NCBI GenBank assembly: GCA_964384485.1
Contig: CAYLLE010000005.1
Coordinates: 4,258 to 68,257, forward strand
Direction: 5' to 3'
Length of the DNA stretch: 64,000 nucleotides
Source of the DNA: an uncultured Spirochaetales bacterium
GTDB taxonomy: Bacteria; Spirochaetota; Spirochaetia; CAYLLE01
In this document: positions 1 to 64,000 of the stretch, piece after piece
How positions within the stretch are numbered: position 1 is the stretch's first letter
How the letters are laid out: every line of letters begins with the position of its first letter
Position numbers and translations under genes: made by a program
Notes under the pieces: model-generated
Databases searched by the model: none
What the model was told of the DNA's origin: nothing
The model's input: the letters and a program-made list of their open reading frames with translations, nothing else

Positions 1-234
1 ATATCATTCCGGTGTCCCGACCGGTTTCAGGGATACCTTGCCTTTGGCCTGACTTCATCTCTGTTGTATCAGGCTTTGATCAACATGGCGGTTGTTTCAG
101 GACTCATTCCGGCGACGGGGATTCCTCTGCCTTTTTTCTCATCAGGCGGATCCTCTCTTTTTATCACCTTAATCATGTGCGGACTGCTATTGAATGTCTC
201 CCGCCGCGCAGAAAAGGGGCATGAGCATGGCTGA
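1..234 (+). CDS. ftsW: FtsW/RodA (SEDS) cell division protein, 3' part only
   Basis: Frame 1 reads QALINMAVVSGLIPATGIPLPFFSSGGSSL, the SEDS C-terminal motif. Stop TGA at 232-234; directly upstream of ftsQ-ftsA-ftsZ. Not in the ORF track. Confidence 0.9.
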   Translation: MSFRCPDRFQGYLAFGLTSSLLYQALINMAVVSGLIPATGIPLPFFSSGGSSLFITLIMCGLLLNVSRRAEKGHEHG

Positions 235-1018
235 TCAGGCTGTTATGAGTTCGCCGAAGCCCGGGGGCGGGAAATTCTTGTCGGTGGTGATATATATCCT
301 GCTGATCATAATTGTGCTTGAACTGGTATTTCATCTCGCGATTGCTCCGAAACTGGTCATTCGGAACATCAGGGTGGAAACATCTCTTGATATTGCGAAA
401 GAAGACGTGCTCAGGATTGCCGGCGTGGCAGGAGATGATTATTTTTTCTCTGTAAAACCGGGCACTGTAAAGGAAAACCTTGAGCGGTATGCTCTGGTAA
501 AAAGAGCTGAGGTGGAACGTATTTTCCCGGATACATTGAACATTGTCCTGATCCCGCGCAAACCTGTAACTGCGGCTTTTGTTGAGACCGAAGGGTCGAA
601 TCAGCTTTTAGTTTTTGATGAGGATGGTGTTGCCTTTGAGCGGTGGAGCACGGGAGACGCGGGTACTTTACCCATTCTCTCAGGCATACAGTTCGAAAAC
701 TTCAACGTGGGAGACCGCCTTCCCCAGCCCCTTCTCGACACCATGCGGGAATTGAAAACTTTGCGGCTGGAAAAACCCGCCCTGTATCAGACACTGTCGG
801 AGATATCCTTTTCCCGGGGCAGGGGAAACGAACTGGATATAACGGTGTATCCCGTTCATAAGCCGGTAAAACTGCTCTTTGGTCCAAGGATGACCGCGGA
901 ATTACTCCATTCAGCTTTGCGGCTCATGTCGGTATTGGAGCGGAACGGGGTTATCGAACCGGGCAGCGAGATTGATTTTCGTTTTGGTGATGTGATATAC
1001 AGGAAGCAGGGGGAATGA
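227..1018 (+). CDS. ftsQ: Cell division protein FtsQ/DivIB
   Basis: Single N-terminal TM helix, then a POTRA-like segment. Sits between ftsW and ftsA. ATG 227 overlaps the ftsW stop and follows a G-rich RBS. Confidence 0.85.
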   Translation: MADQAVMSSPKPGGGKFLSVVIYILLIIIVLELVFHLAIAPKLVIRNIRVETSLDIAKEDVLRIAGVAGDDYFFSVKPGTVKENLERYALVKRAEVERIFPDTLNIVLIPRKPVTAAFVETEGSNQLLVFDEDGVAFERWSTGDAGTLPILSGIQFENFNVGDRLPQPLLDTMRELKTLRLEKPALYQTLSEISFSRGRGNELDITVYPVHKPVKLLFGPRMTAELLHSALRLMSVLERNGVIEPGSEIDFRFGDVIYRKQGE

Positions 1019-1019
1019 A

Positions 1020-2255
1020 GTGCCTTCAGATTCCATAATCGTCGGATTAGACATAGGGACCACAAAGACATGCGCTGCAATCGGAGAGTATAACGAACAT
1101 GGCAGATTAGAGATAATCGGAATCGGTACAAGCCCTTCGTCGGGTCTCCGGCGGGGGGTGGTTATCAATATTGAAGCGACCTTGAAGTCAGTTCTCGAAG
1201 CGGTGGAAAACGCGGAACAGATGGCCGGCCGGGAAGTTTCCGGAGTGATTACCGGCATCGCCGGGGGCCACATCGAAGGAATTAATTCCCGGGGGGTTGT
1301 CGCTGTAACCGGAAAGGGACGGGAGATTGTCCAGTCCGATGTGGACAGGGTAATCGAGGCGGCAAAAGCCATTGTGATTCCTATGGACCGGGAGGTGCTT
1401 CACGTTATTCCCCAGGAGTTTATCGTGGACGATCAGGGAGGGGTCAAGAATCCTCTTGATATGATCGGTGTCCGGCTTGAAGCCGAAGTTCATATTATAA
1501 CCGGATCGGTTACTTCGGCTCAGAATCTTGTTAAATGTGTAAACAGGGCCGGATTCAAAGTGGAAGATATCGTTCTGGAATCGCTGGCCTCGTCTAGAGC
1601 TGTTCTGACGGAGGATGAAAAGGAGCTGGGTGTTCTGTTGATAGACCTCGGAGGAGGAACTACCGATATCCTGGTCCATCTGGACGGAGCGCCCTATTAT
1701 ACAAGTGTTTTGCCTGTGGGAGGTGCTCAGGTTACCGGCGATCTCTCTATCATCCTGAAAACTCCGGTGGACGCCGCCGAACGGATGAAAAAAGATTCGG
1801 GTTGCTGTTATCTTCCGTTGGTGGAAGAAGATGATCCGGTTATTATCCCGAGTGTGGGCGGACGTCCGCCCCTTTCAATAGAGCGGAAAAATGTGTGCGG
1901 AATAATTCAGCCCCGGATGACTGAAATATTTCACATGGTAAAAGATAAAATCGAGAAGAAAGGATACATGCAGCATTTAGGCGGCGGTATTGTTATTACC
2001 GGAGGAGGTTCTCTGCTTATCGGAGCGGCTGAACTGGCTCAGGAAGTGTTCGGCACAGCCGTCCGGATTGGGCAGCCGGGAAATCTAGGCGGTGTGCTCG
2101 AAGAGTATCAGTCGCCGCAATTTTCAACCGCTGTCGGACTTGTTCAGTATGGAGGAAACGGTACTGCCGGACCTCGGGGAGAAGGAGCGGTGCGGGAAAA
2201 AACCGCCGGATTTTTCGGTTCCCTGAGATCGTGGCTGAAGAACTTTTTTGAGTAA
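1020..2255 (+). CDS. ftsA: Cell division protein FtsA
   Basis: GLDIGTTK, DLGGGTTD and ITGGGS actin-fold motifs; GTG start. Confidence 0.97.
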   Translation: MPSDSIIVGLDIGTTKTCAAIGEYNEHGRLEIIGIGTSPSSGLRRGVVINIEATLKSVLEAVENAEQMAGREVSGVITGIAGGHIEGINSRGVVAVTGKGREIVQSDVDRVIEAAKAIVIPMDREVLHVIPQEFIVDDQGGVKNPLDMIGVRLEAEVHIITGSVTSAQNLVKCVNRAGFKVEDIVLESLASSRAVLTEDEKELGVLLIDLGGGTTDILVHLDGAPYYTSVLPVGGAQVTGDLSIILKTPVDAAERMKKDSGCCYLPLVEEDDPVIIPSVGGRPPLSIERKNVCGIIQPRMTEIFHMVKDKIEKKGYMQHLGGGIVITGGGSLLIGAAELAQEVFGTAVRIGQPGNLGGVLEEYQSPQFSTAVGLVQYGGNGTAGPRGEGAVREKTAGFFGSLRSWLKNFFE

Positions 2256-2324
2256 AAAAATCCGGATGTAATGTCCGGTTAAAATATAAAACAACTCATT
2301 TTTATCGATGAAAGGGGAGGGGAT

Positions 2325-3491
2325 ATGAACATCGAAGTAATGGAGGAAAAAAGGGCAAGTGTTACGGTAATCAAGGTAATCGGGGTAGGCGGCGGCGGAT
2401 GCAATGCCGTCAACCGGATGATATCCACGGGATTGGAAAATCTCGAATTTATCGCCATGAATACCGATGTCCAGGCACTGCAGTCGTCAAACGCGACTGT
2501 AAAACTGCCTCTCGGAACGAAACTTACCAAAGGTCTCGGGGCCGGAGGTGTTCCTGAAGTTGGAGAAAAGGCGGCGCAGGAAGATAAGGAAGAGATAAAA
2601 AATGCCATCTCCGGCGCGGATATGGTATTTATTACGGCAGGTATGGGCGGCGGAACCGGCACCGGCGCGGCTCCTATTGTGGCCGAAGTTGCCCGTGAGT
2701 TAGGTATCCTGACGGTGGCGGTAGTAACCAAACCCTTTACAATAGAAGGAAGAACAAAGGTAACCCTTGCCGAACAGGGGATTAAAAAACTCCGTTCTGC
2801 TATGGATACTCTCATTACTATCCCCAACCAGAATCTGCTGAAAATAGTCGACCGGAAAACTACGATGAATCAGGCACTGCTTATCGCGGATGATGTACTC
2901 CGGCAGGGGGTACAGGGTATCTCCGATCTGATTACCAAGCCGGGAGTGATCAATATCGATTTTGCCGATGTCAAAACGATCATGGAAGGACAGGGTGACG
3001 CGATTATGGGTGTCGGTATCGGCCGGGGCGATAACCGGGCAGTGGATGCGGCCACGAATGCTATCAACAATCCTCTGCTTGAAGACGCGCGGATTGAAGG
3101 CGCGAAAAAACTTCTTGTCAATGTCGCGGGCGGAGACGACCTTTCCCTGAGCGAATATGAAGAAGTCCTTAATATCATTACAGCAAGCACGGATGAGGAA
3201 GTATTTACCATATCCGGTACAGCCTTGGATGATACAATCGAGGACGCCATTAAAGTTACCGTCATTGCCACCGGATTCGACGGCGCTGCCGAAGACAGCT
3301 CCCTGCAGCCGAAAAAAGAGACTAAACAGGGCGACACCTTTATCTCGCTGGATGACTGGATGAGCATGAACGGAAGACGGAAAAACAGGCCGGGTGAGCT
3401 TTTTCCCATGGAAGAAGCCGGAACGGATGAGCTGAGTATTCCCGCATACATCCGGTACAAAAAGGCTTCAGGAGAGAAGAACGGGGTGTAG
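2325..3491 (+). CDS. ftsZ: Cell division protein FtsZ
   Basis: [13 protein letters not shown], tubulin signature [18 protein letters not shown]-terminal LSIPAYIR peptide. Confidence 0.99.
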
Positions 3492-4397
3492 ATGATGCGG
3501 GAAACTGATAATCTCCTTTTCTCATTCCGGGATTACCTCTCCGCTGAACTGCGGCTTGCCATCCAGACGGTGGAAACCTACCACCGGGAGTGTACCATTT
3601 TTCTGGAGTATCTCCGGGGAAACGGTATTGATCCGGCCGCCGCGGAGCCTCAGGACATTGTACAGTTTCTCCTGTATAGACAGGGAGAAGCCGGGGAGAA
3701 CGGTATTGATCAGCGGACGGTGGCGAAAATCATATCAAGTCTCCGGTCGTTTTTTCAGTATATGATTCTTCAGGATATGCGGCAGGATAATCCCGCCATG
3801 GTGGTGGAAATGCCGAAAGCGGCGGCAAAGCTGCCGGGAGTTCTGACGGTGGAAGAGGTGGAACGCCTGTTCAGTCAGGTGGATACGGGCACTCCTCTGG
3901 GACTCCGTGACCGGGCTTTATTTGAGGTTATCTATTCGTGCGGTCTCCGCATCTCGGAAGCGGTGGACCTTACGCCGTCAAAGCTGTACCTTGAAGAAGG
4001 GCTTATCCGGGTGCGCGGGAAAGGCGGCAAGGAGCGGCTCGTTCCGATGGGACCCCAGGCGGTGGACCATCTCCGAAGGTACCTGAAAGACGGCCGACCC
4101 GGCCTTCTCCGGAAGGGAAAAAAAACGGAAAGCCTGTTTGTGAATCACCTGGGAACAAGTCTTTCCCGGAAGGGCATGTGGAAGCGGTTTCGGGAAATGA
4201 CGGAAAAGGCGGGACTGGACGCGAAGGTTCATACTTTGCGGCACAGTTTTGCTACCCATCTTTTGGAAGGCGGTGCTGATCTGCGGTCGGTACAGGAACT
4301 CCTCGGACATTCCGATATCAGTACTACTCAGATCTACACCCACTTGGAAAAAGACGATCTCAGGACATATCATAAAGATTACCATCCAAGGGGATAA
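3492..4397 (+). CDS. xerD: Tyrosine recombinase XerD
   Basis: Catalytic R-H-R-H-Y set: GLRISE, HTLRHSFATHLLEGGADLRSVQELLGH, TTQIYTH. Confidence 0.88.
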   Translation: MMRETDNLLFSFRDYLSAELRLAIQTVETYHRECTIFLEYLRGNGIDPAAAEPQDIVQFLLYRQGEAGENGIDQRTVAKIISSLRSFFQYMILQDMRQDNPAMVVEMPKAAAKLPGVLTVEEVERLFSQVDTGTPLGLRDRALFEVIYSCGLRISEAVDLTPSKLYLEEGLIRVRGKGGKERLVPMGPQAVDHLRRYLKDGRPGLLRKGKKTESLFVNHLGTSLSRKGMWKRFREMTEKAGLDAKVHTLRHSFATHLLEGGADLRSVQELLGHSDISTTQIYTHLEKDDLRTYHKDYHPRG

Positions 4398-4399
4398 AA

Positions 4400-5182
4400 A
4401 TGCAGATTGAAGAAAAAGTCAAAACAGCGGAAAAAAAAGTTGCCGACGTAATTTCCCGTTCAGGTCACCATTTGGGCGGTTATAAAGGATATACCCGGCC
4501 CGGAAGGGACGAGGCTTTGAACCGGTATATTGATCACACCCTGCTGAAACCGGAAGCCCGGGCCGAAGATTTTGAAAAAACGTACCGGGAAGCGGCAGAA
4601 TGGCATACCTACTCGGTATGTGTACCGCCGAACAGGACAGTTGAGGCCCTGAAAGCACTGTCCGGAACAGATGTGAAGGTTTGTACCGTGATCGGGTTTC
4701 CCTTGGGATATCAGCTTCCGGAAGTGAAGGCCCGGGAAGCGGCGGTACTGGCGGAAAAAGGGTGTCACGAATTTGATATGGTGTTACCGGTGGGACTGCT
4801 CAAAGACCGGAACATCCCCGGTGTATTCCGGGATATTCAGGCAGTGGCGGAGGCAGTGCCCGGCCGGATTTTAAAAGTAATCCTTGAGACCGGGCTTCTA
4901 TCGGAAGAAGAAAAGATTATCGGCGGAATTACCGCTCTATACGCAGGTGCCGCAATCTTGAAGACATCAACCGGATTCGCCGGATCTGGAGCCACTGAAG
5001 AAGATATCCGGCTTTTAAGAGTTATCGCGGGAGGCAGGGCCGGAGTTAAAGCTGCCGGGGGAATAAAAGATGCCGATTTTGCAAAGGCCCTGATCAAAGC
5101 GGGAGCGGACCGGATAGGGGCCTCATCTACCGGTGTAATTTTGGGAAAGGATGAGCCGAAGGGGAATGTTTCGGCGTACTGA
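4400..5182 (+). CDS. deoC: Deoxyribose-phosphate aldolase
   Basis: IDHTLLKP, CTVIGFPLG, EFDMV, LKVILETG, LKTSTGF (Schiff-base Lys), VKAAGGI, RIGASS. Confidence 0.96.
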   Translation: MQIEEKVKTAEKKVADVISRSGHHLGGYKGYTRPGRDEALNRYIDHTLLKPEARAEDFEKTYREAAEWHTYSVCVPPNRTVEALKALSGTDVKVCTVIGFPLGYQLPEVKAREAAVLAEKGCHEFDMVLPVGLLKDRNIPGVFRDIQAVAEAVPGRILKVILETGLLSEEEKIIGGITALYAGAAILKTSTGFAGSGATEEDIRLLRVIAGGRAGVKAAGGIKDADFAKALIKAGADRIGASSTGVILGKDEPKGNVSAY

Positions 5183-5290
5183 TTACAGTGTCCCGGTATA
5201 GACGGCATTTTTTATGGCAAATTCAATATTATTTTTAGAACATTAAATCAGAATCCTGATTTTTCCGGTTATTAAAAATAGGAGGCTGTT

Positions 5291-6025
5291 TTGGATTTTA
5301 TAAAAAAAACTTTCCCGGGAATCCTTCTTCTGACAGCAGTTTTATTTTTAACAGCCGGATGCCGGGATGAAACCGATACCCTGGAGGAGAATCTGTTGGC
5401 CCTTGATCCCGATACGGCTTCAACAGGTGAAGTTTCCGACGAACGGCTGAATGAGATTAAAGAGTCCATAAGCAAGTATAAGAACATCGTTGAACGGAAA
5501 GTCGAAGCAGCGGGCCAGCTGGCATCATATTATAAAATGCTGGGAATTGCTTATCTTGATATGCGTATGTTTTCCCTCTCGTTTGACGCATTCGAGGATG
5601 CCATCCGGATACAGACGGAAAATCCGATTCTTTTTTATTACGCCGGGGTCACCAAAGCCAGAGCCGCTAAAGCGGAACTGGAAGAACCGCTCCGGGAAGA
5701 GATGCTTCGGGAGGCGGAAGAATATTACCGCCGGAGTCTTGAGCTTGATCCTGCATACCGTGAGGCGGCTTACGCGTTGGCGGTACTCTATGTCTTTGAA
5801 CTTGACGAGCCTTCCAGGGCTATTCCGATTCTGAATGAACTTTTAGCGCTGCAGGTAACGGCTGAAACTTTATTTGTCTTAGGCCGGGCTCATGCGGATT
5901 CCGGAAATATCGACCGGGCAATCGAAGTTTATGAACGTATCATAGAAATCTCCAATAACGCTGAACAGAGAAGAAGGGCAAGTGAAAATATCTCCGCCCT
6001 GATCGGGGGGGACGGGGGTGGATGA
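5291..6025 (+). CDS. TPR-repeat lipoprotein
   Basis: TTG start after GGAGG. Signal peptide with lipobox LTAG-C, then several TPR-like helical repeats. Confidence 0.8.
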   Translation: MDFIKKTFPGILLLTAVLFLTAGCRDETDTLEENLLALDPDTASTGEVSDERLNEIKESISKYKNIVERKVEAAGQLASYYKMLGIAYLDMRMFSLSFDAFEDAIRIQTENPILFYYAGVTKARAAKAELEEPLREEMLREAEEYYRRSLELDPAYREAAYALAVLYVFELDEPSRAIPILNELLALQVTAETLFVLGRAHADSGNIDRAIEVYERIIEISNNAEQRRRASENISALIGGDGGG

Positions 6026-7007
6026 TCTTCGGCGGCTCCTGGCTATTCACCGAATTCCCCGGCTTAAAGGATCTGAAAAACTGATCCTTGCCGACCTTAT
6101 TGACACCTCCGAAAAATTATTGAAGATAACCGCGGGAGAAATTCGGAAGATGACCGGAAAAATGATTCCGGAAAAATTGTGGAATCCCCGCCGATTTCTT
6201 GAGCAGGCCGACCGGGACCGAAATTACTTGACAATTAAGGGAATTACTTACACCTTCTATTGGGATTCCGGTTATCCTCCCCAATTGCGGGAAATTTACG
6301 ATCCGCCTTTCGGTCTTTTTACCGCGGGGAGTATGCCTGTTACCGATCTGCCTGCTCTCGGTATTGTAGGTACTAGAAAACCCGGACCGGCGGGAATTCA
6401 GGCCGCGTACGCACTTGGGAAAGACGCTGTACGGGCGGGAATTCCGGTGATTTCCGGGTTGGCTCTGGGTATTGACGGTGCCGCACACCGGGGAGTACTC
6501 GACGGCGGAGGAAAAACCGCGGCGGTTCTCGGATGCGGTATTGACCGCTTTTATCCGAAGTCTCACGCGTGGCTTGCCTCCCGGATGATTAATTCCGGCG
6601 GCTGTGTGATGAGTGAATATCCGCCTGGTGAACCGCCTCTTAAGTATCACTTTCCTGAACGGAACCGGATTATTGCCGGTCTTTGCAGGGGAGTAGCCGT
6701 TATCGAAGCACCGGAAAAATCCGGGGCTTTAATAACAGCTGATTATGCCCTTGAGGAAGGGCGTGATCTTTTTGTACACTCAGCAGGTCTTAAGGGCATG
6801 AACCGGTTCGGGTGTGAAAGTCTGTTCCGGCAGGGTGCTCCGGTCATAAGCGCGTTTTCCGATATCGCCCGGCTGTGGGGGCTTGAAATCAAAGAGCCCT
6901 TAGAGGTGCGGAGAGGGTGGAGCGGCGGAAGCAGTGCTGCCAGTACCGCTGATGCGGGAAAGCAGGCCGCGGATGATCTGAAAAATGAATTATTTTGTCC
7001 GAAATAA
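6018..7007 (+). CDS. dprA: DNA-processing protein DprA/Smf
   Basis: IVGTRK, ISGLALGIDGAAHRG, VLGCGID, FPERNRIIAGL, SGALITADYALEEGR. Confidence 0.95.
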   Translation: MDDLRRLLAIHRIPRLKGSEKLILADLIDTSEKLLKITAGEIRKMTGKMIPEKLWNPRRFLEQADRDRNYLTIKGITYTFYWDSGYPPQLREIYDPPFGLFTAGSMPVTDLPALGIVGTRKPGPAGIQAAYALGKDAVRAGIPVISGLALGIDGAAHRGVLDGGGKTAAVLGCGIDRFYPKSHAWLASRMINSGGCVMSEYPPGEPPLKYHFPERNRIIAGLCRGVAVIEAPEKSGALITADYALEEGRDLFVHSAGLKGMNRFGCESLFRQGAPVISAFSDIARLWGLEIKEPLEVRRGWSGGSSAASTADAGKQAADDLKNELFCPK

Positions 7008-7039
7008 AAAACAGGAGTTTGTATTCAGGAGATTAGTTA

Positions 7040-9175
7040 ATGGCTGCAAAAGCGAAAAAGAGCAATGAAAAAGATAAGACGCTGGTTATTGTGGAATCGC
7101 CGGCAAAAGCGAAAACTATTGAGAAATATCTCGGCTCGGGATACACCGTTGCCGCGTCTATGGGGCATCTGATTGACCTGCCTAAGTCCAGGGTGGCTAT
7201 TGATGTGGAGAATGATTTCGAACCGGAATATATAACCGTACGGGGAAAGGCTAAGATCCTCAAAGAACTGCAGAAAAAAGCTTCGAAATCCCGGAAAGTC
7301 TATCTCGCGTCTGATAACGACCGGGAAGGGGAAGCCATCTCTTATCATCTAAAAAACAGTATCAGTAAGAAAAACCCGGATCTTAAAATCGAACGTATAG
7401 TATTTAACGAAATTACTCCGAACGCGATACGGGAAGCGATTGCCAGGCCGGGAGACATTGATGCCGATAAGGTCCAGGCTCAAAAAGCGAGAAGGGTTTT
7501 GGACCGGCTAGTGGGATACAACCTGTCCCCGATCCTGTGGGAAAAGGTGAAAAACGGCCTATCCGCGGGACGGGTTCAGTCGGTGGCTCTTCGTTTGATC
7601 TGTGAGCGGGAAGCGGAAGTCGAAAGTTTTATTCCGGAAGAGTACTGGACCGTGGAAGCAGAACTTAAAAAAGGGAAATCAGCTTTCGCGGCCGCTTTGA
7701 TAAAATACAAGAACGAAAAGATTGATATCAAAAATGAAGAACAGGCAAAGAAGGTAGTTTCCGATCTTGAGGGAAAAGAGGTTATAGTAACAAAGCTCAA
7801 GGAGACAGAGAAATCCCTGAAGCCGAAGCCTCCTTTTAATACATCCCAGCTCCAGCAGGCTGCTGCGAATAGGCTGGGATTTACGTCCCGGAAAACCATG
7901 CAGATCGCCCAGCAGCTTTATGAAGGGATCACCATCGGGAAAAATCCGGTAGGTCTTATCACCTACATGCGGACCGACTCGACAAGGATCTCTGAGACGG
8001 CTTTGAATGATGTGCGGGAATACATCAAAGAGAAGTTTCCGAAGGATCTGCCGGAACAGCCGCTGCGGTACAGTCCGAGCCAGGGGGCGCAGGATGCCCA
8101 TGAAGCGATCCGGCCTACTTATGTGACGTATGCTCCCTCCGATATCAAGGAGTATCTTACCAAGGACCAGCACAAGCTTTACTCCATCATCTGGGAACGG
8201 TTTGTGGCCTGCCAGATGAAAAACGCCCGGACAAAAACCATTTCGGTGGATCTGAAAGTCGGAGAAGATGAGACCGGAACCCTCCGGGCTTCCCACACCG
8301 TCACGGTCTTCCCCGGGTTCCATCGTGTTTTAAAAATGCTCGCGTCTAAGGACAAGTCCAAAAAGATCCCCTCCATGAAAGAGGGCGATGTCTTTACCGA
8401 GGCTGTATACAGTCCGGAGCAGCATTTTACCTCCGGACCTCCCCGGTTTACCGATGCCAGTATCGTAAAAACTTTGGAAGAAAAGGGTATCGGCCGGCCG
8501 TCGACCTACGCGCCGATTATTTCGGTGTTATTGGACCGGTATTACGTGGTGCGCCGGAGCCGTCAGCTCATTCCGACGACTTTGGGAAGAATCATCAATG
8601 ATATCCTTACGAAATCGTTTCCCGATGTGGTGGATGTAAATTTTACGGCGGAAATGGAAAAAAAGCTCGATGCCGTGGAAGATAACAAGGAAGATTGGGT
8701 TTCTATTGTCAAGAATTTCTACCAGCCCTTTAAAGATCAGGTTGAACATGTTTCCGAGACTATGGAGTCGATTAAAGGAGTGATGGATGAAGAAACCGAA
8801 TATAAATGTGAAAAATGCGGCAGGCCGATGATCAAAAAACTCGGCCGCTACGGATTTTTCATCGCGTGTTCCGGATTTCCGGAATGTATGAATACCAAAC
8901 CCGTACCTCTCGCGGACTGTCCGATTCCGGAATGCGACGGAAAAATTGTGGCCAGGAAAAAACAGGGCGGCAGGGGAAAGGAGTTCTACGGGTGCACCAA
9001 CTATCCGGAATGCGATTTTATTACCCATTTTAAGCCGACATCCACGAACTGCCCCCATTGCGGACGTTTTCTGGTGCAGAAAAGCGATAAAAAGCGGGGG
9101 GATTACAAGTCATGCATCAACCCGGACTGTGATTATCTCCATACCCACGGCGGCGGGGAGGAAAATGAAGGATAG
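7040..9175 (+). CDS. topA: DNA topoisomerase I
   Basis: Toprim LVIVESPAKAKTI, SDNDREGEAI, SAGRVQS, active-site ITYMRTDS, GIGRPSTYA, C-terminal C4 zinc ribbons. Confidence 0.98.
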   Translation: MAAKAKKSNEKDKTLVIVESPAKAKTIEKYLGSGYTVAASMGHLIDLPKSRVAIDVENDFEPEYITVRGKAKILKELQKKASKSRKVYLASDNDREGEAISYHLKNSISKKNPDLKIERIVFNEITPNAIREAIARPGDIDADKVQAQKARRVLDRLVGYNLSPILWEKVKNGLSAGRVQSVALRLICEREAEVESFIPEEYWTVEAELKKGKSAFAAALIKYKNEKIDIKNEEQAKKVVSDLEGKEVIVTKLKETEKSLKPKPPFNTSQLQQAAANRLGFTSRKTMQIAQQLYEGITIGKNPVGLITYMRTDSTRISETALNDVREYIKEKFPKDLPEQPLRYSPSQGAQDAHEAIRPTYVTYAPSDIKEYLTKDQHKLYSIIWERFVACQMKNARTKTISVDLKVGEDETGTLRASHTVTVFPGFHRVLKMLASKDKSKKIPSMKEGDVFTEAVYSPEQHFTSGPPRFTDASIVKTLEEKGIGRPSTYAPIISVLLDRYYVVRRSRQLIPTTLGRIINDILTKSFPDVVDVNFTAEMEKKLDAVEDNKEDWVSIVKNFYQPFKDQVEHVSETMESIKGVMDEETEYKCEKCGRPMIKKLGRYGFFIACSGFPECMNTKPVPLADCPIPECDGKIVARKKQGGRGKEFYGCTNYPECDFITHFKPTSTNCPHCGRFLVQKSDKKRGDYKSCINPDCDYLHTHGGGEENEG

Positions 9176-10079
9176 AATCGGTGAATACATCGCCTACCTC
9201 AGGGGAATCCGGAATCTCTCCGATGCCTCGGTACGGGCATACGGTAACGATCTAAGATCCTTCGCGGACTTTCTGTCCGGATGTCCCCCCGAAGAGGCTC
9301 TTCCGGGGGACATCCGCTCGTATATCGCCCATCTATCCCGGGAGCGGCTCGCAGCGGCAACAGTAAACCGTATCCTGTCGGCGATGAAGGGGTTTTACCT
9401 CTATCTCGTTGTGCATGGTCATATCGAAGCGTCCCCGCTGAACGGAATAAGAAGTCTAAAAAAATCGGCCCGTCTGCCGGATTTTCTTTTTGAAGATGAA
9501 GTCGCCGAAATACTTGATATCCCGGGGGACGATTTTACCTCCCTCAGAGACAAGGCCATCCTTGAGCTTCTCTACTCAACGGGCTGCCGGGTCTCTGAGC
9601 TTGTCCGGATTCAGGCGGATCAGGTCAGGAAAAACCGGCCGGTCCTGGTGCAGGGAAAGGGAAGCAAGGACCGGCTGGTTTTTATCGGGAAATCCGCCTT
9701 CACTGCCCTCTCCTCCTACCTTCCTCTCCGGGAAGAGCGGCTCAAACGGAGCGGGAAACCGGAAGAGAAATCGCTGTTTATAAACAGCCGGGGCGGTCCG
9801 TTGACCGCCCGGGGAGTTGCCCATATCTTGGAGAAAAGGCTTGGCGGAACGGCGGCTGGAAAAAAGGTGAGTCCCCATACCTTCCGGCACAGTTTCGCCA
9901 CACATATCCTTGACCGGGGAGCGGATATCAGGGTGGTTCAGGAGCTCTTAGGCCATGCCAGTCTTTCTACTACCCAGGTGTACACCCACTTGGGTATCGG
10001 AAAGCTCAAGGAAGTATACGCCCAGGCCCATCCCCACGGAGGGATCAGAAGATTGGAAGCAAAACAGGGAGAACGGTAG
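9165..10079 (+). CDS. xerC: Tyrosine recombinase XerC
   Basis: ATG 9165 (MKDRIG) overlaps the topA end. GCRVSE, HTFRHSFATH, LLGHASLSTTQVYTH. Confidence 0.85.
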   Translation: MKDRIGEYIAYLRGIRNLSDASVRAYGNDLRSFADFLSGCPPEEALPGDIRSYIAHLSRERLAAATVNRILSAMKGFYLYLVVHGHIEASPLNGIRSLKKSARLPDFLFEDEVAEILDIPGDDFTSLRDKAILELLYSTGCRVSELVRIQADQVRKNRPVLVQGKGSKDRLVFIGKSAFTALSSYLPLREERLKRSGKPEEKSLFINSRGGPLTARGVAHILEKRLGGTAAGKKVSPHTFRHSFATHILDRGADIRVVQELLGHASLSTTQVYTHLGIGKLKEVYAQAHPHGGIRRLEAKQGER

Positions 10080-10138
10080 AGGAGCGGAACATGTTCTCCG
10101 TTTTCTAAAATTATATGTACAAAAATGTGAGGTATTAA

Positions 10139-10684
10139 ATGAATAATAAAGATAAAATCCGCAGCACCACAATAATCGCGGTGCGGCGGAACGGACAGGT
10201 AGCCATGGCGGGTGACGGCCAGGTAACCATGGGAAATACGGTAACGAAAGGAAATGCACGGAAAGTGCGGACCATCAATGACGGAAAGATTCTTACCGGA
10301 TTTGCCGGCGGAACAGCCGACGCTTTTACCCTTTTTGAGCTGTTCGAGGTAAAAATAAAAGAATACAGCGGAGACATCACCCGGGCTGCCGTTGAATTAG
10401 CTAAAGAGTGGAGGACCGACCGGATGCTCCGGAGGCTTGAAGCGCTGCTGCTTACCGCTGATAAGGATAAAATTTTCCTGATTTCAGGGAACGGCGACGT
10501 AGTGGAACCGGAACACGGTGTTCTTGCCATCGGTTCCGGCGGAAATTACGCGTATGCCGCTGCATTAGCGTATATGGAAGCCTCCGACCTGAGCGCCAGG
10601 GAAATCGCGGAAAAAGCCCTGGGCATCGCGGGAGAAATCTGCATCTACACGAATAATCACATACAAGTCGAGGAGATAGTATGA
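10139..10684 (+). CDS. hslV: ATP-dependent protease subunit HslV
   Basis: [38 protein letters not shown]. Confidence 0.97.
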
Positions 10685-12051
10685 CCATCGATAAAGATGA
10701 ATTAACACCAAAACAGATCGTCAAAGAGCTGGACAGATATATAGTCGGACAGGAAAAAGCAAAAAAGGCGGTAGCCATTGCCCTCCGGAACAGAATGCGT
10801 CGCCGGAAACTTCCGGATGAACTTAAAGATGAAGTTGCTCCGAAAAATATAATCATGATCGGACCCACCGGAGTCGGTAAAACAGAAATCGCCCGGCGGC
10901 TCAGTAAATTGACCGGCGCTCCCTTTATAAAGGTGGAAGCCACCAAATACACCGAAGTAGGATATGTGGGCCGGGACGTGGAATCCATGGTCCGGGATCT
11001 GGTATCGGTGGCGGTGAATATGGTTAAGATCGAAATGCAGGAAGGCGTTAGGAAGGAAGCGGAAAAACAGACCGAAGAGGTGCTTTTGGATCTGCTGCTT
11101 CCCGGTTCCAACCAGAAGCCTGCTAAAAAGGGAGAGGACGTAAAAGCCCCCGCCGCGGTTCAGGAAGAAGGAACAAATCCTACCAGGGAAAAGTTCCGCG
11201 AAAAGCTCAGAAAGGGTGAACTGGACGATAAGCAGGTGGAAATCAGTGTAACCAAAAGCAATATGCCGGCCATAGAAATATTCTCCGGCAGCAGTTTTGA
11301 AGAGATGGATCTTAACTTTGGAAATCTGGGAAACATTTTCGGCGGTAAAAAAAAGAAAAAGCAGACCAATGTCAAAAATGCGAAAGAAGCCATCCTGAAT
11401 GAAGAGATGGAAAAACTGATTGATTTAGACCGGGTTTCAGAACTGGCGCGGAGCCGCGTCGAAGATATGGGAATTATATTCATCGACGAAATCGACAAGA
11501 TAGCTTCAAAGGAGAGCCGGGCAAATGTTGATGTCTCCCGGGAAGGAGTGCAGCGGGATATCCTTCCGATCGTTGAGGGGAGCAAGGTTAACACGAAACA
11601 CGGCATGGTGGATACTTCCCACATCCTGTTTATCGCGGCCGGAGCGTTCCACATGAGCAAGCCCTCCGACCTTATCCCCGAGCTGCAGGGGCGGTTTCCC
11701 CTCCGGGTTGAACTGAATGATCTGACCGAAGAAGATTTCCGGCGGATACTGGTGCAGCCTCAGAATGCCCTGATTAAGCAGTACGTGGAACTGCTTAAAA
11801 CTGAAGGGGTTTCCCTTGATTTTAAGGAAGAGTCCATACAGGCTATATCCAGTATTGCCGCTGAGGTAAACTCCAGAACCGAAAATATCGGCGCCAGACG
11901 GCTGCACACGATTATGGAACTGCTTTTGGAAGAAATATCTTTTACCGCGCCGGAGCTGGAAGGACAGGAGATTCCGATAACCCGGGAGTATGTCCGGGAA
12001 CGGCTCGCCGATGTTGTCCAGGATCAGGATCTGAGCAGATATATTCTGTAG
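10681..12051 (+). CDS. hslU: ATP-dependent protease ATPase subunit HslU
   Basis: [11 protein letters not shown], Walker [13 protein letters not shown] pore loop, FIDEIDK, ELQGRFP, NIGARRL, C-terminal DLSRYIL. Confidence 0.98.
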
Positions 12052-12058
12052 GAGACCC

Positions 12059-12085
12059 TAATATTTTGTAAGTATTTACCGACAA
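12059..12085 (+). promoter_or_regulatory. Candidate sigma28 (FliA) promoter of the flgB operon
   Basis: TAAT-N15-ACCGACAA versus the consensus TAAA-N15-GCCGATAA, with exact spacing, in the hslU-flgB gap. Confidence 0.6.
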
Positions 12086-12119
12086 TTGAAGTAATATCAT
12101 TTGCCGGGAGGAGAACAGG

Positions 12120-12536
12120 GTGTTTATAGGAAACAGTTTCGGAAAGACCATGGATATTCTTCACAGAACCATGGACGTACAAACGATCCGGAGCGGCGTT
12201 ATTGCAAACAACATCGCGAATGCTGATACCCCGAATTTCAAGCGTACCACCGTCAATTTCGAAAGCGAGCTGGAACGCGCACTTGATTCGGAGAAAATAA
12301 GAAAACTTCCCGCCAGAATTACCAATTCCCGGCATATCCCTTTTAACCGGGTAATTGATTACCGAACCGTGCGGCCCAGGCGGGTCCTTGATTTCGCCAC
12401 CGCTACCGATAACAACGGGAATAACGTGGATCTGGAAGAGGAATCGATGCGTTATCTGAATAATCAGCTTGCCTACACCCTGGCGACCAATTCAGTAGCG
12501 AGCCTCTTTAATCAGATTAACACTGTAGTACGATAG
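12120..12536 (+). CDS. flgB: Flagellar basal-body rod protein FlgB
   Basis: IANNIANADTPNFK, DNNGNNVDLEEE; GGAGG RBS and GTG start. Confidence 0.96.
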   Translation: MFIGNSFGKTMDILHRTMDVQTIRSGVIANNIANADTPNFKRTTVNFESELERALDSEKIRKLPARITNSRHIPFNRVIDYRTVRPRRVLDFATATDNNGNNVDLEEESMRYLNNQLAYTLATNSVASLFNQINTVVR

Positions 12537-12550
12537 GAGCTTAAAGAAGT

Positions 12551-13009
12551 ATGGGACTTTTTTCGAGTATAAACATTGCAGCCACCGGACTTACCGCGCA
12601 GCGGACCCGGCTGGATGTGATTTCAAATAACATCGCAAACGTTGATACCACCAGAACCCCCGAGGGGGGACCGTTCCGGCGGAGCAGGGTTATTTTCCGT
12701 CCAGTGCAGGAACAGCCGTACTGGCGGAGCACAATTCTGCCGAATGCCCTTTACAACGGTCCCGGAGAAGGGGTCAGAATCGTGGAGGTCCAGAAAGATA
12801 CCGACGCGAAGCCGCGGCTTGTTTACGATCCCACCCATCCGGACGCGATAAAATCGGGTCCCCGGGCGGGATACGTGGAGATGCCGAATGTCAACACCGT
12901 TGAAGAAATGGTGGACATGATCTCGGCTTCAAGGTCGTATGAAGCGAATATGTCTATTATAGACGGGGCAAAGAACATGTTTATGCGTTCTTTGGAAATT
13001 GGGAGGTAA
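12551..13009 (+). CDS. flgC: Flagellar basal-body rod protein FlgC
   Basis: ISNNIANVDTT, YDPTHPDA, YVEMPNVN, RSYEAN. Confidence 0.97.
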   Translation: MGLFSSINIAATGLTAQRTRLDVISNNIANVDTTRTPEGGPFRRSRVIFRPVQEQPYWRSTILPNALYNGPGEGVRIVEVQKDTDAKPRLVYDPTHPDAIKSGPRAGYVEMPNVNTVEEMVDMISASRSYEANMSIIDGAKNMFMRSLEIGR

Positions 13010-13015
13010 TGAATT

Positions 13016-13342
13016 ATGGAAATAATGTCGCCGATGCAGGCGCGGGGTCACATGGTTAACATGAATATGACCAGACCGGGACATGTAATGGGGAGCAGAG
13101 CTCCTCAGCAGGAAAAAACCGGCACTGATTTCGCTTCTCTATTGGGAAAAGGAATCGATGCGGTAAACAATAGCCAGCAGGAATACTCCCGGGTACTCCT
13201 CAGGTCGGTTACCGATCCGGATTCTGTGGATTCCCACGATGTAACGATTGCCGCGGCCGAGGCAAATATGACCATTAATATGGCAAAAAGTATTGTCGAC
13301 CGGGTAATTAGGGCATATACTGATATTACAAACCTTAGGTAA
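13016..13342 (+). CDS. fliE: Flagellar hook-basal body protein FliE
   Basis: VDSHDVTIAAAEA and DRVIRAYTDI; follows flgC. Confidence 0.92.
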   Translation: MEIMSPMQARGHMVNMNMTRPGHVMGSRAPQQEKTGTDFASLLGKGIDAVNNSQQEYSRVLLRSVTDPDSVDSHDVTIAAAEANMTINMAKSIVDRVIRAYTDITNLR

Positions 13343-13430
13343 TATAAGGAGATTGTAAGCACCGGAAGAAATTCCGGATAAAAAATAAAAATCGGTACAC
13401 CGAAGGGCGTTCATACCAGGGGAGGGGAGC

Positions 13431-15137
13431 ATGAACGAATGGTTTAAAAGATTAATCGCTAACATAAAAAGACTGTGGGGCAACTGGTCGAATACCCAGA
13501 AGATCATCTTCTTCGGGGTATTCGGGGTTGCCCTGCTTGGTATTATTCTGCTGGTTACGTTCAGCGCCCAGCCGGGTATGGTGCCGCTTCTCTACAGGTC
13601 TATCCAGAATGAAGAAGAGCTCAACTCAATTCTGTTCCGCCTGGATGAAGAAGGGGTGGAGTACCAGGTAACCGCGGACAGCCGTATTCTGGTGCCGGAC
13701 GAGCGGGTGGCTCAGCGGATGCGGTCCGTACTCACCCGGGAAGACCTGATCCCCGCCGGGACCGATCCTTGGGAATTGTTCGATGTAGACCGGTGGACCG
13801 TCACCGATTTTGAACGGAACGTGAATCTGCAGCGGGCCATTGTCAGGGAGCTGGAACAGCATATCACCGCTCTGGACTCGGTGGACGCGGTCAGCGTGAG
13901 CCTGGCAATCCCGGAAGATGAACTTTTTGCCGAAGACCAGGATCCGGTGACCGCCTCAGTTGTCATTACCCCCGCTCCCGGTTCCGATCTCGCTGAAAAC
14001 CGGAAGACCCTGCAGGGTATTGAACGGCTTATCCAGTTTGCCGTGGAAGGGCTCCAGGCTGAGAACATCATCATCACTAATCACCAGGGAGTTCAGCTGA
14101 ACGATTTCGCCGGAATGGAAGATTTTGACCGCATCAATTTGACGAAGCGGGAGATGGCCCTGAAGCGGGAATACGAACAGGGGCTTATCCGGAACATCGA
14201 AAAAGCCCTGGGAAATATTCTGAAGCCGGACCGGGTTGTTGTCCCGAACATAAACGTCGAAATAGATATGTCCAAAGTTACCGAAGACGTGGAGGAACAT
14301 TTTCCCATCACCCTGATCGAAGACAACCCCCGGACTCCCTATAGTGAATTGGAAGTAATCCCAAATGTTCCGATCAGTGAGGAAGTCTTTGAAGAAAGCT
14401 ACGAGGGACCCGGATTTAATCCGGAGGGACCTCCGGGACAGGAGGGGCAGACTCCGCCGGCCTATCGGGATCTGGAAATGGGTACCGGAACGTATGACCG
14501 GGACAACATCATAACAAACTACGAAATAAATACCCGGCTCATCTCCCGGGTTAAGAGTCCCGTGGTCGACCGGGTCACGGTTAGTGTCGCAGTCGACGGG
14601 AAATGGAGATGGGTGTATAATGAACAAGGCGATCCTGTTGTAAATCCCGACGGATCTATAGATCGGGAATATATCCCGGTCACCGATGACCAGCTGGAAA
14701 AGTTCGAGGCTCTGGTGCGGGATGCCGTCGGTTACAGCGCCGAACGGGGTGATTCTGTGACGGTGGCCCATGTTCCGTTCGACCGGAGCGAGGAGCACGG
14801 CTTAGAGGATGAAGTATACGCCCGGCGGCAGCAGATGCAGATGATCATCCTGTACGTCCTTATCGGAGTCGCCGTCCTTCTGGTCGCCTTTATCGCGTTC
14901 CGGCTCATCTCCCGGGAAGTGGAACGGCGGCGCCGGCTCCGGGAAGAAGAACTTGCCAGGCAGCATCAGGCTATGCGTGAGGCTGCCCTCCGGAGCGCGG
15001 AAGAAGAAAGCGCCGAGGTGGCCATGTCCGTGGAAGAACGGGCACGGATGGAGATGCAGGAGAACGCGATCAATATGGCCAGGGAGCATCCCGAGGATGT
15101 GGCTCAGCTCATCCGCACCTGGCTGATGGAGGAGTAA
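13431..15137 (+). CDS. fliF: Flagellar MS-ring protein FliF
   Basis: Two TM segments, ring-building domains (ELEQHITALDSVDAVSVSLAIPE, TASVVI), C-terminal PEDVAQLIRTWL. Confidence 0.96.
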   Translation: MNEWFKRLIANIKRLWGNWSNTQKIIFFGVFGVALLGIILLVTFSAQPGMVPLLYRSIQNEEELNSILFRLDEEGVEYQVTADSRILVPDERVAQRMRSVLTREDLIPAGTDPWELFDVDRWTVTDFERNVNLQRAIVRELEQHITALDSVDAVSVSLAIPEDELFAEDQDPVTASVVITPAPGSDLAENRKTLQGIERLIQFAVEGLQAENIIITNHQGVQLNDFAGMEDFDRINLTKREMALKREYEQGLIRNIEKALGNILKPDRVVVPNINVEIDMSKVTEDVEEHFPITLIEDNPRTPYSELEVIPNVPISEEVFEESYEGPGFNPEGPPGQEGQTPPAYRDLEMGTGTYDRDNIITNYEINTRLISRVKSPVVDRVTVSVAVDGKWRWVYNEQGDPVVNPDGSIDREYIPVTDDQLEKFEALVRDAVGYSAERGDSVTVAHVPFDRSEEHGLEDEVYARRQQMQMIILYVLIGVAVLLVAFIAFRLISREVERRRRLREEELARQHQAMREAALRSAEEESAEVAMSVEERARMEMQENAINMAREHPEDVAQLIRTWLMEE

Positions 15138-15141
15138 TAAT

Positions 15142-16206
15142 ATGAACAGAGGCGGTGGATCGGGTGCCCAGGCGGCTCCCGCGGGACGCAAAAGTTCAGG
15201 ACATAGAAAAGAATTAACCGGCAGGCAGAAGGCGGCAATCTTTCTGGTAACGATCGGTTCGGAAGTATCCGCAGAAATATTCAAACACCTCCGTGAAGAC
15301 GAGATCGAATCACTCACCTTCGAAATAGCCCGGCTTGAGACCATCGATTCGGAAGAGCGGGACCGGGTGCTTACCGAGTTCCAGGAACTGATGATGGCTC
15401 AGGATTTCATTACCACCGGCGGTATCGATTACGCCCGGGAGCTCCTGGAAAAATCACTGGGATCACAAAAAGCGGTGGACATCATCAACCGGCTGACATC
15501 GAGTCTGCAGGTCAGGCCTTTCGATTTTATCCGGCGGACCGATCCGTCCCATCTGCTTAACTTCATACAGACCGAGCATCCTCAGACAATCGCGCTCATT
15601 CTGGCCTTTTTGGAGCCCCAGAAGGCGTCGGTGATTCTTTCCAGTCTGGATCATGAAATTCAGTCCAACGTATCCAAACGGATCGCGACAATGGAGCGGA
15701 CCGACCCGAATGTTCTCCGGGAAGTGGAACGGGTTCTGGAGAAGAAGCTTTCTACCCTGTCCTCGGAAGATTATACCTCCGCGGGAGGAGTGGAGAGCAT
15801 CGTGGAAATCCTCAACCTGGTGGACCGGTCCACGGAGAAGGCGATTATCGAATCCTTGGAGGAAGAAGATCCGGAACTGGCGGAAGAGATCAAGAAGCGG
15901 ATGTTCATCTTCGAAGATATTGTTATGCTGGATGACCGGGCAATTCAGAAGGTTATGCGGGAAGTTGATACCGCGGAACTCGCAAAAGCGCTCAAATCGG
16001 TTGATTCCGAGGTGCAGGACAAGATTTTCCGGAACCAGTCAAAACGCGCCGCCACACTGCTCAAAGAAGATATGGAATATATGGGACCCATCCGGATGAA
16101 GGATGTGGAAGAAGCTCAGCAGAAGATCGTTTCCATTATACGGAAACTGGAAGAGCAGGGCGAAATTGTGGTTGCCCGGACCGGAGAAGACGAACTGGTT
16201 GTCTGA
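15142..16206 (+). CDS. fliG: Flagellar motor switch protein FliG
   Basis: LTGRQKAAIFL, GGIDYA, EHPQTIALIL, MFIFED, torque helix charges. Confidence 0.98.
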   Translation: MNRGGGSGAQAAPAGRKSSGHRKELTGRQKAAIFLVTIGSEVSAEIFKHLREDEIESLTFEIARLETIDSEERDRVLTEFQELMMAQDFITTGGIDYARELLEKSLGSQKAVDIINRLTSSLQVRPFDFIRRTDPSHLLNFIQTEHPQTIALILAFLEPQKASVILSSLDHEIQSNVSKRIATMERTDPNVLREVERVLEKKLSTLSSEDYTSAGGVESIVEILNLVDRSTEKAIIESLEEEDPELAEEIKKRMFIFEDIVMLDDRAIQKVMREVDTAELAKALKSVDSEVQDKIFRNQSKRAATLLKEDMEYMGPIRMKDVEEAQQKIVSIIRKLEEQGEIVVARTGEDELVV

Positions 16207-16242
16207 TCCGGCCCGATTTCCGGAAAGGGAGGATAATAATCC

Positions 16243-17169
16243 TTGGCAAAGAATGTTTTTAGATCAAATGAAGTCAGGTATCTCAACAATAAGGTGTTTG
16301 TGAGCCCGCCTGAAAAGGCGGCTCCAACTGTCTCGGAAATTGAAGAAATTGAAGAATATTCAGGACCTACCGCGGATGATCTCCGCCGGGAAGCGGAAGA
16401 GTTTAAGGCCCGTTGGGAAAATGAGCGGGAAGCAATGATATCCGGCGCAAAAACCGAAGCGGAAACGATCATTAAAGAGGCCGAAGAAGCAGCTTTCGAG
16501 GAAGTGCAGAAACGGAACGAAGAAGCGTCTGAAACAAAGCAGAAAGCGGAGGCCGAGGCGGAACGTATTGTCGGGGAAGCCCGGGCTGAAGCAGAAAAGA
16601 TTGTAAAAGAAGCGGAAGAAAAAAAACAGCGGGAAAGCGAGGATGCGAGGGAAAACGCCCTCAAGGAAGGCCGGGAGGAAGGTTTCCGGGAGGGAAGGGA
16701 AGAGGCTGAGAGGCTGATCCAGCGTCTCCATGTCATCCTGGACAAAGCTATCCAGAGAAGGGCGGAGATCCTTGAAGAATCCGAAGCCCAGGTTGTTCAG
16801 CTGGTGCTGGCTATCGCGAAAAAAGTGGTGAAGGTCATATCGGAAAATCAGAAAAATGTCGTTCTTAACAACATTATACAGGCGCTGCGAAAACTCAAAT
16901 CAAAATCTGATATTGTCATCAGGGTAAACATCATAGACCTAAAACTCACGACACAGCACACAAAAGAGTTTATGGAACGGATCGAGAGTGTCCGGAACGT
17001 GACGGTACTTGAAGACTCCACGGTTGATCCCGGGGGATGTATCATTGAAACCGACTTCGGGCAGATCGATGCCAGAATATCTTCTCAGCTCCGGGAGATG
17101 GAGGAGCGGATCCTGGACCTGCTTCCCATCAGGATGAAGGAAGAAGAAAAACCGAATAAAGGAAGCTGA
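16243..17169 (+). CDS. fliH: Flagellar assembly protein FliH
   Basis: Charged helical N-terminus with GxxxG repeats (EGREEGFREG), C-terminal GGCIIETDFGQIDA; TTG start. Confidence 0.94.
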   Translation: MAKNVFRSNEVRYLNNKVFVSPPEKAAPTVSEIEEIEEYSGPTADDLRREAEEFKARWENEREAMISGAKTEAETIIKEAEEAAFEEVQKRNEEASETKQKAEAEAERIVGEARAEAEKIVKEAEEKKQRESEDARENALKEGREEGFREGREEAERLIQRLHVILDKAIQRRAEILEESEAQVVQLVLAIAKKVVKVISENQKNVVLNNIIQALRKLKSKSDIVIRVNIIDLKLTTQHTKEFMERIESVRNVTVLEDSTVDPGGCIIETDFGQIDARISSQLREMEERILDLLPIRMKEEEKPNKGS

Positions 17170-17171
17170 TA

Positions 17172-18497
17172 TTGAGTCTTTTAGATAAATACGTCCATCT
17201 GATAGACACCACGGAACCCATAAAATATTCCGGTTCGGTAAAGCGGGTTCAGGGGCTGCTGATCGAAAGTCTGGGACCTCAGGCGGAGGTCGGAGAACTC
17301 TGCAGAATCGAGACGAAAAACGGTGATGTGTTGGGTGAAGTGGTGGGCCTTAAAGGCAGTACCGTACAGCTTATGCCCTTTACCGAAACTGCCGGTATAG
17401 AAGTGGGCTGCCAGGTAACGGCCACGGGAGACTGCCTCTCCGTGCCGGTTTCGGAAGCTCTTCTGGGCCGGGTTCTGGACGGTATGGGAAAACCTATAGA
17501 CGGAAAGCCGGACATTTTTCCGGAGAACACCTATCCGTGTATGAGTAATCCCCCCCGGGTACTGGACCGGCACCCGATCAGGGAACAGATTGTTACCGGC
17601 GTCCGGGCTCTGGATGTGCTTAACGCGGTGGGGAAGGGACAGCGTCTCGGGATTTTCTCGGGGAGCGGAGTCGGTAAATCCACCCTCCTGGGTATGATCG
17701 CCCGGAATACTTCGGCCGACATGAACGTGATCGCGATGATCGGTGAACGGGGACGGGAGGTGCGTGAATTTATCGAAAACGATCTTGGACCGGAAGGTTT
17801 GGCAAAATCGGTGGTAATCGTTTCAACCTCCAACAGTCCCCCCCTCTCCCGACTCCGGGGCGCCTTTGTCGCGACGGCAGTGGCTGAATATTTCAGGGAT
17901 CAGGGAAAAGATGTAATGCTCCTCTTTGATTCGGTGACCCGGTTTGCCTGGGCACAGCGTGAAATCGGTCTGGCCATCGGTGAACCACCGGCGACCAGGG
18001 GATTCACCCCGTCCGTTTTTTCCATCCTGCCTAAACTCCTGGAACGGAGCGGGACTTCGGCAAACGGAACGATTACCGGGTTTTATTCCATTCTCGTCGA
18101 AGGCGATGACATGAACGAACCTGTCTCAGACGCGGTTCGGGGAATCCTTGACGGCCATCTCGTCCTGAGCCGGAGATTGGCCCAGCGGTACCATTATCCT
18201 GCTATCGATATCCTTTCCTCTCTTTCTCGGCTTGCCAATAAGATCTGCAGCCCCGAAATACTCCGGGCAGCGTCATACATAAGGCGGCTCATGGCGGTAT
18301 ATGCCGAATCCGAAGACCTGATAAACGTCGGTGCTTATGTGAAGGGCAGTAATAAAGAGATAGATACCGCGATTGATAAAATAAATTATATAAACCAGTT
18401 CTTACGTCAGGAAATTACCGAAAAAGCAGCGTTGGAAGATTCCAATAACCAGGCCCTTGCACTTACCGATCAGGAAGAACGTCCTCAGGAATCATAA
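17172..18497 (+). CDS. fliI: Flagellum-specific ATPase FliI
   Basis: Walker A GSGVGKS, GERGREV, Walker B LLFDSVTRFA, YPAID. Confidence 0.98.
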   Translation: MSLLDKYVHLIDTTEPIKYSGSVKRVQGLLIESLGPQAEVGELCRIETKNGDVLGEVVGLKGSTVQLMPFTETAGIEVGCQVTATGDCLSVPVSEALLGRVLDGMGKPIDGKPDIFPENTYPCMSNPPRVLDRHPIREQIVTGVRALDVLNAVGKGQRLGIFSGSGVGKSTLLGMIARNTSADMNVIAMIGERGREVREFIENDLGPEGLAKSVVIVSTSNSPPLSRLRGAFVATAVAEYFRDQGKDVMLLFDSVTRFAWAQREIGLAIGEPPATRGFTPSVFSILPKLLERSGTSANGTITGFYSILVEGDDMNEPVSDAVRGILDGHLVLSRRLAQRYHYPAIDILSSLSRLANKICSPEILRAASYIRRLMAVYAESEDLINVGAYVKGSNKEIDTAIDKINYINQFLRQEITEKAALEDSNNQALALTDQEERPQES

Positions 18498-18555
18498 TAA
18501 TTCCGCGGCAGGACCCGCTGATTTTCCGGGACGTAAACTATGACGGGAGGGGAAA

Positions 18556-19029
18556 ATGAGGAGATTCCGGTTCAAACTGGAAAAAGTTCTTGAGCTGCGT
18601 AAAAATACCGAACGGGAGTGGGAACTCAAGCTTGCCCGTATTTCCGGTATATGCATCAATCTAAAATCTAAAATAGAAGCTCTCACGGAAGAGAAATCCC
18701 GGATCAGCGCCATGAAAGTGGAAACCGGGGATGACGGCGCTCTGCTGCTCGATATGTCCGGACGGAAGGCCCGGGAAAACTACGTTTCCCGTCTCACCCT
18801 GGAGATTGGAAAGCTTAACCGGGAACTGGAAGCTCGGGAAAAAGAGCGGAGTGAAATTAAAGACGGATACCTTAAAGCTTCCCGGGAGCGGAAAGTGCTC
18901 GATAAACTTAAAGAGAAAAAAGCCGATGATTATTATAAGGAACAGCTGGGTGAGGAACAGTCTGTAACTGACGATGTTGCTTCCCGGATGTCGGTGAGAA
19001 ATGGAGAGCAGGACAATGAAGAATCCTAA
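18556..19029 (+). CDS. fliJ: Flagellar export protein FliJ
   Basis: MRRFRFKLEKVLELR start, coiled coil, EQSVTDD end; follows fliI. Confidence 0.9.
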   Translation: MRRFRFKLEKVLELRKNTEREWELKLARISGICINLKSKIEALTEEKSRISAMKVETGDDGALLLDMSGRKARENYVSRLTLEIGKLNRELEAREKERSEIKDGYLKASRERKVLDKLKEKKADDYYKEQLGEEQSVTDDVASRMSVRNGEQDNEES

Positions 19030-19648
19030 AATAACCCCCAAGGTCGGTGCCGCTCCCAGGATAATACTGTTGATTCTCCTGCTCCTTGTACTTTTTTCAG
19101 GGGGACTGCTTTGGTTTGACTATCTTGGGATCCTGAACATCCGGGACAGGTTCGGTCCTGTACTAAACTTTCTCGGTTTGGAACGGCGGCCTGCCCTGGA
19201 GGCGGGAGCTGATCCGCTTCTCCTGGAAGGTGAACGGCTTGCAAAACTGGAGGAAGCTCTGGAGATCCGGGCTCAAAACCTTGATGAGCGTGAACAGGCT
19301 CTGCAGCAGCAGGAAGAGAATTTTCAGCAGAAGCTCGGGGAACTTGAAGAACTTGAAGAATCGCTTAACGAGCGGATAAGTACATTCGAGGCCCGTTTGG
19401 AAACATATAATGATGAACGTGCTAACCTTCAAAGGATTTCTGCCGATCTAGTAGGTATGAGGCCGGAAGAAGCGGTTGAAATTCTCTCCGGTTATGATGA
19501 TCAGCTTCTAATTGATGTACTTCGGGTTACCGAAGAAGTCGCTGAAGAAGCGGGAGAGCTTTCGATGGTTTCGGTTTGGCTTTCCCGAATGGATCCGGTA
19601 CGTGTCGCGGAGATCCAGCGCAAGATGGTGATAAAACCGAACGGTTAA
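19016..19648 (+). CDS. flbB: Periplasmic-flagellum collar protein FlbB (YlxF/MotE-like)
   Basis: N-terminal TM helix, coiled coil, MgtE_N-like GMRPEEAVEIL. Lies between fliJ and fliK. Confidence 0.72.
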   Translation: MKNPKITPKVGAAPRIILLILLLLVLFSGGLLWFDYLGILNIRDRFGPVLNFLGLERRPALEAGADPLLLEGERLAKLEEALEIRAQNLDEREQALQQQEENFQQKLGELEELEESLNERISTFEARLETYNDERANLQRISADLVGMRPEEAVEILSGYDDQLLIDVLRVTEEVAEEAGELSMVSVWLSRMDPVRVAEIQRKMVIKPNG

Positions 19649-19665
19649 TCTTGGAGGAAACGCAG

Positions 19666-21111
19666 TTGGACAGTTTTTTAGTGACCATGACTCCCTCTAC
19701 TGCTGAAAAACAGCCCCCCCATGCTCAAAGAGAAGCTTCTGCAGCGGGAATAGAAACCGGTCTGAGCCCGTTCGAGGTGCAGCTCTCCAGAGAAATGGAG
19801 AAAACTTCCCGGGAGCGGGAATCCGCCGGAAACAGACCGGAAACAGAAACATCGGCGGAAAAACCCGAGGAAACGCCCGCGGAAGCATCGGATGAAAAGA
19901 CCGGCCGGCCCGCTGAGCCGGAGACCGACGCGAAATCAGCCGATAATCCGGAAAAGCAATCCGAAAAGGAAGGAGTCGAATCCGGTGAAGAAGCTCCCGT
20001 TTTGTTCCGGGTCGGAATCAGAAAAAATCAGCCCGTACAGGCGGAAAAAGATAAAGCAGCATCGGATAAAAGCAAACAAGTCCCGGTTAAACCTGTCCCG
20101 GCGAAAATTGCCCATGTCAAGAAGCAGGAACCGGATAAGCCGCCTGGAGAAGCAGAAGCGTATATTCATGAAAAACCGGAGAGTAAAAAGAAATCATTTA
20201 CCGGAGATAAAGAAAATCAGAAAACCGGTAAGGTTATAAAAGATGCCGAAGTAAAGGCGGATCAGACCCGGTCGGGCAGTATTGATGAGAAAAGTGTAAA
20301 AGAGCCGGTTAAAGGCCGGATATCGGAAAAGACGGATATTGCGCCGTCTCCGGAGAAGGCTGAAAGCGGGGACGGGGCGGAAAAGTCCGTTATGAACCGG
20401 GTCAGACCGGAACAGCAGGAGATAAAAGCGGGGGAAGGTCCGCGGGAAGGAGTGATCTTTACCCGGAAAGCCGAAGGTCCGGACCGCGGATTCAGCCTTA
20501 ATGTGACCGATTGGAGAACGCCGGCGGATAAAGGCGGAGCAAAACAAAGCAAACATGTTACGAAAACATCCACCGTCGAATCACAGGGTCCGGATATTTC
20601 TGCTTCAAAAAGTGATGTTTCTGCTAAGGGATCTTTTCAGCTTCGCCAGGAAGCTGAGCCCCCGGCTTCTCAGTTTCAGCGGGTATTCAGGAACGTTCAG
20701 GAACAGATGCAGGGTGATTTTGTCCGGTCGGCGCGTCTGGTTTTGAAAAACGCCGGAAACGGAGAAATCCGTCTGCTCCTCCGGCCCGAGGAGCTCGGAA
20801 GCGTCAGGATTAAAATGGAAGTCGGAGATAACCGGATAACCGGCAGAATCATTGTGGATTCACCGCAGGCCAGGGAAACCATGGAGCAGAACCTGCCAAG
20901 TCTCTACAAGGCTCTTAAGGAGAGCGGATTTGAATCCGCCTCCCTGGATATTTCCCTGGGCAACCGGGAAGACGGCGGAGAGGCCGGAAACAGAAGTAAA
21001 AGGAACAGTGAAACCGGAAACATCCGGCAGGCAGCCGGAGAATTCGAGCTGAATACGGTATTTGCCGATATAAGTACTCAAGATAATATGCTTGTCAATT
21101 TGATGGTTTAG
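19666..21111 (+). CDS. fliK: Flagellar hook-length control protein FliK
   Basis: Charged low-complexity N-terminus and C-terminal LRPEELGSVRIKM...LYKALKESGF domain. TTG 19666 follows GGAGG. Confidence 0.88.
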   Translation: MDSFLVTMTPSTAEKQPPHAQREASAAGIETGLSPFEVQLSREMEKTSRERESAGNRPETETSAEKPEETPAEASDEKTGRPAEPETDAKSADNPEKQSEKEGVESGEEAPVLFRVGIRKNQPVQAEKDKAASDKSKQVPVKPVPAKIAHVKKQEPDKPPGEAEAYIHEKPESKKKSFTGDKENQKTGKVIKDAEVKADQTRSGSIDEKSVKEPVKGRISEKTDIAPSPEKAESGDGAEKSVMNRVRPEQQEIKAGEGPREGVIFTRKAEGPDRGFSLNVTDWRTPADKGGAKQSKHVTKTSTVESQGPDISASKSDVSAKGSFQLRQEAEPPASQFQRVFRNVQEQMQGDFVRSARLVLKNAGNGEIRLLLRPEELGSVRIKMEVGDNRITGRIIVDSPQARETMEQNLPSLYKALKESGFESASLDISLGNREDGGEAGNRSKRNSETGNIRQAAGEFELNTVFADISTQDNMLVNLMV

Positions 21112-21127
21112 GAGGAACGGAAGGGAT

Positions 21128-21580
21128 ATGGATTTTTCCACGTTAATGAACAATCAGGAAGTTTCAGTGCTCAAATCCCAGGTCAAGGGGATGAATGATG
21201 CGATCCTGGGTGAGCGGACAGTAAAGCAGGAACTGGGAAAGGATGATTTTTTACAGCTCCTCCTTACCCAGCTCACTCATCAGGATCCGACGGAACCGCT
21301 GGAGGACAAGGAGTTTATCGCCCAGATGGCTCAGTTCTCCACTCTGGAACAGATGAGCAACATGAGCCGCCAATTCACGGAAATGGCGGGACTCCTCTCT
21401 TCCAGTGAGGCCATGAGTCTCTTAGGACGAGATGTCCGGATTATAGCGGACGGCGCGGAAGTAACCGGTACCGTTCAGGAAGTACGCCGAGGGGAGTTTC
21501 CCCAGGTACTCGTTAATGGAACATACTACGATTTTGCCGCTGTAGACGGGGTACTCTCCCGCGGCGGCAAGGAAGAATAA
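21128..21580 (+). CDS. flgD: Flagellar hook capping protein FlgD
   Basis: LGKDDFLQLLLTQLTHQDPTEP, FIAQMAQFSTLEQ. Confidence 0.96.
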   Translation: MDFSTLMNNQEVSVLKSQVKGMNDAILGERTVKQELGKDDFLQLLLTQLTHQDPTEPLEDKEFIAQMAQFSTLEQMSNMSRQFTEMAGLLSSSEAMSLLGRDVRIIADGAEVTGTVQEVRRGEFPQVLVNGTYYDFAAVDGVLSRGGKEE

Positions 21581-21592
21581 GGAGGCGCCACT

Positions 21593-22987
21593 ATGATGCG
21601 GTCGTTGTACTCCGGAGTTTCCGGACTGCAGAATCATCAGACAAAAATGGATGTTATCGGAAACAATATATCCAATGTAAATACAACCGGTTTTAAAAAG
21701 AACCGGGTGATCTTTCAGGATATGCTCTATCAAACCCTGTCGGGAGCAGCACGTCCCCGGGAAGAAGTAGGCGGTGTAGACCCTAAACAGGTGGGATTGG
21801 GAATGACAATTGCCAGTACCGATACCGTTCATACCCAGGGATCTCTTCAAACGACTGGTAAAGCCGAGGATGTCGCCATCAACGGAAACGGTTTTTTTGT
21901 ACTCAGGAAAGGAGACCAGCTCTACTACACCAGGGACGGATCTTTCGGGATCGATGAAGAGGGAATGTTCGTAAATCCCGCGAACGGAATGCGGGTCCAG
22001 GGATGGCAGGCAGAAACGGTGGACGGCAATACAACGATCAACACCTCGGCGGAACTTCAGGACTTGGTAATTCCGGTAGGAAGCAAGGACCCGGCAGCCT
22101 CTACCTCAATGGTGGAACTGGCGTGCAACCTGAACAAGAACCTTCCCGAAATCCCCCCCGGCGCCACTCTGGAGGATGTGGACGCAGGGACCCGGGTTGT
22201 TACCCACAACATATACGATTCCATGGGAAACACCCACCAGCTCAGGGTAGAATTCACCAAAGTAGTTGGTGAAACCAACCAATGGCAGGCAGCCGTTACG
22301 GTTGATCCCGATTCGGAAACGCCCACAAATACCCTGGTAAATATCGGCGGTGTGGATGCCGAGCCATCCAACATTTTTACCATGGAATTTTCTAATGACG
22401 GTACCCTGCTTCAGGTTACCGACGCCGCGGGAGACGTTATTGACGCGGGAAACCTTGCGGTGGATGTGTCGTTTGATGTGCTGCAGGCTACCCCGCCGGT
22501 TGAAGGTGGACCTCCCCTGCGGCAGGATTTCCAGTTAAACCTCGGTGAGGCAGGATCGTTTGTAGACTCCATGACTCAGTATGCTTCACCGACTTCAACG
22601 AAGGTTTTTGCCCAGAACGGCAACGGTATGGGATACCTTGAATCGTTCCGGATCGACCAGAGCGGAATAATTACGGGTGTATTCTCTAACGGCACCAACC
22701 GTCCTCTGGGTCAACTTGCTCTGGGCAGTTTCACAAACCCGGGGGGACTGGAAAAAATCGGAGAAAACAATTTCGCGGAGACAATCAACTCCGGAATAGC
22801 GGATATCGGACCTTCCGGTATTGCCGGGAAGGGAAAGGTCATAGCCGGAACTCTGGAAATGAGTAATGTCGATTTGGCGGAACAGTTCACCGATATGATT
22901 GTTACTCAGCGGGGATTTCAGGCCAACTCTCGGACCATAACCACCTCCGACCAGATGCTTCAGGAACTTTTGAATCTGAAACGGTAA
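21593..22987 (+). CDS. flgE: Flagellar hook protein FlgE
   Basis: VIGNNISNVNTTGFK, YTRDGSF, LEMSNVDLAEQFTDMIVTQRGFQAN. Confidence 0.98.
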   Translation: MMRSLYSGVSGLQNHQTKMDVIGNNISNVNTTGFKKNRVIFQDMLYQTLSGAARPREEVGGVDPKQVGLGMTIASTDTVHTQGSLQTTGKAEDVAINGNGFFVLRKGDQLYYTRDGSFGIDEEGMFVNPANGMRVQGWQAETVDGNTTINTSAELQDLVIPVGSKDPAASTSMVELACNLNKNLPEIPPGATLEDVDAGTRVVTHNIYDSMGNTHQLRVEFTKVVGETNQWQAAVTVDPDSETPTNTLVNIGGVDAEPSNIFTMEFSNDGTLLQVTDAAGDVIDAGNLAVDVSFDVLQATPPVEGGPPLRQDFQLNLGEAGSFVDSMTQYASPTSTKVFAQNGNGMGYLESFRIDQSGIITGVFSNGTNRPLGQLALGSFTNPGGLEKIGENNFAETINSGIADIGPSGIAGKGKVIAGTLEMSNVDLAEQFTDMIVTQRGFQANSRTITTSDQMLQELLNLKR

Positions 22988-22999
22988 TTTTTGATGCCG

Positions 23000-23033
23000 G
23001 CGGGATAGAATGATTCTGTCCCGCTTGCGTTTT
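23000..23033 (+). terminator. Candidate intrinsic terminator after flgE
   Basis: Stem GCGGGATAGA/TCTGTCCCGC with one G-U pair, followed by TTGCGTTTT. Confidence 0.55.
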
Positions 23034-23054
23034 GGGGACGAATACAACTATAAT
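23025..23054 (+). promoter_or_regulatory. Candidate sigma70 promoter for flbD-motAB-fliL
   Basis: TTGCGT-N18-TATAAT, with a perfect -10 box, in the flgE-flbD gap. Confidence 0.55.
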
Positions 23055-23092
23055 TAGAGGGTGATTCCCCATCACCCCTCGAAGAGTAGCAT

Positions 23093-23290
23093 ATGATAAA
23101 AGTGACGAAGTTAGGCGGGACGGTCTATTATATCAATCCGCACCAGATCGAATATATCGAAACAAATCCCGATACAACACTGATAATGCTTTCGGGGAAA
23201 CGGCTGGTAGTCAAGGAAAGTTTTCCAGACGTGCTTGATTCTATCATTGCCTACCGGCGGCAGATTGGGGCTTTTAAAAATGAGGAGTAG
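23093..23290 (+). CDS. flbD: Flagellar FlbD/SwrD family protein
   Basis: MIKVTKLGG, INPHQIEYIE, PDT; between flgE and motA. Confidence 0.92.
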   Translation: MIKVTKLGGTVYYINPHQIEYIETNPDTTLIMLSGKRLVVKESFPDVLDSIIAYRRQIGAFKNEE

Positions 23291-23296
23291 TCCAGT

Positions 23297-24079
23297 ATGG
23301 ATTTAGGTACGATAATTGGAATTATCGCCGGTTTTCTCGTTGTGCTGTTCGGTATTATCGTCGGCGGTGCAAGCCCCGGCTTGTATGTCCACATCCCGTC
23401 CCTGCTTATTGTTTTAGGGGGTTCCTTCGGTGCCATGATGGTGTCCAATCCCTTAAGCCGGGTGCTGGGTATCATGCGGTACATCACTCAGATCATCAGG
23501 ACGCCGGACTGGCAGGAAGAAAAAGTGATCAGTGATCTGGTGGCTTTTTCAGAACGGGCAAGACGGGAAGGGCTTTTAGCACTGGAAGATAATCTTGATG
23601 AAGTGGAAGATGAATTTATGCGGAAAGGTATCCAGCTTGTTGTTGACGGTACCGATCCGGACATCATCAAGAATATCCTCTATAATGATCTGGGCCAAAT
23701 CCAGAACCGTCACGACAGCGGAATAAAACTATTTGATGACTGGGGAAAGATTGCTCCTGCGTTCGGGATGATCGGTACCCTTATCGGACTCATTGCCATG
23801 CTTGCAAACTTAGAAGATCAGTCGTCTATCGCTGCCGGTATGTCTACCGCGCTTATCACCACCCTGTACGGAGCGTTTTTCGCGAACCTGATTCTTATAC
23901 CGTTTAAAAACAAGCTGGAAGACCGGGATAAAGCTGAAACCCGGGCGAAAGAAATCATTATTGAAGGAATACTGTCGATACAGTCCGGAGACAACCCCCG
24001 GATTCTGCTGGAAAAGCTGATCAGCTTTCTCCCGCCGAGACAGCGGGAAGAACTCCGGCAGGAATCGGTGCGGGAATAA
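23297..24079 (+). CDS. motA: Flagellar stator subunit MotA/PomA
   Basis: RREGLLALE, APAFGMIGTLIGL, ALITTLYG, four TM segments. Confidence 0.97.
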   Translation: MDLGTIIGIIAGFLVVLFGIIVGGASPGLYVHIPSLLIVLGGSFGAMMVSNPLSRVLGIMRYITQIIRTPDWQEEKVISDLVAFSERARREGLLALEDNLDEVEDEFMRKGIQLVVDGTDPDIIKNILYNDLGQIQNRHDSGIKLFDDWGKIAPAFGMIGTLIGLIAMLANLEDQSSIAAGMSTALITTLYGAFFANLILIPFKNKLEDRDKAETRAKEIIIEGILSIQSGDNPRILLEKLISFLPPRQREELRQESVRE

Positions 24080-24097
24080 TCCGGCATAGGAGAATAT

Positions 24098-24826
24098 ATG
24101 CCTTTTCCTAAAAAAAAGGAAAAAAAACAGGAAGGCGCCGCTGATTGGCTCTTGACCTACGGTGACATGGTAACACTCCTCTTAACATTCTTCGTGATGA
24201 TGTTTACTACCGCGGAGATTGACGGGTATAAACTGCAGCTAATTTTAGCCGCCTTTCAGGGGGTCGGTTCTTTGGACGGCGGAAACACCCTTCAGGAGGG
24301 AAAGCTGGCTGAGCTGGGAAATAACATCATGACCCTGCCTTCCATGGAGAAGGGAAGAGCACTGGATAAGGCAAAAAAGCTTGCCACCTCCCTTCTGCAG
24401 CCGGATATCCAGACGAAAAAGATCCGGATAACCGAAGATGAACGGGGTCTGGTTATCTCCCTTGCGGCTGATTCTTTTTTCGGACCGGCAACCGCGAATG
24501 TTAACATTGAGGGCAACAGGGATATACTCAGGAATCTCTCTCTGATGCTCTCTTCGGAAACCCTGGAGAATCGAATGTTCCGCATCGAAGGCCATACCGA
24601 TTCCATTCCGACCAACCCCAGCGGAGAGTGGGAAACAAACTGGGAACTTTCAATTGACCGTGCCGCAAACATGCTCCACACCCTGGTGGATTACGGCGTG
24701 GATGAGGACCGGTTTCATGTTGCCGGTTTTGCCGATACCCGGCCTATCGCCACGAATGAAACTCCCGAAGGCAGAGCGTACAACCGGCGGGTAGAAATAA
24801 TTATTCTGACTGAAGGCCATATGTAA
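24098..24826 (+). CDS. motB: Flagellar stator subunit MotB/PomB
   Basis: WLLTYGDMVTLLLTFF with the conserved Asp; OmpA-like domain (EGHTD, NWELS, NRRVEI). Confidence 0.97.
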   Translation: MPFPKKKEKKQEGAADWLLTYGDMVTLLLTFFVMMFTTAEIDGYKLQLILAAFQGVGSLDGGNTLQEGKLAELGNNIMTLPSMEKGRALDKAKKLATSLLQPDIQTKKIRITEDERGLVISLAADSFFGPATANVNIEGNRDILRNLSLMLSSETLENRMFRIEGHTDSIPTNPSGEWETNWELSIDRAANMLHTLVDYGVDEDRFHVAGFADTRPIATNETPEGRAYNRRVEIIILTEGHM

Positions 24827-24853
24827 AGGCGTTAAATAGAAGGAGACTGAAAA

Positions 24854-25417
24854 ATGTCGGATGAGATTTTTGATAATGATGATGAGATTATCGGCGGTGA
24901 AGAGGTACAAACCGGCGGAACCAAAAAGGTCGGTTTTCTGCCGGGAATCGTCATACAGATCCTCAAGTGGGCCGCGATTGCGGTGGGAGCAGTCATCTTT
25001 ATCGTTACCGTGGTGGTGATCACCATGAATATCATGAACCGGGGATCGGTCAACCAAAGCCGGCTCCCGCAGGTAGAAGCTTATGAAGGAGCGCCGGAGA
25101 TTTTATCCTGGTTCGAAAATATCGGACAGATCAGAACACCTACGGCGGATGAAACGAGACACACCGTGATGGCAAAAATCCTCATCGGGTATCCGAAAGA
25201 CAACAAGCGAATTCAGACCGAGCTTATCGAACGGACACCATGGATAACCGAACTTGTGCGGAGCTATTTTTCGTCACATACCTCGGATGAACTTCTGGGA
25301 CAGCAGAACGAACAGCGGGTACAGGAAGAACTCAAGGCCCGCATTAACAATATAATGACGGAAGGAAAAATCAAAGAAGTAATCTTCGGAGATACCTACA
25401 ACATTGTGGAATTTTAA
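24854..25417 (+). CDS. fliL: Flagellar basal body protein FliL
   Basis: N-terminal TM helix and ELKARINNIMTEGKIKEVIF; between motB and fliM. Confidence 0.88.
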   Translation: MSDEIFDNDDEIIGGEEVQTGGTKKVGFLPGIVIQILKWAAIAVGAVIFIVTVVVITMNIMNRGSVNQSRLPQVEAYEGAPEILSWFENIGQIRTPTADETRHTVMAKILIGYPKDNKRIQTELIERTPWITELVRSYFSSHTSDELLGQQNEQRVQEELKARINNIMTEGKIKEVIFGDTYNIVEF

Positions 25418-25433
25418 GGTATAATATAGGTAT

Positions 25434-26459
25434 ATGACGGAAGTATTATCCCAGGACGAAATTGATCAGTTACTAACGGCCATATCTTCGGGTGATATAG
25501 AAACGGAGGAAGTCCATAAAGCGACGGATCAGCGGAAGATCCGGATTTGGGACTTTAAGCGGCCCGATAAGTTTTCCAAAGAACAGCAGCGGTCGGTCCA
25601 GGTAATCCACGACACCTTCGCCCGTCTTACGACCACCTCCCTCAGCGCCCAGCTCCGGAGTCTGGCCCAGGTTCATGTGGCTTCGGTAGATCAGCTCACC
25701 TATGAGGAGTTCACCCGGAGTATTCCGAATCCCACAACCCTGGCTATCATCAATATGGATCCTCTCCACGGATCGGCAATCCTGGAAATTGATCCGGCAA
25801 TCACCTTCACAATTATCGATCTTCTATTCGGAGGACAGGGAGAAGGAATTAAAGTTACCCGGGAGCTTACCGATATTGAGAGTTCGGTAATGGAAGGGGT
25901 AATAGTCCGATTTTTGGGAAATATGCGGGAAGCCTGGAGTCAGGTAATTGATTTACGGCCGAGATTGGGTAATATCGATACCAACCCCCAATTTGCATCC
26001 ATCGTCCCGCCGAACGAAATGGTACTTCTGGTGACTCTGGAAACAAAGATCGGTGATGTGGAAGGGATGATGAACATCTGTATCCCCTATATCACCATTG
26101 ACGCGATAAGTCCCAAACTGAGCCAGCAGTATATGTACTCCACCATCCGCAGAGGCGGTTCAACGGAAAATTTGAATATTATCCGGGAACGGCTCTTGCA
26201 GATGCAGATTCCCGTGGTGATAGAAATCGGGCAGATGGATATCAAGATACGGGATGTCCTGTCTCTCCAGGTAGGGGATGTGGTGCGGCTTCCCGATGTT
26301 AGAGTGGGAGACCCTTTTACCTTAAAAATTGTAAATAAACCGAAGTTCCTGTGTAAACCAGGCGTGGTCGGAAAAAAATATGCCATTCAGATTACTAAAA
26401 AACTCGAAGAAGTCACCAAAGAAGAATTCGAAGAGCTGGCTTCTGAGGTTGAAGAATAA
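25434..26459 (+). CDS. fliM: Flagellar motor switch protein FliM
   Basis: EVLSQDEIDQLL CheY-binding peptide, DFKRPDKFSKEQ, C-terminal SpoA domain. Confidence 0.97.
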   Translation: MTEVLSQDEIDQLLTAISSGDIETEEVHKATDQRKIRIWDFKRPDKFSKEQQRSVQVIHDTFARLTTTSLSAQLRSLAQVHVASVDQLTYEEFTRSIPNPTTLAIINMDPLHGSAILEIDPAITFTIIDLLFGGQGEGIKVTRELTDIESSVMEGVIVRFLGNMREAWSQVIDLRPRLGNIDTNPQFASIVPPNEMVLLVTLETKIGDVEGMMNICIPYITIDAISPKLSQQYMYSTIRRGGSTENLNIIRERLLQMQIPVVIEIGQMDIKIRDVLSLQVGDVVRLPDVRVGDPFTLKIVNKPKFLCKPGVVGKKYAIQITKKLEEVTKEEFEELASEVEE

Positions 26460-26501
26460 CCCCGGTTTCCACTCCGGGTATCTTAAAACGGGAGGATTAC
26501 T

Positions 26502-27599
26502 ATGAGTGACGGTTCGTTGTCTCAAGATGAAATAGATGCTTTGCTGCAGGGGTCAGGTGATGTTGATTTCGGTGAAACTCCGTCCGCCGAAGGCGGAGCG
26601 GGCCTGGGCAGTCAGGAGATCCGGGCGTTTTCGAAACTGATGGATGAGACCTTGGACTCACAGGCATCCATTTTTTCCATGCTTCTGAGCAAAACAGTCA
26701 CGGTCAGGGATCCGAAGGTGAATACCCGGAGTCTGCAGGATATTGCCGGAAACCTCGGCAATATGGCGGTGCAGGTAACTGTTGGACTTAACGGCGCCGT
26801 GTCCGGTCCCCACGCGTTTTTTGTCCAGGGCGAAGCGGCCCAGAAAATCGCGGGTCCCATGATGGGAGAAGAACAGCTCGAACTGGATGACGCCGCGGTA
26901 AACGCTCTGCAGGAAGCTTTTTCCCAGATAACCGGGAATATTGCCACGACGTTAGGAAATAAAACCGGCGGAACAATCATGACCGATCCGGCGGAAGGCA
27001 CATTAGTTGAATCCGGAGATCTTTCGTTTTCGGAAGATAATCCGGTTACCGTTTCCTATGAGCTTGGAATTGAAGGGGAAGGAAACTACACGATTTACGA
27101 AGTTTTCTCCCCGGACACCGTTCAAGCAATTCTGGAAGCCGCAGGTTTAGGCAGCAGTCCGGCGCCCCAGGCGGCGGCAGGCGGCGGCGGGGGAAATCCC
27201 TTCGCGGCAGGAGGTCAGTCCCAGGGGGGATTCGGCGGCGGAGGCGGCGGTATGAATCCATTTTCCACCGGTCCGGGAGAACCGGATGTACAGGCAGTTC
27301 AGTTTCCCGGACTGCAGCAGCAGAATGTTCCGTCGGAACAAGGCAATATAGGTCTTCTTATGGATGTATCCATGGAGATGACCGTTGAACTTGGACGGAC
27401 AAAATGGCTTATCAGGGATATTCTCGGGATGGCGGAGGGGACAATCGTACAGCTTGATAAGCTGTCGGGAGAACCGGTAGACATCCTGGTGAACAACAAA
27501 CCCATAGCGAAGGGGGAGGTTGTGGTTATCGATGAGAACTTCGGTGTCAGGGTCACTGAAATAGTCTCCGGAATGGACAGACTTGGTAATCTGAAATAA
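26502..27599 (+). CDS. fliY: Flagellar motor switch protein FliY (CheC-like domain plus FliN domain)
   Basis: SLSQDEIDALL, CheC-fold middle region, C-terminal DVSMEMTVELG...GEVVVIDENFGVRVTEI. Confidence 0.9.
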   Translation: MSDGSLSQDEIDALLQGSGDVDFGETPSAEGGAGLGSQEIRAFSKLMDETLDSQASIFSMLLSKTVTVRDPKVNTRSLQDIAGNLGNMAVQVTVGLNGAVSGPHAFFVQGEAAQKIAGPMMGEEQLELDDAAVNALQEAFSQITGNIATTLGNKTGGTIMTDPAEGTLVESGDLSFSEDNPVTVSYELGIEGEGNYTIYEVFSPDTVQAILEAAGLGSSPAPQAAAGGGGGNPFAAGGQSQGGFGGGGGGMNPFSTGPGEPDVQAVQFPGLQQQNVPSEQGNIGLLMDVSMEMTVELGRTKWLIRDILGMAEGTIVQLDKLSGEPVDILVNNKPIAKGEVVVIDENFGVRVTEIVSGMDRLGNLK

Positions 27600-27671
27600 G
27601 GTTTGTTAACTAAAGAAGTCCGAAAAAAGTAAAAAAACAGTGAAAAAAATGCAAATTCACGAAACAATCGG

Positions 27672-27700
27672 TTGATGAATCGGTAAAAGAGCCGTAGAAT
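27672..27700 (+). promoter_or_regulatory. Candidate sigma70 promoter for fliO-fliP-fliQ-fliR-flhB-flhA
   Basis: TTGATG-N17-TAGAAT in an AT-rich gap of about 185 bp, preceded by A-tracts. Confidence 0.6.
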
Positions 27701-27784
27701 AGTATATATCTGGAGAAATTTTTTTCCGGATCCGGAAGGAGACAGAATATCGGCTGTTTCCGGAAGGTGATTTGGGAGGGGACA

Positions 27785-28456
27785 ATGAAACGACTCGTTA
27801 TCTGTTTAAGTATCATAATACTATCATTCTCATTACCACTCTTCTCTCAGGAACAGGCCGGGTCCGGTTCTTCTCCCAGTTCGGAAAATACATCAGACGG
27901 AACGATGGTGGATGAAACTGCAATACGGATCGGCGGACAGGAAGATCCCGCCGAAGACGGGCAGGCGGAAGTTCCCGATTCGTCTCTGGGAAGTTTAAGC
28001 ATCTGGAGTTTCCTCCGGATGATCCTGGTTCTGGGTCTTGTGGTCGGCGCAATTTATCTTATTTTTCATTTCTTAAAAAAAGCCGGCGGATCCAAATTCA
28101 AAGATTCCGATCTCATCAAAATAATCGGTACAAAGCAGATCTCAGCAAACAAATATCTCTATCTTGTTGAAGTAGGAGGACTGCTCTACCTGGTGGGAAG
28201 CGGCGAAAACGGTATGCAGCTCGTTTCGGAGATTACCCGGCAGGAAGTGGTGGATGAACTTTTGATTCAGGCGGCCGCGAATCCTGAAGTTCCCAAAAAG
28301 AATTTCGCCGACATGTTCAGCGGAATGTTCCGCGGGGGCGGATCATCCGGATTTTCCGGTATCGGCGGCGGCGGAGGTTCCGCGATCGGCTCCGCGGATT
28401 TTTTAAAAAAGCAGCGGGAGCGGCTTAAGAACATTAAAAATAGTCCGGGTATTTAG
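27785..28456 (+). CDS. fliO: Flagellar biosynthesis protein FliO/FliZ
   Basis: Signal-like N-terminus, TM helix, KYLYLVEVGGLLYLVGSGENGMQLVSEI; upstream of fliP. Confidence 0.85.
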   Translation: MKRLVICLSIIILSFSLPLFSQEQAGSGSSPSSENTSDGTMVDETAIRIGGQEDPAEDGQAEVPDSSLGSLSIWSFLRMILVLGLVVGAIYLIFHFLKKAGGSKFKDSDLIKIIGTKQISANKYLYLVEVGGLLYLVGSGENGMQLVSEITRQEVVDELLIQAAANPEVPKKNFADMFSGMFRGGGSSGFSGIGGGGGSAIGSADFLKKQRERLKNIKNSPGI

Positions 28457-28488
28457 AATTCCGGCATGTTTCATTATTGGGGGGGGAA

Positions 28489-29289
28489 ATGATAAAACGT
28501 ATCGCGGGAGTTACCGGTCTTCTGCTGCTTCTTGCCGCGGCAGTACCGCCGGTCCAGGCCCAGGATGTACCCGGTCCGGGACCGGATCAGGAAGTTACAC
28601 CTGCCATGGAGATACCTTTCATCGATCTCTCGGTCCGAGCACCGGACGGCAACCAGGAAGTTTCGTTTACTCTGCAGCTCCTTTTGTTATTGGCCGTTCT
28701 GAGCATCGCCCCGTCCATCATTATTCTCCTGACTTCTTTCCTCCGGATCGCTATCGTTTTTGATTTCATCAAGCGGGCCCTTTCTCTGCAGCAGGTTCCT
28801 CCCACTCAGGTGCTTATGGGGGTGGCCCTGTTTTTGACCCTCTTTATCATGTGGCCCACGGTGACGACGGTCTACGAAAATTCGATACAGCCCTTTGCAG
28901 CCGGTGAAATCGGTTTTCAGGAGGCTTACGAGAATTTCATTACTCCCCTCCGGGTTTTTATGTACCGCCAGATGCGGGAAGATCCCGGCAATATCAGTTT
29001 ATTTATGAAGATGAGTAATCTTCCAAAGCCGGAAAATCTGGCCGATGTGCCGACCCAGGTTCTGATACCGGCTTTTGTGCTTCACGAAATGACCGTTGCG
29101 TTTAAGATGGGAATCCTTCTGTTTATTCCCTTTATAGTAATCGATATGGTAGTCGCTTCAACCCTGATGTCCATGGGTATGATCATGCTGCCGCCGGTAA
29201 TGATTTCCCTTCCGTTCAAAATTATTCTGTTTGTACTAGTTGACGGATGGGGGCTGATTACCCAGCAGCTTGTGGCAAGCTACGGATAG
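28489..29289 (+). CDS. fliP: Flagellar export gate protein FliP
   Basis: LLTSFLRI, LSLQQVPPTQVL, GMIMLPP, FVLVDGW. Confidence 0.97.
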   Translation: MIKRIAGVTGLLLLLAAAVPPVQAQDVPGPGPDQEVTPAMEIPFIDLSVRAPDGNQEVSFTLQLLLLLAVLSIAPSIIILLTSFLRIAIVFDFIKRALSLQQVPPTQVLMGVALFLTLFIMWPTVTTVYENSIQPFAAGEIGFQEAYENFITPLRVFMYRQMREDPGNISLFMKMSNLPKPENLADVPTQVLIPAFVLHEMTVAFKMGILLFIPFIVIDMVVASTLMSMGMIMLPPVMISLPFKIILFVLVDGWGLITQQLVASYG

Positions 29290-29300
29290 GGAGGTAGGAT

Positions 29301-29570
29301 ATGTCGTTAGGATTCGCGGTGGCAGTCATGCGGAACGGTATCCTTCAGGTTCTTCTGATGGCCGCGCCGGTTTTGATTGTCAGTGTAGTGGTAGGATTGA
29401 TCGTTTCTATCTTTCAGGCCACCACGTCGATACAGGAACAGACTCTCACTTTTGTCCCGAAAATCGCGGCAATTCTGGTCTCCCTGATTGTTTTCGGATC
29501 ATGGATATTCTCGTCAATGCGGGAATTCGCCCTTTCAATCATTAATATGCTTCCGGAGATGGTTAAGTGA
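29301..29570 (+). CDS. fliQ: Flagellar export gate protein FliQ
   Basis: FQATTSIQEQTLTFVPKI. Confidence 0.97.
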   Translation: MSLGFAVAVMRNGILQVLLMAAPVLIVSVVVGLIVSIFQATTSIQEQTLTFVPKIAAILVSLIVFGSWIFSSMREFALSIINMLPEMVK

Positions 29571-30349
29571 TTCAGGACCTTCAGGTATTTTTCCTGATTT
29601 TCGCGCGGATTTTCGCGCTCCTTATCGTTGCACCCCTGATCTCTTCCCGTTCCGTTCCCAGCATAGCCCGGATCGGGCTTACCCTTTTTGCCGCGGTGAC
29701 CGTTTTTCCGTGGGTCAAGGAGCTGGGGTACCCTATCCCCGATTTGGGGTTGAGCTACAGTCTGTTAGTCCTCGGGGAAGCTCTCGTCGGCGTGATACTC
29801 GGTTTCTTCCTGGTTTTAATACATTCCGCGTTTCAGGTGGCGGGGCAGTTCTTTTCTCTGCAGATGGGATTCGGCGCCTCCCAGGTCTACGATCCCTTAT
29901 CGCAGGTTTCAATGCCTCTTATCGGACAGCTGTTCTACATAATGGGAATGTTCATCTTTGTTACCGTAGACGGTTTTCAAAAACTCTTCCTGTCCGGTAT
30001 ATACCGTTCTTTTAACTCTATTAAAGCGGTGGACCTGGTGTACAACAAGGACCCGCTCATCGGGATGATCCTAAAAGGACTGGGCGGACTGTTCGAACAG
30101 GCTCTCATCATAAGCTTCCCGGTTCTCGGAACCCTTTTCCTGATCTCGGTGACTATCGGACTTATGTCCAAGGCGGCGCCGCAGATGAACCTGCTGATGA
30201 TGGGATTTCCCATTTCCATCGCCGTAGCGTTTCTGATAATCTTCCTCTCCATGCCCTTCATCGTTGAGGCATTCGCCCGTATTATAGAAGGCAGCCTGGA
30301 ACAGATATCGATCCTTATTGACCGGATAGCAGGGGGGACGGCGCAATGA
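29567..30349 (+). CDS. fliR: Flagellar export gate protein FliR
   Basis: Hydrophobic; QVAGQFFSLQMGF, KAAPQMN. Confidence 0.96.
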   Translation: MIQDLQVFFLIFARIFALLIVAPLISSRSVPSIARIGLTLFAAVTVFPWVKELGYPIPDLGLSYSLLVLGEALVGVILGFFLVLIHSAFQVAGQFFSLQMGFGASQVYDPLSQVSMPLIGQLFYIMGMFIFVTVDGFQKLFLSGIYRSFNSIKAVDLVYNKDPLIGMILKGLGGLFEQALIISFPVLGTLFLISVTIGLMSKAAPQMNLLMMGFPISIAVAFLIIFLSMPFIVEAFARIIEGSLEQISILIDRIAGGTAQ

Positions 30350-31494
30350 GTGAGTTTCTGTACCGGACAATTCCGCCCCTAAAAGATTCTTCCTTCGCCG
30401 GAATGCACCTTAGGTGGTTCGCTGCCGAGGATGAGGGACGGACCGAAGATCCGACGGAACATAAGATCCGGAAGGCCAGGGAGGAAGGGAAGGTCGCGAA
30501 ATCCCCCGAAGTTCCCTCCACCATGGTTCTACTTATGACGGTGGTAACTATCGCCTTAATCGCCTCTTTTCTTTTCAACGGTTTCGCGGAAATGATGACC
30601 TACTTTTTAAGCCGAACGGGTCAGATAGATGTTCTAACCGATCCCACAGTCACGACTTCTTTTTACCGTTATTTTCTCCGCCTCGTCCTACCGGTGGCAG
30701 TGGTCGCTTTCGCCGGGGCTGTGATCGGGAATATTCTGCAGGTCGGCTTCATGTTCACCACCAAGACCATCAAGCCTGATTTTTCGAAGGTCGCACCGAA
30801 GTTCGGTAAGTTTTTTAAACGGGCTCTGTTCTCCCTTGAAGCGGTGTTCAATCTCGGAAAGACCCTCCTGAAGGTTGTAGTCATCGGGTTTATTGCCTAT
30901 TTAAATATCAGGGCGAATTTGGGTGAACTTATAATGCTGATCCAGTTCTCCTTTCTCCAGTCATTTTCTTTAGTGACAGGGATCGCCTTCGCAATTCTGC
31001 TGGAATCCGCGATATTCCTTCTGGCAATATCGGTGGTGGATTACTTTTTTCAGCGCAGGCAGCACAGAGAATCCCTCAAAATGAGCCGGCAGGAGATCAA
31101 GGAAGAGCGGAAAACCTACGAAGGTGATCCGCTGGTAAAGAACCGGATGAAGCAGCGGATGCAGGAGCTCCTCTCCAGGAACATGATCCAGAGGGTGGAA
31201 GAGGCCGATGTGGTGGTAACCAACCCGACCCATTACGCGGTTGCCATGGAGTACCGGCGGGAAACGATGGACGCGCCTACCGTCACCGCGAAAGGGCAGG
31301 ATCACCTGGCCCAGCGGATCCGCGAAGCGGCGGATGAACACGATGTTCCCATAATTGAAAACAAGCCGCTTGCCAGGGCGCTTTATGCTGAGGTTGATAT
31401 CGGTGATACGATTCCCGAACGGTATTATGAAGCGGTGGTAACGGTACTGAAACAGGTGTATAAGATGAAAGGACAGGCCGGAAGGGCAGTTTAA
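30346..31494 (+). CDS. flhB: Flagellar export protein FlhB
   Basis: RTEDPTEHK, EGDP, NPTH autocleavage motif, VPIIENKPLARALY. Confidence 0.97.
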   Translation: MSEFLYRTIPPLKDSSFAGMHLRWFAAEDEGRTEDPTEHKIRKAREEGKVAKSPEVPSTMVLLMTVVTIALIASFLFNGFAEMMTYFLSRTGQIDVLTDPTVTTSFYRYFLRLVLPVAVVAFAGAVIGNILQVGFMFTTKTIKPDFSKVAPKFGKFFKRALFSLEAVFNLGKTLLKVVVIGFIAYLNIRANLGELIMLIQFSFLQSFSLVTGIAFAILLESAIFLLAISVVDYFFQRRQHRESLKMSRQEIKEERKTYEGDPLVKNRMKQRMQELLSRNMIQRVEEADVVVTNPTHYAVAMEYRRETMDAPTVTAKGQDHLAQRIREAADEHDVPIIENKPLARALYAEVDIGDTIPERYYEAVVTVLKQVYKMKGQAGRAV

Positions 31495-31509
31495 AAGGGG
31501 TAATATGTA

Positions 31510-33594
31510 ATGGCTGATGTTCAGCGTATTTTCAGTAATGCTTTCCTCAGACAGCGAAGCGACATCCTCGTCGCGATCGGTGTGATTATCGCGGTGATGA
31601 TGTTCATCATCCCCCTGCCCGCGGTAATTCTCGACACCCTGATGTCCCTGAACCTTGTTTTCAGTCTCCTTGTTGTTTTGATAGTACTCTACACAAAACG
31701 GTCTTTGGATTTTTCCATTTTTCCAACACTGCTTCTGATATCGGCGGTGTTTGGGCTGGCTTTGAATGTTTCTTCCACCAGGCTTATTTTGGCTCAGGGA
31801 GAGGATTTCAAGGGTCAGGTTGTCCGGGCCTTTTCCAGTTTTGTGGTTGGAAGCGGGGGTACGGAAGGTATCGTCATCGGAGCGATCATTTTCGTTATCA
31901 TTATAGTCGTCCAGGTAGTTGTTATAACCAAAGGCGCGACCCGGGTTGCCGAAGTAGCTGCCCGGTTTACCCTGGATGCTCTGCCGGGTAAACAGATGGC
32001 CATAGAAGCGGAGTACAACTCCGGGGCCATAAGCGAAGAAGAAGCAAGCCGTCGGAAAATAGATCTAGAAAAGGAAGTTGATTTTTACGGCGCTATGGAC
32101 GGTGCCGCCAAGTTCGTGAGCGGTAACGTAAAAGCGGGTATATTCATTACGGTCTTAAACGTGGTAGGAGGAATTGTAGTCGGTGTTACCCTGCATAACG
32201 AAACATTCCAGACCGCGCTGAACAATTACATTTCCCTGGCCATTGGTGACGGACTGGTATCCCAGTTCCCGGCATTGCTGATTTCGGTCGGAACGGGACT
32301 CATCGTAACCAGGGCTGTTTCGGACGGTACTTTCGGTTCCGACGTTACCCAGCAGTTTTCGCACCAATCAAAAGTTTACTGGATCGGTGCCGCCTTTCTG
32401 CTGCTTTTGGGGTTTCTTCCAGGCTTTCCCTGGTATGTCTTGATCCCCTTGGGGCTTCTAATGGGGTTTCTGGCGTACCGGATGACCGGCAGGCAGATTG
32501 CCCGGGAAACCGAAGAAGAGGAAGAGGCAGCCGCCCGGAAGGGTACGGAAGCTCCGGCTGAAATATCCCCGGTAGCTCCGCTGGATCCGATCTCCATGGA
32601 ACTCGGATACGGTCTTGTTCCGCTGGCGGATAAACCCCAGGGAGCCGAGCTTTTGGACAGGATAACCCGGATCAGACGGGAAATCGCGCTGGATCTCGGT
32701 CTTGTGGTACCCAGGATAAGAATCGTGGACAACCCCCGGCTGGAACCGTCGGAGTACAGTTTGAAAATCCGGGGCGTTGAAGTAGGCCGGGGAAACATCA
32801 GGCTGGGCCATTTTCTGGCCATCAATCCGGGTGGTGTCCGGGAAGAGGTGGCCGGTGAAAAGACCCGGGATCCCGCGTTCGGTCTGCCGGCGTTATGGAT
32901 AATGGATTCCCAGCGGGAAGCAGCGGAGCGGGCAGGGTATACCGTTGTCGACGCGCCTTCGATTATTGCGACCCATCTTACCGAGATAATAAAACGGCAC
33001 GCCGCGGATATTCTGGACCGGCAGGAGGTGAAATCTATCCTGGACACGATAAAACAGGACTACTCGGCGGTTGTGGAAGAGGCGCAGCGTGAACTCACCA
33101 TCGGCGACATTCAGAAAGTGCTTCAGGGTCTGCTCCGGGAACAGGTATCTATCCGGAACATGGTTATTATTCTGGAGACCCTGGCCGATTACGGAGGCGT
33201 AACAAAGGAGACGGTCTTCCTCGTGGAAAAAACGAGACAGGCTTTGGCACGGCAGATTTCACTGCAGTATGCCGACGAAGAGAAGAAGCTTCATGTAATC
33301 ACTATAAATCCTGAACTTGAACAGCAGATTGTGGATTCCCGGATGGACACACCGTCCGGTCCGGTAGCCGCTCTAGCTCCGGATGTTCAGCGGCAGTGGA
33401 TAAACGCGCTGACCAACACTGTCCGGAGTGTGCAGGAACAGGGATATTTCCCGATTATACTCTGTTCCGAAGCGGCTAGAGCCATGGTAAAACAGAGTAC
33501 CGCCAGAGAGGTGCCCGATCTGGCTGTGCTGTCGGTACCTGAAATAGTAAATGATATTGAAGTAGAAAGGATTGGAGAAGTACACTTGCAATAG
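31510..33594 (+). CDS. flhA: Flagellar export protein FlhA
   Basis: RVAEVAARFTLDALPGKQMAIEAE, FYGAMDGAAKFV, GDGLVSQFPALL. Confidence 0.98.
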   Translation: MADVQRIFSNAFLRQRSDILVAIGVIIAVMMFIIPLPAVILDTLMSLNLVFSLLVVLIVLYTKRSLDFSIFPTLLLISAVFGLALNVSSTRLILAQGEDFKGQVVRAFSSFVVGSGGTEGIVIGAIIFVIIIVVQVVVITKGATRVAEVAARFTLDALPGKQMAIEAEYNSGAISEEEASRRKIDLEKEVDFYGAMDGAAKFVSGNVKAGIFITVLNVVGGIVVGVTLHNETFQTALNNYISLAIGDGLVSQFPALLISVGTGLIVTRAVSDGTFGSDVTQQFSHQSKVYWIGAAFLLLLGFLPGFPWYVLIPLGLLMGFLAYRMTGRQIARETEEEEEAAARKGTEAPAEISPVAPLDPISMELGYGLVPLADKPQGAELLDRITRIRREIALDLGLVVPRIRIVDNPRLEPSEYSLKIRGVEVGRGNIRLGHFLAINPGGVREEVAGEKTRDPAFGLPALWIMDSQREAAERAGYTVVDAPSIIATHLTEIIKRHAADILDRQEVKSILDTIKQDYSAVVEEAQRELTIGDIQKVLQGLLREQVSIRNMVIILETLADYGGVTKETVFLVEKTRQALARQISLQYADEEKKLHVITINPELEQQIVDSRMDTPSGPVAALAPDVQRQWINALTNTVRSVQEQGYFPIILCSEAARAMVKQSTAREVPDLAVLSVPEIVNDIEVERIGEVHLQ

Positions 33595-33608
33595 TAAGGA
33601 AAAAAGTG

Positions 33609-34811
33609 ATGGAATATTTTACGGAACAAGCATTGAGTCATCAGGAAGCTCTCAATAAAGTACAGATGAAGTACGGCGACCGGGCCCGGATAATGAACCA
33701 CCGGAGTGTCAAAATGGGCGGATTTCTCGGTCTCTTTTCCCGGGAGGGGGTGGAAATTAACGGGTACATCGCCTCGGCACCGCCGCCTAAAAAGGATTTT
33801 GATAAGCAGAAAGCGGAAATACTGGCTACGGTGCAAAAGACAAGTTCCATAGAACTGGTGCTTAAGGAAGTTCAAGCCCTCGGAGAGCGGCTCGACCGGA
33901 ATGGTTCCGGGCATGAAGAAAAGCAGAACCATCCCTCCATTATCAAGGCATCAGAACTGTTAAGCAGGAACGAATTCTCCTATACGTTTATCCGGAAATC
34001 TGAAAAATGGATGAAAAACACATTCACCCTTGAGGAGCTTGACGATTTTTTGCTTGTTCAGCAGCGTCTTGCGGAATGGATCGGCAGGCAGGTTGTTATT
34101 CACAATCCGAAAAGACGGGAAAAACCGATGGTCTTCATCATTGTAGGTCCTACCGGAGTCGGTAAAACGACGACAATAGCTAAACTGGCCGCGACCTATG
34201 CAATCGGCAACGAAAGCTCCCGCCCGAGAAAAGTCCGGATACTGACAATAGACAATTACCGGATCGGGGCTAAACAGCAGATCGAAACTTACGGTGAGAT
34301 AATGGAAATTCCGGTTTCGGCCGTAGAAACGAAGGAAGAGGTCCAGAAGTATCTCGCCCTATATGAGGATGCTGATATTATCTTTATAGATACAATCGGA
34401 AAAAGCCCCAAAGATTTTGTTAAACTGGCGGAAATGAAGGAATTGCTTCACTCCTGCGGCACAAAAGCCTCGGTGCACCTTGCCGTGAGCTCCACAACAA
34501 AGCCGGGAGATATCGAAGAAATAATTCGACAGTTTGAATCTTTCGGCTGCGAATCAATCATACTCACCAAGCTCGATGAAACCAGCCGGGTCGGGAACAT
34601 CATTAGTGTATTAGCCGAAAAAAAGAAGGAGCTTTCCTACTTTACGACCGGCCAGCGGGTTCCCCAGGATCTCGAACGGGCGACGGTCAAGGAATTGCTC
34701 CTGCGGCTGGAAGGTTTTACAATAAACAGAAATCAGTTAGAACAAGCCCTTAATCCGCCTTCTGGCGGAGAACAGGAAGATAAACGGAATAACGGAGAAA
34801 TAGATGGCTGA
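33609..34811 (+). CDS. flhF: Flagellar biosynthesis GTPase FlhF
   Basis: [32 protein letters not shown] of the SRP-type GTPase family. Confidence 0.96.
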   Translation: MEYFTEQALSHQEALNKVQMKYGDRARIMNHRSVKMGGFLGLFSREGVEINGYIASAPPPKKDFDKQKAEILATVQKTSSIELVLKEVQALGERLDRNGSGHEEKQNHPSIIKASELLSRNEFSYTFIRKSEKWMKNTFTLEELDDFLLVQQRLAEWIGRQVVIHNPKRREKPMVFIIVGPTGVGKTTTIAKLAATYAIGNESSRPRKVRILTIDNYRIGAKQQIETYGEIMEIPVSAVETKEEVQKYLALYEDADIIFIDTIGKSPKDFVKLAEMKELLHSCGTKASVHLAVSSTTKPGDIEEIIRQFESFGCESIILTKLDETSRVGNIISVLAEKKKELSYFTTGQRVPQDLERATVKELLLRLEGFTINRNQLEQALNPPSGGEQEDKRNNGEIDG

Positions 34812-35679
34812 TCAGGCAGAAACGTTACGGGAAATGATGAAAAACAAGGGATCCTCAAACGGATCCGGAGGTACCAGGATCATTACGGTTGCCAGCGGAA
34901 AGGGCGGAGTAGGTAAAACAAACATTTCAACAAACCTCGCCATTGCTTATGCCAAACTCGGAAAGAAGGTCATATTGATGGACGCTGACCTGGGATTGGC
35001 AAATGTGAATGTGGTTCTTGGAATCATTCCGAAGTACAACCTTTATCATCTAATCCGAAAACAGAAGAAACTCGACGAAATAATTATGGATACGGATTAC
35101 GGTATCAGGATTGTAGCCGGCGCGAGCGGGTTCGCGAAAATCGCGAATCTGACTGAGGAAGAGCGGCAATCTTTCATACAGGAGTTATCGAAACTCTCCA
35201 GCGCGGACATAATCATAATTGACACTTCCGCCGGAGTTTCCGCGAATGTTCTCTCCTTTGTCGCGGCAGCGGATGAGGCCGTCATCGTTACAACACCCGA
35301 ACCTACAGCCATCACCGACGCTTACGGAATAATAAAAATTATTGCTACCGAAATTGATAATCTTGGACTCAGCCTGAAACTTGTCGTAAACCGGGTAAAA
35401 TCGGTGACGGAAGGAAAGCGGGTAGCGGAGCGGGTTATAAATATTGCCGGACAGTTTCTGAATCTGAAAGTTGAATATCTCGGATATGTTTATGAAGATC
35501 CGGTAGTTCATAACGCGGTACTGAAACAGAAGCCGTTTCTGATTGTAGATTCCAAGAGTAAGGCTGCGAATTGTGTCCATCATATTGTGAGTAAGCTGGA
35601 AAAGGTAAGTTATACCGAAGGAGGCGGCATTTCTAAGTTTTTGAAACGTCTATTCGGGGCACAGCAGGCAGGAAGGTGA
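34804..35679 (+). CDS. flhG: MinD-like ATPase FlhG
   Basis: Deviant Walker A SGKGGVGKT, DADLGLAN, TTPEPTAITDAY; overlaps the flhF end. Confidence 0.93.
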   Translation: MADQAETLREMMKNKGSSNGSGGTRIITVASGKGGVGKTNISTNLAIAYAKLGKKVILMDADLGLANVNVVLGIIPKYNLYHLIRKQKKLDEIIMDTDYGIRIVAGASGFAKIANLTEEERQSFIQELSKLSSADIIIIDTSAGVSANVLSFVAAADEAVIVTTPEPTAITDAYGIIKIIATEIDNLGLSLKLVVNRVKSVTEGKRVAERVINIAGQFLNLKVEYLGYVYEDPVVHNAVLKQKPFLIVDSKSKAANCVHHIVSKLEKVSYTEGGGISKFLKRLFGAQQAGR

Positions 35680-35732
35680 AACTTGACGGGATGGCGATTT
35701 TACCATAATCTGGAGATAAGGAGCGGTTCCGG

Positions 35733-36488
35733 ATGCCCGAGAACTTAAATTGGAAGATCGTTGCAGGCGCCGCGGCTGGTGCTTTTCTCATCGCCTTTAT
35801 AATCGCGGGTGTTGCTGGAGTGGGCTTCGGCAAGATGATCCTGCGCGGTTTTTTAGGCGCTCTAGTGTTCGGGGCTCTCGGGGCGGGATTAAGCATTGTA
35901 ATTGCCCGGTTCCTTCCTGAATTACTGACACCTCAGGAACAGACCTCTGCGGAAGAAGATTTTAAGCCGAAAGAAACCGGCAGAAATGTAGATGTTGTAG
36001 TGGAAAATGATGAAGAAATCGGAGCGGGCGTCTACAATTTAGAAGTTGCAGATGACGAAGAGCTAGAAGAAATTGCAGGTGACTCCACCGGGGATTCCGA
36101 AGAACCCGCAGCTGATTTGGAACCGGCGGAAGATCTTCCGGAGAGCGGGGAAGCTGGTTCCGGTGAAAATGTGAACTTCAATGAAGATACAGATGATTCT
36201 CTGGTTGAAGAGGTAGAAGAACTGTCTCCGGAAGAGGACGATTCAGAAGAATTCCGGGAAAGTATTGCAGCCGAAACAGTCGAGCCGGATGATGATGTTG
36301 AAAATCTGCCGGATGTAGACCGGTTTTCCGGATCTTTTCAGGATACTCTGGAACAGGACGAGGAAAACGAGCAGGAAGAACCGCCCCGGAAGCAGTTTTC
36401 TCCGGAACAGGAAAATCCGTTTCCTGATCAGGATCCGGAAACAATGGCACGGGCTATCCGGACAGCATTAAAGAGAGATTCCGAATGA
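35733..36488 (+). CDS. Hypothetical membrane protein (2 TM, acidic disordered tail, FliF-C-like terminal peptide)
   Basis: Two N-terminal hydrophobic helices, an Asp/Glu-rich tail, C-terminus DPETMARAIRTALKRD; between flhG and fliA. Confidence 0.8.
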   Translation: MPENLNWKIVAGAAAGAFLIAFIIAGVAGVGFGKMILRGFLGALVFGALGAGLSIVIARFLPELLTPQEQTSAEEDFKPKETGRNVDVVVENDEEIGAGVYNLEVADDEELEEIAGDSTGDSEEPAADLEPAEDLPESGEAGSGENVNFNEDTDDSLVEEVEELSPEEDDSEEFRESIAAETVEPDDDVENLPDVDRFSGSFQDTLEQDEENEQEEPPRKQFSPEQENPFPDQDPETMARAIRTALKRDSE

Positions 36489-36561
36489 TGATTTTTAAGA
36501 GGAGAGGATGTTCCGCGGAGCGGCACCGATTACTCCATTCAGACGGGAAGGTATGTTAATT

Positions 36562-37350
36562 ATGAGCGAAAACGTTACCGCCGAAAAAAAAGAAGAAGAA
36601 CTTTGGCATCAATATAAAAAGAAGAAAGATTCTAAGTTAAGAGATTATTTTGTAAAAAAATATGCTCCTTTAGTAAAGTATGTAGCGGGTAAGGTGGCAG
36701 TTGGGATGCCGAGCAACGTGGAGTTTGACGATCTTGTCGGATACGGTGTTTTCGGTCTCTTTGACGCGATCGAAAAGTTTGATCCCGCGAAGCATGTAAA
36801 ATTTAAAACCTATGCCGTCACTCGGATCCGGGGCGCAATCTTTGATGAGCTCCGCTCCATTGACTGGGTACCCAGATCGGTCAGGCAGAAAGCCCGGCAG
36901 GTAGAAGAATCGGTACGGAAACTTGAATCCTCCCTTGGAAGACCCGCCACGGATAAAGAAATCGCGAAAGATATGGGAATGTCCTCAAAGGATTTCGAAA
37001 AAATGATGATGAAGATCAGCGGGACATCAATTCTATCCCTGAATGAGGTGTGGTACAGCGGAGATGAGAACGACAAAATTTCAATTTCCGACAGTATCGA
37101 ATCTCCGCAGAGTCTTAATCCCGACACGATCGTCGAAAAGGATGAAATAAAACGGGTTATTATAGAAGCAATCAACGAACTTCCGGACAAAGAGAAGAAG
37201 GTGCTTGTTCTATATTATTATGAAGATTTAACGCTAAAAGAAATCGGGCAGGTTCTCGAAGTAACAGAATCTAGAATATCTCAGCTCCACACAAAAGCAA
37301 TCATGCGGCTCCGGGCAAAACTGACCAATATCAAGAAAGGAATCATGTAG
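36562..37350 (+). CDS. fliA: RNA polymerase sigma28 factor FliA/WhiG
   Basis: [32 protein letters not shown], region 4 [20 protein letters not shown]. Confidence 0.96.
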
Positions 37351-37362
37351 TCAGGAGAATCT

Positions 37363-39324
37363 ATGGGGAAAACAGTCAGTTTTAATGAAATCCGGGAATA
37401 CATGGAAACGCAGGCCGAGGAAGACCGGAAGCGCAACTATGTTACCGTTACGGCTGATTCCCTGGATGATGCCCTGAATCAGGCATCCGTTGAGCTTGGT
37501 GTGCCTATAAAAAAAATCGAATACGAAATAATCGAGAAAGGGGCTAAAGGTCTCCTCGGAATGGGGAAGAAAAGTTTTCTCATCATGGCCTACACGGCAC
37601 GGGAAGAAAGCGAGGTATCCGAAGAAGATATCGGTATAGATTTCGGAACTCTGGGCGGAGGTTCTGAGGAAGCGGTAACAGACGGCAAAGCTGCTGTTCG
37701 GTTTTCGACGGATGGTATTCTGCTGAAGGTTACAAAACCCAGCCGCGGCGGAAAAAAGGTTGATGAACGGGACGCTATGGACCGGCTTTTGGAACGGCTG
37801 GGAACGACAGACCCGGTTGACACCTCCCTGGTTTCAAAGACCGTAAAACAAGCTCAGGGTGAGTTTATTAAGGTCGGCGATTTCGAGCATAATCCGGCAA
37901 ATGACGCCATGGTCACGGTGGATATTACCGATATGGAAATGAAAGCCTACCTGAATGCTACCCCTCCGGGAAAAGGCGGAACAGATCCGGAATATGATTA
38001 CATAATCACCTTCCTTCAGAACAATAATGTAGTTGAAGGGATTAAAGAAGATGAAATCCGTTCCTTTATTGAAAATCCCGTATATGGAGAGCCTATTTTG
38101 GCAGCGGAAGGGAAAGCGCCGGAAAACGGAGCTGACGCCCGGGTAGCCTACAACTTTGAAACTGATAAATCGAAAGTTAAGCTCAAAGAAAAAGACGGAA
38201 AGGTAGATTTTAAGGAACTCAATATCATCACTAATGTCGTTGAAGGTCAGGTAGTGGCTCGGAAGATTCCCGCGGAACGGGGAAAAAGCGGCAGAACGGT
38301 AACCGGTAAACTGCTCCCGGCAACAGATGGAAAAGATGTTAATATAAATGCCGGTAAAAATGTTGCAGTATCTGAAGACGGTACGGTTGCAACAGCCGAA
38401 TTGAACGGTCAGGTGGTGATCCAGGCCGGCAAGATAAATGTCGAACCGATATATGTGGTTCAGGGAGATGTGAACCTTAAAACGGGAAATATTCTTTTTC
38501 TGGGAACCGTTATCGTTAAAGGAAATGTGGAGGACGGTTTTTCCGTCAAAGCTTCCGGAAACATTGAAGTAATGGGCAGTGTCGGAAGATGCGAACTCGA
38601 CGCGGAAGGGGACATTGTCGTACATCAGGGGATTGCCGGAAAGAACTCAGGTATTGTACAGGCGGGACAGACTGTCTGGTCTAAGTTCATCGAAAACACC
38701 CGGGTAGAAGCCGGTGAACTGGTGGTTGTTTCGGACGGAATTATAAATTCGGAAGTATTTTCCGATAAAAAAATTATATGCAAAGGGAAACGGGCAAATA
38801 TCGTCGGGGGTAAACTCCGGGCGGCTTCAGAGATCAACGCAAACGCTCTGGGGTCTGTTGCCGGAATGGAGACTATTCTTGAAGTGGGATACGATCCGAA
38901 GATAAAAGAGCAAATGCTTAAGCTGGATACAGAACGGGAAGAATTAACCAAAGAACTTGATGAAATCAATCTGAACTTGTCTACGATTCAGTCGGCGGTA
39001 AAGAAGACCAAAAAGAAGCTGAGTCCGGATAAGAAGGAAGCCCTGGACAGAATGCTGAAACGGGCAAAAGAAATATCGGCCCGTATAAGCGAAATTGACA
39101 CCGACCGGGAAGAAAAAAAGCAGTATCTTTCTCAGCTGCAAATGGACGGCCGTATTTCAGCATCCGGAAAAGTGTATCCGGGTGTAAAAATCAGCATAAA
39201 AGATGCTTTTCTGGAAGTCCGGAACGAGTTCAAATCCGTCACCTTTATTTCCGAAGCGGGTAATGTTAAAATTTCGAAATACATAGAATCGGAGGAAGAT
39301 ACTGATCTGATTCGCAAGGATTGA
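37363..39324 (+). CDS. FapA (DUF342) family protein with N-terminal Jag_N-like domain
   Basis: N-terminal ADSLDDALNQASVELG...EIIEKGAKGLLGMG, then a DUF342 beta-helix (GDVNLKTGNILFLGTVIVKGNV) and GKVYPGV. Confidence 0.85.
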   Translation: MGKTVSFNEIREYMETQAEEDRKRNYVTVTADSLDDALNQASVELGVPIKKIEYEIIEKGAKGLLGMGKKSFLIMAYTAREESEVSEEDIGIDFGTLGGGSEEAVTDGKAAVRFSTDGILLKVTKPSRGGKKVDERDAMDRLLERLGTTDPVDTSLVSKTVKQAQGEFIKVGDFEHNPANDAMVTVDITDMEMKAYLNATPPGKGGTDPEYDYIITFLQNNNVVEGIKEDEIRSFIENPVYGEPILAAEGKAPENGADARVAYNFETDKSKVKLKEKDGKVDFKELNIITNVVEGQVVARKIPAERGKSGRTVTGKLLPATDGKDVNINAGKNVAVSEDGTVATAELNGQVVIQAGKINVEPIYVVQGDVNLKTGNILFLGTVIVKGNVEDGFSVKASGNIEVMGSVGRCELDAEGDIVVHQGIAGKNSGIVQAGQTVWSKFIENTRVEAGELVVVSDGIINSEVFSDKKIICKGKRANIVGGKLRAASEINANALGSVAGMETILEVGYDPKIKEQMLKLDTEREELTKELDEINLNLSTIQSAVKKTKKKLSPDKKEALDRMLKRAKEISARISEIDTDREEKKQYLSQLQMDGRISASGKVYPGVKISIKDAFLEVRNEFKSVTFISEAGNVKISKYIESEEDTDLIRKD

Positions 39325-39326
39325 TC

Positions 39327-39641
39327 ATGGCAATTCAACCAATTGATGTGCAGGTCCTGTTTTCCAGATTGAGCCAGATCGGAAAGGAACAGGCCGCCAG
39401 TAAAGACGCTATTCTCCAAAGCCAGGCCGCAGCGGGTAACGAAATCCTTGAAAAGACCAGGCAGCAGGAAAGATCAGTCCGGGAAACAGACGACATAGAG
39501 GAAGGTCCTGATAAAGCTAACGATGAAGAAGAGAAGAAAAACCAAAAGCGGAACGGCGCCCGCAAGGAGCGGCAGCAGGAAGATGAGCGGCAAGTATTTA
39601 CGGATCCTGATATAGGTACCCAGGTAGATATTTCCGGTTGA
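39327..39641 (+). CDS. Small flagellar-operon hypothetical protein
   Basis: MAIQPIDVQV start, charged middle, C-terminal FTDPDIGTQVDISG; tightly packed in the operon. Confidence 0.75.
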   Translation: MAIQPIDVQVLFSRLSQIGKEQAASKDAILQSQAAAGNEILEKTRQQERSVRETDDIEEGPDKANDEEEKKNQKRNGARKERQQEDERQVFTDPDIGTQVDISG

Positions 39642-39645
39642 TATT

Positions 39646-40140
39646 ATGAATCTTCTAATCACTTTAGCGGTCAATCTACTGCTGATGGCAGTTTTCTTTA
39701 TATTTATCACGAAAAGAATGGAACGGCGGTTCAGTACCGAATTATTTCTGGAGGATGTCCGGAAGGAAGTTGAAGGTATTATTGTCGAATTGAACGGTAC
39801 CACGGACCGGAATATCGCGCTTGTGGAAGACAGGATTCAAACTTTAGGAGAAATCTTGCGGAACGCCGATAAAAAAATAGAGATTCTGAACAGGGAATCG
39901 CGGCGTAAGGTAACCAGCGATTTCCGGTACAACGATATTTTAAAGCGGAATCCTCCTTCCGAACCGCCGTCTTCTCGCGTAAAGAGAGAGGAGAAAGAAG
40001 CACCCGGGGGAGATGAAGACCTCAAGAAGCGGATACGGGAATTATACCGGCAGGGAATTTCCGCCGCCCTTATAGCAAAAAAAACAGGAGTAACCCAGGG
40101 TGAGGTGGATCTTTATATTTCCTTGATAGAAAAAAATTAA
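39646..40140 (+). CDS. SwrB/DUF2802-like membrane protein with C-terminal HTH
   Basis: N-terminal TM helix, coiled coil, HTH-like IRELYRQGISAALIAKKTGVTQGEVDLYI. Confidence 0.7.
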   Translation: MNLLITLAVNLLLMAVFFIFITKRMERRFSTELFLEDVRKEVEGIIVELNGTTDRNIALVEDRIQTLGEILRNADKKIEILNRESRRKVTSDFRYNDILKRNPPSEPPSSRVKREEKEAPGGDEDLKKRIRELYRQGISAALIAKKTGVTQGEVDLYISLIEKN

Positions 40141-40157
40141 CACCGGGTAGAGGGAAG

Positions 40158-41876
40158 ATGAAACAGGTGATAGGCATCGACTTAGGTACGACAAATTCTG
40201 CCATGGCATTTATGGATGGTGATGAACCCAAGCTAATTCCCAATAACCGGGGAAGCCGCATTACCCCGTCGGTCGTAGCCTTTACTCCGGAAGGAGATGT
40301 TCTGGTCGGAGAATCGGCCAAAAACCAGGCGGCTGTAAACGCGGAGGGGACAGTTTCGGCTGTTAAACGAGCCATGGGAACGGACCGTGTTTTTAACGTC
40401 CGGGGAAAAAACTACACCCCCGTCGATATCAGTTCATTTATTTTACAGAAGATGAAATCCGACGCGGAAGCATACCTGGGAGAGCCGATTACTGAGGCGG
40501 TCATTACCGTTCCGGCTTACTTCTCCGAACCTCAGCGCCGCGCAACAGTTGAGGCCGGAAAAAAAGCCGGTCTTGATGTCAGGCGGGTCCTGAATGAGCC
40601 CACCGCGGCAGCTCTGGCATACGCGCACCGCATGACCGAAGAGAAGCGCATCCTGGTGTATGATCTTGGGGGCGGAACCTTCGATGTAACGTGTCTGGCA
40701 AAGGAAGAAAACCGGTTCGTTGTCAAATCAACCGGAGGCGACCCTTTTTTGGGGGGACTGGATTTTGACAGACTCCTCCTTAAACGGGTTCTCGAATCGT
40801 TCCGGAAACAGACGAATCTTCCCCTTGAAGAAGATCCGGTTATTCTTCAGCAGCTGAATGAACAGGTTGAATCTGCGAAAAAAGAACTTTCTTCCAGGGA
40901 ATCAGCGACCATTTCCCTTCCTTTTATTTCCGGAACGGGGAAACCACTCCATCTCACGTGCTCAGTGTCCCGGCGGGAATTTGATGAGATTATTGATGCT
41001 CTGGTAAAGCGTACGATAAAACGGACCCAGCGGGCTGTAGCCGACGCGGGATTCGGGATCTCCGGCATCGACTTTCTGGTCCTTTCCGGCGGAAGTTCCC
41101 GGATTCCCCTGGTCCGCCGGTATTTAGACAGAATTCTCTCTCCGAAACAGGCAAATCAGGTAAATCCGGATGAAATTGTTGCTATGGGTGCTGCTGTACA
41201 GGCATCGATGCTGAATGGCTCCGATTCATCACTGCATGAAGAAATAATCCTTAAAGAAATAACATCGTATCACCTGGGAGTCGAAATTGAAGGCGACACC
41301 TTTGTCCCCATAATACCTAAAAATAGTTCTATTCCCGCGAGGGCGGAGAAAATATTTACAACGGTTGAAGATAATCAATCCTCCGTTGAAATCCATGTGA
41401 TGCAGGGACAAAGTGAAATTGCTTCTAACAATAGATCACTCGGAAGATTTCTGCTTTCCGGTATCCGGGAAGGCCGAAAGGGACAGCCCCGTATTTCTGT
41501 TGCTTTTTCCATTGATGCGGACGGGTTGGCCGATGTCGGAGCCTTCGACCTCGATACAGGAGTTCAGCAGCGGATAAGCATTACACCCCTTCTGGCAAGA
41601 GGAGAAAACATCGCGGAAGATAAACCCCGCGATGAAAACGGCAGATTAAGAGCGGCATTTCTACGGGACCGTCTTTTCCGGCTGAAGGAGACGGGTAAAC
41701 AGGAACTGGGTCCTGATTTTTGTGATGAAATTTCCGAGCTTTTAATGTTAACCGATACCGCAATCGGCGAAAATGATGTAAAATCCATGAAAGAGTGTCA
41801 GCTGGCCATGGAAACTCTTATCGGAGAAATTGAAGCGGTAATAGGAAAGGAGGAAGCAGAATATGGAGGCGCTTAA
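40158..41876 (+). CDS. Hsp70 family chaperone (atypical DnaK paralogue)
   Basis: GIDLGTTNS, ITVPAYF, NEPTAAALAY, YDLGGGTFDV, LSGGSSRIP; substrate-binding beta domain and a short lid. Confidence 0.95.
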   Translation: MKQVIGIDLGTTNSAMAFMDGDEPKLIPNNRGSRITPSVVAFTPEGDVLVGESAKNQAAVNAEGTVSAVKRAMGTDRVFNVRGKNYTPVDISSFILQKMKSDAEAYLGEPITEAVITVPAYFSEPQRRATVEAGKKAGLDVRRVLNEPTAAALAYAHRMTEEKRILVYDLGGGTFDVTCLAKEENRFVVKSTGGDPFLGGLDFDRLLLKRVLESFRKQTNLPLEEDPVILQQLNEQVESAKKELSSRESATISLPFISGTGKPLHLTCSVSRREFDEIIDALVKRTIKRTQRAVADAGFGISGIDFLVLSGGSSRIPLVRRYLDRILSPKQANQVNPDEIVAMGAAVQASMLNGSDSSLHEEIILKEITSYHLGVEIEGDTFVPIIPKNSSIPARAEKIFTTVEDNQSSVEIHVMQGQSEIASNNRSLGRFLLSGIREGRKGQPRISVAFSIDADGLADVGAFDLDTGVQQRISITPLLARGENIAEDKPRDENGRLRAAFLRDRLFRLKETGKQELGPDFCDEISELLMLTDTAIGENDVKSMKECQLAMETLIGEIEAVIGKEEAEYGGA

Positions 41877-42528
41877 TCAGGCCCAGGAACACCGCTGCCT
41901 CAAGCTCCTCGGCCTTTCCGGTAACGCCAGCACGGAAGACATAAAACGCGCCTTCCGTATGCTGGCAAAAAAAATGCATCCCGATGCGAATCCGGCGGGG
42001 GGGAACCCTTCGAAGTTCGCGGAAATCAGGAACGCGTATGATTATCTGACCCGAAACCGGAAACAGACAATCACCTTTCCCCGGGAAAGAAGCACCTCCG
42101 GCCGGAGTTACCGGCCGAACAAAAAAGAACCCGGTATCTTTTCCTGGGGCGAAGATCTGTTGACTTCCGCGGTTCCTTCCGTCCGTATTTTTGCCGCCAG
42201 GGCCCTTGGGAACAGCGGAAAAAGAGCGGCTTACACCTTTTTGCGGAAGGCTCTCTATGACACGGATGAATTAGTAGTGCAGGAAGCGGTTAAAAGCATC
42301 GGTCAGCTCGAAATCACGCAGTCTGCCGGTGAATTGGCGTCGCTCTACAATCGCTCCGATCGGGAGATGAAATTACATATCCTGTCTGCGGTTGAAAAAA
42401 TGGGTCATCTGAAAAATTTTCAGAATCTAATTTTGACCGGCATAAAAGATATTGATCCGGATGTCAGAAGAAAGTTTATGAAACTTTTCTTCCGGTACCG
42501 GAGCGAAACTGGAGAAACAAGAAACTGA
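41863..42528 (+). CDS. J-domain protein with HEAT repeats
   Basis: N-terminal J domain with intact HPD (AKKMHPDAN) and HEAT-like repeats (VRIFAARALG, VVQEAVKSIG); no zinc finger or G/F region. Confidence 0.88.
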   Translation: MEALNQAQEHRCLKLLGLSGNASTEDIKRAFRMLAKKMHPDANPAGGNPSKFAEIRNAYDYLTRNRKQTITFPRERSTSGRSYRPNKKEPGIFSWGEDLLTSAVPSVRIFAARALGNSGKRAAYTFLRKALYDTDELVVQEAVKSIGQLEITQSAGELASLYNRSDREMKLHILSAVEKMGHLKNFQNLILTGIKDIDPDVRRKFMKLFFRYRSETGETRN

Positions 42529-44264
42529 TGGATCAGCAGAACACGGGCCGGGATCATCAAAGTCTCTGGCAGATATTTATACGGGATTCCCGGAACTTTA
42601 TGGAAACTCTTGACACCTCGGTCCCGGAGCTATCAGCATCGAATGAACAGCAGCCGGACATTATTTCGCGGATTTTCCGGGCTCTCCATTCACTTAAATC
42701 GGAAGCCGATTTTTTGGAAATAGACGATGTCGCGGCTGCCGCGGATTCGGTGGAGGACGCGCTGAGTGAACTGAAGTCCGGTGGAGATCCGTCGGAAGTT
42801 GAAAGGCGATATGCCGGTTTGCGTGATATCCTTAATAAAAAGCTGAAAAAGCGGGGAATAGGGTTCCGGTCCCTAACCAAGCTCGAGTCGGAACGGACGG
42901 AAGAGGCTCTGGAACGGAAGGAACAGCTCTATACTGTCCGGTACACAGCCGCGGAAGATGAAGAAGTCCCGTCCGCCAGGCTGTACCTGGCCCTGGACCG
43001 GCTGGAACGTATCAGGAATGTTATTGCCGTCGAACCGGCAGCGGAGAAACTCGAGGAAGCAAATCTCAGGTCCATTACAATTCTTTTTTCACAGGGCGGA
43101 AAGATTCCGAACGATGACGAAATGCCCCAGGTCGACCGGCTGGATATGGCAGGACCCCTTTTTTACGATCCCCATGCCCCTTCGGACCAGTACCAGGGAG
43201 TGGAAGGAGATAATCCGGATGACACGGTACAGACAGCTCCCATCCCCATTGAGGGAGGAAGACGGGGGTATCTCGCGGAAGATTTTCAGAAGACCCTTTT
43301 TCTAACGGCATCATTAATACAGAAAACTACGTTTCTTGAAGGAACAATCAGGGAAAGAACGGTAAGGAATATTTTCGGTCTGGATACTCATCTCTGCGGC
43401 AGGGAAAAGATCCAGCTTCAGCCGGTATTTGATGAACTTTTAGACCGTGGAAAGAGGATGGCAGCGGAAGCGGGAAAAAATATCAGATTTACCTTTTCCG
43501 GCAAATCCGTTGCTGTTTTTCCGCCGATTGCCGAACTGTTGACCGAAATCATCATTCATCTTCTTAAAAACTGCATCGTACACGGTATTGAATCACCGGA
43601 AAATCGGAAAGAGCTGAACAAAAATCCGGAAGGCTCTGTTGAAATCGGTATCATAAGAAAAAACGGGATAGATACTATCAGCGTAAAAGACGACGGCAGA
43701 GGTATATCCGAAAAAGAGGTAAGGGAAGCCTCGGGCAACCGGGATTCACCGGTCCTGGACATAATTGCCGCGCCCGGTTTTACCACCAGACCGAAGACCG
43801 AGCGGAATTCGGGCCGGGGAGTTGGTCTCGATACGGTCCGCCATACCGTCGAGCGGCTTATGGGCGGGAAACTCGTCATGAGAACCGAACCGGGCCGAGG
43901 CACGGGATTTTTTATTTCAATCCCTGCCGATCTCCGTCCGGTCCGGTTCATCGTCTGCCGGAACGGGAATGCGTTTCTGGCGGTGCCGGCTTTCGGAATA
44001 AAGAAGTCGGAACTAACTGATCACAGCCGGGCTAAAGAATATGCCGTGGAGAACCGCTTGCGGGTTTCCGGCAGCGAATCTAAAGGCTCTGAAGGGAAGG
44101 TCCTCATGATTCATTATGCCGACGGGGCATCCGAATTCCTGCTTCTGTCGGACTCACTTGTTTCCGAGGAAGTCTCAATCATCTCTCCTCTCCGGAAGAC
44201 TAAAGTATACTCCCAGACTGCACGAAAACCGGCACTGATAGTACCGCCGTTAAAGGGAATTTGA
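42528..44264 (+). CDS. CheA-like histidine kinase (Hpt-P2-HATPase, degenerate P3 and P5)
   Basis: Hpt FRALHSLK, P2-like segment, N box HLLKNCIVHGIE, G1 DDGRGI, F box APGFTT, G2 SGRGVGLD. Confidence 0.85.
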   Translation: MDQQNTGRDHQSLWQIFIRDSRNFMETLDTSVPELSASNEQQPDIISRIFRALHSLKSEADFLEIDDVAAAADSVEDALSELKSGGDPSEVERRYAGLRDILNKKLKKRGIGFRSLTKLESERTEEALERKEQLYTVRYTAAEDEEVPSARLYLALDRLERIRNVIAVEPAAEKLEEANLRSITILFSQGGKIPNDDEMPQVDRLDMAGPLFYDPHAPSDQYQGVEGDNPDDTVQTAPIPIEGGRRGYLAEDFQKTLFLTASLIQKTTFLEGTIRERTVRNIFGLDTHLCGREKIQLQPVFDELLDRGKRMAAEAGKNIRFTFSGKSVAVFPPIAELLTEIIIHLLKNCIVHGIESPENRKELNKNPEGSVEIGIIRKNGIDTISVKDDGRGISEKEVREASGNRDSPVLDIIAAPGFTTRPKTERNSGRGVGLDTVRHTVERLMGGKLVMRTEPGRGTGFFISIPADLRPVRFIVCRNGNAFLAVPAFGIKKSELTDHSRAKEYAVENRLRVSGSESKGSEGKVLMIHYADGASEFLLLSDSLVSEEVSIISPLRKTKVYSQTARKPALIVPPLKGI

Positions 44265-44311
44265 TCTTCCAAATATACAGACAAAATACAGATAAAATAC
44301 CCGCGTAGTGC

Positions 44312-44340
44312 TTGACCAACATGGAAGACCTATGTATAGT
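44312..44340 (+). promoter_or_regulatory. Candidate sigma70 promoter of the betaine ABC importer
   Basis: TTGACC-N17-TATAGT, 250 bp upstream of the proV ATG. Confidence 0.6.
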
Positions 44341-44590
44341 ATACATACCGTTATGTTTGACAGAAGGTATATCTTTAAAAGCATTTATAGAATTCCGCCC
44401 GATTTCCCAGACTGACTTAAATATAATTTAACTTTCAACCGAGGGCTCTTAAATTTCATTGTTGGTTTCGAGCCTTACAAGCGGGTAGTTTTACGGATCT
44501 TGATTGATTTATAAAACAAAAGGGCAAAGTAGGTTTGCTTATGTACTTTAGTCCTTTCATGGCGGAAATTATCTTTAATAAGGTAAAAAG

Positions 44591-45802
44591 ATGAGTCAAG
44601 AACAGAAAATTAAAATTGAGGTGAAAAACATCTACAAAGTTTTCGGCCGGCACTCCAAAAGGGGAGTTGAGCTTCACCGGAAAGGTGTCTCTAAGGATAC
44701 ACTTTTGAAGAAGCATAAACTTTCACTTGGTGTTGCTGATGCTTCCTTCGTTGTATATGAAGGGGAGACCCTGGTGGTAATGGGTTTATCGGGAAGCGGA
44801 AAATCAACCCTGCTCCGGTGTGTAAACCGGCTGATTGAACCCACATCCGGAACAGTTATTGTAGATGGAAAAGACGTTACCAAACTTGACGACGTTGGAT
44901 TGCGGATGATCCGCCGGAAGAAGTTCGGAATGGTATTCCAGCATTTCGCGTTATTTCCTCACATGACCGTACTCCAGAACACCGCTTTCGGGCTGGATAT
45001 TCAGGGGATGGAGCAGAAGGAACGGGAAAAAAAGGCCGCCGAGGCCCTGCAGCTTGTCGGATTGGGGGGTTATGAAGATTCCCTTCCCGGCGCGCTGAGC
45101 GGCGGAATGAAGCAGCGGGTCGGATTAGCCCGGGCTTTGGCTGTGGATCCGGATATCCTTCTGATGGATGAAGCGTTCAGTGCTTTAGATCCCCTTATCC
45201 GGACAGATATGCAGGATGAACTCCTTAGTTTGGAAGAACGGGTGCAGAAGACAATACTCTTCATCACCCATGATCTCGACGAAGCACTTAAAATGGGAGA
45301 CCGGATCATACTGATGAAGGACGGAGCCATTGTCCAGATCGGGACACCGGAAGACATTCTGGTGCATCCCGCGAACGAATACGTTCAGCGGTTTCTGGAA
45401 AACGTTGATGTTACAAAGGTTCTTACCGCGTCCGACGCCATGAAGCGGGCGGTACCTGTCGCGTTTGTCAAGGACGGTCCGACCGTGGCTCTCCGGAAGA
45501 TGCGGGAAGCCGGAATGAGCGGACTTCATGTTGTCCGGAGAGACCACCAGCTGGTCGGATATGTTACGGCGGAAGCTGCCGCGGAAGGGGCCAAGCGGGC
45601 CGAAAAATGGCTGGACCATGTTATGAAACACGAAGAGATCGAAACGGTTCACATGGATACGCCGGTTAGAAACCTGTTCCATCTTGTTGCAGGTTCAACT
45701 GAACCGGTAGCAGTCGTGGATGATGAAAACAAACTCCGGGGATACCTTGTGAAGGGTTCCGTACTCGGTGCTCTTGCCGAGAGAGGAGATATCAGTGAAT
45801 AG
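44591..45802 (+). CDS. proV: Glycine betaine/proline ABC transporter ATPase with CBS domains
   Basis: GLSGSGKS, LSGGMKQRVGLARAL, LMDEAFSALDPLIR, C-terminal CBS pair. Confidence 0.95.
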   Translation: MSQEQKIKIEVKNIYKVFGRHSKRGVELHRKGVSKDTLLKKHKLSLGVADASFVVYEGETLVVMGLSGSGKSTLLRCVNRLIEPTSGTVIVDGKDVTKLDDVGLRMIRRKKFGMVFQHFALFPHMTVLQNTAFGLDIQGMEQKEREKKAAEALQLVGLGGYEDSLPGALSGGMKQRVGLARALAVDPDILLMDEAFSALDPLIRTDMQDELLSLEERVQKTILFITHDLDEALKMGDRIILMKDGAIVQIGTPEDILVHPANEYVQRFLENVDVTKVLTASDAMKRAVPVAFVKDGPTVALRKMREAGMSGLHVVRRDHQLVGYVTAEAAAEGAKRAEKWLDHVMKHEEIETVHMDTPVRNLFHLVAGSTEPVAVVDDENKLRGYLVKGSVLGALAERGDISE

Positions 45803-46718
45803 TATACCAAAGATACCCTTAGGCGATTGGATCGAGGTAATCCTCGATTTTCTGAAAGATATTCTCTCCGGTCTTACAAAGGCATTTTCCGATATTATGG
45901 AAACAGGTATTGAAGGGGTAGTGACAGGCCTTGACGTTGTGCCCCCGATTATTCTGATCCTGGTGATTGCGCTTCTGGCTCTAAGGCTGTCAGGATGGCG
46001 TACCGCTCTCTTTACCCTGATCGGACTGCTTTTTATCTGGAACCTGGATTTATGGGAAGCAACTTTGTCGACAATAACCTTGGTGGTTTTTTCGACCGCC
46101 ATAGCGGTTGTCATAGGGGTCCCCCTTGGGATTCTCGCCGGACTCAGTAAAAAGTTCAATAAATTCGTAACTCCCATCCTTGATTTTATGCAGACCATGC
46201 CTGCTTTCGTCTATTTGATACCGGCTATCCCGTTTTTTGGCCTCGGACCGGTGGCGGCTATTTTTTCAACGGTTATATTTTCCATTCCGCCCTCCATACG
46301 GCTCACCTCATTGGGGATCAGACAGATAGATAAGGAGATGATCGAAGCGTCCGACGCCTTCGGTTCAACTCCCATGCAGAAACTCCGGAAGGTACAGCTT
46401 CCCCTGGCCACACCGACTATAATGGCCGGGGTGAATCAGACCATCATGCTCTCTCTTTCCATGGTAGTTATTGCCTCAATGATCGGCGCCGGAGGATTGG
46501 GCGGTGAAGTGTGGCGCGCCATACAGCGGTTAAAACCTGGAGAAGGTTTCGAGGCGGGACTTGCTGTCGTTATCGTCGCTATGATTCTGGATAGAATTTC
46601 CCAGAGCATAACCAGCGATAAAAACAAAAAGTTCACTAAAAAAAGGATATTTTATGGAATCCGTCGGATTTCATGGTTTAAACATAATAAGTCTGCTCAG
46701 CGGCAGACGCAAAAATAA
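45795..46718 (+). CDS. proW: Glycine betaine/proline ABC transporter permease
   Basis: PILDFMQTMPAFVYLIP, EAA-like EASDAFG, AGVNQTIMLSLSMVVIASMIGAGGLG. GTG 45795 follows AGGAG. Confidence 0.95.
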   Translation: MNSIPKIPLGDWIEVILDFLKDILSGLTKAFSDIMETGIEGVVTGLDVVPPIILILVIALLALRLSGWRTALFTLIGLLFIWNLDLWEATLSTITLVVFSTAIAVVIGVPLGILAGLSKKFNKFVTPILDFMQTMPAFVYLIPAIPFFGLGPVAAIFSTVIFSIPPSIRLTSLGIRQIDKEMIEASDAFGSTPMQKLRKVQLPLATPTIMAGVNQTIMLSLSMVVIASMIGAGGLGGEVWRAIQRLKPGEGFEAGLAVVIVAMILDRISQSITSDKNKKFTKKRIFYGIRRISWFKHNKSAQRQTQK

Positions 46719-46738
46719 TACATGTACGGAGGAAACGT

Positions 46739-47632
46739 ATGAAAAAAGCTAAAGGATTGTTTTTTATAGCGCTCATAGTGGCGTTTGTTTTCAGCGCGGC
46801 TATGGTCAGCGCCGGAGGTTCCCAGGAAAAAATGGGCGAAGTTGATATAGCTTACGTCGAATGGGCCCGGGCGGTAGCCATCACCCATGTGGCCGGTGAA
46901 GTTTTGGATAGAATGGGATATGATGTAACCCTTAATAACGTGGCAAATGCCGCTATGTGGGAATCAGTCGCGACCGGAGATTCCGACGCACTGCTGTGTG
47001 CCTGGCTTCCTGTAACGCATGGCACCTATTACGGCGATGAAGGTGATTACACCGATGAAGTCGTTAACCTGGGACCCAACTATAAAGGGGCGAAACTCGG
47101 CTTAGTAGTTCCCGAATACGTAGAAGAAAATTCTATCGCGGATCTGGTTGCCAACGCTGAAAAATACGACAACGAAATTGTCGGAATTGATCCCGGCGCC
47201 GGCATGATGCAGGCTACTGAAGAAGCTATCGAAGCTGATACATCAGGCCTTGGTGTTTTCAAGCTTCTCGAAGGCAGTGACGCCACAATGGCCGCCGCTC
47301 TTGCTGATGCTATCGATAATGAAGAACCCATCGTTGTAACCGGATGGAAACCCCACTGGAAGTTCGGACGCTGGGATCTCAAGATTCTTGATGACGCGGC
47401 CGGAATTTACGGCGGATCAGAAACCATCAATACCATCGTGCGGCAGGGTCTTGAAGAAGATAAGCCCCAGGTGTACAAGTTTTTTAACGAATTCGACTGG
47501 ATGTCTGTTGATCTCGGACCGGTTCTTGTCTGGAATGAAGAAGGAATGGATCCCGAAGATAGCGCTGAAAAGTTCGTTGATGAAAACATGGATCTGATCA
47601 AGAGCGCCCTTCCCTCAGGAATGGAACTCTAA
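46739..47632 (+). CDS. proX: Glycine betaine ABC transporter substrate-binding protein
   Basis: Signal peptide ending AGGSQE; OpuAC-type motifs WLPVTH, GIDPGAGM, TGWKPHW. Confidence 0.92.
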   Translation: MKKAKGLFFIALIVAFVFSAAMVSAGGSQEKMGEVDIAYVEWARAVAITHVAGEVLDRMGYDVTLNNVANAAMWESVATGDSDALLCAWLPVTHGTYYGDEGDYTDEVVNLGPNYKGAKLGLVVPEYVEENSIADLVANAEKYDNEIVGIDPGAGMMQATEEAIEADTSGLGVFKLLEGSDATMAAALADAIDNEEPIVVTGWKPHWKFGRWDLKILDDAAGIYGGSETINTIVRQGLEEDKPQVYKFFNEFDWMSVDLGPVLVWNEEGMDPEDSAEKFVDENMDLIKSALPSGMEL

Positions 47633-47656
47633 ATCAAAACCAACGTGTTCATAATT

Positions 47657-47686
47657 TACCCTCCGGCAGGCCGGAGGGTATTTTTT
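47657..47686 (+). terminator. Intrinsic terminator after proX
   Basis: Perfect 10-bp stem TACCCTCCGG/CCGGAGGGTA, 4-nt loop, then TTTTTT. Confidence 0.85.
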
Positions 47687-49241
47687 ATGACTTTATTTCA
47701 GAAACGGGGATGATGATTGTGTATTGTAAACCGGGGTGACTTGTTATTTCGACAGAACCTTCCAGCTGTTCAACCAAGGATCGGATAAGACGGAGCCCTA
47801 ATGTTTCTGTTTCCCTTGGATCCAATCCCCTTGGAAGACCGATACCGTCATCTTTATAGATAATGCGGATTCGGTCGGATTCATACATTTCCACCGCAAT
47901 ATCAATCTTGCCCGTACCTTCGGGAAATCCGTGTTCCAGTGAGTTGGATATCAATTCCGACAGTATTAATCCGCAGGGAGTGAGTATTTCAATGTCCAGA
48001 TAAATTTTCGGAATATCGCAGCTCCATGCTATCTGGGGTGATTCTGTATTAATAATATTCTTTAATAAATCGGACACATAATTGTTGAACGGAATTTTCG
48101 CGAAATCATCGGTGTGATACAGCTGTTCATGAACCAGAGCCAGCGCGTATATTCTCCGCTGACCCTCTAATAGTTTCTTTTTTGCAATTTCATGAGTAAT
48201 GGTATTAGCCTGAAGCTGCAGAAGGCTGATTATGATCTGAAGATTATTCTTTACCCGGTGATGTATCTCCTTGAGGAGTATTTCTTTTTCTTTCAAATTT
48301 TTACTCAGCGATTCCTGGATACGGTAGGATCTGGTAATGTCCCGGAAAACCAATACAACTCCGTTGATTATTCCTTTATCATCGATTATCGGCGCGGCGC
48401 TGTCAGCTATTTGATACTCTTTTCCATCTTTGGCAAGAATCATGGTGTGGTTAGCCAAACCGACCGTTTTCCCTTCAGAAAGAACTTTTTCCACCGGGTT
48501 GTTTACCGGAGTACTGTCATAGGAGTTTGCTATCCGGTACACTATGCTTAAGGGTTTTGAAGAGGCATCCGCCTTTTTCCAGCCGGTTAATTTTTCGGCC
48601 TCGGGATTCATGAACTGGACCGCGCTGTTGGTGTCGGTCGTTATAACCGCGTCGCCAATACAGTTAAGTACCGTATTAAAATAATGTTCCCGTTCTTTCA
48701 TCGAATTATACATATTATATATTGTCATCCCTAAAGCGGATATAATGCCGACAAAGAACGATTCTTCGAGAAAAGGCTGGAGTTTGTAACCTTCCAGAAT
48801 AAATGAAAAACTGAACTCATTTCTTATAAAGCCTAAAACTGACCAGATTAAGGGGATATGAAAAAGCTGATATCCTAATAAAATTGCCGCGAACCAGATG
48901 ATACCGAACAAGAAAGGATTGGTCTGATATTTATACAGCTGTTTCGCAAGAAACCGCAGGCTTAAACCGGAAGGGACTGCCCAAAGCATATTCCCTATCA
49001 GGACTATATGCAGCGGAACCTGATGCGGACCGCTTAAAGACAGTACCAATGCTGCAGCTAACGGCAAATACCAGCGGGATAAAACGGCAAAGGCTATGGA
49101 ACCGAAAATCCACCTGAAATCAAAATACACCTCAGTATTAGGTATGTTAACGCTGATGTAACTGAATACGGCACCTAGTACCGAAAGTATGAGAGTAAAT
49201 ACAATGTCCCGCCTAAGTGAAGGTTTCATGAGGTTTCTCAT
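47685..49241 (-). CDS. Membrane PAS-domain sensor histidine kinase (HisKA_2 type)
   Basis: Multi-TM N-terminus, PAS (DAVITTD...FRDIT), H box EIHHRVKNNLQ, SNSLEH, DDGIG, LGLRLIRSLVEQL. Start could be 49229. Confidence 0.92.
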   Translation of the reverse strand: MRNLMKPSLRRDIVFTLILSVLGAVFSYISVNIPNTEVYFDFRWIFGSIAFAVLSRWYLPLAAALVLSLSGPHQVPLHIVLIGNMLWAVPSGLSLRFLAKQLYKYQTNPFLFGIIWFAAILLGYQLFHIPLIWSVLGFIRNEFSFSFILEGYKLQPFLEESFFVGIISALGMTIYNMYNSMKEREHYFNTVLNCIGDAVITTDTNSAVQFMNPEAEKLTGWKKADASSKPLSIVYRIANSYDSTPVNNPVEKVLSEGKTVGLANHTMILAKDGKEYQIADSAAPIIDDKGIINGVVLVFRDITRSYRIQESLSKNLKEKEILLKEIHHRVKNNLQIIISLLQLQANTITHEIAKKKLLEGQRRIYALALVHEQLYHTDDFAKIPFNNYVSDLLKNIINTESPQIAWSCDIPKIYLDIEILTPCGLILSELISNSLEHGFPEGTGKIDIAVEMYESDRIRIIYKDDGIGLPRGLDPRETETLGLRLIRSLVEQLEGSVEITSHPGLQYTIIIPVSEIKS

Positions 49242-49257
49242 ATTTACATACGGTACA

Positions 49258-49287
49258 ATTATAGTGCATTACGGCGGGATTTTTCAA
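49258..49287 (-). promoter_or_regulatory. Candidate sigma70 promoter of the kinase, overlapping the upstream stop codon
   Basis: Minus strand TTGAAA-N18-TATAAT; the -10 box ends 16 nt before ATG 49241. Confidence 0.5.
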
Positions 49288-50509
49288 AACGAACGGAAAT
49301 TATTCTTCTTTTCGAAACCTGCTCTATTATAAACGTGCCTTCAGGCACGGTGATTGTGTCGTCCTTCTGCGGGAGGTGGCCGAGTCTGCCGGCAAGATAT
49401 CCGGAAATGGTTTCGGAATACCGGCTTTCCGGTACGTCGATTCCCAAAACATCATTTAAGTGCTTCACCGATATATCGCCGGCGATCCGGTATACCCCTT
49501 TCCCGGCAGATTTTACCTTGGCCTCCTCCTGTTTTTCATGTTCATCATAGAGCTCACCCACCATTTCCTCAAGGATATCTTCCTGGGTCACAATTCCCGA
49601 TATGCCGCCGTACTCGTCTAAAACAACCGCCATGTTCAGCCGTTCCTTCTTAAACTTAAAAAACATTTCACTCACTTTGGCTGTTTCGGAGACAAAGAAA
49701 GGTTCGTGCATCAGCTCAAAAAGTTTTTTCTGCTTCCGGCCCCGGGCGATGATCGGCAGGAGATCTTTTAACAGGAGAACCCCTACGATACGTTCCGGTT
49801 CGTCCTCATAACAGGGGATCCTTGAGAATCCCTCCGCGATAATCAGCGGCATCGCTTCTTCAACGGTGAGGTTTTTGTCCAGGCTGAATATTTCTGTCCT
49901 GTGGGTCATGGCTGCCCGGAGACTTACATCGTTAAACCGGAAAATGTTTTTTATGAATTCCGTTTCGTAATTCTCTACGACGCCCATTCCCTCGGCGATT
50001 TTCATCATATGCATAATACCTTCCAGGGTCATGTGCTGTTTTTTCTGCGTTCCGAATAGTCTGGTTACGAGAGAGCCGATTTTGGAAATAATCCACACGA
50101 AAGGCCGGAGTATCAGCGACAAAGCGTAGATCACCCGGACTACATGGAGACAGAGGAACTGGTTGTGGGCAATAGCGAGCCGCTTTGGAGTAACTTCACC
50201 GAAAATAAGGATTATGATGGTGAGTACTCCGGTCATTATCCCGATTGCCTCCACGCCGAATAACGTTGTGGTGATGTAGGTGGCCAAAGCAGATGCCGCG
50301 ATGTTTACCAGGTTATTTCCGATAAGGATCGTGGTGAGGAGAATATCCGGCCGGTCGGTCAGATACCTGATCAGCTTTCCCCGTTTCGGATGGGCCCGGA
50401 CGGTGTCCTGGATCTGCATCATGGAAAGGGAGGTGAAGGCGGTTTCGGCGGATGAAAAAAAGCCGGACAGGATGATGAGCACGGCTAATACTGCGAGCTG
50501 GAGTATCAT
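49259..50509 (-). CDS. CNNM (DUF21)-CBS-CorC domain protein, HlyC/CorC family
   Basis: SGFFSSAETA, ILIGNNLVNI, IFGEVTPK, FSRIPCY, VLDEYGG, EDILEEMVGE. Confidence 0.93.
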   Translation of the reverse strand: MILQLAVLAVLIILSGFFSSAETAFTSLSMMQIQDTVRAHPKRGKLIRYLTDRPDILLTTILIGNNLVNIAASALATYITTTLFGVEAIGIMTGVLTIIILIFGEVTPKRLAIAHNQFLCLHVVRVIYALSLILRPFVWIISKIGSLVTRLFGTQKKQHMTLEGIMHMMKIAEGMGVVENYETEFIKNIFRFNDVSLRAAMTHRTEIFSLDKNLTVEEAMPLIIAEGFSRIPCYEDEPERIVGVLLLKDLLPIIARGRKQKKLFELMHEPFFVSETAKVSEMFFKFKKERLNMAVVLDEYGGISGIVTQEDILEEMVGELYDEHEKQEEAKVKSAGKGVYRIAGDISVKHLNDVLGIDVPESRYSETISGYLAGRLGHLPQKDDTITVPEGTFIIEQVSKRRIISVRFEKSRRNAL

Positions 50510-50515
50510 TCGTTG

Positions 50516-52069
50516 TTACGCTCCTGAGATTCTCGGCATCGGCAGCGGCGCTTTTGCCATCTCTCCGTATAGAAAATAGAGGAGGAGGTCGGCCTTTAAT
50601 TTTTGAAAATCCGGATTATTCCATAAGTTGCGGAGTTCTCCCGGGTCATTTTCAAGATCGTAGAGCTCACCGTAGTCCCTGCGGTAATGAACGGTGAGTT
50701 TATACTGGTCGGTGATAAAGGTACGCATATTCATCGTTGTAGGCTGATGCTGGTTTTCCACGATTACATGATCCCGGATTGTTTCCGCGTCACCGCGCCA
50801 TACCGGCGACTGATCTATACCGCTCATCCGCCGGGGAACATTTTGTCCTGTCATGGAAAGAAAGGTGGGTGCTAAATCAACGGTGCACTGAAGGGATTCT
50901 GAAATTTTGCCTGATTCAACCACTCCTGGAAACCGGACAACTAATGGTACCTTTAGAAGGTCTTCATAGTGATGTATTGCTTTCGCGGTAAGTCCATGCT
51001 GCCCATAGAAATCACCGTGATCGGTGGTGTAGCAGACCAGGGTGCTGTCGGTCAGACCGAGCCGGTCCAAATTATCGAGAATTTTGCCGATATACGTATC
51101 AAGCATGGTCATCATGCCGTACATTGCCGCTATCTTTTTTGCTTTTGTGTCTCTTGACGACAGATGGCTTCCTGAGCCGTGAATACCGTTTCCCCCTTCC
51201 TCCTGGAATGAACTGAAATCTGGATCTTCCTGCTGGCTCAAAGCAAAATACGGAGGCTTATCGTCGAACTCTCCCGGCATATGTTCCGGTACGGTTACTT
51301 TACCCGGATCATACATGCTCGCGTATGGCTCCACTACCATGTAGTCCGGATGGGGATCGAAAAAGCTGGCCCAGAGGAAGAAAGGCTGTTTTTTTGAGGC
51401 GTACTCTTCCATTAAGGCGTTGGTGCGTTCCGCTATCCAGGTATCGTAGTGGATCTCTTCCGGAATCTCCCACGCGCCGCCCGGTTCCGGACTTTTATGC
51501 CGGGATTCGGTCAACGTATCCCCGTCGAATGTCTGATGGGGCAGATTGGGTACGAAGTAATCCCGCCAATTTTTGTATCCCTTGGATTCCATCCACAGGG
51601 CGTAATGCTGGCCGGCATGGGCTTCATCGGTATGATTCCTGGCCAATTCTACATGATCAAACCCGTAAAAGGGTCCGTTAAACTGTCTCCAAAAATCAAG
51701 GTCGTGAAGTTTGGGATACGCTTCTAATGAAGGAAACTCATCCGTTCCTAAGAGCGGCTGAAAGTGGGCCTTACCGACCAGGGCGCTTCTGAAGCCTCCC
51801 GCGTTTAAATAATTTCCTATGGTAGGAACATCTTCCATCAGTTTGGTTCCCAGGCTGTAGGCACCGTGCTGACTGGGGTAAAGGCCGGTAATCCAGCTCG
51901 CCCGGGTAGGGGTGCAGGTAGGATTTACCGTGTATGCCCGGTGGAACGTGGTGCCCGACTGCACAAGCCGGTCCAGATTAGGCGTTTTAACTTCGGGATT
52001 CCGGTATCCCATGGTCATCCAATGCTGCTGGTCGCTTGTGATGAACAGGATATTTTTTGCGTTTTTCAT
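50516..52069 (-). CDS. Cys-type sulfatase (formylglycine-dependent family)
   Basis: NILFITSDQQH, CxPxR motif CTPTRAS, GKAH, TTDHGD, ELYDLENDPGE. Start placed at ATG 52069. Confidence 0.93.
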   Translation of the reverse strand: MKNAKNILFITSDQQHWMTMGYRNPEVKTPNLDRLVQSGTTFHRAYTVNPTCTPTRASWITGLYPSQHGAYSLGTKLMEDVPTIGNYLNAGGFRSALVGKAHFQPLLGTDEFPSLEAYPKLHDLDFWRQFNGPFYGFDHVELARNHTDEAHAGQHYALWMESKGYKNWRDYFVPNLPHQTFDGDTLTESRHKSPEPGGAWEIPEEIHYDTWIAERTNALMEEYASKKQPFFLWASFFDPHPDYMVVEPYASMYDPGKVTVPEHMPGEFDDKPPYFALSQQEDPDFSSFQEEGGNGIHGSGSHLSSRDTKAKKIAAMYGMMTMLDTYIGKILDNLDRLGLTDSTLVCYTTDHGDFYGQHGLTAKAIHHYEDLLKVPLVVRFPGVVESGKISESLQCTVDLAPTFLSMTGQNVPRRMSGIDQSPVWRGDAETIRDHVIVENQHQPTTMNMRTFITDQYKLTVHYRRDYGELYDLENDPGELRNLWNNPDFQKLKADLLLYFLYGEMAKAPLPMPRISGA

Positions 52070-52075
52070 GAAGTT

Positions 52076-52084
52076 ATAATACCA
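52076..52084 (-). promoter_or_regulatory. Extended -10 promoter, probably leaderless sulfatase mRNA
   Basis: Minus strand TG-G-TATTAT, then 6 nt, then ATG 52069; no Shine-Dalgarno (SD) sequence. Confidence 0.5.
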
Positions 52085-52109
52085 GTAATTATTCATCAGG
52101 AAAACCATC

Positions 52110-52138
52110 TTTACTTTGCCTAAGGCGGTTGTTACACT
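52110..52138 (+). promoter_or_regulatory. Candidate sigma70 promoter of the GAF membrane protein gene
   Basis: TTTACT-N17-TACACT with an extended TG; the -10 box ends 9 nt before ATG 52148. Confidence 0.5.
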
Positions 52139-52147
52139 TAAGATTGA

Positions 52148-53320
52148 ATGAGTAGACACGATCCTCTTAGTTTTTTGGAAGAAAGTCTCACCTTTAGAAG
52201 TTCCAGGGAGGAGATGCTCCGCAATATCAAGCTGATTATCCGGGTCAGATGGATTTTGACACCGAGTATTTTTATCATCCTTTTCATTTCAAGCCTGATC
52301 GGAGTTTCACGCCTCAGCGCTTTCTCCGGTGACCAGCTGATTGTAAACGGACTGAACCTGGTTATTGTTCTTTTTATGAACCTGATCTACCTCCTTCTGG
52401 TGAGGAAGATCGAAAATCCCAGGCCTCTCATTATTTTTCAGCTCCTCATCGATATCATCTATTTCAGCCTTACCGTTTACAAAACCGGCGACATAACAAG
52501 CCCCTATGTTTTTCTGTTTTTTATTGCTGTTTTTGAAGCTTCTATCCTCATCTCCGGGAAGTCGGCGTATTTGATTGCCATGGTCTGCTCGTTTCTCTAT
52601 TCCGGAATAGTGTTCGGAGTGTATACCGAACTCTTCCCCCATCAGGATTTTTTCAGTCCTTTAGGGGGACTCCAGGAGAATCAGTCTTACTTCTTCCTTA
52701 TGTGGTTCTTTTCCATTTTTTCGTTTTTCGCCTTTGCGGCTTTAACGGCATATTTCAGTGACAAACTTCATACCCGTCAGATGAATCTCGAAGATGCGAA
52801 TAATTCGCTGGTGGAAAAAAACCGATCTCTTCTTTTTCTCTACGCTACTTTCGGTACAATGGGGGAATTTGAGGAGACCGGAAATCTGGCAGAATACATT
52901 TTAGGTGAACTTTTGGATCATCTTTCTTTGGACAGGGCCCTCCTCTACCTTCGAAAGGAGAACGAACTAATTCTTTTCAAGGTGAAGGAACGAAAGAAAT
53001 CCGAAGCTGTCCCCTCCATTAGTATTCCGCTAAAAAAAGAAGCCGGATTGACCGCCCGGGCGGCCGTGCTTCAGGAAAGTTACAATATCACCGATCCTTA
53101 CAGCTCACCCCTGATCAACCGGAAACTGGCGGGGAAAATCGGAATGAACCCCTTTGCTCTTTCTCCCCTGGTATTCCGGAGTGAGACAATCGGTGTGCTG
53201 GGGATAGACCGGAGCGGGACGAACGGAGCGATTACCGAGGATGAATTCCGGATGCTTAAACTCTTCGCGGATCAGGCGGCTATAATGATCACAGCAATTC
53301 CCGGTCAGCACCTTGTGTGA
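52148..53320 (+). CDS. Multi-TM sensor-like protein with terminal GAF domain and no output domain
   Basis: About six TM helices (QLLIDIIYFSLTVYKTGDITSPY, PilS-like), a short coiled coil, then GAF (PLVFRSETIGVLGID, FADQAAI). Confidence 0.8.
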   Translation: MSRHDPLSFLEESLTFRSSREEMLRNIKLIIRVRWILTPSIFIILFISSLIGVSRLSAFSGDQLIVNGLNLVIVLFMNLIYLLLVRKIENPRPLIIFQLLIDIIYFSLTVYKTGDITSPYVFLFFIAVFEASILISGKSAYLIAMVCSFLYSGIVFGVYTELFPHQDFFSPLGGLQENQSYFFLMWFFSIFSFFAFAALTAYFSDKLHTRQMNLEDANNSLVEKNRSLLFLYATFGTMGEFEETGNLAEYILGELLDHLSLDRALLYLRKENELILFKVKERKKSEAVPSISIPLKKEAGLTARAAVLQESYNITDPYSSPLINRKLAGKIGMNPFALSPLVFRSETIGVLGIDRSGTNGAITEDEFRMLKLFADQAAIMITAIPGQHLV

Positions 53321-53405
53321 TTTGGAAAATAAAACAATTTATAAATTTTAACGCGTGTGTAATCACAGAAAATTGCTGCAATGATCGCTGAAATGGGTAA
53401 TCCTC

Positions 53406-54689
53406 TTACTGATCCCGGAGGCTTTCGATCGGTGAAACCTTAGCCGCGCTCAACGCGGGTATTATACCGAATACCGTACCAAGCACCAGGGCAAGAAGGG
53501 TTCCCGCTCCGATCGCCTTTATACCCAGATTCAGCGGGACTGCTGTCTCAGTTCCCCGAGGTCCAAAGGCAAGCATCGGTTTGAGTGCTTCGGTCATGGG
53601 AGTGTTGAACAGCAGGGCAATTCCGATCCCTATTACAGAACCGATAAGGGTAAAAATGAGAGATTCTGCCATAAAATGCCCTATTATCCCCCCCTTGGTG
53701 CTGCCGATAACCCGTCTAAGACCTACTTCCCTGGTTCTCTCCAGAATACTCACTAACATTATGCTGAATATGCCGAAAGAACTGACCAGAAGAGCTACCA
53801 TCCCCAATGCTCCGAAGAAAAGTGACGATGTATTCACTGTCGATTTCAGACTGTCAAGAAACGAAGCCTGGGAGGGACTGGTGGGACTTCCCTGCCACAC
53901 CGTGACCGGGACATTTTCATCGACAATTCCGCCCATGACCGATTCAATTTTCGGTTTGGCTTTTTCAAAATCACCTCCATCCAGATTCGCCAGGATTACC
54001 CGGTAATTGTCCGTGCCCATGCGCTGAAATAACGACTGAGGTACAAAAACATCTCCCATTCCCATGACCATTTTTAAGTAATACGGAAAATCTTCAAAAA
54101 CTCCGGTAATTGTGAAGGTGCGTTCGTTTCCCTGCGGTTGAGGATTCCGCGTGACCTGAGTAAAGCTTTTCCCGATAGCGTTTTCTGAGCTGCCGAAGAG
54201 TACTTTTGCTACTTCCTCGTTGATCACAGCCACGGCAGCCCTGTTCTGCAGATCAGCCTGAGTCAAAAATTCTCCTGCAATCATATTTAAACTGTAGAGG
54301 TCTTTGTACTCGGGAACCGTCGGAACCGACCGGCGGATCCGGTAAAATTCTTCTCCCTGTCTTATTTCGAAATTCATGCCGAAGGCACTCATGCCGATGA
54401 TATTTTTAAGCTGCGGATATTCGCTGGACAGTGCTTCGATGGTATTGGAAGAAAAATCACCCCTTCCTTCCCAGGAAATTCCTCCATCAGTCTCTTCCTT
54501 CGCGTTCGCGATAACCACAACGGAGCCGGCCTCTCTGGCAAGGTCACCGATGTAGTCGTTGAATCTGAAAGACAGATTCAGAACAAGAATTACCGCGGCG
54601 CTCCCTAGAGCCACACTGATAATCGAGAGGAGGCCGCGCAGCGGATTCTGGGCAATTCTGTGTTTAAATGATTCAAGTATTAGTCTCAC
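53406..54689 (-). CDS. MacB/FtsX-like ABC exporter permease
   Basis: TM1, periplasmic domain, ERTREVGLRRVIG, PALSAAKVSPIESLR. Confidence 0.93.
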   Translation of the reverse strand: MRLILESFKHRIAQNPLRGLLSIISVALGSAAVILVLNLSFRFNDYIGDLAREAGSVVVIANAKEETDGGISWEGRGDFSSNTIEALSSEYPQLKNIIGMSAFGMNFEIRQGEEFYRIRRSVPTVPEYKDLYSLNMIAGEFLTQADLQNRAAVAVINEEVAKVLFGSSENAIGKSFTQVTRNPQPQGNERTFTITGVFEDFPYYLKMVMGMGDVFVPQSLFQRMGTDNYRVILANLDGGDFEKAKPKIESVMGGIVDENVPVTVWQGSPTSPSQASFLDSLKSTVNTSSLFFGALGMVALLVSSFGIFSIMLVSILERTREVGLRRVIGSTKGGIIGHFMAESLIFTLIGSVIGIGIALLFNTPMTEALKPMLAFGPRGTETAVPLNLGIKAIGAGTLLALVLGTVFGIIPALSAAKVSPIESLRDQ

Positions 54690-54700
54690 TGTTTTACCTC

Positions 54701-56071
54701 CTATGCTCTAAGTGTTTCAGCCGGATCTACCGACGATGCTTTATATGCCGGATATACCGCGAAGATAAGATTGATAACCAGCGTGACGGCTACCGCTAAA
54801 CCGACTGTTGTCAGGGTTAAATTGAGCTCCGGTCCCTGTGCCCCTTGGACCGTATTAACCTGAAACATGAGACTGAGTAACTTAACGAGCACCGCGGAGA
54901 GGCCTATGCCGAAGATCCCCCCGATAAATCCCAACCCCAATGATTCCGTCAAATATTGACCGAAGATGGACCCCCGGGAGCCTCCCATGGCGACGGATAT
55001 GCCGATCGCCTTCCTTCGTCTTACCACCCGCGCCAGCATAAGATTAAGGATATTAATAGACGCGATAAAAAGTCCCATACTGGAGAGCAGTCCGATCACG
55101 GTCAGTACCGGGACTACCCGTCTCCGCTGTTCAAGAAAATCCTCTCTTCGGTTCGTAATCCCGACTTTATCTCCGTATTTAATTTCAAAGAATGAAGTCA
55201 ATTGACTTGTCGCTTCGTCAAGATTTTCCGGATCATCAACCGCGAAGGTAATGGAATGGAGGGTGTTCTGAAACATATAAAACTGCGAAGCGGTAATCGG
55301 GGTAAAGCCTCCCCGGTCGACCGTCCTTCCGTCCATCGCGTCAGGAGGCTGTTTCTCCATGATGCCGGAAATTGTATACACAAAACCGTTCAGTCTGATC
55401 TTTTTCCCGACGATTTCTTGAGGAGGGGTTTCCGGATAAAGCAATTCAGCAGCGGTGTGACCAAGCACAACCAGTTTAAGTTCCGATTCGATATCTGTAT
55501 GAGAGAAAAGTGATCCGTATTCGGCGTTCAGGTTATAGCTTGAGAAAAACTCAGGAGTAACGGCCCTGCCGTCGAACTCTTCGATCTCTGCATTCGGAGG
55601 TATAAGGTCGGTACCGGTTTTATCGCCGCCGCTTTCCTTCTGGTCTTCCACAATCTCCCGGCCGTCCTCGATCCGGCGAACACGGCGTCCGGCGAACCTG
55701 GCTGACTCGCCAAGAGAAAAGCGTTCCCAGTTGACCGCGTACCCGTAATCCACCGCCGGGCTTTCCGCTTTCGCTTCCGCTATGTCCGATAATGAAAATG
55801 TTACGGAAGGACCCGAATCCCTTGTCTCCGGGTCGATCCTCTGTATCGCCGAAAACCCGCTGAAATTATCTCTGTTAGGCCCAACGGCAATTTCTTTCCA
55901 CCTAGGATCATCCAGAGTATCCTGCATAGAGCCTACATAGTTGGAGTACAGGCTTAATACGGATGAGATGATCCCTACACCCAGGGCTATCCCGAGAACG
56001 ACCATGAACGACTCAAGCAATCTGCTCCGGATGTAGTGGAGAGTAATTTTTACCGTGTCCGCAAAACTCAT
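54701..56071 (-). CDS. MacB/FtsX-like ABC exporter permease (second copy)
   Basis: GIALGVG, periplasmic domain, [29 protein letters not shown]. Confidence 0.93.
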
Positions 56072-56817
56072 TTCAACTGCTCCTCTCCGTCTTTCTCAAT
56101 CGCTTTCAGTTCACGTATGATGCTTTCCGGATCAAGCCGTTTCTCGATAGGACCGTCGGATAAAACCATGCCGTCTCTGAGCCGGACCATCCGTTTACCG
56201 GTGCTTCCCAGCCGTTCGTCATGGGTTACCATCACCACAGTAAGACCTTCTTTATTCAGCTGCCTGAGTGTATTCAGAATATCCATACCCATTTCGGTAG
56301 GAAGATTTCCCGTAGGCTCATCGGCAAGAAGCAGACTGGGATCGTTTGCTAGAGCTCTGGCAATGGCAACCCGCTGCTGTTCTCCGCCGGAAAGCATATT
56401 GGGATAGTGGTACATCCGTTCCGCGAGACCGAAACGTTCGAGAAGTTCCTTTGCCCGCTTTTTCCGTTCTCCCGAAGGTTTTCCGGCGTACATCAGAGGC
56501 ATTATTACGTTATCCAGAGCGCTGAATTCCGGGAAAAGGTTGAAACTCTGGAAAACAAAACCGAAATGTTCGTTCCGTATCCGGGAACGTTCCCGGTCGG
56601 AAAGGTCGGTTACTTCATTTTCTTCTATAGAATAGGTTCCCCGGGTCGGAGAATCCAGAATTCCGAGGATGGCCAGCAGGGTTGATTTCCCCGAACCGGA
56701 CGGTCCCATCACGGTCACAAATTCTCCCCGGTCTATCCGGAGATCAATTTCTTTTATCGCATCGAGTTTCCTCGAGCCTAAATCGTATGTTTTAGTTACT
56801 CCCGTGAGCTGTATCAT
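56068..56817 (-). CDS. ABC exporter ATP-binding protein (LolD/MacB type)
   Basis: [37 protein letters not shown]. Confidence 0.96.
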
Positions 56818-58133
56818 TATTCCTGCTCCTTTACTTCTATTCTGTTTCCGCCGGATGTATTGAGATTGATTTGCTGATAGGTGATAAAGTCCTGATAACC
56901 TGAAACAATAATTTTGTCGTCTTTTTCTACCCCGGTCAGGATCTCCGCCCGGTCAGCGGTGACCGAACCGAAATCAACTTCAATCCTGTATGCCTTGTTG
57001 TCCTGGATACGGTAGAGGTAAAGCTGATTGCCGGTTGTGAGATACGCGCCCCGGGGCAGGTAAAGCGCCTGTTCTGCCCCGCCTACAACGATTTCGGCTG
57101 ATGCCGAACTTCCCGGTACAATATTCTCCGGAACGGAATCAAAAGCAGCGGTGACCGCAACTGTTGATTCATAGTCACCTGTGGCCTCTGCTTCCATTGC
57201 CACCGCGCTTATATGTCCGGAGTACTCGGTGCTTCCAAGGGCAAGATTTACTTCCTGTCCCAGATAGATCATGTCGATCTTGTTTTCAGGGACATTGACT
57301 TTCACGACCGGACGGGAAAGATCCGCTACCCGGAGCAATTTCCCGAACTGGGTGACGGTATCACCTCCAGAGACAAAAACGTTCATCACTTTTCCGTCCA
57401 GGGGAGCCCGGACCGTGCATTCTTCAATTTCATTCCGAAGCTCTTTGATGTCTTCCCGAAGGGAATTGATATCCATGTTGAGGATTTCCATGGCATATTC
57501 GTAGTTTAGTGCCGCCGTTTCTTCCTGCCGGTCAAAATCTGATATAGAACGTTTGGCCTGGGTCACCTTGTTCTCCGCGTTATCCAGATCGTTCCTGGAG
57601 AGAGACCCGGCTTCGAAGAGCTTTTGAGCCTTTTCCAGGCTTGCCTCCGCCGACTCCAGGTCGTCCTGGAGATTCTGCCTGTTGTCTTCCTGCTTTTCCA
57701 TCTCCAGCGCCCGTTCCCGTTCCTTTTTCTGTTTATCCAGCAGTTTCTTGCTTAACGCCAATTCTTTTTCTCCTAGAGATGCTTCCAGATTTTCCGGGTT
57801 TATCTCGGCGATCACGTCACCGGTTTTAATCTGATCTCCCTGGGCAAAATAAATTGCGGTAACAATGCCGGGCTGCGGTGAAAGGATGTTTTCGACGTAC
57901 TCCACGCTCAAAGTTCCCGAAAGCTGGAGCGTTTCGGTAACCATCCCTTCCTGCACAAATGCGTACGAGTAGGTTTTCAGCGTGTAGCTGTCCTCTGCGG
58001 GACGAAAAATAAGATAGGCTGTCCCCAGCAGTACTGCCATGACCACGATAATTACGGCTATCATGATCCACTGTCGTTTACTTCCGGGTCTTTTTACCTG
58101 TTTTTCCCTTACAATCGGTCCTTCTTTCGGCAT
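56817..58133 (-). CDS. MacA-like membrane fusion (periplasmic adaptor) protein
   Basis: N-terminal TM helix, lipoyl halves around a long alpha-hairpin (VRAPLDGKV), beta-barrel, YLPRG. Confidence 0.9.
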   Translation of the reverse strand: MPKEGPIVREKQVKRPGSKRQWIMIAVIIVVMAVLLGTAYLIFRPAEDSYTLKTYSYAFVQEGMVTETLQLSGTLSVEYVENILSPQPGIVTAIYFAQGDQIKTGDVIAEINPENLEASLGEKELALSKKLLDKQKKERERALEMEKQEDNRQNLQDDLESAEASLEKAQKLFEAGSLSRNDLDNAENKVTQAKRSISDFDRQEETAALNYEYAMEILNMDINSLREDIKELRNEIEECTVRAPLDGKVMNVFVSGGDTVTQFGKLLRVADLSRPVVKVNVPENKIDMIYLGQEVNLALGSTEYSGHISAVAMEAEATGDYESTVAVTAAFDSVPENIVPGSSASAEIVVGGAEQALYLPRGAYLTTGNQLYLYRIQDNKAYRIEVDFGSVTADRAEILTGVEKDDKIIVSGYQDFITYQQINLNTSGGNRIEVKEQE

Positions 58134-58139
58134 GATGTT

Positions 58140-58168
58140 ATTATGCTGGTTCAGTGTAAATTTGACAA
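58140..58168 (-). promoter_or_regulatory. Sigma70 promoter of the exporter operon, probably leaderless
   Basis: Minus strand TTGTCA-N17-CATAAT-N6-ATG; no SD. Confidence 0.65.
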
Positions 58169-58232
58169 TCCTTACTTTCGCGGATTTAACAATTTTAATA
58201 AATCTCTCCCCGTTTCTAAGCTAATACCCGCC

Positions 58233-58262
58233 TTGACACCGGTTTGTTCTATCCATCATAAT
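58233..58262 (+). promoter_or_regulatory. Sigma70 promoter of the fucosidase gene
   Basis: TTGACA-N18-CATAAT, followed by a GGAGG RBS. Confidence 0.6.
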
Positions 58263-58279
58263 CTGATCCGGAGGCGAAG

Positions 58280-59563
58280 ATGAGTAATATAATGAGTTTA
58301 CCGGAATATGAGGCGGAAATTGCCCGGACCAGGGACAAGCGGATGAAATGGTGGAGAGAAGCGCGGTACGGTATGTTTGTCCATTACGGACTCTACTCCC
58401 AACTGGCGCGTCATGAATGGACGATGGCTTTGGAGAGCATACCAGTGGAAGAGTACGAAAAGCTGGCTGACACTTTTTCTCCCGAGCCGGGATCACCCGC
58501 GAAGTGGGCCGCTCTCGCGAAAAGAGCGGGAATGAAATACATGGTTATGACTACAAAGCACCATGAAGGTTTCTGCCTGTGGGATTCCAAACTCACCGAT
58601 TATAATGCCGCTTTCAAGGGACCAAAACGGGATATTGTCGCGGAATATGTTGATGCCTGCAGAAAAGAAGGATTAAAAATCGGCTTTTACTACTCCCTGA
58701 TGGACTGGCACCATCCAGATTCCTGGAGATGCGCGTTTGATCCGGAAGCGCGTAAACGATTTCTCGATTACACTCAGGGGCTTGTGCGTGAATTAATGTC
58801 CAACTACGGGAAAATCGACATACTTTGGTATGATGTCTCGCGGCCGATGCAGCATCATGAAGGCTGGAACTCTTTATCGATAAATCAGATGGTCAGGGAG
58901 CTGCAGCCCGATATCATCATTAACAACCGTTCAAAACTCCCCGAAGATTTCGGAACACCCGAGGAGCATATCACTGCCATGGACCGGGATTGGGAAGCAT
59001 GTATGACATTTAACGGTTTGAGCTGGGGCTACGTGGATTCCGAACAGGCTGCTCCCTACAGTTATAACGCCCAGGGGATACTCAGGATGCTTCAGCGGGT
59101 AACCTCGGGAGGAGGAAACCTGCTTTTGAACATCGGCCCTGCGCCGGGTGGGGATGTTCCGCGGGAAGCGGTTCAGCCTCTGGAGACAGTGGGACGCTGG
59201 CTTGAGGTTCATGGTGATGTTATTTACGGGGAGGTATCTCCCATAGCAGGCAAACCGACAGGAGTAGGGATGCTGACCGCCAAAGGAAACACGGCGTATT
59301 TATGGGCCTGGATATGGCCGGAAGGGGACTTCTCTTTGGGCGGTTTCCAAACAAAACTCAGGAAGGTCACCCATAAGGCGACCGGAAAAGAGATCGGGTT
59401 CAGCCAGGAACCTCACCGGATCAAGCTGCAGGGACTCGGCCCGCAGATGCGGGATAAAATTGCCGGTGTTACCGTCCTGGAACTTGAATTTGAAACATCC
59501 CCCGAAGCGGTGCGGTGTAGCGCCTATCCCCAGCTTCATGAAGGAAAGGAAATCAACCCGTAA
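58280..59563 (+). CDS. Alpha-L-fucosidase, GH29
   Basis: WWREARYGMFVHYG, TTKHHEGFCLWDS, nucleophile motif LWYD, WEACMT, GNLLLNIGP; no signal peptide. Confidence 0.93.
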   Translation: MSNIMSLPEYEAEIARTRDKRMKWWREARYGMFVHYGLYSQLARHEWTMALESIPVEEYEKLADTFSPEPGSPAKWAALAKRAGMKYMVMTTKHHEGFCLWDSKLTDYNAAFKGPKRDIVAEYVDACRKEGLKIGFYYSLMDWHHPDSWRCAFDPEARKRFLDYTQGLVRELMSNYGKIDILWYDVSRPMQHHEGWNSLSINQMVRELQPDIIINNRSKLPEDFGTPEEHITAMDRDWEACMTFNGLSWGYVDSEQAAPYSYNAQGILRMLQRVTSGGGNLLLNIGPAPGGDVPREAVQPLETVGRWLEVHGDVIYGEVSPIAGKPTGVGMLTAKGNTAYLWAWIWPEGDFSLGGFQTKLRKVTHKATGKEIGFSQEPHRIKLQGLGPQMRDKIAGVTVLELEFETSPEAVRCSAYPQLHEGKEINP

Positions 59564-59596
59564 CTGTGAGGAGTCGGGCGTTTTCTTAGGCACAAA

Positions 59597-60334
59597 ATGG
59601 TCGGACGGCGGGATTCATCCTTGTAACTGTTCTTTTTCTATTTATTTCCGTCTGCCTGAATGCCCAGGAAAATCAGAAAATACTAGTCCTGAATTCATAC
59701 CATCAAGGACTTCCCTTGGCTGACGGCATGACCGAAGGGGTTATGTCCCTAATCTCCCGGGAGGAGGAACTGTATGTTGAGTACATGGACACGAAGCGGT
59801 TTCCCTTCGAGACGGTAATCGGCCCGTTTGAAAAACTCCTGTCGCAGAAATACCGCGGGGCCGAATTTGATGCGATCATATCCTGCGACGATAACGCCTT
59901 CCGGTTTCTGCAGCTCCGTCACAAATCGATTTTCTCGGGTGTTCCCGTAGTTTTAACGACTACCTTCCCGGATTGACGGAACAGTACCATGTCCCGTTTT
60001 TTGCTCATGCCGATTTTTATCTCGGACTCGGACCGGTCGGGGGCAAGCTGAATTCGAGCTATTATCAAGGCAGAAAGGCCGCGGAAATCACCTTATCCAT
60101 ACCAGCAATTTCCGGTGATCACATTCGCATTAAAATTTATAAAACCAAAACGATTTTATCCTCCGGGTTTCCGATAACGGAAGCGGATTTCCCGATCACT
60201 TCGATCCCGAAGATTCCGGATTACTGGGATACCAGATCATTAATGGTTTGGTTCAGCAGCTTAAAGGGAGATTGACAATAGAAACAACCTCCGCGTCCGT
60301 GACCGTAGCTTTTCCTGAGAAAAATATTGAATAA
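59597..60334 (+). pseudogene. Internally deleted remnant of a periplasmic-binding-domain sensor HisKA_2 kinase
   Basis: Pieces in different frames: signal peptide plus KILVLNSYHQG...YVEYMDTKR...VPVV; DFYLGLGPVGGKL..YYQGRKAAE; HATPase end LRVSDNGSGFP...LG..II..LVQQLKG ending TAA 60332-60334. Confidence 0.8.
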
Positions 60335-60402
60335 AACCTGTTTCTTTCGGGTATTAATAGAGTATGCTGAGAGCTGAACAATACAGCGGAAAGGCGGTGA
60401 AA

Positions 60403-61107
60403 ATGACATTACTTTCTATTTATATAGCGTCAGCTGTGCTTGGTTTGGGTATCACTGTTATTGATATGCTTGGTCTCTTCGGCAGCGAATCAGAAACAGA
60501 TTTTGATTCCGGTGAGGCAGCAGGTGATGATTCAGCCGGTGAGTTGGAATTTGCCGGCGAAGAGGGCGATGTTTCGATCCCGGAAGATTCCAGCGGCGAT
60601 GATTCAGTCCAGCCTTCCGCATTGGGACATGATTCCGATGAGGCTGCGGCGGTAAAAAGAAAAAAACGGAAGCGGGATGCGGTCCTGACAATCCTTTCGG
60701 GAGCCAGAAGTGTCGTCTATTTCGCTCTCGGTTTCGGGCCGGCCGGGCTGTTTGCCCTGACCCAGGTTTCAGCTCCCCGTTCACTCATTTGGAGTGTTCC
60801 CGCGGGTGCCGCGGTCCTTGTAGGCGGGAGGATTCTCCGGAGAGTCCTCCGGAGAGAACTTGATTCACAGATCAGTACGGAAGAACTGCTTTTGGAGGCG
60901 GGGGAAGTTACTGTCAGTATTGCTCCCGGCTCTATGGGAAAAGTGAGAATAAAGTACGGCGGCAGCTATATTGACCGGTATGCCCGGGCGGCAGATCCTA
61001 ACGCGCGAATAGCGCTGGGTACGCTTGTTCGGGTAGCAGATATAAGTGATGAATGTGTGTATGTGGAACCGGATGATTCTATCTCCCGTTTTACAGAGGA
61101 ACAGTGA
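60403..61107 (+). CDS. NfeD-like C-terminal OB-fold membrane protein (YqiJ-like)
   Basis: TM helix, acidic loop, two more TM helices, then GEVTVSIAPGSMGKVRI...GTLVRVADI. ATG 60403 preferred over 60364. Confidence 0.82.
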   Translation: MTLLSIYIASAVLGLGITVIDMLGLFGSESETDFDSGEAAGDDSAGELEFAGEEGDVSIPEDSSGDDSVQPSALGHDSDEAAAVKRKKRKRDAVLTILSGARSVVYFALGFGPAGLFALTQVSAPRSLIWSVPAGAAVLVGGRILRRVLRRELDSQISTEELLLEAGEVTVSIAPGSMGKVRIKYGGSYIDRYARAADPNARIALGTLVRVADISDECVYVEPDDSISRFTEEQ

Positions 61108-61135
61108 GGAACGGGTATATTACAGGGAGGAACGA

Positions 61136-62476
61136 ATGGAAGGATTACAGAATTTTTTTACGGGGGGAGGCGCGGGTATTATAGGCGGGGTCGCGGGTAT
61201 TGCCGTGTTTTTCCTCTTGGTGGGTACCGTAAAGTCTCTGCTTCAGGTCACGCTGCCGGATAACATTCTCGTCATAACCGGCCGGAAAAAGGTCCGGGAA
61301 GGAAAAACTTTCGGGTTTAGTGTGGAGCGGGGAAGAGCCGTTAAGATACCCTATTTCCAGTCGGCTCAGAAACTCAATATCGGTGTGTATCCGATAAACG
61401 TCAGGGTCGAAGGGGTGAACTCGGCCAACGGTATTACCGTGGGAGCCGATGCCACCGCCTGCGTGTGTATTGATGATGACGATGAAGGAATGCTTTACTC
61501 CGCCGTGGAACGGCTGATGGGGAAGGACCGGGAGCAGATTCATGCCCAGGTTCAGCAGACTCTAGTCGGTAATTTCCGCGGCGCTTTGAACAAAGCTACA
61601 CCGCTTCAGGCGATAGGAATGACGGAAAGTTTCGATGATGATGAGGAGATCGAAGACGCCCGGGAGGCGCTGGACCATGGAGAACGGGCCCAATTCAGGC
61701 AGGAACTGGTGAGGGATATAAATTCCGATCTCTCAAGTTTCGGAATGAAAGTGGTTTCCGTAAGCCTTCAGAAAATTTGGGACACGTCGAATTACATCGC
61801 CAATTTAGCGCAGAAAACTCTGGCTGAAAAAAGACAGAAGGTAGAGATTGAAGAGGCCCGGCTCCGGGCCCTGGCGGAGAAGGCGGAGTCCGACGCCAAT
61901 AGACGGATCAGTGTAGGAAAGAGCCAGGCTGACGAGAAAATCATAGCGGTCAGGGAAAAACTTGAGGTATACCGGCGGGAGAGCACGGCGCAGATAGAGC
62001 AGAGCCGGCTCGAAGCCGATAACAGTATCCAGGAAGCAGAAAACCGGGGAGAACGTCTTGTACAGGAGCAGCTTGTGGAACTGCAGAAGCTGCAGAACCG
62101 AACCCAGGTTACCCTTAAGGCGGAAGCGGAGGAAAGATCAGCTAAAATAATTGCCAAAGGTGAGGAGGAGGCGGTCACCATTGTGGAACGTACCAGGAAC
62201 GATCTTCTCAGGCAAAAAGTGGAAATGCTCGACCGGATGAAAGACGCCGGAAAAGCGGTTCTGTTCATTCAGCAGCAGCTTCCCGGCCTTTTTAAATCTT
62301 TTAAGCAATATGCTGAGAAAATTGGCGTGGATTCACTGGTGGTTATGGATGAAGAGGACGGACTTAACAGCATTATCAACCGCGGTCCCGAGGCGTTTGT
62401 TTATTTTCTAAATCAGTTCAGCGAGGCTTTGGGGGTAGATATCCGGGATTTTCTCGGAAAAGGAGAAAAGGCATGA
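61136..62476 (+). CDS. SPFH/flotillin family protein 1
   Basis: N-terminal TM helix, SPFH domain (LVITG, GNFRGAL, FGMKVVSVSLQKIWD), Ala/Glu coiled coil. ATG 61136 follows GGAGG. Confidence 0.9.
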   Translation: MEGLQNFFTGGGAGIIGGVAGIAVFFLLVGTVKSLLQVTLPDNILVITGRKKVREGKTFGFSVERGRAVKIPYFQSAQKLNIGVYPINVRVEGVNSANGITVGADATACVCIDDDDEGMLYSAVERLMGKDREQIHAQVQQTLVGNFRGALNKATPLQAIGMTESFDDDEEIEDAREALDHGERAQFRQELVRDINSDLSSFGMKVVSVSLQKIWDTSNYIANLAQKTLAEKRQKVEIEEARLRALAEKAESDANRRISVGKSQADEKIIAVREKLEVYRRESTAQIEQSRLEADNSIQEAENRGERLVQEQLVELQKLQNRTQVTLKAEAEERSAKIIAKGEEEAVTIVERTRNDLLRQKVEMLDRMKDAGKAVLFIQQQLPGLFKSFKQYAEKIGVDSLVVMDEEDGLNSIINRGPEAFVYFLNQFSEALGVDIRDFLGKGEKA

Positions 62477-63717
62477 TACTGTTTCTTATAACATTATTCG
62501 GATTGATTGGAATCACTGTTATAATCCAGCTCATAACAAAAATGCGGATTGTCGGCGGAAATGAACTGGGAATAGTTTCGGGAAAAGGATCCCGGAAAGG
62601 ATTCCGTTCCTTAAGCGGGGGACGCGCCTTTATCATACCGTTCCTAAACCGTTTCTCCAAACTTAACCTGACCCCTCATACGATTGAGGTTACCGTGGAT
62701 TCCGCAATTGCATCCGGGGTGGTTCCGCTGAATGTTAAGGCAACCGTAAGTTTCGCCATTGCTTCGAATGAGGCAGGCCGGATCAGAGCTGTCACCCGTA
62801 TTCTTAGTCTGGCGAAAAACTGGGACGAATTACGGAAAGTCGCAAGCGACATAATCGAAGGACATTTGCGGGATTCCATCGCTTCAATAACCCCCGAACA
62901 GGTAATGAAGGATAAAGACACCTTGGTGGCAAAGATGATCAATGTGTGTAAATCTGATTTGGAAAATATCGGTCTCGAAATTACCACCATGAATATTGCC
63001 GATGTTGATGATCACCGTCTCGACGGTGTAACCGAACCGGATCTCTATATCGCTCTCCTAAAGCGGGTACAGACGGCAAATGCCGAAACCAAGGCCCGGC
63101 AGGCCCGCGCAGAAGCACAGGCCTCAGCCGTGGAACAGCAGGAGGAACGCAGGGCTGAAATCCAGGTACGGGCGCTGGAGAATGAACTTCAGAACCTGCA
63201 GGCGGAAACCCGGGTGAAGGTGCAGGAAGAGAATCAGCGGAGGGTTGTCGGAGTGGAGCAGGCAACCCGGGACGCGGACGCGAAGGTCCATGGAATAAAG
63301 AGGCAGATCGAAGCGGAACGGCAGGGAATTGAAATGCTCGAGAAGAAATATGAAGCTTCTATAGTAACTCCGGCAAACGCCGAAAAAGAACGGATGATAC
63401 TCGAAGCCAGTATCAAAGCGGAACGGATGCGGGCTAAAGCACAGGCTGAGATTGAGCAGCTGAATGAAACACTCAAAATCATCGAAGATTCCGGAAACGG
63501 AAGAGATACATATATCATTGAAAATTTCGAACGGCTGATAGCGCCGTTCGCGGAGACCCTGCAGCTGTTCCCCGCCAGGAAGGTATCCGTAATTACCGGC
63601 GCCGGCGGAAACAGACAGCCTATTTCGGCTATTCATCCCGATGCTGCCGCTTTAAAGCGGAATGAGCTGATCGGCGGAATTATGGGTGAAGCACTCGGTG
63701 AAGATGACGGGAAGTAG
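62473..63717 (+). CDS. SPFH/flotillin family protein 2
   Basis: N-terminal TM helix, GGRAFIIP, EGHLRDSIASITPEQV, IGLEITTMNIADV, flotillin coiled coil; ATGA overlap with the previous gene. Confidence 0.92.
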   Translation: MILFLITLFGLIGITVIIQLITKMRIVGGNELGIVSGKGSRKGFRSLSGGRAFIIPFLNRFSKLNLTPHTIEVTVDSAIASGVVPLNVKATVSFAIASNEAGRIRAVTRILSLAKNWDELRKVASDIIEGHLRDSIASITPEQVMKDKDTLVAKMINVCKSDLENIGLEITTMNIADVDDHRLDGVTEPDLYIALLKRVQTANAETKARQARAEAQASAVEQQEERRAEIQVRALENELQNLQAETRVKVQEENQRRVVGVEQATRDADAKVHGIKRQIEAERQGIEMLEKKYEASIVTPANAEKERMILEASIKAERMRAKAQAEIEQLNETLKIIEDSGNGRDTYIIENFERLIAPFAETLQLFPARKVSVITGAGGNRQPISAIHPDAAALKRNELIGGIMGEALGEDDGK

Positions 63718-63728
63718 CGGTCACCATG

Positions 63729-63755
63729 TCAGCCGGCGGTATCTCCGCCGGCTGA
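63729..63755. terminator. GC-rich hairpin between convergent genes
   Basis: Perfect 11-bp stem TCAGCCGGCGG/CCGCCGGCTGA with a 5-nt loop; no clear U-tract. Confidence 0.55.
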
Positions 63756-64000
63756 TGTCTCCATGCTTATACCGTATGGATTGTCCCTTTTAAGGACCGC
63801 TTTTAAGTGAGTAATGTCCCGGATAACCTCTACTGAGTAGATGTCATCTCCCTCAAGGGTCTTTGTTTTTAGGACAGATTCGAGAAGCAGATATCTGCCG
63901 TCTCTATGTCTCTGACGGTAGATCAGTCTCGATTTGCCCGCATGACCGGTATCCGCGTATCTTACCATTTTTTTTCTGAGAGCCGCGGCATCATCAGGAT
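63729..64000 (-). CDS. 3' end of a PAS-domain protein (partial, runs off the window)
   Basis: Open from the window edge: PDD...YRQRHRDGRYLLLES...RDIT (PAS_3/PAC-like), stop TGA at 63729-63731. Confidence 0.7.
   Translation of the reverse strand, partial: PDDAAALRKKMVRYADTGHAGKSRLIYRQRHRDGRYLLLESVLKTKTLEGDDIYSVEVIRDITHLKAVLKRDNPYGISMETSAGGDTAG

Follow-up and report, generated by a model that had tools for sequence, protein, structure and literature searches.

The window, a stretch of 64,000 nucleotides from an uncultured Spirochaetales bacterium, carried the gene order flhA-flhF-flhG-flgV-fliA-fapA-DUF6115. The gene under study, flgV, is an ORF of 251 aa (35733..36488), which like all features described below lies on the forward strand. 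A ribosome-binding site AAGGAG could be read in the sequence at 35718..35723, with the ATG 9 nt downstream. Further upstream we found flhF, encoding an SRP-type GTPase (33606..34811; Pfam SRP54), and, directly preceding flgV, flhG, encoding a MinD-like ATPase (34804..35679; Pfam ParA/CbiA/AAA_31). Directly downstream followed fliA, encoding sigma-28 (36508..37350; Pfam Sigma70 r2, r3, r4), then fapA with an N-terminal Jag_N domain (37363..39324; Pfam FapA, FapA_N and Jag_N) and a gene for a DUF6115 protein (39646..40140; Pfam PF19610), the last member of the published FlgV-sigma28-FapA sub-module. The placement between flhG and fliA given in the initial annotation was thereby confirmed, and the order FlhG-FlgV-FliA was found in 94 of 115 spirochaete loci. 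The window also encoded the MS-ring protein FliF (13431..15137; Pfam YscJ_FliF and YscJ_FliF_C) and the rotor/switch protein FliG (15142..16206; recognised by matches to FliG chains in the PDB). Residues 20-119 of FliG matched the N-terminal domain (FliG-N) of 5wuj_B and 5tdy_B; no spirochaete FliG chain was found in the PDB. A second FliG is encoded in the genome.

The flgV product begins with two transmembrane helices, modelled as helices by AF2, at residues 7-28 (35751..35816) and 32-60 (35826..35912), which form hydrophobic conserved blocks across 150 representatives. The second of these contains Arg38 (35844-35846), invariant in the alignments of representatives (150/150) and of close homologues (19/19). 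It is preceded by Gly31, directly before Phe32, in a column where some relatives carry E or D. The juxtamembrane motif RFLPELL (residues 59-65; 35907..35927) includes an invariant Pro62 (150/150 representatives), with E63 and L64 present in more than 84%. Residues 66-233 (35928..36431) make up an acidic tail that is disordered judging by its composition and an AF2 pLDDT below 50; its 168 aa include 62 D/E (37%) and 7 K/R, giving a net charge of -55. An acidic disordered tether of about 170 aa behind two TM helices had been proposed before, and this description held. Motif conservation among representatives marked three stretches of the tail, NVDVVV (35985-36002), DSLVEEVEE (36195-36221) and VENLPDVDRFSGSF (36297-36338), for which a search with PSSMs found no look-alikes elsewhere in the proteome. 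We also considered these other tail motifs as mimics of flagellar peptides such as FliM-N EIDAL, and rejected this since their PSSMs matched unrelated proteins only. The chain ends in ...DQDPETMARAIRTALKRDSE, which includes the conserved C-terminal helix QDPETMARAIRTALKRDS (36429..36482; AF2 helix 235-250, pLDDT 71-76) and, within it, the core PETMARAIRTAL (36435-36470). This helix is the only substantial ordered cytoplasmic element of the AF2 model, as DSSP otherwise marked nothing but two short turns, one at 62-65 and one at 195-197.

No Pfam (at E <= 1) or NCBIfam model matched the flgV product, and no FlgV structure was found in the PDB. The initial annotation had treated the protein as an unknown, but it is almost certainly a member of the published Type-1 FlgV or BB0268 family of accessory proteins of the flagellar basal body, which was described by Zamba-Campero 2024 and also occurs outside Spirochaetota (PMC11607428). 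Three lines of sequence comparison led to this assignment: the architecture with the invariant Arg38, Pro62 and the C-terminal peptide agrees with the published family description, the synteny from flhF to the DUF6115 gene is that of flgV loci, and a family profile matched an ORF at the orthologous position of a Borrelia-like genome. The latter ORF (169 aa, E = 2.2e-13), through which the comparison with BB0268 was made, is located on a 917-kb contig and has flhG and fapA as its neighbours. Within the phylum the same profile matched 177 of 251 genomes; it also matched 2,279 representative clusters, with homologues ranging in length from 140 to 380 aa. Scans of genome and metagenome contigs with DNA patterns returned spirochaete-type loci only. 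In the 2024 study the partners and mechanism of FlgV were considered unknown and the C-terminal peptide a probable interaction site (PMC11607428).

The C-terminal helix is the best-conserved cytoplasmic element of the family (about 150 representatives, 49 families). We examined its conservation in 18 close homologues, in about 150 representatives less than 50% identical, and in 49 families of the phylum, and found the motif DPxx[IMVL]A[KR]A[IVL][RQ]Tx[LM]K[RK]D in 147 representatives and in the 49 families. In 42 of 43 families 3-8 residues separated it from the C-terminus of the disordered tail, which is tethered to the membrane. Invariant residues were Ala6 (131/138 by count), Thr9, Lys12, Arg/Lys13 and Asp14, while position 8 was shared among R (72), Q (51) and K (10), and position 10 among V (47), M (28), L (21), I (18), W (15), F (11) and A (6). 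The initial annotation had named lack of conservation in orthologues as grounds against its own proposal; the motif proved strongly conserved, so the proposal does not fall on that point. We consider the helix probably a protein-docking motif.

One conceivable partner for such a helix is FlgV itself. The heptad IAKA[IL]xT, rich in small residues, could pack the helices of adjacent FlgV molecules and thereby build or stabilise a FlgV ring, as dimers and a multi-subunit ring have been reported in the literature. The best PDB matches of the FlgV C-terminal profile were designed helical-barrel peptides with EIAKALR heptads, and Ala4, Ala6 and Thr9 are nearly invariant, as tight helix-helix packing would predict. 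A helix of only about 16 residues, however, offers about two heptads, and self-association accounts neither for the Pro cap nor for the placement of the helix strictly at the C-terminus. We regard it as an unlikely account of the motif.

Another kind of partner was suggested by the end of FliF. The FliG-binding C-terminal helix of FliF, PEDVAQLIRTWL (15090-15125), aligns to the crystallised Thermotoga maritima FliF-C (5tdy_A), and the FliF terminus ...HPEDVAQLIRTWLMEE hardly varies among 120 homologues and 49 genomes. Its position 9 is Thr in spirochaete FliF and Leu in Thermotoga. Aligned without gaps, PETMARAIRTAL and PEDVAQLIRTWL shared 7 of 12 residues (P, E, A, I, R, T and L), and FlgV has Ala in the place of the FliF Trp, as had been noted from the sequence beforehand. 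This pair alone did not exceed chance, as nine other 12-mers of the genome scored as well as or better than the FlgV peptide against the FliF peptide (BLOSUM score 31), and we rejected the pairwise match as evidence by itself. Family profiles gave a mixed picture. A full-length, 12-column PSSM of the FlgV motif retrieved FliF-C as its first non-self match among 1.99 million genome windows; with Trp-bearing FlgVs excluded, FliF-C ranked 3-5 among all windows and kept first place among the C-terminal ones. In the other direction, a PSSM of the FliF motif retrieved the FlgV C-terminus of this genome as its first non-FliF match by a narrow margin (18.7 vs 18.4 bits), so that the two peptides were reciprocal best full-length PSSM matches among about 2 million genome windows. 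No flagellar proteins were retrieved when PSSMs were built from four other FlgV motifs, which indicated that the method was not biased towards such proteins. With hhalign, FlgV 235-246 aligned to FliF 554-565 in exactly the same 12-residue register (P = 5.5e-4), the hydrophobic-moment angle of 303-307 degrees in both peptides indicated the same amphipathic face, and both lie 3-8 residues from the end of a membrane-tethered chain.

Other methods were less favourable. In HMMER local scoring FliF ranked only 16th-45th, and leaving out the Trp-bearing FlgVs moved it beyond 400th, while an HMM of FliF-C did not recover FlgV among its top 300 matches. Searching the whole PDB with the FlgV C-terminal profile returned no FliF chain, the top matches being designed coiled coils, and an 18-column HMM built from close homologues did not retrieve FliF, partly because FliF stops 3 residues past the core. 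Covariation between FliF and FlgV was not found in 49 paired genomes; a hint at position 11 (5/5) was lost on adding three genomes (5/8 vs 11/38). Since hhalign aligned just 12 columns, we also rejected a global homology in which FlgV would be a ring-less FliF remnant consisting of TM2 plus tail. Corrected for the free choice of peptide pairs in the window, we put the probability of such a likeness arising by chance at only about 0.01-0.02, which counts as a limit on the FliF-like reading. Altogether, these sequence comparisons constitute moderate, method-dependent evidence that the likeness of the FlgV terminus to FliF goes beyond chance.

The FlgV core also occurs in an unrelated fold, as the KH-domain helix GRIAKAIRTIL of KhpA from this genome matched it at 9 of 9 positions. 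Together with the RNA annealing and unwinding reported in vitro for Borrelia FlgV, this identity could be taken to mean that the helix contacts nucleic acid, in line with the claimed moonlighting of BB0268 as an RNA chaperone. We regard this as extremely unlikely, as FlgV has neither a GxxG loop nor a KH fold (no Pfam match) and is anchored in the membrane at the motor, its tail with a net charge of -55 would repel RNA, and in vivo cross-linking yielded no RNA in the 2024 study. The recurrence of the motif core in KH domains is rather a reason for caution in the dispute over the reported RNA activity of FlgV.

A FliF-like reading is also opposed by the residues on which FliF is most constrained, namely Leu6 (45/49 genomes), Arg8 (47/49) and Trp10 (49/49, and also Trp in T. 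maritima). At these positions the protein studied here carries Ala6, Arg8 and Ala10, and in the FlgV family Leu6 is replaced by a near-invariant Ala, Arg8 by R/Q/K, and Trp10 by V/M/L/I with Trp in only about 10%. The first helix of FliF-C, which is part of the co-fold with FliG-N, had no counterpart in FlgV, where AF2 predicted one cytoplasmic helix and hhalign aligned nothing upstream of the 12 columns. The residues past the helix are basic in FlgV (K[RK]D) and acidic in FliF (xEE). Of the proposed mimicry of FliF-C, the register and the amphipathic face were thus retained, and the conservation of Leu6, Arg8, Trp10 and the first helix was not. In assembled motors, moreover, FliF-C is believed to fill the FliG-N domains at a ratio of 1:1 (PMC7355467), so there is no obvious free site for a second peptide.

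It is quite possible that the helix docks on a flagellar partner other than FliG-N and that it resembles FliF-C only as any Pro-capped amphipathic helix would. Such a partner could be one of the co-conserved neighbours, FapA (through Jag_N) or FlhG, or a part of the export apparatus, FlhA-C or FliH/FliI, each improbable when taken singly and weighty only as a group; that FlgV tethers such a factor at the basal body was suggested in general terms by the 2024 authors. Consistent with another partner, the invariant residues of the helix, Thr9 excepted, differ from those of FliF, and the FlgV/FliF similarity statistics vary with method. Next to the gene there is nearly always flhG, and fliA and fapA follow downstream; the FapA of this genome has the Jag_N protein-interaction domain, and the phenotype of flgV deletion resembles that of fliH or fliI deletion. 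No specific alternative was indicated by the sequence, however, and sigma-28 is disfavoured as a receptor, because fliA is missing from a Borrelia-like genome that retains the motif. The GFP-tagged C-terminus of FlgV has further been located at the MS/C junction, away from the ATPase complex, which resides deep in the C-ring.

Cryo-ET, which has shown the FlgV ring in Borrelia and Helicobacter, placed both FlgV and GFP on its C-terminus at the MS/C-ring junction, the site of FliF-C and FliG-N (PMC11607428, PMC10655999), and in Helicobacter pylori the FlgV C-terminus, FliF-C and FliG-N lie in one plane. FliG-N, alone or together with FliF-C, may tentatively be named as the leading single candidate for the receptor. 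The FlgV membrane hairpin, with its invariant TM2 Arg, would sit beside the transmembrane helices of FliF, and the C-terminal amphipathic helix would act as a short docking peptide by which the tail end is fixed at the MS/C-ring junction. In doing so it would copy the register of the last helix of FliF, with which it shares the Pro N-cap, hydrophobic residues at 3, 7, 10 and 11, Ala4 and Arg/Gln8-Thr9. Anchored at either end, the acidic linker would form a loop that reaches into the region surrounding the export gate. A positive role, in which FlgV as an accessory tether would help the basal body to reach or hold a secretion-competent state, is suggested by the published Borrelia flgV deletion, which had fewer and shorter filaments with basal bodies of normal number and structure, and by the precedent of SwrB, which is considered to work in a similar way through FliG in Bacillus subtilis. 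To the complete statement, an accessory tether whose C-terminal helix docks on FliG-N, we assign a probability of roughly one in three. Somewhat more doubtful is the stricter reading that the helix is a true mimic of the last FliF helix on FliG-N or on the FliF-C/FliG-N module, and hence a second membrane-to-rotor tether written in the code of FliF.

The initial annotation had instead proposed that the peptide captures FliG or a FliG paralogue, as a decoy or polar tether, and controls C-ring placement or number together with FlhF/FlhG. The FliF-like motif, the second FliG of the genome, the adjoining flhF/flhG and the fewer flagella of H. pylori mutants in Type-2 FlgV would fit such a function. 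It conflicts with the published Borrelia data, as not only the deletion strain but also an overproducer of FlgV kept basal bodies of normal number and structure. According to the 2024 paper the family furthermore extends to phyla beyond Spirochaetota, and a peptide without Trp10 and Leu6 should be a poor competitor of FliF-C. We regard a decoy as very unlikely, and in the accessory-tether reading FlgV would not titrate FliG.

FlgV is a recently recognised and widely distributed flagellar component, and if the FliF-like reading is true, the receptor of its peptide would be FliG-N and a motor accessory would reuse the MS-ring's own C-ring-binding code. A ring of doubly anchored, strongly acidic loops around the export gate would then tune the secretion competence of the basal body. 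If the reading is wrong, a sharp spirochaete peptide motif and three further conserved tail motifs remain for use in partner screens.

Among known systems, the protein is closest to the Type-1 FlgV family of Borrelia burgdorferi BB0268 (PMC11607428), with which it shares the gene position between flhG and the sigma-28/FapA sub-module and profile-level homology across the phylum. Its tail is longer and far more acidic (net -55) than that of the Borrelia-like orthologue, its gene adjoins an intact fliA whereas Borrelia lacks fliA, and the residue before TM2, acidic in some relatives, is a Gly. A likeness of the C-terminal peptide to FliF is not mentioned in the 2024 description (PMC11607428). 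Type-2 FlgV of H. pylori and Campylobacter jejuni (PMC10655999, PMC4073491) is likewise small, has two TM helices and is encoded between flhG and fliA. It assembles into a ring at the MS/C junction, and AF2 predicts that it contacts the TM helices of FliF, with which it co-immunoprecipitates. It lacks the TM2 arginine, and its relatedness to Type-1 was marginal in the 2024 paper (E = 0.1). In KhpA (PF13083) the identical core IAKAIRTxL belongs to a globular RNA-binding fold, inside which it forms a helix after a GxxG loop, whereas FlgV has neither loop nor fold. SwrB of Bacillus subtilis (PMC4526659) is cited for how it works, and no homology is claimed. SwrB is a small protein anchored in the membrane, and its gene adjoins that of sigma-28. 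It is required for steps past basal-body assembly and has genetic links to FliG and the export gate; the study names a gain-of-function FliG allele and FliP. SwrB is single-pass while FlgV has two TM helices, and the SwrB-like position in the window is held by the DUF6115 protein and not by FlgV. FliF-C, finally, co-folds with FliG-N in T. maritima (PDB 5TDY), in H. pylori (5WUJ) and in the Salmonella C-ring as seen by cryo-EM (PMC11087270). It uses two helices where FlgV has one, carries near-invariant Leu6, Arg8 and Trp10 where FlgV has Ala6, R/Q/K8 and, at 10, a hydrophobic residue that varies, ends in acidic and not basic residues, and shows no global homology to FlgV beyond the 12 columns aligned by hhalign. 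Both are nevertheless membrane-tethered, extreme C-terminal, Pro-capped amphipathic helices, which have in common Pro0, a hydrophobic residue at 3, Ala4, a hydrophobic residue at 7, Arg/Gln8, Thr9 and a hydrophobic residue at 11.

The open reading frame at 35733-36488 (+) is real and encodes a protein of 251 aa; an AAGGAG ribosome-binding site lies 9 nt ahead of it, and its start agrees with those of its homologues. No model of Pfam or NCBIfam matched the protein, which the initial annotation had presented as an unknown membrane protein. The BB0268/FlgV family described by Zamba-Campero et al. 2024 has two TM helices with a conserved arginine in TM2, and flgV always belongs to the flagellar superoperon, where flhF/flhG and sigma-28/FapA are its neighbours (PMC11607428). 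These features were all present in our protein, which is therefore a new orthologue of the known protein FlgV. Among 150 representatives, Arg38 and Pro62, the latter within a juxtamembrane RFLPEL motif, were invariant. The family profile matched 177 of the 251 genomes of the phylum and 2,279 clusters in a library of 1.8 billion proteins. The order FlhG-FlgV-FliA was found in 94 of 115 additional spirochaete loci, most of the others being cut by locus ends. One Borrelia-like genome encoded the profile-matched ORF between flhG and fapA and lacked fliA, an absence already published for Borrelia.

The gene order in our genome was flhG, flgV, fliA and then fapA, which places the gene between flhG and fliA as first described. 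FlhG (34804-35679) carried an N-terminal DQAETLR motif, which we take to be of the FlhF-activating helix type, and in its C-terminal part an amphipathic GISKFLKRLFG of the kind found in MinD-like membrane-targeting sequences; flhG and flhF overlapped by 8 nt. FapA (37363-39324) consisted of an N-terminal Jag_N domain, which is the N-domain of KhpB/EloR, followed by FapA_N and the FapA beta-solenoid. The region downstream of fapA (39646-44264) codes in turn for a DUF6115 protein, for an Hsp70 paralogue (40158-41876) whose gene overlaps that of a DnaJ-plus-HEAT protein (41863-42528), and for a CheA-like kinase (42528-44264).

AlphaFold2, run with the family alignment, predicted two long N-terminal helices (residues 7-28 and 32-60), low confidence for residues 66-233 and a C-terminal helix at 235-250 (pLDDT 71-76) close to the terminus ...DQDPETMARAIRTALKRDSE. 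The tail is strongly acidic, with 62 acidic vs 7 basic residues in 168 (net -55), and contains the conserved motifs NVD[IV]V (35985-36002), DSLVEEVEE (36195-36221) and [VL]DxLPD[IL]xxFxxSF (36297-36338), for which no look-alikes were found elsewhere in the proteome. The terminal motif is clearly conserved in orthologues, so that the first objection foreseen in the initial annotation falls away. Its consensus among 147 representatives with pairwise identity below 50% was [QE]-D-P-[EA]-x-[IMVL]-A-[KR]-A-[IVL]-[RQ]-T-[VMLIWFA]-[LM]-K-[RK]-D, with the Pro (Pro0 in our numbering) in 86%, Ala4 and Ala6 in 95% each and Thr9 in 99%. It was kept across 49 families of the phylum, with Leptospira-like, Brachyspira-like and Borrelia-like genomes among them. 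Its persistence in the absence of fliA makes sigma-28 an unlikely receptor. The exact form of the peptide seems to be a Spirochaetota-specific signature, since a strict DNA pattern, run on the species-genome and the metagenome collection (loci L033-L151 and L245-L364 of our scans), matched no loci other than spirochaete-type flhG-flgV-fliA ones in either; 119 of 120 matches in the latter were FlgV.

This terminus had been likened to that of the MS-ring protein FliF (13431-15137; C-terminus ...HPEDVAQLIRTWLMEE), whose C-terminal peptide (FliF-C) binds FliG. The alignment was correct: the ungapped 12-mers PETMARAIRTAL (36435-36470) and PEDVAQLIRTWL of FliF (15090-15125) have 7 residues in common, and the FliF Trp is replaced by Ala. 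Trp occupies this position in about 10% of FlgV members, among which our Ala is a rare small extreme. Both families share Pro0, hydrophobic 3, Ala4, hydrophobic 7, Thr9 and hydrophobic 11, and in the aligned register their hydrophobic faces point in the same direction. A FlgV PSSM (12 columns, 138 representatives outside the clade of our protein) was run on 1.99 million 12-mers from six-frame ORFs of the genome. The FliF terminus ranked first after FlgV itself with 22.4 bits (runner-up 20.1); when Trp-bearing FlgVs were left out, it ranked 3-5 overall and first of 134,000 C-terminal windows. A reverse PSSM from 49 phylum-wide FliF termini placed our FlgV terminus narrowly first after FliF (18.7 vs 18.4 bits), and the median equivalent rank of 43 other FlgV termini was 57 in 2 million. 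With hhalign, the whole FlgV profile gave a single alignment to the last 110 residues of FliF (FlgV 235-246 to FliF 554-565; P = 5.5e-4, probability 30%). PSSMs of four other conserved FlgV motifs, used as negative control, found unrelated proteins only.

Support for mimicry varied with the method, and key determinants of FliF are absent from the FlgV sequences. The single FlgV/FliF peptide pair was unremarkable genome-wide. By HMMER local scoring, FliF was the best match covering the full motif and ranked 16-45, falling beyond 400 without Trp-bearing FlgVs; our protein was absent from the top 300 of a FliF HMM, which is dominated by the invariant Trp. Whereas the most constrained sites of FliF are Leu6 (45/49), Arg8 (47/49) and Trp10 (49/49), FlgV has Ala6 (95%), R, Q or K at 8 and hydrophobic residues of varying identity at 10. 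FliF-C of T. maritima (5tdy_A) ends in ...SPSDIAEIVRLWFFE, which shows Thr9 to be a peculiarity of spirochaete FliF. In the co-fold with the FliG N-terminal domain (FliG-N), two helices come from FliF-C; FlgV has a single one. Among 49 genome pairs, the termini of FliF and FlgV showed no covariation. A PDB search with the profile of the C-terminal helix (FlgV-C) returned no FliF chain; it matched designed helical-barrel peptides with EIAKALR heptads. Self-association of FlgV through small-residue heptads is improbable. The top HMMER match in the genome was the KH-domain protein KhpA (PF13083; C142:6812-7066 (-), outside the window), whose helix GRIAKAIRTIL is identical to the FlgV core at 9/9 positions, a curiosity beside the published dispute on RNA-chaperone activity of BB0268/FlgV. 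Such activity has been claimed in vitro for BB0268, but a contact of the FlgV helix with RNA is very improbable here given the net charge of the tail and the lack of a KH fold. Corrected for the free choice of a peptide pair within the window, we estimate the chance probability of the likeness to FliF at about 0.01-0.02. The evidence for a likeness beyond chance is mixed, suggestive but not conclusive; the protein is a new member of a known family, and its FliF-like terminal helix is both real and conserved.

A C-terminal GFP fusion of FlgV enlarges a junction density, which places the C-terminus at the MS/C-ring junction (PMC11607428). In H. pylori, FlgV-C of the Type-2 protein shares one plane with FliG-N and the cytoplasmic part of FliF, and the TM helices of FlgV and FliF are predicted by AF2 to touch; the C. 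jejuni FlgV and FliF proteins co-immunoprecipitate (PMC10655999, PMC4073491). The partners of FlgV were given as unknown, and its C-terminal peptide was suggested to tether factors (PMC11607428). None of the consulted papers that mention FlgV connects this peptide with FliF-C or FliG-N; mimicry of FliF is a plausible idea without precedent in them. Most likely, FlgV combines a hairpin with a docking helix: the hairpin would lie beside the FliF TM helices, the terminal helix might anchor the end of the tail where the MS and C rings meet, and the acidic linker could form a loop near the export gate. Because of the common register and the co-localisation, the best single candidate for the receptor of FlgV-C is FliG-N, either by itself or together with FliF-C (probability roughly 0.3). 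A second FliG is encoded in the genome, on a different contig (C14:8875-9840 (-), L002); it is 29% identical to the window FliG over residues 28-350 and thus has an N-terminal domain. Another receptor, such as the FapA Jag_N domain, FlhG or the export apparatus, is about as likely as FliG-N when these are taken collectively, each alone being less likely than FliG-N.

The FliG-capturing decoy controlling C-ring placement or number, as originally proposed, fits the Borrelia phenotypes poorly. Deletion of flgV leaves filaments fewer and shorter with normal basal-body number and structure, like fliH/fliI deletions, and overproduction leaves the basal body unchanged (PMC11607428). The role of FlgV docked at the junction may instead be positive, in that it would stabilise either the junction itself or a secretion-competent state. 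SwrB of B. subtilis is described as a membrane protein encoded beside sigD, required for hook assembly and dispensable for basal-body assembly, whose loss is bypassed by a gain-of-function FliG allele (PMC4526659). A positive role of FlgV would, by analogy, resemble that of SwrB.

Follow-up and report, generated by a model that had tools for sequence, protein, structure and literature searches.

Several described systems resemble parts of the locus reported here. In Borrelia burgdorferi, the flgB motility superoperon (bb0294-bb0264) is co-transcribed through its last gene, bb0264, which is annotated as heat shock protein 70, and bb0268 is co-transcribed with bb0272-bb0264 (PMC11607428). The flgV-fliA-fapA-yjfB-DUF6115 sub-module has also been described already (PMC11607428). 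We found no function for bb0264 in the literature searched. The gene is presumably the one known as DnaK-1. Transposon mutants of Borrelia DnaK-1 are viable, and DnaK-1 is listed among candidate virulence determinants (PMC3485029).

In Escherichia coli, the non-housekeeping Hsp70 genes hscA and hscC lie beside the genes for their own J-proteins (HscB and DjlC) without an adjacent grpE, and each J-protein combines a J domain with a domain that binds a client or target. Mycoplasma TopJ is a J-protein dedicated to a motility apparatus, the terminal (gliding) organelle, which requires it; no private Hsp70 is known for it. CheA (E. coli, Thermotoga maritima) has the domain order P1-P2-P3-P4-P5, and a precedent for che genes in a flagellar superoperon is the fla/che operon of Bacillus subtilis.

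The window, which is the whole 64,000-nucleotide stretch that was analysed, comes from an uncultured Spirochaetales bacterium. It encodes the flagellar proteins FliF, FliG, FliI, FlgE, MotA, FliM, FlhB, FlhA, FlhF, FlhG, FliA, and FapA upstream of a trio of genes for an Hsp70, a J-domain protein with HEAT repeats (J-HEAT), and a CheA-type kinase.

39646 to 40140, plus strand: DUF6115 gene (Pfam DUF6115, E 6.5e-7), the end of the conserved flgV-fliA-fapA-yjfB-DUF6115 sub-module
40141 to 40157, plus strand: spacer of 17 nt with a Shine-Dalgarno-like GAGGG
40158 to 41876, plus strand: Hsp70 paralogue of 572 amino acids (Pfam HSP70)
41863 to 42528, plus strand: J-HEAT co-chaperone of 221 amino acids (Pfam DnaJ and HEAT_2)
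42528 to 44264, plus strand: CheA-type kinase of 578 amino acids at the operon tail (Pfam Hpt, P2, and HATPase_c)
44265 to 44590, no strand: intergenic region of 326 nt that closes the flagellar transcription unit
44312 to 44340: sigma-70-like promoter before proVW (promoter scan)

The J-HEAT start codon (ATG at 41863) lies within the 3′ end of the Hsp70 gene, giving a 14-nt overlap, and the J-HEAT and kinase genes overlap by 1 nt (TGATG, at 42528). The Hsp70 and J-HEAT genes are translationally coupled, so the cell probably makes the two proteins at the same time. In the spacer between DUF6115 and Hsp70, consensus scans detected neither a plus-strand sigma-70-like promoter nor a terminator. 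In the trio they picked up no strong plus-strand terminator; the four sites that they did find are weak, have stems of 5-6 bp, and lie within ORFs. Beyond the kinase and the 326-nt gap are the unrelated transporter genes proV and proW, identified by family matches. No CIRCE element was found in the window, near the canonical dnaK, or elsewhere in the assembly, so its absence from the trio is uninformative. This is the layout that the initial annotation had described, including the 17 nt between the last flagellar gene and Hsp70 (DUF6115 ends at 40140 and Hsp70 starts at 40158), the two overlaps, the lack of a visible promoter, terminator, or CIRCE element, and the absence of grpE, hrcA, cheW, and cheY, none of which was found locally around the trio. 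It had gone on to join all three genes into a single machine. We consider it rather probable that the spirochaete flagellar superoperon has two separate accessories here instead, a specialised chaperone pair and a CheA-class kinase.

The Hsp70 matches Pfam HSP70 (PF00012) with an E value of 3e-157 over profile positions 1-498 of 599. It contains a nucleotide-binding domain (NBD, about residues 1-355), the linker EEIILKE, a beta substrate-binding domain (SBD-beta, about residues 370-480), and a short, divergent helical lid (residues 481-572) that lies beyond the profile match. The catalytic motifs (IDLGTTNS, the K in VKRAMG, NEPTAAALAY, DLGGGTFD, and GGSSRIP) are intact, as had been claimed, and align with those of solved DnaKs and of E. 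coli DnaK. The phosphate-1, phosphate-2, and adenosine motifs and the catalytic K, E, and D that mark nucleotide binding in the Hsp70 superfamily are all present. SBD-beta can be aligned to DnaK as far as residue 480. In the alignment the linker has IILKE where DnaK has VLLLD, and the substrate arch has E/V for M404/A429; with both altered, normal allostery of this Hsp70 would be an assumption.

The genome also carries a canonical grpE-dnaK-dnaJ operon on one contig (C24) and a second DnaK on another (C116), so the flagellar-operon Hsp70 is a third, divergent paralogue and not the genome's only dnaK. It scores 516 bits with PF00012 (924 and 906 bits for the genome's two other Hsp70s), and falls below the cut-offs of the NCBIfam DnaK models (PRK00290 and TIGR02350; 574 bits against 648 and 556 against 822). 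It lacks two features that the alignment shows in the genome's own DnaKs, an NBD insert of about 24 amino acids and an acidic C-terminal tail. The 56 operon-tail Hsp70s form one clade (SH-aLRT 95) that is separate from spirochaete DnaKs. The protein is not the housekeeping DnaK; that identity was rejected on the sub-cut-off scores, the separate clade, the grpE-dnaK-dnaJ operon on another contig, and the missing 24-residue insert. HscA was rejected as well (434 bits against cut-offs of 620 and 709, and no isc context), and the tree does not unite the protein with HscA or HscC of E. coli, whose branches are long and unresolved. The flagellar-operon Hsp70s have one origin. Their clade is old, fast-evolving, and specialised: it has one stem, and its members share a deletion in the NBD and a lid motif peculiar to the family.

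The J domain of J-HEAT (residues 2-68) matches Pfam DnaJ (PF00226) with an E value of 2e-13 (50.5 bits against a cut-off of 27.8). Its HPD motif (residues 39-41, nucleotides 41977-41985), which had also been reported as intact, is invariant in 13 orthologues and is placed by AlphaFold2 in the loop between helices 24-38 and 49-68, as is expected of the J-domain family. A disordered linker (residues 69-85) leads to a four-repeat HEAT solenoid (residues 92-216, nucleotides 42136-42510) that belongs to Pfam HEAT_2 (PF13646, E 1e-9, 38.7 bits against 27.7). The model has a mean pLDDT of 88 and exceeds 95 across residues 92-216; the best Foldseek matches are alphaRep/HEAT-like repeat proteins. Pfam, NCBIfam, and the model reveal no DnaJ-type G/F, zinc-finger, or C-terminal domains, and the remainder of the protein is linker and HEAT. 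Assignment to the class A/B DnaJ family (TIGR02349) was rejected, the J domain alone matching (47.6 bits against 377).

The J-HEAT gene is present in 87 of 401 genomes of the same class (44 of 156 genera). FapA is found in 310 of the 401, and about 72% of the flagellated genomes in the class are without J-HEAT. Where the contig permits a call, J-HEAT is always at the tail of flhA-flhF-flhG-flgV-fliA-fapA-yjfB-DUF6115, and all 86 J-HEAT loci that extend far enough upstream have flhF-flhG-flgV-fliA-fapA-yjfB-DUF6115. Every locus examined, from over 25 families and also from other classes of the phylum, retains the position straight after DUF6115. Seven genomes of those other classes match the J-HEAT profile; Hsp70 adjoins the match in six, and the upstream genes and the downstream CheA-type gene are present only in some. 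Longest-ORF calls leave no gap between the Hsp70 stop and the J-HEAT start (the two overlap or abut) in 76 of 79 loci; on the same calls, Hsp70 begins within 20 nt of DUF6115 in 69 of 73, and the kinase within 20 nt of J-HEAT in 67 of 76.

A Borrelia-like genome of 1.2 Mb encodes an orthologous Hsp70 directly after the DUF6115 gene, and this protein (L212) falls inside the operon-tail clade. Its position after fapA, a small gene, and DUF6115 is orthologous to that of bb0264 at the end of the flgB superoperon (PMC11607428), which upholds the parallel with Borrelia that the initial annotation had drawn. The Borrelia-like protein differs in its length of 503 amino acids and in having the NBD and SBD-beta but no helical lid, and no J-HEAT or kinase gene follows it. 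The genome also lacks fliA.

Hsp70 and J-HEAT have been gained and lost together, as one inherited unit. The FapA tree gives 13 phylogenetically independent contrasts in J-HEAT presence; in about 12.3 of these Hsp70 changes in the same direction, against 0.1 in which the direction is reversed (median p 0.0005). The tree requires about 19 changes of state for J-HEAT. The chaperone pair has been lost many times and is dispensable on evolutionary time scales.

The kinase has the domain order of CheA: P1/Hpt (residues 8-109) with the phospho-acceptor His54 (nucleotides 42687-42689), P2 (residues 118-212), a disordered linker, a P3 hairpin (residues 248-293), a P4 ATP-binding domain (residues 297-466) with N, G1, F, and G2 boxes, and a short P5 (residues 470-571). 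The Pfam Hpt model matches with 34.9 bits against 24.6, and matches 28 of 30 orthologues; His54 lies within R..HS[LI]KSEA, which is nearly invariant in the 30-member kinase alignment. P2 matches with 24.3 bits against 23 and is found in 27 of 30 orthologues (best E 5e-13). The P4 boxes (HLLKNCIVHGIE, DDGRGI, PGFTT, and GRGVGLD) align to P4 of T. maritima CheA (E 4e-22), with TM-scores to P4 structures of up to 0.86 (Foldseek). About 380 columns are aligned by Foldseek to CheA P3-P4-P5 (top matches 6s1k, 8c5v, 3ja6, and 1b3q). P3 and P5 appear to have kept the fold and have lost the family sequence signatures. The P3 model (PF02895, H-kinase_dim) does not match the window protein and matches 1 of 30 orthologues, while residues 248-293 are modelled as a helical hairpin; the Pfam CheW model (P5) likewise leaves the window kinase unmatched and matches 6 of 30, and a beta-rich, P5-sized domain is predicted by AlphaFold2 at residues 470-571 (pLDDT 61-84; mean for the whole model 79).

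Beyond these two unmatched domains, the kinase differs from canonical CheA in being 100-200 amino acids shorter than the four canonical CheAs of the genome and in having no cheW, cheY, or receptor genes adjacent. It scores far under the curated cut-offs of the NCBIfam CheA models (123 bits against 950 and 65 against 793). In three lineages (f58, f40, and f29) the operon ends with cheW and a CheA of 675-686 amino acids that groups with canonical CheAs, and the operon-tail kinase branch of the tree is long and fast-evolving. The kinase probably descends from an operon-tail cheW-cheA pair that is still present in some lineages.

The single machine of the initial annotation would use its HEAT repeats to bring in the neighbouring kinase, or else a component of the C-ring or of flagellar export, and would link chaperone activity to phosphorelay. 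The translational coupling of the window ORFs through the 14-nt and 1-nt overlaps is consistent with this, and a kinase follows J-HEAT in 78 of the 85 loci where this can be judged (the full trio is present in 65). The kinase nevertheless comes and goes independently of the chaperone pair, which makes one machine very unlikely. Among the sampled genomes without J-HEAT, 34 of 56 have an operon that ends in the kinase without the pair; at least seven genomes have the pair without the kinase; and the kinase differs in only about 2.4 of the 13 J-HEAT contrasts (p about 1), so there is no association. In the kinase tree, families mix pair-bearing with pair-less genomes, and there are 18 changes of state; in one lineage (f47) the phospho-acceptor His is gone from the kinase, and the pair is still intact. 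Because the kinase does not track the pair, the trio reads as two additions to the operon: a chaperone pair linked to the flagellum and as yet uncharacterised, and a CheA at the operon tail. The neighbourhood survey supports an Hsp70/J-HEAT pair that is co-inherited and fixed, in many families, at the 3′ end of the flagellar superoperon, and leaves the kinase out of that unit.

Other readings concern what the pair does. It could regulate FliA (sigma-28), holding or inactivating it as DnaK/DnaJ do sigma-32 in E. coli, where control by DnaK is established biology (reviewed in PMC8215388). The fliA gene is four genes upstream, in the same sub-module in every J-HEAT locus, and the Borrelia-like genome is without both fliA and J-HEAT, but that genome still has the Hsp70 and most fliA-bearing genomes are without the pair, so a FliA regulator seems quite unlikely. 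We find it highly improbable that the pair serves as a spare chaperone for general or stress duties and rides on the flagellar transcript with no flagellum-specific client. Its place right after DUF6115 is too constant, its Hsp70 clade is old and specialised, and J-HEAT is without the additional domains of DnaJ, even if the J domain is canonical, HEAT repeats are generic binding modules, and losses have been many. Reduced forms of the pair suggest that the working core may be an ATP-independent holdase or adaptor (the substrate-binding half of Hsp70 plus HEAT), with the ATPase and J domains accessory. Hsp70 genes with only the SBD (about 200 amino acids, the family C-terminal motif kept) occur in at least six families, and in one genus (lineage f40) the partner has also lost the J domain, leaving SBD and HEAT. 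We rate such a core as unlikely, given that most loci (65 with the full trio) retain an intact NBD and HPD, that the Borrelia-like copy retains the NBD and SBD-beta and not the lid or J-HEAT, and that the reduced forms could be decay intermediates. In several lineages the J-HEAT beside an SBD-only Hsp70 still has HPD, and two lineages have J-HEAT and no Hsp70, so the J domain may also, or instead, use the housekeeping DnaK.

Under our preferred reading of two separate accessories, the HEAT solenoid would bind a particular client, the canonical HPD J domain would trigger ATP hydrolysis in the private Hsp70, and the Hsp70 would then clamp the client in SBD-beta beneath its short family-specific lid. 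The most likely client would be a product or partner of the flgV-fliA-fapA-yjfB-DUF6115 sub-module, the invariable neighbour on the upstream side; a place beside flagellar genes is circumstantial evidence for this. In that case the pair would act on a factor that governs how flagella are assembled, how many are made, or where they are placed, either holding or remodelling it. The kinase is predicted to autophosphorylate on His54 and may hand the phosphate on to a regulator of the CheY type that docks on P2, which is well conserved.

The pair shares its gene arrangement and its J-protein plan with HscA/HscB and HscC/DjlC, and differs from them in its HEAT partner domain and in a context that is flagellar, not isc. 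TopJ is the best NCBIfam match of the J domain of J-HEAT (J domain only, 48 bits over 54 residues, where the cut-off is 300), and a J-protein tied to motility is common to both; TopJ differs in its length of about 810 amino acids and is without HEAT repeats. We regard it as possible, though short of likely, that the pair is an ancient and so far unrecognised accessory, driven by ATP, in the biogenesis or control of periplasmic flagella. It would extend from Borrelia (bb0264) to free-living spirochaetes, and its minimal core would be an SBD-lid/HEAT complex for client binding, which works without the ATPase in some lineages. Bacterial Hsp70 systems would then have a fourth functional class, in addition to DnaK, HscA, and HscC.

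The flagellar operon of the window ends in three consecutive genes, for an Hsp70, a J-domain/HEAT-repeat protein (J-HEAT), and a CheA-type kinase. The upstream genes on the same strand are all flagellar (FliF, FliG, FliI, FlgE, MotA, FliM, FlhB, FlhA, FlhF, FlhG, g35733, FliA, FapA, g39321, and DUF6115).

35733-36488, plus strand: g35733, 251 aa, between flhG and fliA
39321-39641, plus strand: g39321, 106 aa, between FapA and DUF6115
39646-40140, same strand as the three genes: DUF6115 gene, directly 5′ of Hsp70
40158-41876, plus strand: Hsp70, ORF of 572 aa (Pfam HSP70, E 3e-157)
41863-42528, plus strand: J-HEAT, ORF of 221 aa (Pfam J domain and HEAT_2 repeats)
42528-44264, plus strand: kinase, ORF of 578 aa (Pfam Hpt, P2, and HATPase_c)

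The Hsp70 gene follows DUF6115 after a 17-nt spacer with a GAGGG-type ribosome-binding site, J-HEAT overlaps the 3′ end of Hsp70 by 14 nt, and its TGA has an A in common with the kinase ATG. The ORFs agree exactly with the coordinates and junctions of the initial annotation. It also saw no promoter or terminator before Hsp70, and our consensus scans agree: we found no plus-strand promoter in the spacer, and terminator-like stems are weak (5-6 bp) and lie inside the three ORFs. A candidate internal sigma-28 promoter in fapA (TAAA-N14-CCGATA, 38744-38767) was rejected as chance-level and unconserved in the sister genome and other loci. We also dropped the CIRCE element as a discriminator, because it is missing from the window, the canonical dnaK region, and the entire assembly alike, so that its absence from the window is uninformative.

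The genome encodes two further Hsp70s, both canonical DnaKs, on other contigs (C24 and C116) of the assembly (236 contigs, 88.7% complete).

C24, 24441-26393: canonical DnaK in a grpE-dnaK-dnaJ operon
C116, 9260-11167: canonical DnaK, solitary

They have 76% mutual identity and score 924 and 906 bits, versus 516 for the window Hsp70. This excludes the window gene as the housekeeping or only dnaK; by the initial annotation's own criterion, its proposal would have been refuted had this been the genome's only heat-induced dnaK. In Pfam/NCBIfam searches the window Hsp70 scores under both curated DnaK cut-offs; it belongs to the Hsp70 superfamily and is assigned to none of DnaK, HscA, and HscC. An HscC-like identity was considered and finds no support in family scores or tree placement.

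Over residues 1-480 the window Hsp70 can be aligned with solved DnaKs, a stretch that covers its nucleotide-binding domain (NBD) and the beta part of its substrate-binding domain (SBD-beta). All ATPase motifs, the main ones already read as intact in the initial annotation, are present in this alignment, along with the J-contact arginine equivalent to R167. Missing is an NBD segment of about 24 residues that is found in E. coli DnaK and in both of the genome's own DnaKs. The linker is IILKE versus VLLLD, the substrate "arch" residues are altered, and the short lid ends in a family-specific ALETLIGEI-type motif without an acidic tail. We built a tree of 56 operon-tail Hsp70s (those encoded at the 3′ end of flagellar operons), spirochaete DnaKs, 30 DnaKs from other phyla, and E. 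coli HscA and HscC; 50 DnaKs were taken from the flanks of matches in a contig scan for related loci. The 56 operon-tail proteins form a single clade (SH-aLRT 95, stem length 0.44), with all of the others outside it and with branches several-fold longer than those of DnaKs. In one genus of family-level lineage f10 (L138, L141, and L144) the Hsp70s have either diverged to an extreme degree (23-26% identity with the window Hsp70; the L138 end branch is 3.8) or been shortened at the N-terminus, which suggests relaxed constraint on these sequences.

J-HEAT is a J-domain protein that is neither a class A nor a class B DnaJ. Its HPD motif, reported as intact, does not vary among 13 orthologues. AlphaFold2 (mean pLDDT 88) places the J domain at residues 2-68 and, beyond a disordered linker (69-85), a solenoid of four repeats at residues 92-216 (pLDDT above 95); the top structural matches of this solenoid are alphaRep/HEAT-like binders.

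In fold and catalytic residues the kinase resembles CheA, yet it falls under the curated CheA cut-offs. Its P4 domain can be aligned with the CheAs of T. maritima and E. coli and has intact N, G1, F, and G2 boxes, and His54 (R..HS[LI]KSEA) is almost invariant in a 30-member alignment. Pfam finds HATPase_c in 30/30 orthologues, Hpt in 28/30, P2 in 27/30, CheW in 6/30, and H-kinase_dim in 1/30. The AlphaFold2 model (mean pLDDT 79) shows all five CheA domains, and the top Foldseek matches are CheA P3-P4-P5 structures (6s1k, 8c5v, 3ja6, and 1b3q). The genome holds four longer canonical CheA paralogues elsewhere. In the window the kinase is followed by 326 nt with a sigma-70-like promoter and then by unrelated proV/proW (proVWX) genes. 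The window differs in this from 46 related loci, where a conserved convergent gene of ~610 aa (starting MNLFDKNRAYLEKLFPRL... in L149) lies immediately 3′ of the kinase, with a second convergent gene of ~620 aa after it in 37. No conserved co-directional gene, cheY or cheW, was found 3′ of the kinase.

We sampled 401 genomes of the same class: 87 of them (44/156 genera) match the J-HEAT profile, and an orthologue of FapA, our proxy for the flagellar operon, occurs in 310. The window proteins were mapped onto the neighborhoods of every one of the 86 further J-HEAT genes and onto those of 60 flagellated genomes that lack J-HEAT, the latter a sample and not a census. The initial annotation had proposed such a survey across Spirochaetota. 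In the class sampled here, J-HEAT lies in the flagellar-operon tail, behind flhF-flhG-g35733-fliA-fapA-g39321-DUF6115, wherever the contig reaches far enough upstream. Gene starts were taken from the longest ORF, which inflates some overlaps; on these starts, J-HEAT overlaps or abuts the Hsp70 stop in 76/79 loci, and distances are at most 20 nt between DUF6115 and Hsp70 in 69/73 and between J-HEAT and kinase in 67/76.

Elsewhere in the phylum, the profile picks up seven genomes of other classes. Hsp70 adjoins the match in six of them, DUF6115 is upstream in two (with g39321 and FapA as well in one), and a CheA-type gene is downstream in three. Spirochaeta africana DSM 8902 is a named cultured carrier of all three genes (J-HEAT protein WP_014456107.1). 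A representative search with 1e-30 as its highest E value returned 341 proteins, with giant HEAT proteins common among them; J-HEAT proteins of 190-340 aa make up ~85 of the best 150, and one such match lies on a 1.1-kb contig with uninformative gene context. Word-based protein searches recovered few relatives, and generic J-domain matches dominated the contig scan, which yielded only five true orthologues.

The initial annotation proposed that the three genes form a single motility-dedicated machine that couples chaperone action to phosphorelay, to be refuted if they were not co-conserved with the flagellar operon. The full set of Hsp70, J-HEAT, and kinase is indeed present at 65 J-HEAT loci, and eight more have an Hsp70 reduced to the substrate-binding domain (SBD-only). 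Another five have J-HEAT and kinase but yielded no Hsp70, an absence that is genuine in two and falls at a contig end in three, and seven have Hsp70 and J-HEAT without the kinase. Among 56 of the sampled genomes without J-HEAT, the kinase lies immediately 3′ of DUF6115 in 33, Hsp70 and then kinase occur in one, and the kinase is absent from 22, one of which has Hsp70 alone. Using a FapA tree of 137 loci as proxy phylogeny, we found 13 well-supported independent pairs of loci that differ in J-HEAT. In ~12.3 of them Hsp70 changes along with J-HEAT, and in 0.1 it changes against it (median p 0.0005); the kinase differs in only ~2.4, with no direction (p ~1). Co-conservation thus holds for Hsp70 with J-HEAT and fails for the kinase, and the single-machine reading finds no support.

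The kinase tree, with 18 state changes, points the same way: within families (f24, f4, and f35 among them), kinases from loci with and without the other two genes are intermixed. In lineage f47 (L183 and L189-L193) the kinase P1 domain is without its phospho-acceptor His, and Hsp70 and J-HEAT are intact. In f58, f40, and f29 the short kinase is replaced by a classical cheW (about 150 aa) and a canonical-type CheA of 675-686 aa, which joins the window genome's canonical CheAs with 100% support in the kinase tree. This ending and grouping suggest that the short kinase derives from a che kinase at the operon tail and has evolved fast. The DUF6115-cheW-cheA ending was seen at L241, L244, L246, L257, L259, L260, and L263. 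Taken together, the contrasts, the kinase tree, the cheW-CheA lineages, and f47 argue that Hsp70 and J-HEAT are a functional pair situated between DUF6115 and a kinase that is an independent, more widespread tail gene. Separating them keeps a false "chaperone-phosphorelay" system out of annotation.

How strictly the Hsp70 is dedicated to this pair is tempered by reduced forms. SBD-only genes (~200 aa, encoding SBD-beta with the family lid and lacking the ATPase domain) are genuine, occur in at least six families, and occupy the whole space from DUF6115 to J-HEAT (L032:1364-1975, L037:2366-3031, L157, L158, L163, and L180-L184). The partner retains HPD in most of these loci; in one f40 genus it too is without a J domain. 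At L180-L184, the partner of the ~200-aa Hsp70 was observed without a J domain. Two genomes have J-HEAT with HPD, yet no Hsp70. Such forms speak for a function of their own in the substrate-binding half and the HEAT domain, and hint that the J domain might be capable of working with housekeeping DnaK. Full, SBD-only, and lidless Hsp70s, together with HEAT-only partners, make up a natural truncation series for judging which parts are important.

The initial annotation pointed to a second Borrelia dnaK after the flagellar block, and the operon-tail clade does contain a copy from L212, a 1.2-Mb genome called Borrelia-like here from its size, missing fliA, and tree position. This Hsp70 lies directly after DUF6115, a position that matches the end of the B. 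burgdorferi flgB superoperon, defined as bb0294-bb0264 (PMC11607428). J-HEAT and kinase are absent at L212, and its Hsp70 keeps NBD and SBD-beta with the lid missing. From the genome annotation, we take bb0264 to be DnaK-1. A B. burgdorferi DnaK-1 transposon mutant is viable in culture, is among candidate virulence determinants, and is linked to reduced infectivity (PMC3485029).

The pair's invariant upstream neighbor is a described sub-module of FlgV, sigma-28, FapA, YjfB, and a TM+HTH protein (PMC11607428). FlgV (bb0268), described in 2024, has two transmembrane segments, a disordered tail, and a conserved C-terminal peptide, and is co-transcribed with bb0272-bb0264 (PMC11607428). g35733 has no Pfam or NCBIfam match and occupies the FlgV position between flhG and fliA. 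By position, g39321 and the DUF6115 gene, conserved 5′ of Hsp70 in nearly all loci, correspond to the YjfB and TM+HTH members. Because of this invariant neighborhood, the client of the pair would most likely be a member or partner of the sub-module. By established Hsp70/J-protein biology, the HEAT solenoid would select the client, the J domain would then fire the Hsp70 ATPase, and the SBD would clamp the client. The kinase may phosphorylate a CheY-type regulator docked on its conserved P2 domain. Should the pair target the flagellar apparatus, it would represent a factor for assembly or regulation that is driven by ATP and differs from the type III export chaperones, and it would offer a way into the control of flagellar number and placement in spirochaetes.

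Our literature searches returned no description of the J-HEAT partner, of the three-gene set, or of the pair's function. Bacterial Hsp70s are usually split into DnaK, HscA, and HscC (PMC8215388); the operon-tail clade is a further specialized type beside these. It forms a specialized pair with a J-protein of its own, occupies a constant position in the flagellar superoperon, and is represented in the Lyme disease spirochaete. The closest named relative is Borrelia bb0264, the closest mechanistic analogues are HscA/HscB and HscC/DjlC, and Mycoplasma TopJ is a precedent for a J-protein that serves a motility organelle.
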